From contig JAFGOA010000167.1 in assembly GCA_016926735.1 (NCBI GenBank), forward strand, positions 1 through 12,129: a DNA stretch of 12,129 nucleotides, written 5' to 3'. This DNA comes from Promethearchaeota archaeon (GTDB lineage Archaea; Asgardarchaeota; Lokiarchaeia; Sigyniarchaeales; SOKP01). Within the stretch, counting starts at the first letter, position 1; each line of letters starts with the position of its first letter. Positions 1 through 12,129 of the stretch are shown here, piece by piece. The position numbers and the translations under genes are program-made. Under the pieces are notes generated by a model that saw only the letters and a program-made list of their open reading frames with translations, ran no database searches and had not been told where the DNA came from.

Positions 1-1
1 T

Positions 2-1777
2 AGCTTCATAATAAGTGGTATTTATTGGACTTATAAATTCCACAGAAGGAGATATTAAATCTTTATCATCAGGTGGTGGTATAAATAGTCCACCATCTGT
101 TATTGTCCAACCATAAGTACTTATAATAGTGGCTCTGGCAGCAGCAGCTGCTCCTGCGCTATATTGTGAGTTTCCCCCATGAAAATCTATCCCAGTTTGC
201 AAAGTCAAAGCTGACCATCCGATTAACAAGCTATTATAATTATCGGTTGATAATGTTATACCATAAAACATTCCAGTCATATTAGTTACACTGGAAACAT
301 CCCAATCTCCTATATCTTGATCAAAATTCTGTGTATAAATAAACATAAAACTCATATTTGTAACACTAGAAACATCCCACCCTCCAATGTCTTGATTGAA
401 AGAGAAGGCATAAACGAACATATAACTCATATCAGTTACACTGGAAACGTCCCAATCACCAATATCTTGATTAAAACTAACCGCCTCATAAAACATCCCT
501 ATCATATCAGTAACATGAGAAACATCCCAATCTCCTATATCTTGATTGAAATACGTTCCTGAGAACATACATGCCATTGTATTAACATTAGATACATCCC
601 AATCTCCTATATCGTGATTGAAAGATAACGTTTCTAAAAACATATAACTCATATCAGTTACACTGGAAACGTCCCAAACGCCTATAGATTGATTGAAAGA
701 ATAAGCTCCACTAAACATATAGCTCATATCTGTAACACTGGAAACGTCCCAATCACCAATATCCTGATTGAATTGATGAGCACCAGCAAACATACCACTC
801 ATATCAGTTACATTGGAAACATCCCAATCACCAATATCCTGATTGAATTGATGAGCACCAGCAAACATACCACTCATATCAGTTACACTGGAAACATACC
901 AATTACCAATATCTAGGTTGAATTGATCAGCACCAGCAAACATATAGCTCATATCTGTAACATTTGAAACATCCCAATCATTCATATCTCCAGAATTACC
1001 AAGATTACTACAATCCCTAAAAGCTTGGTGGAGTGTAGTCGTTCCGGTTAGATCTGGAGTATCAATAGCAGTAATGTAAAGATTAGAGCATCCCCAGAAA
1101 TAATTTCCAGAATTTCCTAATCTTAAATTACTCCATCGTTTAATTTCAAGCAATTTTAATTTATCTCCCTTATTATTAAAGCTCCAACCAGTTAAATTCC
1201 CGATTATACTAATTGTATATACTCCTGCTAAAGTATATGTATGAGTTACTTCTGCTTGATTCCAAGAAGTAATTGTATTCGTGTTTCCATCACCCCAATT
1301 CACGATAAAATTATATATTCCGCTTGATTCTAATGGTAAAACAACTTGATGATTATTACTGGAACCTGAGCTAGTTCTAACTGTATCCCATACTGAGGTA
1401 AAATTCATATATTGTTCAGAAATAATAGTAAATGAAACTGAAGTTGATGCTATATTTCCTGCAGAATCATTTGCCCAAGCAATTATAGTATTCAATCCTT
1501 CACTGAATATGATAAAAATTTCAGTGATATAAGTTACATTTGAACCATCATTTATATTATACCAAATAGTATCGATTGCAATATTATCTGATGCTGAGAT
1601 CTCTAAAAGTTGACTAGCTTCATAATAAGTGGTATTTATTGGGCTTTCAATCTGCACTATTGGAGAAGTTGTATCCTCATTATCAAATTGTGTTATATAA
1701 AAAAACAATCCGATAATTGAACTAAATATAATAACTATTATTAGTATAAAACCTAATAATTTTTGATTTTCTTTCAT
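2..1777 (-). CDS. BspA/DUF285-repeat cell-surface protein with Ig-like and PKD-like domains (3' end lies beyond the window edge)
   Basis: Manual translation from ATG 1777 is stop-free for 592 codons to the left edge. Order: MKENQK plus hydrophobic [22 protein letters not shown]; Ig-like [17 protein letters not shown]...[21 protein letters not shown]; PKD-like [37 protein letters not shown]; ten [25 protein letters not shown] repeats; cap [14 protein letters not shown]...YGWTITDGG. Confidence 0.93.
265..985 (-). repeat. Ten tandem coding repeats of about 75 bp (DUF285/BspA-type LRR-like, 25 aa; one unit is 24 aa)
   Basis: The Trp codons of W[DY]VS run from 974-976 to 302-304, a distance of 672 nt = 8x75 + 72. 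Positions 747-812 are identical to 822-887. Confidence 0.95.
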
Positions 1778-1826
1778 AGTAATTACTTTTTTTGTAAAAT
1801 ATTCTTAATTTTCAAAATTGGATTTC

Positions 1827-1839
1827 TATATAAAGGTTT
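1827..1839 (-). promoter_or_regulatory. Putative archaeal BRE/TATA promoter of the BspA-like gene
   Basis: The minus strand reads AAACC-TTTATATA about 50 nt upstream of ATG 1777. Confidence 0.55.
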
Positions 1840-2071
1840 GAGGTGTAGTTTTCAAACTATTTTTTTTCTATGAAAAGTAAATAAATTTAAATTGAAAATG
1901 GATGCAAAATAACTGTTTTTTTAAAAAGGACTTATAATTGATTAAATAGAGTTTTTATAATAGATAAATTTTACTAATGAAAACATGGAGAACTCGACTA
2001 TATGTTACAATAATCTCGTTATAGTAGACTTAGGCTCTGTACACATACTCTAGCTTTACAGAGATTAACTT

Positions 2072-2143
2072 TGGAGTCGGGGGGAATCGAACCCCCGATC
2101 TCTTCCATGCCAAGGAAGCGATATTCCACTAATCCACGACCCC
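2072..2143 (-). tRNA. tRNA-Ala (GGC), intronless, CCA not encoded
   Basis: Reverse complement: GGGGTCGTGGATTAGTGGAATATCGCTTCCTTGGCATGGAAGAGATCGGGGGTTCGATTCCCCCCGACTCCA. Acceptor stem GGGGTCG/CGACTCC carries the G3:U70 alanine determinant. Anticodon arm is CTTCC-TTGGCAT-GGAAG, T-loop is TTCGATT, discriminator is A. Confidence 0.97.
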
Positions 2144-2383
2144 ATTTTTAGAAGAAAGAGTATGTTATATATTTAGGGTTTTATGTTAAATATTTAAAAT
2201 ATATTATACTAAATATATTCTTTTTAAAAAAATTATTGATCAGGCTTTTTTTTTCCCTAAGACAACATTATTTTTTCCTTATAGTTATAAAGAAAATATT
2301 TAATAAAATCTGGAGATTTATACAATAAGAAATCTTTAGATTTTTAAATAAATAAAAAATAAATAATATTTAAGAAGAAAAAT

Positions 2384-5300
2384 ATGAAATATTCAAAAAT
2401 TGTAGCAAAAATATTTTTTTTATTGATACTTTTAATCCAAATAGCATTTCCAATAATTATAGCTAATAATTCAGCAGCAGCACCTAAAAAAATAAAATAT
2501 CTAGATCCTGTGAATATTGATTTTAATCTTAAAAATCAATTGACTAATGAAAATTTAGTAGAAACAGATTTTCTTATCGCTGAAGATTCGGTTTTTGATA
2601 CGGATCTAAGAGAATACTTGATCAATTTAAAAACAAATGTGTTCGAACATAATAACACTATTAATATAATAATAGAATTTAAGCAACAATTATCTCAGGA
2701 AAAACGATTGGAACTTTTAAATTCTATATTTATTTCATATGAAGTTATAAATAACTATAACTTGATTAATGGTATTCAAATAAAAATACATATAAAACAT
2801 CTTATTGACAAGGAATCGGTTATTTTAAAAACCACTGATATAAATAAAATATATAAATCTAAAACATATACAACACCTGTAATAACAAATGATAAATTAA
2901 AAGATAGTAATTTAGATAAAAATACATATCCTAATTGGTGGATACCAGCAATAGGTGCAGATAACGTAGAATATGATGGTACGGGAGTAAAAGTAGCTGT
3001 TCTTGATACAGGTATTTTTAATCATCCAGATTTAAATATAATAAATAATAGTCGATTCATAGCAGAAAATGAACTAACAGATATAAATGGACATGGAACT
3101 CATGTAGCAGGAATAATAGGAAGCAATGGTGATTCCTCAGGCAATCTTTATAGAGGTGTGGCTCCAGGAGTATCTTTGATTGATGCTCATGTAGGAAATA
3201 TGAGTGGAAGCATTGATGATTTTGATGTGATAGACGCTATAGAATGGGCAGCAAATCCAGCCAAAGCAGGAGCAGATATAATCTCAATGAGTTTTGGAGG
3301 ATCTTTATTTGAAGAAAATATCTTGCTTAACCAAGCTATATCTAATGCTAAAAAGAATTATGGTACTATTTTTGTGGTATCAGCAGGTAATTCAGGACCA
3401 GAATATTATACGGGTTCTCCACCAGCGACATTTATTGATACTATTAGTGTTGGAGCCACAAATGAAACGAATGGATTAGCATCATTTAGTAGTTGGGGAC
3501 CTTCCTTAAGTTATTTAGGCTATCCTGATATTGTAGCTCCAGGAGTGAATATTATATCAACTTCAGCTACAAATTCTTTAATAGAAAAAGAAAAAAAGCT
3601 TATTGGAGATTTTTTTGATTTTTCTGGAGCAGCGGATTATGTTCCATTAAGTGGTACTAGCATGTCATGTCCAATAGTATCTGGAGCTATTGCCATTCTT
3701 AAAGAAGCTTTTCCATCAATTACACCAGAAACAGCTAGAATAGCACTTCAAGAAGGTGCAAACAAGCTTTCTCAATTAGATAATAATGATTTTTTAAAAT
3801 ATGGAGCAGGATTAATTAATATATCAGCATCAATCCAATATCTTAAACATATAAATGCGACACAATCAGATATAAATAATGTTACAAGAGTTTTTCCCGA
3901 TTTATTACCAGTAAAACCTTATGATTTACTCCATTTTCCAGGAGATTCACAAATATTTAATTTATCTATAATATCAGGGAGAGAAAATACAATTGATATT
4001 GAAATTCCAAATAATATTGAAGGAATATCTATTAACTCAACCTATGACAAGATATTCTTTTCTGAATCAGGAATAAATTTTACAGAAATTAAAATTGAAA
4101 TCGAAAACAATGTTGAAATTGGAATAAAAGATTTTCAAATTAATATTACAATAAATGGAAAGATTTCAGATACACTTTATATAACCCTTGATATAAGACT
4201 ACCCCAAAAGAAAATTTTAATGGAATCTTTTCATGGATTAAATGATTGGTTAAATCCTGATTATTCATTTCCACAAATAGGTTTCTATCAGGTTATAAAG
4301 GATTTAGCAATGAAAAATATTTCTACTGATTATTTTATGGAATATTGGCAACCATATTACAATAAATCATCAGATAATTTATTATTATCAGAGCAATACC
4401 TATTTCAATATGATTTAGTTGTGCTTCAGAATCCAATTCTTCCTTATAGTTCATTAGAAATAAATGCTCTTAAAAATTATTTTGAAATGGGGGGAAATAT
4501 ACTATTTTTAGGTACAACATACGAAAAAATGTGTGTGGATAATATAAATTTACTCTTTTCAGAATTAGGAGTAGACACCGAAATTGCTAAAGAAAATATA
4601 ATTGATGAAGAATATGTTGGATTAGGTTCGATAATACACTCAATTCCCGCAATCCCTATCAATAATGAAAATATTTTTGAGAATGTTGACAAATTTCTTT
4701 GGTATTATGGTAACACATTTGAAGTAACTGGAGAAGCAGAATCAATTGCGCTAATTAATAATTTATCTGTTTCGACATTATATGATGGAGACTCTCAAGA
4801 AAAAGGACGTTTCTTAAGTTTTGGAGATCTACATTGGCTTTATTATGATTATTCAGAAGAATCTGAGAATTATAAACAGAATCATGAAATTCTACTTGAT
4901 AATATAATGAATTATTTTTTTAATAATTCAGAAATATCAATAACTACTAATTTAAACTCGATCTGTTCTGAAAATGAATTATTAAATATGTCCATTTATT
5001 TAATAAATCAGACATCAAGAATCCCTTTGGAGAGTAGTATTTTAAATTCAGATCTTAGAGTAACGATTAAAAATGATACCTTTTCACAAGAAATTAAATT
5101 CTCATCAATTACAAATGGAGTAGCATATAACGATTCATATAAAATACCTTACGCCAGTAATATTCTATATAATATTAAAGTAAGTCTTTCTATCGATACC
5201 AAAACATACAATAGAACTTTTAAAATCCTATATTATAATTCAAATTTAATACCTCAAATCATATCTTTAGAGACAGATCCTCAGAACTATGTAAATAAAG

Positions 5301-6316
5301 GGAGTATTATGAATATAACAGCAACCCTATCTGAAGAAAATTATAATGATTTTAATGCTTATTTATCATATTATGCTTATGGATTTCATAATAGAAAAGA
5401 AACTCAAAATTATACAGCTCTGTTGTCACAATATATTCCAAAAGTATATATGAATTCAATTAATATTCCCACAACCAGTTCTGGTTTTGGTATATTTTAT
5501 ATTGAACCTATGAATGGGAATTTCAGTTCTTTTTATTCTCCAAGAGTATTTTTCAGAATAAGAAATTCGGCACCAACTATTAGTCAATTACAATCTTCTT
5601 TTAAAATAGGAGATGGTAGAAGTATATCTTTCTCAGATATAATTTATGGAAATTCTATCTTATTACAGCAAGCTACTCAAGGAGATTCAATATCTTTCCG
5701 AATTGTTGCTTATGATACAGGAGGTTATAGTGATTCTCAATCAGATTTTCGTGTTTCCGTAAATTATTTCATGGCTGCAGTTAATGGATCTAGATCAATA
5801 TGGCCATTAATTCCAAGTAAATTTATTACTTCTGAATTGACATATGACTCAGGAGCGCATATAGGCTCATTAAGAATACCTAATTCAATAGATTTTGATA
5901 CAATTTCGGGAGAAAAATCGATTTCAACAGCACCCTCAGATCAACCATCTAATTATATAAGCATACTCTATATTAATGTACTTGATAAGGAAGGAGCAAG
6001 TACGAATGATCCATTTATAATTGCTTTTTTGATTAAACCTGCTGAGACAATGATCATGGCAATTATCATTATTGCAATTATAGCGGGTGTCTTTGCATTC
6101 GCAATTGTTATATATTTATTGAGAAGAAAGAGATTAATGCCAGAGCGAACGGGTTATCAACAATATGAAAATTTTGAAAATCCCTATATAGATGAGAAAA
6201 CAGCACAAGAGTTTGGAGAAATAAAGGATATAAAATTTTGTCCTTTCTGTGGATCTAAGGTTGGTGATTCTAGTATCTACTGTGGGAATTGCGGAAAAAA
6301 ATTTGAATTTGAATAA
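2384..6316 (+). CDS. Membrane-anchored S8 subtilisin-like serine protease, site-1-protease-like architecture, C-terminal zinc ribbon
   Basis: Signal peptide and propeptide; catalytic motifs VAVLDTG, HGTHVAG, AGNSG and GTSMSCP; GIFT/GATase-like segment YDLVVLQNP...EINALKNYFEMGGNILFLG; TM helix IMAIIIIAIIAGVFAFAIVIYLL-RRKR; CPFC-x10-CGNC at the C-terminus. Confidence 0.93.
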   Translation: MKYSKIVAKIFFLLILLIQIAFPIIIANNSAAAPKKIKYLDPVNIDFNLKNQLTNENLVETDFLIAEDSVFDTDLREYLINLKTNVFEHNNTINIIIEFKQQLSQEKRLELLNSIFISYEVINNYNLINGIQIKIHIKHLIDKESVILKTTDINKIYKSKTYTTPVITNDKLKDSNLDKNTYPNWWIPAIGADNVEYDGTGVKVAVLDTGIFNHPDLNIINNSRFIAENELTDINGHGTHVAGIIGSNGDSSGNLYRGVAPGVSLIDAHVGNMSGSIDDFDVIDAIEWAANPAKAGADIISMSFGGSLFEENILLNQAISNAKKNYGTIFVVSAGNSGPEYYTGSPPATFIDTISVGATNETNGLASFSSWGPSLSYLGYPDIVAPGVNIISTSATNSLIEKEKKLIGDFFDFSGAADYVPLSGTSMSCPIVSGAIAILKEAFPSITPETARIALQEGANKLSQLDNNDFLKYGAGLINISASIQYLKHINATQSDINNVTRVFPDLLPVKPYDLLHFPGDSQIFNLSIISGRENTIDIEIPNNIEGISINSTYDKIFFSESGINFTEIKIEIENNVEIGIKDFQINITINGKISDTLYITLDIRLPQKKILMESFHGLNDWLNPDYSFPQIGFYQVIKDLAMKNISTDYFMEYWQPYYNKSSDNLLLSEQYLFQYDLVVLQNPILPYSSLEINALKNYFEMGGNILFLGTTYEKMCVDNINLLFSELGVDTEIAKENIIDEEYVGLGSIIHSIPAIPINNENIFENVDKFLWYYGNTFEVTGEAESIALINNLSVSTLYDGDSQEKGRFLSFGDLHWLYYDYSEESENYKQNHEILLDNIMNYFFNNSEISITTNLNSICSENELLNMSIYLINQTSRIPLESSILNSDLRVTIKNDTFSQEIKFSSITNGVAYNDSYKIPYASNILYNIKVSLSIDTKTYNRTFKILYYNSNLIPQIISLETDPQNYVNKGSIMNITATLSEENYNDFNAYLSYYAYGFHNRKETQNYTALLSQYIPKVYMNSINIPTTSSGFGIFYIEPMNGNFSSFYSPRVFFRIRNSAPTISQLQSSFKIGDGRSISFSDIIYGNSILLQQATQGDSISFRIVAYDTGGYSDSQSDFRVSVNYFMAAVNGSRSIWPLIPSKFITSELTYDSGAHIGSLRIPNSIDFDTISGEKSISTAPSDQPSNYISILYINVLDKEGASTNDPFIIAFLIKPAETMIMAIIIIAIIAGVFAFAIVIYLLRRKRLMPERTGYQQYENFENPYIDEKTAQEFGEIKDIKFCPFCGSKVGDSSIYCGNCGKKFEFE

Positions 6317-6318
6317 AA

Positions 6319-6339
6319 TTTATTTCTTTTTTTTTTTTT
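6319..6339 (+). terminator. Oligo-T archaeal-type terminator
   Basis: A T13 run at 6327-6339 follows the protease stop codon. Confidence 0.55.
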
Positions 6340-6476
6340 GAAACTTATTACTATTTATAAATAATTTGAAATCAATTAAATTAGTAAAAAAATTATAGAT
6401 TCAATAATAAAATAAAAATAATAAAAAAATAAGCTATTTTTTTCTACGTCATTATCCTCTTTCAAGTGATTGTTAA

Positions 6477-7514
6477 ATGTCAACTTTTCACAAAATATAT
6501 TATAGATCATCCAATAATATGGAAAAAATCGATGATAATTCAATTGCATTAGTAATTACTTCTCCTCCATATCCAATGATAGAAATGTGGGATAAAATTT
6601 TTTCTGAGCAAAATTCTGAAATTGGTCTAGCAATTGAAGAAGGGGAGGGTGATAAAGCATTTAAATTAATGCATGCTGAATTATATAAAGTTTGGAAAGA
6701 GATAAAAAGAATTTTAATAATTGGAGGTATAGTCTGTATAAACATAGGAGATGCTACTAGAACTATTAATAAAAATTTCCAATTATTTCCTTCGCATGCA
6801 ACGATTATCAATCAATTCCTGCATTTAGGTTTTCAATCTTTACCTGAAATTATATGGAGAAAACAAACGAATGCTCCTAATAAATTCATGGGTTCTGGAA
6901 TGATGCCACCTGGAGCGTATGTTACTTTAGAACATGAATTCATCTTATTATTCAGAAAAGGACATAAGAGGAGCTTTCCAAATGAAATATTAAAAGAGAA
7001 AAGAAAGGAGAGTTCTTATTTTTGGGAAGAACGAAATCTATGGTTTTCTGATCTATGGTCTGATTTAAAAGGAGTAAATCAAAGAATAAAAAAAGAAAAT
7101 ATTAGAAAAAGAAGTGCAGCATATCCATTTGAATTAGCTTATCGTCTAATCAATATGTTCTCAATTAAAGAAGATATAGTTCTTGATCCCTTCTTAGGAA
7201 CAGGAACAACGTTATTTGCTGCTATGACCTCAGAAAGAAATAGTATTGGTTATGAAACAGATTCGAAATTCAAGCCTTTAATTGAAGAAGGGATTAAATC
7301 TCTAAAAAATTTCGCTAATAATTATGTTGATAAGAGAATTAAATCTCATCTTAATTTTATCGATAAAAGAAATAAAATAAAAGATTTTAATAAATATTAT
7401 AATAAACAGTATGGATTTCCAGTTATTACAAATCAAGAAAAATTAATTAAGATTCCAAAGATAAAAGAAATAAAAACCAATAATAATAGTGAATATGAAG
7501 TATTTTATGATTAA
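6477..7514 (+). CDS. Beta-class N4-cytosine DNA methyltransferase, M.MthZI/Zim-like (probably CTAG)
   Basis: N-terminal catalytic TSPPY precedes the C-terminal SAM-binding DPFLGTGTT. Blocks KFMGSGMMPPGAYVTLEHE, YFWEERNLWFSDLW and AAYPFELAYRLINM match my recollection of M.MthZI. The CTAG specificity is inferred. Confidence 0.9.
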   Translation: MSTFHKIYYRSSNNMEKIDDNSIALVITSPPYPMIEMWDKIFSEQNSEIGLAIEEGEGDKAFKLMHAELYKVWKEIKRILIIGGIVCINIGDATRTINKNFQLFPSHATIINQFLHLGFQSLPEIIWRKQTNAPNKFMGSGMMPPGAYVTLEHEFILLFRKGHKRSFPNEILKEKRKESSYFWEERNLWFSDLWSDLKGVNQRIKKENIRKRSAAYPFELAYRLINMFSIKEDIVLDPFLGTGTTLFAAMTSERNSIGYETDSKFKPLIEEGIKSLKNFANNYVDKRIKSHLNFIDKRNKIKDFNKYYNKQYGFPVITNQEKLIKIPKIKEIKTNNNSEYEVFYD

Positions 7515-7604
7515 GTATTTTAAATAATCGAGGAAAATCTAAAGAATAGTATAAAATTTAATGAAAATTAAAAAGATAATGTATATAATAATCTAAATTT
7601 TGGT

Positions 7605-8318
7605 TTATATTTTTATAATAGTCCCGTCTTTTTGTCCAATATATGCATTTGATGCCATTTTCACAAATAATCCTGTATCCACAACACCAGGTATTTGAAT
7701 TATCTTTTGATCTAGTTCTTGTGGATTTTGTATTATTCCAAAATCTACATCTAAAATAAAATTACTATTATCTGTTATAAGGGGTCCTGCTTTCATTTTA
7801 GCCATTCTTAAGATAGGTTTCCCTCCTAAGGAGGTTAATTTTTTCATAATAGGTATATACGCTATTGGTATTACTTCTATAGGTACTCCTTTTTTCCATT
7901 GTTCCCCAAGAAAATTAGATTTTTTTCTATAATCTGCAATGATTATAATTTTTCTTGAATTAGAAGCAATAATTTTCTCTTGAACTAAACATCCTCCACC
8001 TCCTTTAATTAGGTTCAGATCTTTATCGATTTCATCTGCACCATCAATATCCAGATCAATTTCAGGGTATTGATCAAGAGATACAAGTGTTAAACTATTT
8101 TCTATTATTAATTGATAAGATTGAAAGGATGTAGGAATACATTTGAGATTAAGATTTTTAATTTTATTCATTTTAGCAATTTCTTCAACAGCATATACTA
8201 CAGTTGAACCACTACCAATTCCTAATATCATATTTTTTTCTAAATTATCTTCAATAGCCTTAATTGCAGCATTCTTTTTTCCTAGTTCAATTAATTCATT
8301 TTCTGACATTTTTATCAT
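7605..8318 (-). CDS. rpiA: Ribose-5-phosphate isomerase A (alternative start at 8309)
   Basis: Motifs GIGSGSTV, DGADEID, IKGGGGCLVQEKI, TDNSNFILD and IPGVVDTGLF. Confidence 0.97.
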   Translation of the reverse strand: MIKMSENELIELGKKNAAIKAIEDNLEKNMILGIGSGSTVVYAVEEIAKMNKIKNLNLKCIPTSFQSYQLIIENSLTLVSLDQYPEIDLDIDGADEIDKDLNLIKGGGGCLVQEKIIASNSRKIIIIADYRKKSNFLGEQWKKGVPIEVIPIAYIPIMKKLTSLGGKPILRMAKMKAGPLITDNSNFILDVDFGIIQNPQELDQKIIQIPGVVDTGLFVKMASNAYIGQKDGTIIKI

Positions 8319-8328
8319 TTTTGTTTTT

Positions 8329-8751
8329 CTATTTTTTCATAAGATCTAGTATTCTAATAGCCAAATAAGCCGCATTTTCACCTCTATCAATTCCAACACA
8401 TGCAACTGGAACTTTTGGTGGCATTTGTACTATAGATAATAAGGCATCTAATCCCCCTAATTTTGCACTTACAGGTACGCCAATGACGGGTCTATTTGTT
8501 TTCGAAGCAATTACTCCAGGAAGAGCTGCAGATAATCCTGCAATTGCTATATATACAAGAGCTTTACAATTTTTTATATAATCATCAAGTTTTTTTGGAT
8601 CTCTATGAGCTGAAAGAATTTTAAGTTCATATGATATTTTCTCTTTCTCTAATACATCAATTGTTTTTTTATATACTGATTCATCAGAAGTACTCCCAGC
8701 TAATACAGCTATAACTACATCATTATTATTATTGATATTATTATCACTCAT
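8329..8751 (-). CDS. purE: PurE (AIR carboxylase / N5-CAIR mutase family)
   Basis: Motifs [26 protein letters not shown] and [11 protein letters not shown]. It lies 10-19 nt upstream of rpiA, so the two are probably co-transcribed. It ends in TAG. Confidence 0.95.
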
Positions 8752-8904
8752 AATTATTCTAGTCTTATAAGTATAATAAGGATTTTATTATTAACTATCA
8801 ATTAAGATGGTAATTCTTTTTATCATCAAAAATCACTAAAGAGACCAATTTTATTGAAATATCATTATTATTTTTAAAATTAATTTATTTCCAAAAATTA
8901 ATGT

Positions 8905-8920
8905 AATAAAGATTTATATA
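8905..8920 (+). promoter_or_regulatory. Putative BRE/TATA promoter for the gene at 8969
   Basis: Purine-rich AATAAAGA is followed by TTTATATA (8913-8920), about 48 nt before ATG 8969. Confidence 0.5.
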
Positions 8921-8968
8921 CCTATGATTATTAAATATATTATTCACATAATCTAATTGATAAATTAT

Positions 8969-9706
8969 ATGAAGTTTAAATATAAATTATTCGCTATATG
9001 TTTATTAAGTTGTATAATATACCCATTTCTTATAACACCATTCTCCGTTGCTAATCCGGATATTAATTGGCCAGTTAGTGAAGGGCAAACATATACATAG
9101 AAAGTTACACAAAGTAATACAAATCTAGGCTTTTTACCTGTAAATTCTAAAATCAGTTTACGAGTAAATCATATAGTAAATGAACCAAGTGGTTCAGAAG
9201 AGCAATCAACTATATATGCAAATATTACAGCATACAATAGTACATCTGGAAATACAAATACATTACTTGATAATTCAACTTTCACATTATTCGATGCAAA
9301 TGTGAATTCAACGATGATATTTTCTTCATTTTTGTATCATGGAATCTTCCTACCTCCAAGTCACAAAGAGGGATTTGTTGATGGATTTATAAGTTATCTT
9401 ATAGGTGATCTTAGTCTTGGTCCTGCTGGTGATATGGATTATTCTAGTTATGGGCAATCTGCATATACCTTATATGGATATGATTCTACTACCGATTTAA
9501 TGTATATTTGGATATTTATGGGAAATAGTCTAATAGCAAGTGAAATTGTAATTGCTTATCAGTCATCGCCTCAGGTATTTCAATATTATGCTACATTAGA
9601 AAAACAATCATCTTCAATTCCTTTTGGAAACACTTTCTTATTATTTTTAGCCGCTGGAGTTATATCACTGATTTATCTAAGTCAAAAGAGAATAAATAAA
9701 AAATAA
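8969..9706 (+). pseudogene. Secreted, C-terminally anchored hypothetical protein (245 codons) interrupted by one in-frame TAG at 9098-9100 (pseudogene, sequencing error or amber read-through)
   Basis: ATG 8969 reads MKFKYKLFAICLLSCIIYPFLITPFSVANPDINWPVSEGQTYT*KVTQSNTNLGFLP and continues in frame into the listed ORF 9302..9706. It has a signal peptide at the start and IPFG-TM-basic tail at the end. Confidence 0.8.
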
Positions 9707-9710
9707 TGCA

Positions 9711-9730
9711 ATCTCTTTTTTTTTTATTTT
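9711..9730 (+). terminator. Oligo-T terminator
   Basis: A T10 run at 9716-9725 follows the stop at 9706. Confidence 0.5.
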
Positions 9731-9868
9731 GTTAGTTCTTAATTGAATATCTTAAATATTTTTAAAATCAAATAATTTTAGATATAAGATTTTGGTTGTC
9801 TTTAAAATTAATTTCAAAAACTTTAATTTTTTTTTTTAATTTCTTACATCAAGTTATTTAATATTGAG

Positions 9869-11200
9869 ATGATTTTTAAAATGACAAATATTAGAGAATG
9901 TTGGCTGGTGGATTATGCAAGAACACCATTTAGTCGTTCACGTCCAAAACAACAGGAAAGAGACGTATTTGGAGATAAAAGAGGAGATGAATTATTAGCA
10001 ACCTTGTTAATGAAGTTTTTTGATGATAAACTAGCTAAAAAAGGAATAAAAAAGGAAGATATAGATGATGCTATTGTAGGATGTGCAATGGGTGTCTATG
10101 AAAATTGGACATATGGAGGGAGACTTCCATTATTTTTAGCTAATTTTCCAGTTACAACACCCGCTATGTTTGTAGATCGGCAATGTGGTTCAGCTGGTTC
10201 AGCAATGCATGTAGGCATAATGGAAATAATGTTAGGTTATAGTAAATGCACATTAGCTACAGGAGTAGAACATATGACAAGAATTCCTATGCAAAATGAT
10301 TGGGTTCGACCTAATTTAAATATGATTAGTAAGAAAAGCGAATGGTATAGACCAGATTACGATGTTGTTAATGCGCTTAATATGCTTCAAACAGCTCAGA
10401 AAGTTTATGAAGAGGAAACACCATTTTTCAAAAAAGAAGATTTAGATAAATTTGGTGTTAGAAGTCATAATTTAACAGTAAAATATCAAGAAGAAGGATG
10501 GTTTACTGGTGGGATCTGGGATGGTGAAATTATTCCAATCGAAGGTCATATTACTGGGAATGAAGAAGAAAAAATCATAATCGATAAAGATCAAGCTGCT
10601 CGTAAATCAACTTTAGAACAGGTTTCTCAACTACCAAGACTATCAAGACCTTTCTATTTAAAACAAAATATTAAGGGAGAAGATATCGGTGGAAGAGCTG
10701 GTTATAACGAAAGAGAAGGTACAAAAGAAGGAGTAATTACAGCAGGAAATTCTTCTCCATTAAATGCTGGTGCTACAGCGTGTGTAATGATGGAGGCTAA
10801 AGAGGCAAAATCTAGAGGAATAGAACCTTTAGCTCGTATTGTTTCAATTGGTTGGGCTGGAGTAGATCCTTCAGTAATGGGAAGAGGCCCTGTTCCTGCT
10901 TCAGAAAAAGCATTACAATCCGCAGGATTAAAAGCAGAAGATATAGATTTCTGGGAAATTAATGAAGCATTCACAATTGTTGCTTTAAACTGTATGAAAT
11001 ATCTAAATATTCCTGAAGAAAAAGTCAATATTAGAGGAGGAGCTACCGCAATAGGTCATCCTTTAGGAGCATCTATGATTAGGCTTCCAGGAACACTTGC
11101 TCGAATTTTAAAAGAAGAGAAAGCAAAATATGGATGTGCCAATGCTTGTGTAGGAGGAGGGCAAGGAGTAGCGATTATTTTAGAAAATATAGATGCTTAA
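9869..11200 (+). CDS. Thiolase (acetyl-CoA C-acyltransferase); alternative start at 9881
   Basis: Motifs DYARTPF, catalytic RQCGSA, GVEHM, TAGNSSPLNAGA, EINEAF, AIGHPLGAS and CVGGGQG. Confidence 0.96.
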   Translation: MIFKMTNIRECWLVDYARTPFSRSRPKQQERDVFGDKRGDELLATLLMKFFDDKLAKKGIKKEDIDDAIVGCAMGVYENWTYGGRLPLFLANFPVTTPAMFVDRQCGSAGSAMHVGIMEIMLGYSKCTLATGVEHMTRIPMQNDWVRPNLNMISKKSEWYRPDYDVVNALNMLQTAQKVYEEETPFFKKEDLDKFGVRSHNLTVKYQEEGWFTGGIWDGEIIPIEGHITGNEEEKIIIDKDQAARKSTLEQVSQLPRLSRPFYLKQNIKGEDIGGRAGYNEREGTKEGVITAGNSSPLNAGATACVMMEAKEAKSRGIEPLARIVSIGWAGVDPSVMGRGPVPASEKALQSAGLKAEDIDFWEINEAFTIVALNCMKYLNIPEEKVNIRGGATAIGHPLGASMIRLPGTLARILKEEKAKYGCANACVGGGQGVAIILENIDA

Positions 11201-11210
11201 ATTGTTAATA

Positions 11211-11233
11211 TTTCCTTTTTTTATCTTTTTTTT
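11211..11233 (+). terminator. Oligo-T terminator
   Basis: Tandem T7 and T8 runs follow the thiolase stop. Confidence 0.45.
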
Positions 11234-11390
11234 AAAATTTTCAATTTTTATTTTTTATTTTTTTGTAGTCTTAATCTCAATAGTCCTAATTTAAATTGAA
11301 TTTATCATAAATTTCTTAAGTAATATTTAAATAGATAACTGATATAACTTATCTTATCCATAAATCCCAAAATAGGAGTAAATATTCTGC

Positions 11391-11600
11391 ATGAGTCATT
11401 TATATAAATCAATAGAATTAGTCGGAACATCAGAAATAAATTGGTCTGATGCAGTTAAAAATGCATATAAAGAAGCAAAAAAGACCATTAGAGGAATAAG
11501 GAATATTGAAATTTTAAAATCTGATGTTAAAGTAAAAGAAGATATGGACAGACTAATTTATAGAGTAAGAGTAAGATTAAATTTTGAAATAGAGATGTAA
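11391..11600 (+). CDS. Dodecin-family protein (calcium-dodecin-like subtype)
   Basis: 69 aa with YKSIELVGTS, WSDAVKNA, AKKTIRGI and YRVRVRLNF. AGGAG lies at 11374-11378 upstream. Confidence 0.88.
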   Translation: MSHLYKSIELVGTSEINWSDAVKNAYKEAKKTIRGIRNIEILKSDVKVKEDMDRLIYRVRVRLNFEIEM

Positions 11601-11685
11601 TTTATAAATAATCTCCAATATAATGTTATTAGAACCAGTATAACTTATAAAGTTCTATTAAGAATCGTATAAAATCGTGGTAACA

Positions 11686-11853
11686 TCAACAAATTTTAAC
11701 AATTCGGGGCGATAACACCATCGTCGCTATTCCCTTGCCATCGAAGGTTGTGGGAACTACTTTTCTTAAAGTATACATTGCTTCATTTACATCCATATTG
11801 ATTTTAATCCCTTTCCTCGATTGAGATAAAACTAGTTTGATTCTTTTAACCAT
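11686..11853 (-). CDS. Possible small hypothetical protein (55 aa) or gene remnant
   Basis: MVKRIKLVLSQSRKGIKINMDVNEAMYTLRKVVPTTFDGKGIATMVLSPRIVKIC*. GAGGT lies about 11 nt upstream, and the frame stays open upstream to 11973 with no further ATG. Confidence 0.35.
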   Translation of the reverse strand: MVKRIKLVLSQSRKGIKINMDVNEAMYTLRKVVPTTFDGKGIATMVLSPRIVKIC

Positions 11854-12129
11854 ATATGTCTCATACCTCTCTATTGAGTCATTATCACCTCTCCAGTTTT
11901 CATAGGTTATATTTAATTCTTTATAAGTGTTTATATGTTTGACCCCTTTGGTTTTCCATATTATTACTAAATATCAATATTTTTCTTTTTATTTTCTTGA
12001 TAAATAGAAATACTAGAACATAAAACTAGATTTTTCAAACCACTATATTTTAATTATAAGATTAATAAATATAATATAATATAATAGTAGACTATGATAA
12101 TTTTTTAATTATAAATTTTAAAAGGGTGA

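Follow-up and report, generated by a model that had tools for sequence, protein, structure and literature searches.

The stretch of DNA analyzed here (the window, 12,129 nt in full) belongs to a Loki-type Asgard archaeon, in line with the Asgard-like host proposed by the first-pass annotation, which had read positions 2930 to 6130 as an archaeal subtilase with the domain order of the eukaryotic site-1 protease (S1P; MBTPS1/SKI-1). That interval does lie inside a single open reading frame of the forward strand (2384 to 6316), but the true start is at 2384, and the signal peptide, the propeptide, a stalk of about 370 residues, a zinc ribbon in the tail, and the intactness of the catalytic set had been missed. 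The frame encodes 1,310 amino acids (aa), and the six peptide strings quoted in the annotation are all found in the translation (aa 459 to 483, 503 to 508, 517 to 532, 605 to 619, 634 to 649, and 675 to 710; nt 3758 to 4513). The product is laid out as a type I membrane protein in which a signal peptide and a propeptide precede a peptidase S8 domain, a β-rich domain, a GIFT domain, the stalk, a transmembrane (TM) helix, and a tail. The S8 and GIFT domains and the single C-terminal TM helix, all anticipated by the annotation, were confirmed by Pfam (S8 and IFT52_GIFT) and by hydropathy (TM helix).

The N-terminal hydrophobic segment (aa 1 to 27; 2384 to 2464, forward strand, as for all features given below) has its hydropathy peak at aa 3 to 14 in 19-residue windows and recurs in most of the 29 members of the family that were examined; it is a predicted signal peptide, the cleavage site of which we infer. 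The propeptide region that follows (aa 28 to 184; 2465 to 2935) resembles that of Tk-SP from Thermococcus kodakarensis (PDB 3AFG and 9UES), which among solved proteins is the best match in sequence to the propeptide and S8 domain. With the single sequence as the query, Tk-SP was found at 160 bits, and the phmmer alignment to Pro-Tk-SP (3afg_A) starts at aa 90 of the query, passes from the propeptide into the S8 domain, and covers residues 33 to 421 of the chain. PF18237 (Tk-SP_N-pro) was weakly matched in two distant orthologs. No S1P-type A/B prodomain family was found at an E value of ≤10 in the N-terminal 199 aa. The alignment to Tk-SP ends at residue 421 of 539, the C-terminal part of Tk-SP being unmatched. 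Tk-SP is not known to contain a GIFT domain, a TM helix, or a zinc ribbon.

The peptidase S8 catalytic domain (aa 199 to 476; 2978 to 3811) was recognized by Pfam PF00082 with an E value of 2.9e-52. Its catalytic residues D208 (nt 3005 to 3007), H237 (nt 3092 to 3094), and S426 (nt 3659 to 3661), as well as the oxyanion residue N336 (nt 3389 to 3391), are intact, and the four columns are invariant in all 29 aligned family members; together with the S8 fold signature, they assign the protein to peptidase family S8. In NCBIfam, only S8 models were matched, with scores far under their cutoffs. When a profile of the S8 domain of the family was compared with solved chains, Tk-SP scored 293 bits and ordinary subtilisins scored 184 to 219 bits, and S1P was not among the best 60 matches, the 60th of which stood at 184.4 bits. 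Judged by this profile score, the domain is not closest to S1P among subtilases.

The β-rich domain (aa ~490 to 604; 3851 to 4195) occupies the position of the S1P P-like subdomain, and its fold is a predicted one. It matched no Pfam family at an E value of ≤10, and across the family any given Pfam family was matched by none or one of the 29 members at an E value of ≤1. PF23094 (MBTPS1_3rd) had no match on this segment at an E value of ≤10 and was over its cutoff in 0 of 301 Asgard genomes. In the PDB, the β-domain profile gave as its best match the N-terminal β-sandwich of a GH123 enzyme (24.5 bits; E value of 2e-4) and did not find an S1P chain at an E value of ≤10. At the sequence level, this domain would not be taken for an S1P-type P-like β-sandwich.

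The GIFT domain (aa 605 to ~850; 4196 to 4933) is more readily identified: PF23355 (IFT52_GIFT; cutoff, 27.2 bits) matched at 33.2 bits in the whole protein and at 39.3 bits in the segment alone, which places the segment in the GIFT superfamily, and Pfam also gave weaker matches to ABC_transp_aux and DUF2194. The family profile found IFT52 chains (E value of 2e-17) over both GIFT halves, and the domain scored 66 bits against IFT52 versus 32 bits against S1P. PF23090 (MBTPS1_4th) had no match in the protein and was over its cutoff in 0 of 68 genomes of the same taxonomic family and, across the phylum, in 18 of 301; it also matches GIFT proteins without S8. The nearest known GIFT systems are IFT52 (PDB 5FMR, 5FMS, and 8BD7) and the prokaryotic GIFT proteins (GldG/ABC_transp_aux and DUF4350). 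Unlike IFT52, a cytoplasmic transport-complex subunit without a protease, the GIFT domain here is extracellular and sits behind a subtilase. A profile of the post-catalytic part matched 5,498 representatives at an E value of ≤1e-3 in a search of 1.84 billion; none of the 20 representatives scanned with Pfam, which were taken from the best 150 of these matches, was S1P.

The extracellular stalk (aa ~851 to 1215; 4934 to 6028) has a conserved length of ~370 residues in the group of proteins of ~1,300 aa. It matched no Pfam family, and aa 901 to 1221 had no PDB sequence match at an E value of ≤10; it probably consists of β-rich domains. The single TM helix (aa 1222 to 1246; 6047 to 6121), with a hydropathy of up to 3.18 over 19 residues, is followed by RRKR, and all 29 family members have a TM segment at the C terminus. 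The cytoplasmic tail of 64 aa (aa 1247 to 1310; 6122 to 6313) carries a C4 zinc ribbon (aa 1285 to 1306; 6236 to 6301) with cysteines 1286, 1289, 1300, and 1303, to which Pfam PF13240 (Zn_Ribbon_1) assigned 25.4 bits against a cutoff of 25 when the tail was searched alone. Among 45 close homologs, the conservation of these cysteine columns is 90% or higher, and the CxxC...CxxC pattern occurs in 22 of the 29 members. Since the ribbon is absent from the other 7, the tail is not essential to the function of the family.

The gene has been passed on vertically as an Asgard ortholog and belongs to a wider archaeal set of GIFT-linked subtilases. Among 203 homologs found at an E value of ≤1e-3, the best 120 are mostly ~1,200 to 1,350 aa long, some of them partial, and every organism name given for them is an Asgard lineage. 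Matches occur in 51 of 68 genomes of the same taxonomic family and in 97 of 301 genomes of the phylum, both figures being upper bounds because GIFT-only matches are included. There is usually one match per genome, and the present gene is the sole S8-GIFT gene of its own. A tree of the core region (n = 38) follows genus, then family, then order. In a tree of 130 S8 domains, 46 of the 52 GIFT-linked ones lie on one side of a branch with an SH-aLRT support of 96, and constraining all 52 to group together improved on the free tree by 11.9 lnL (p-AU, 0.61); no eukaryotic S1P sequence is among the 130 domains.

The members of this wider set have homologous S8, β-rich, and GIFT domains and differ in the rest of their build, and a C-terminal TM anchor is present in all of the archaeal GIFT-linked subtilases compared here. 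An Asgard subfamily of ~1,000 aa is homologous over the S8, β-rich, and GIFT domains (hhalign probability of 100 over 673 columns) but has no stalk and only a short tail without a zinc ribbon, and it is therefore nearer to S1P in outline. Some Asgard and TACK proteins carry an insert between the S8 and β-rich domains, which is ~350 residues long in the TACK forms. In one Thermoplasmatota genome, an S8-CARDB-GIFT protein combines a weak, divergent S8 match with a recognizable CARDB domain.

According to PMC11231238, S1P consists of an S8 domain (residues 187 to 478), a P-like β-sandwich (479 to 616), a GIFT domain (617 to 998), a TM helix, and a short tail, a layout with which the description of S1P in the first-pass annotation agrees. 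The archaeal protein has in common with S1P (PDB 8UW8, 8UWC, and 9CSD) a prodomain, S8, a β-sandwich, GIFT, a TM helix, and a basic tail, and the order of S8, β-sandwich, GIFT, single TM helix, and cytoplasmic tail is the same, with the ~370-aa stalk and the zinc-ribbon tail, both absent from S1P, as additions. Relative to those published limits, S8 spans 199 to 476 here versus 187 to 478, the β domain ends at 604 versus 616, and GIFT starts at 605 versus 617; the catalytic spacing is similar as well (D208/H237/N336/S426 here and D218/H249/N338/S414 in S1P). The post-catalytic profile matches the S1P chain 8uw8_A collinearly across its P-like and GIFT parts (E value of 6.2e-7). Three of the four human segments given in the annotation lie in this alignment, the exception being the first, ahead of the β domain. 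By language-model features, the named ESM Atlas clusters nearest to aa 185 to 905 are eukaryotic MBTPS1 (0.94, 0.90, and 0.90); the post-catalytic part alone yielded weak leads, the best being an unnamed cluster (0.89), with MBTPS1 clusters at 0.79.

As far as sequence comparison goes, however, the parts taken singly do not point to S1P. The S8 domain is nearer to Tk-SP and subtilisins, the propeptide resembles that of Tk-SP, the β-rich domain is detected neither by PF23094 nor by its profile against an S1P chain, and the GIFT domain scores higher against IFT52. In S1P, GIFT almost directly precedes the TM helix, whereas the stalk here would set the active site well off the membrane. SPRING, an SREBP-like substrate, and an S2P linkage, which S1P has, were not found here. 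The protein is S1P-like in build, which does not make it an established member of the S1P family. What the annotation had advanced as a prokaryotic relative of S1P holds for the domain order, the boundaries, the collinear profile match, and the MBTPS1 clusters of the Atlas and does not hold for S8, propeptide, β domain, and GIFT considered one by one; the expected post-catalytic match to GIFT and MBTPS1 was likewise obtained by profile, for IFT52 and S1P alike, with the β domain alone giving no S1P match. In the literature that we searched on S1P, the GIFT domain, IFT52, and Asgard archaea, we found no report of an archaeal MBTPS1-type enzyme and no discussion of the origin of S1P. In PMC9263693, "S1P" denotes a PrsW-like M82 protease.

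The genes around the locus are housekeeping genes, with RpiA, PurE, and thiolase as neighbors within the same family and TIM and an ARMT1-like phosphatase in two distant members; such conserved neighbors say little on function. No conserved partner gene, S2P gene, or membrane-tethered regulator lies beside the gene in the 12 relatives examined. Two other S8 genes of the genome encode PPC and CARDB domains, one of them also a dockerin, and look like ordinary secreted proteases. A scan for sigma-70-type promoters and terminators gave chance-level results, as expected for an archaeon. The first-pass annotation had also suggested an S1P/S2P-type signaling system. The genome does contain two M50 matches, but they lie on other contigs, unlinked to the gene, and M50 is also present in 14 of 14 control genomes; given this ubiquity and the lack of a conserved partner gene, the suggestion is not supported.

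We favor, with a probability of about 0.5, the view that the gene encodes a predicted active, type I membrane-anchored pre-pro-subtilase that serves as a cell-surface processing protease with an S1P-like head. The protein would be exported through Sec, after which the propeptide would fold and inhibit the enzyme before being removed by the enzyme itself. By analogy with S1P alone, the β-rich and GIFT domains may pack on S8 into a compact head, and GIFT, which in S1P steadies the oxyanion-hole loops, may play the same role here. The stalk would keep the head above the membrane, and the tail would link the enzyme to a cytoplasmic partner. The likeliest job would be the limited proteolysis of surface or membrane proteins made by the cell itself, for maturation or shedding, a role akin to that of proprotein convertases as opposed to bulk protein digestion. 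Processing is preferred over feeding because there is usually a single match per genome, the neighbors are housekeeping genes, the cytoplasmic zinc ribbon is conserved (22 of 29 members), and two other S8 genes already look like ordinary secreted proteases. The distance at which the stalk would set the active site from the membrane and the 7 of 29 members without a zinc ribbon were counted against processing.

Peptides and amino acids are the presumed diet of Loki-type archaea, in keeping with a feeding protease. A membrane-tethered enzyme that, as other envelope-bound subtilases of archaea do, breaks down proteins of the environment into peptides to be taken up is a possible, if doubtful, alternative, in which the S1P-like order would be a convergent fusion of S8 with a common Ig-plus-GIFT cassette. 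Tk-SP, a secreted archaeal subtilase, is indeed the protein that the propeptide and S8 domain most resemble, and many non-protease prokaryotic proteins match the post-catalytic profile from within the β domain onward, such as P0190, which matches profile positions 15 to 379 and has GIFT and CARDB domains without S8. The Thermoplasmatota open reading frame that joins a divergent S8 to CARDB and GIFT suggests repeated fusions, but a single clade is compatible with the S8 domains of the GIFT-linked subtilases, which speaks against numerous separate fusions in Asgard and TACK archaea. The feeding role also sits poorly with a gene that is usually single and vertically inherited across the phylum, with a conserved cytoplasmic zinc ribbon of no obvious use in such an enzyme, and with a genome that has two other S8 proteases of typical secreted build.

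It is unlikely that the protein is a true ortholog or ancestor-like relative of S1P that makes the first extracytoplasmic cut in a membrane-tethered regulator, to be released afterwards by M50 (S2P). Such a role would agree with the domain order and boundaries, the collinear match to the S1P chain, the MBTPS1 clusters nearest in the Atlas, the two M50 matches, and the Asgard host. Against it stand the M50 matches in all 14 control genomes and their location on other contigs here, the lack of a tethered regulator or conserved partner adjoining the gene in the 12 relatives, the Tk-SP-like propeptide and S8, the profiles PF23094 (0 of 301 genomes) and PF23090 (0 of 68), and the stalk, which would keep the active site far off the membrane. 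TACK-type archaea, moreover, have this build as well, and one Thermoplasmatota genome has it with a divergent S8. It is highly improbable that the protein is a non-catalytic accessory of the surface or of a transporter, since the four catalytic residues are present and invariant in the family, the gene is not flanked by ABC transporter genes in the 12,129-nt window, and the ABC-type genes near it in 3 loci (L069, L073, and L074) of the 12 relatives share no arrangement; with its active site intact, the protein cannot be a dead accessory.

For the processing protease that we favor, having the same domain order as S1P hints at an archaeal root for S1P. We tentatively suggest that the Asgard and TACK GIFT-linked membrane subtilases may be the stock of eukaryotic S1P: the fusion of S8, β-sandwich, GIFT, and TM helix would have been made once in archaea and inherited by eukaryotes, S8 and the prodomain changing fast later. 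S1P acts as gatekeeper to the SREBP and ATF6 pathways and to several others in eukaryotes. Its origin is directly testable, because the same three-domain head is conserved in the closest archaeal relatives of eukaryotes. Were the suggestion true, S1P would be an overlooked eukaryotic signature protein, limited membrane or surface proteolysis by an enzyme of this kind would be older than the endomembrane system, and the ~1,300-aa group with a zinc ribbon would be a side branch of the stock. Were the likeness convergent, S8 plus Ig plus GIFT would be a recurrent archaeal surface build, and the database label "S8 family serine peptidase" would conceal a distinct membrane protease that is inherited vertically and has a cytoplasmic zinc-ribbon tail. 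The archaeal family would provide a prokaryotic model of a GIFT domain serving a protease.

The window holds one long ORF, 2384..6316 on the forward strand, whose 1,310-residue product, judging from its sequence, is almost certainly an active subtilase that is tethered to the membrane and exposed at the surface. The span 2930-6130 described in the first-pass annotation lies wholly inside this ORF, and all six peptide strings quoted there occur in its translation, within aa 459-710. The layout, from signal peptide to zinc-ribbon tail, follows from Pfam, hydropathy, and active-site findings. Hydropathy indicates an N-terminal signal-like hydrophobic segment, which is followed by a propeptide (up to about aa 184), a Peptidase_S8 domain (aa 199-476; Pfam, E 2.9e-52), a beta-rich domain (about aa 490-604), and a GIFT domain (aa 605 to about 850). 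The last of these exceeds the curated Pfam cut-off for IFT52_GIFT (27.2), with 33.2 bits in the whole protein and 39.3 bits when aa 600-879 are scored alone. Next, a stalk some 370 aa long, for which neither a family nor a PDB match was found, leads to a single C-terminal TM helix (aa 1222-1246, by hydropathy) with RRKR directly after it and to a 64-aa cytoplasmic tail bearing a C4 zinc ribbon at aa 1285-1306 (Pfam). The catalytic set is complete (Asp208, His237, and Ser426, plus the oxyanion Asn336), and these four columns are invariant in 29/29 aligned family members. All 29 also have a C-terminal TM segment, and 22 carry the CxxC...CxxC tail pattern.

Homologs of aa 490-900 number 203 at E<=1e-3. 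The best 120 of them share 46-72% identity over this region and are mostly ~1200-1350 aa long, some being partial; the named organisms among these 120 all belong to Loki/Promethearchaeota, Thor-, Hermod-, Hod-, Heimdall-, or Odinarchaeota lineages. Matches at E<=1e-5 occur in at most 97 of the 301 genomes sampled from the phylum and in at most 51 of 68 from the window's own family, both figures being upper bounds because some GIFT-only proteins are counted. Distant members, with 22-33% identity overall and ORFs of 1221-1319 aa, kept S8 and GIFT in all 16 cases scanned and gave a zinc-ribbon match in 11. In a core-region tree (n=38), sequences group first by genus, next by family, and finally by order, the pattern that vertical descent predicts. 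The same tree separates (SH-aLRT 99) the ~1300-aa zinc-ribbon group, which includes the window's protein, from another Asgard subfamily, whose members are ~960-1043 aa long and have a short tail but neither stalk nor zinc ribbon; the two groups are homologous across all three domains, S8, beta, and GIFT (probability 100 in hhalign, over 673 columns). Within the window's genome, the protease gene is the sole S8-GIFT fusion; S8 occurs in two further genes, which also encode PPC and CARDB domains and, in one case, a dockerin.

The order S8, beta domain, GIFT is that of the eukaryotic site-1 protease (S1P; MBTPS1/SKI-1). According to PMC11231238, S1P comprises two prodomains, Peptidase S8 (187-478), a "P-like" beta-sandwich of non-canonical topology (479-616), GIFT (617-998), a TM segment, and a short tail, with D218, H249, N338, and S414 as its catalytic set; the S1P layout that the first-pass annotation took as established is thus correct. 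The archaeal protein follows the same linear order, its domain boundaries are strikingly close to those of S1P, and its outline differs by the stalk and the zinc-ribbon tail. A post-catalytic profile of 29 sequences matches S1P (PDB chain 8uw8_A) at E 6.2e-7, its positions 29-221 corresponding to chain 503-732, a range that takes in the P-like subdomain and GIFT's first half; a further, weak stretch falls at chain 817-868. A profile built from the ~1000-aa subfamily aligns with S1P without a break from S8 into GIFT (chain 193-730), and the post-catalytic profile of this subfamily finds S1P as the best solved match (22.9 bits, E 3e-4; IFT52, 19.4 bits). In the ESM-Atlas, the named clusters closest to aa 185-905 are eukaryotic MBTPS1 (0.94, 0.90, and 0.90), and the MBTPS1 set supplies nine of the matches listed, above a Thorarchaeota S8/DUF4350 cluster at 0.89; we take this as a lead, not as a test. 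In the S1P-SPRING cryo-EM structure described in PMC11231238, the three subdomains are packed together into a head, in which GIFT stabilizes the oxyanion-hole loops. By analogy, the archaeal head may pack and work in a similar way.

Several comparisons argue against a specific kinship with S1P. Against solved chains, an S8-only profile scores highest with Tk-SP, a subtilisin-like protease of Thermococcus kodakarensis (293 bits), followed by 8jmw (229 bits) and subtilisins (184-219 bits), and S1P is absent from the best 60 of 189 matches; with the beta and GIFT parts included, S1P reaches 212.8 bits, at about rank 47. The propeptide aligns with that of Tk-SP. The post-catalytic profile of 29 sequences gives 66 bits for IFT52 versus 32 for S1P. 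On its own, the beta domain did not find S1P and showed no consistent Pfam family, its best match being a GH123 N-terminal beta-sandwich (E 2e-4). PF23094 (MBTPS1_3rd) exceeded its cut-off in none of 301 Asgard genomes, while PF23090 (MBTPS1_4th), which also scores in protease-free GIFT proteins, did so in 18 of the 301 and in 0/68 from the window's family. In prokaryotes, GIFT is a very common domain (5498 matching representatives at E<=1e-3), and several non-protease proteins match the post-catalytic profile from inside the beta domain onward. Therefore, fusion of an Ig-plus-GIFT cassette to S8 could have happened on more than one occasion. SKI-1/S1P is labelled "pyrolysin-like" in reviews (PMC8551645). 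The literature covered describes no archaeal S1P-like subtilase; the supplementary ESP tables of Asgard genome papers may bear on the point.

Among 79 S8 loci listed from many phyla, chosen by similarity to the window's S8 domain, only the two Asgard ones had an S8 ORF with the beta and GIFT part. In the phylum of Ca. Terraquivivens (NCBI Nitrososphaerota, TACK-type), seven of eight long ORFs fetched contained S8; six of these run from S8 through about 350 extra residues to the beta domain and GIFT, a TM segment, and a short tail, and in the seventh (913 aa) the beta domain follows S8 directly. Thermoplasmatota gave GIFT matches in 39/251 genomes, every one starting past the beta part of the profile, and one of 19 loci checked had S8 and GIFT in a single ORF. 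This 1526-aa ORF, in genome G751 (L217:2640-7217), combines a weak S8 match (53.7 bits) with CARDB, DUF4350/GIFT, fn3, and two Big_7 domains; its predicted domains make it one more S8-Ig-GIFT surface protein, of divergent type, from beyond the Asgard and TACK archaea. The match at E<=1e-8 in Chloroflexota (1/251 genomes) is a GIFT-only ORF of 497 aa. In a tree of S8 domains (130 rows; one row was left out for short coverage), 46 of 52 GIFT-linked domains share one side of a branch with SH-aLRT 96: the whole ~1300-aa group (31), all seven TACK forms, all five Asgard-type forms in which an insert separates S8 from the beta domain (two of these are named Asgard or come from Asgard genomes), and three of nine from the ~1000-aa subfamily. 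When all 52 were held together, the log-likelihood exceeded that of the free quick tree by 11.9 units (p-AU 0.61). These results are compatible with, but do not prove, a single old S8-GIFT fusion within archaea.

GIFT also occurs on its own. The Asgard genome G000 encodes GIFT proteins of 296, 387, and 413 aa (C228:16097-16984, C13:15952-17112, and C108:18164-19402; L078-L080), all above the IFT52_GIFT cut-off (36.9-48.5 bits) and showing no N-terminal hydrophobic segment in the sequences inspected. PDB sequence matches of the 296-aa protein are IFT52 chains only (E 5e-6). The three may represent IFT52-like proteins in the cytoplasm of an Asgard archaeon.

In the window, the protease gene sits between a gene for a DUF285/PKD surface-type protein, on the opposite strand, and a DNA methylase gene, beyond which lie RpiA, PurE, a 134-aa ORF without a family, and thiolase. 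The methylase gene (6477-7514, forward strand; N6/N4 type, PF01555, E 3.7e-41) has NCBIfam matches only far below the cut-offs and no restriction partner seen in the window; it looks like a local insertion, since in five same-family relatives (L064, L065, L067, L068, and L075) the protease gene directly abuts RpiA-sized and PurE-sized ORFs without it. Next to more distant members lie other housekeeping genes, those for TIM and an ARMT1-like phosphatase in two cases and, in further cases, genes such as those for FBPase, aldolase, and LysRS. Small Ras/Arf-family GTPase genes adjoin the ortholog in two relatives (L068:12249-12773 and L070:7561-8166); as such genes are common in Asgard genomes, this adjacency may be chance. 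The DUF285 ORF (2-1777, reverse strand) is partial, with 347 bits over three stretches and a weak PKD match, and its DNA has tandem repeats at 266-980 (period 75, 9.6 copies, and period 297) that correspond to repeated protein units. A 24-bp unit repeated twice (2306-2351; 82% matches) lies in AT-rich intergenic DNA, 33-78 bp ahead of the start codon of the protease gene, and may have a regulatory role or none. The 134-aa ORF (9302-9706, forward strand) had no match in Pfam or NCBIfam, and none of at least 100 aa is listed for the PurE-thiolase gap of the relatives examined.

We favor, with a probability of about 0.5, limited processing of endogenous envelope proteins as the function of this protease, because a genome usually has a single match and inheritance is vertical, the surroundings are of a housekeeping kind, the cytoplasmic zinc ribbon is conserved, and the same genome has two other, conventionally built secreted S8 proteases. 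The main rival, a tethered feeding protease, appears rather unlikely. An S1P/S2P-type signalling role, as put forward in the first-pass annotation, draws on the architecture, which stands, and on nothing further, and we consider it improbable: M50 matches of the window's genome are on contigs other than the protease's and occur in 14/14 control genomes, and neither an S2P gene, a membrane-tethered regulator, nor a shared ABC operon accompanies the protease gene in the window or the relatives' loci. As to origin, common descent of the fusion with eukaryotic S1P is possible but less likely than not. If it were true, the zinc-ribbon group would more likely be a side branch than the closest relative of S1P, since the ~1000-aa subfamily comes nearer to S1P in outline.
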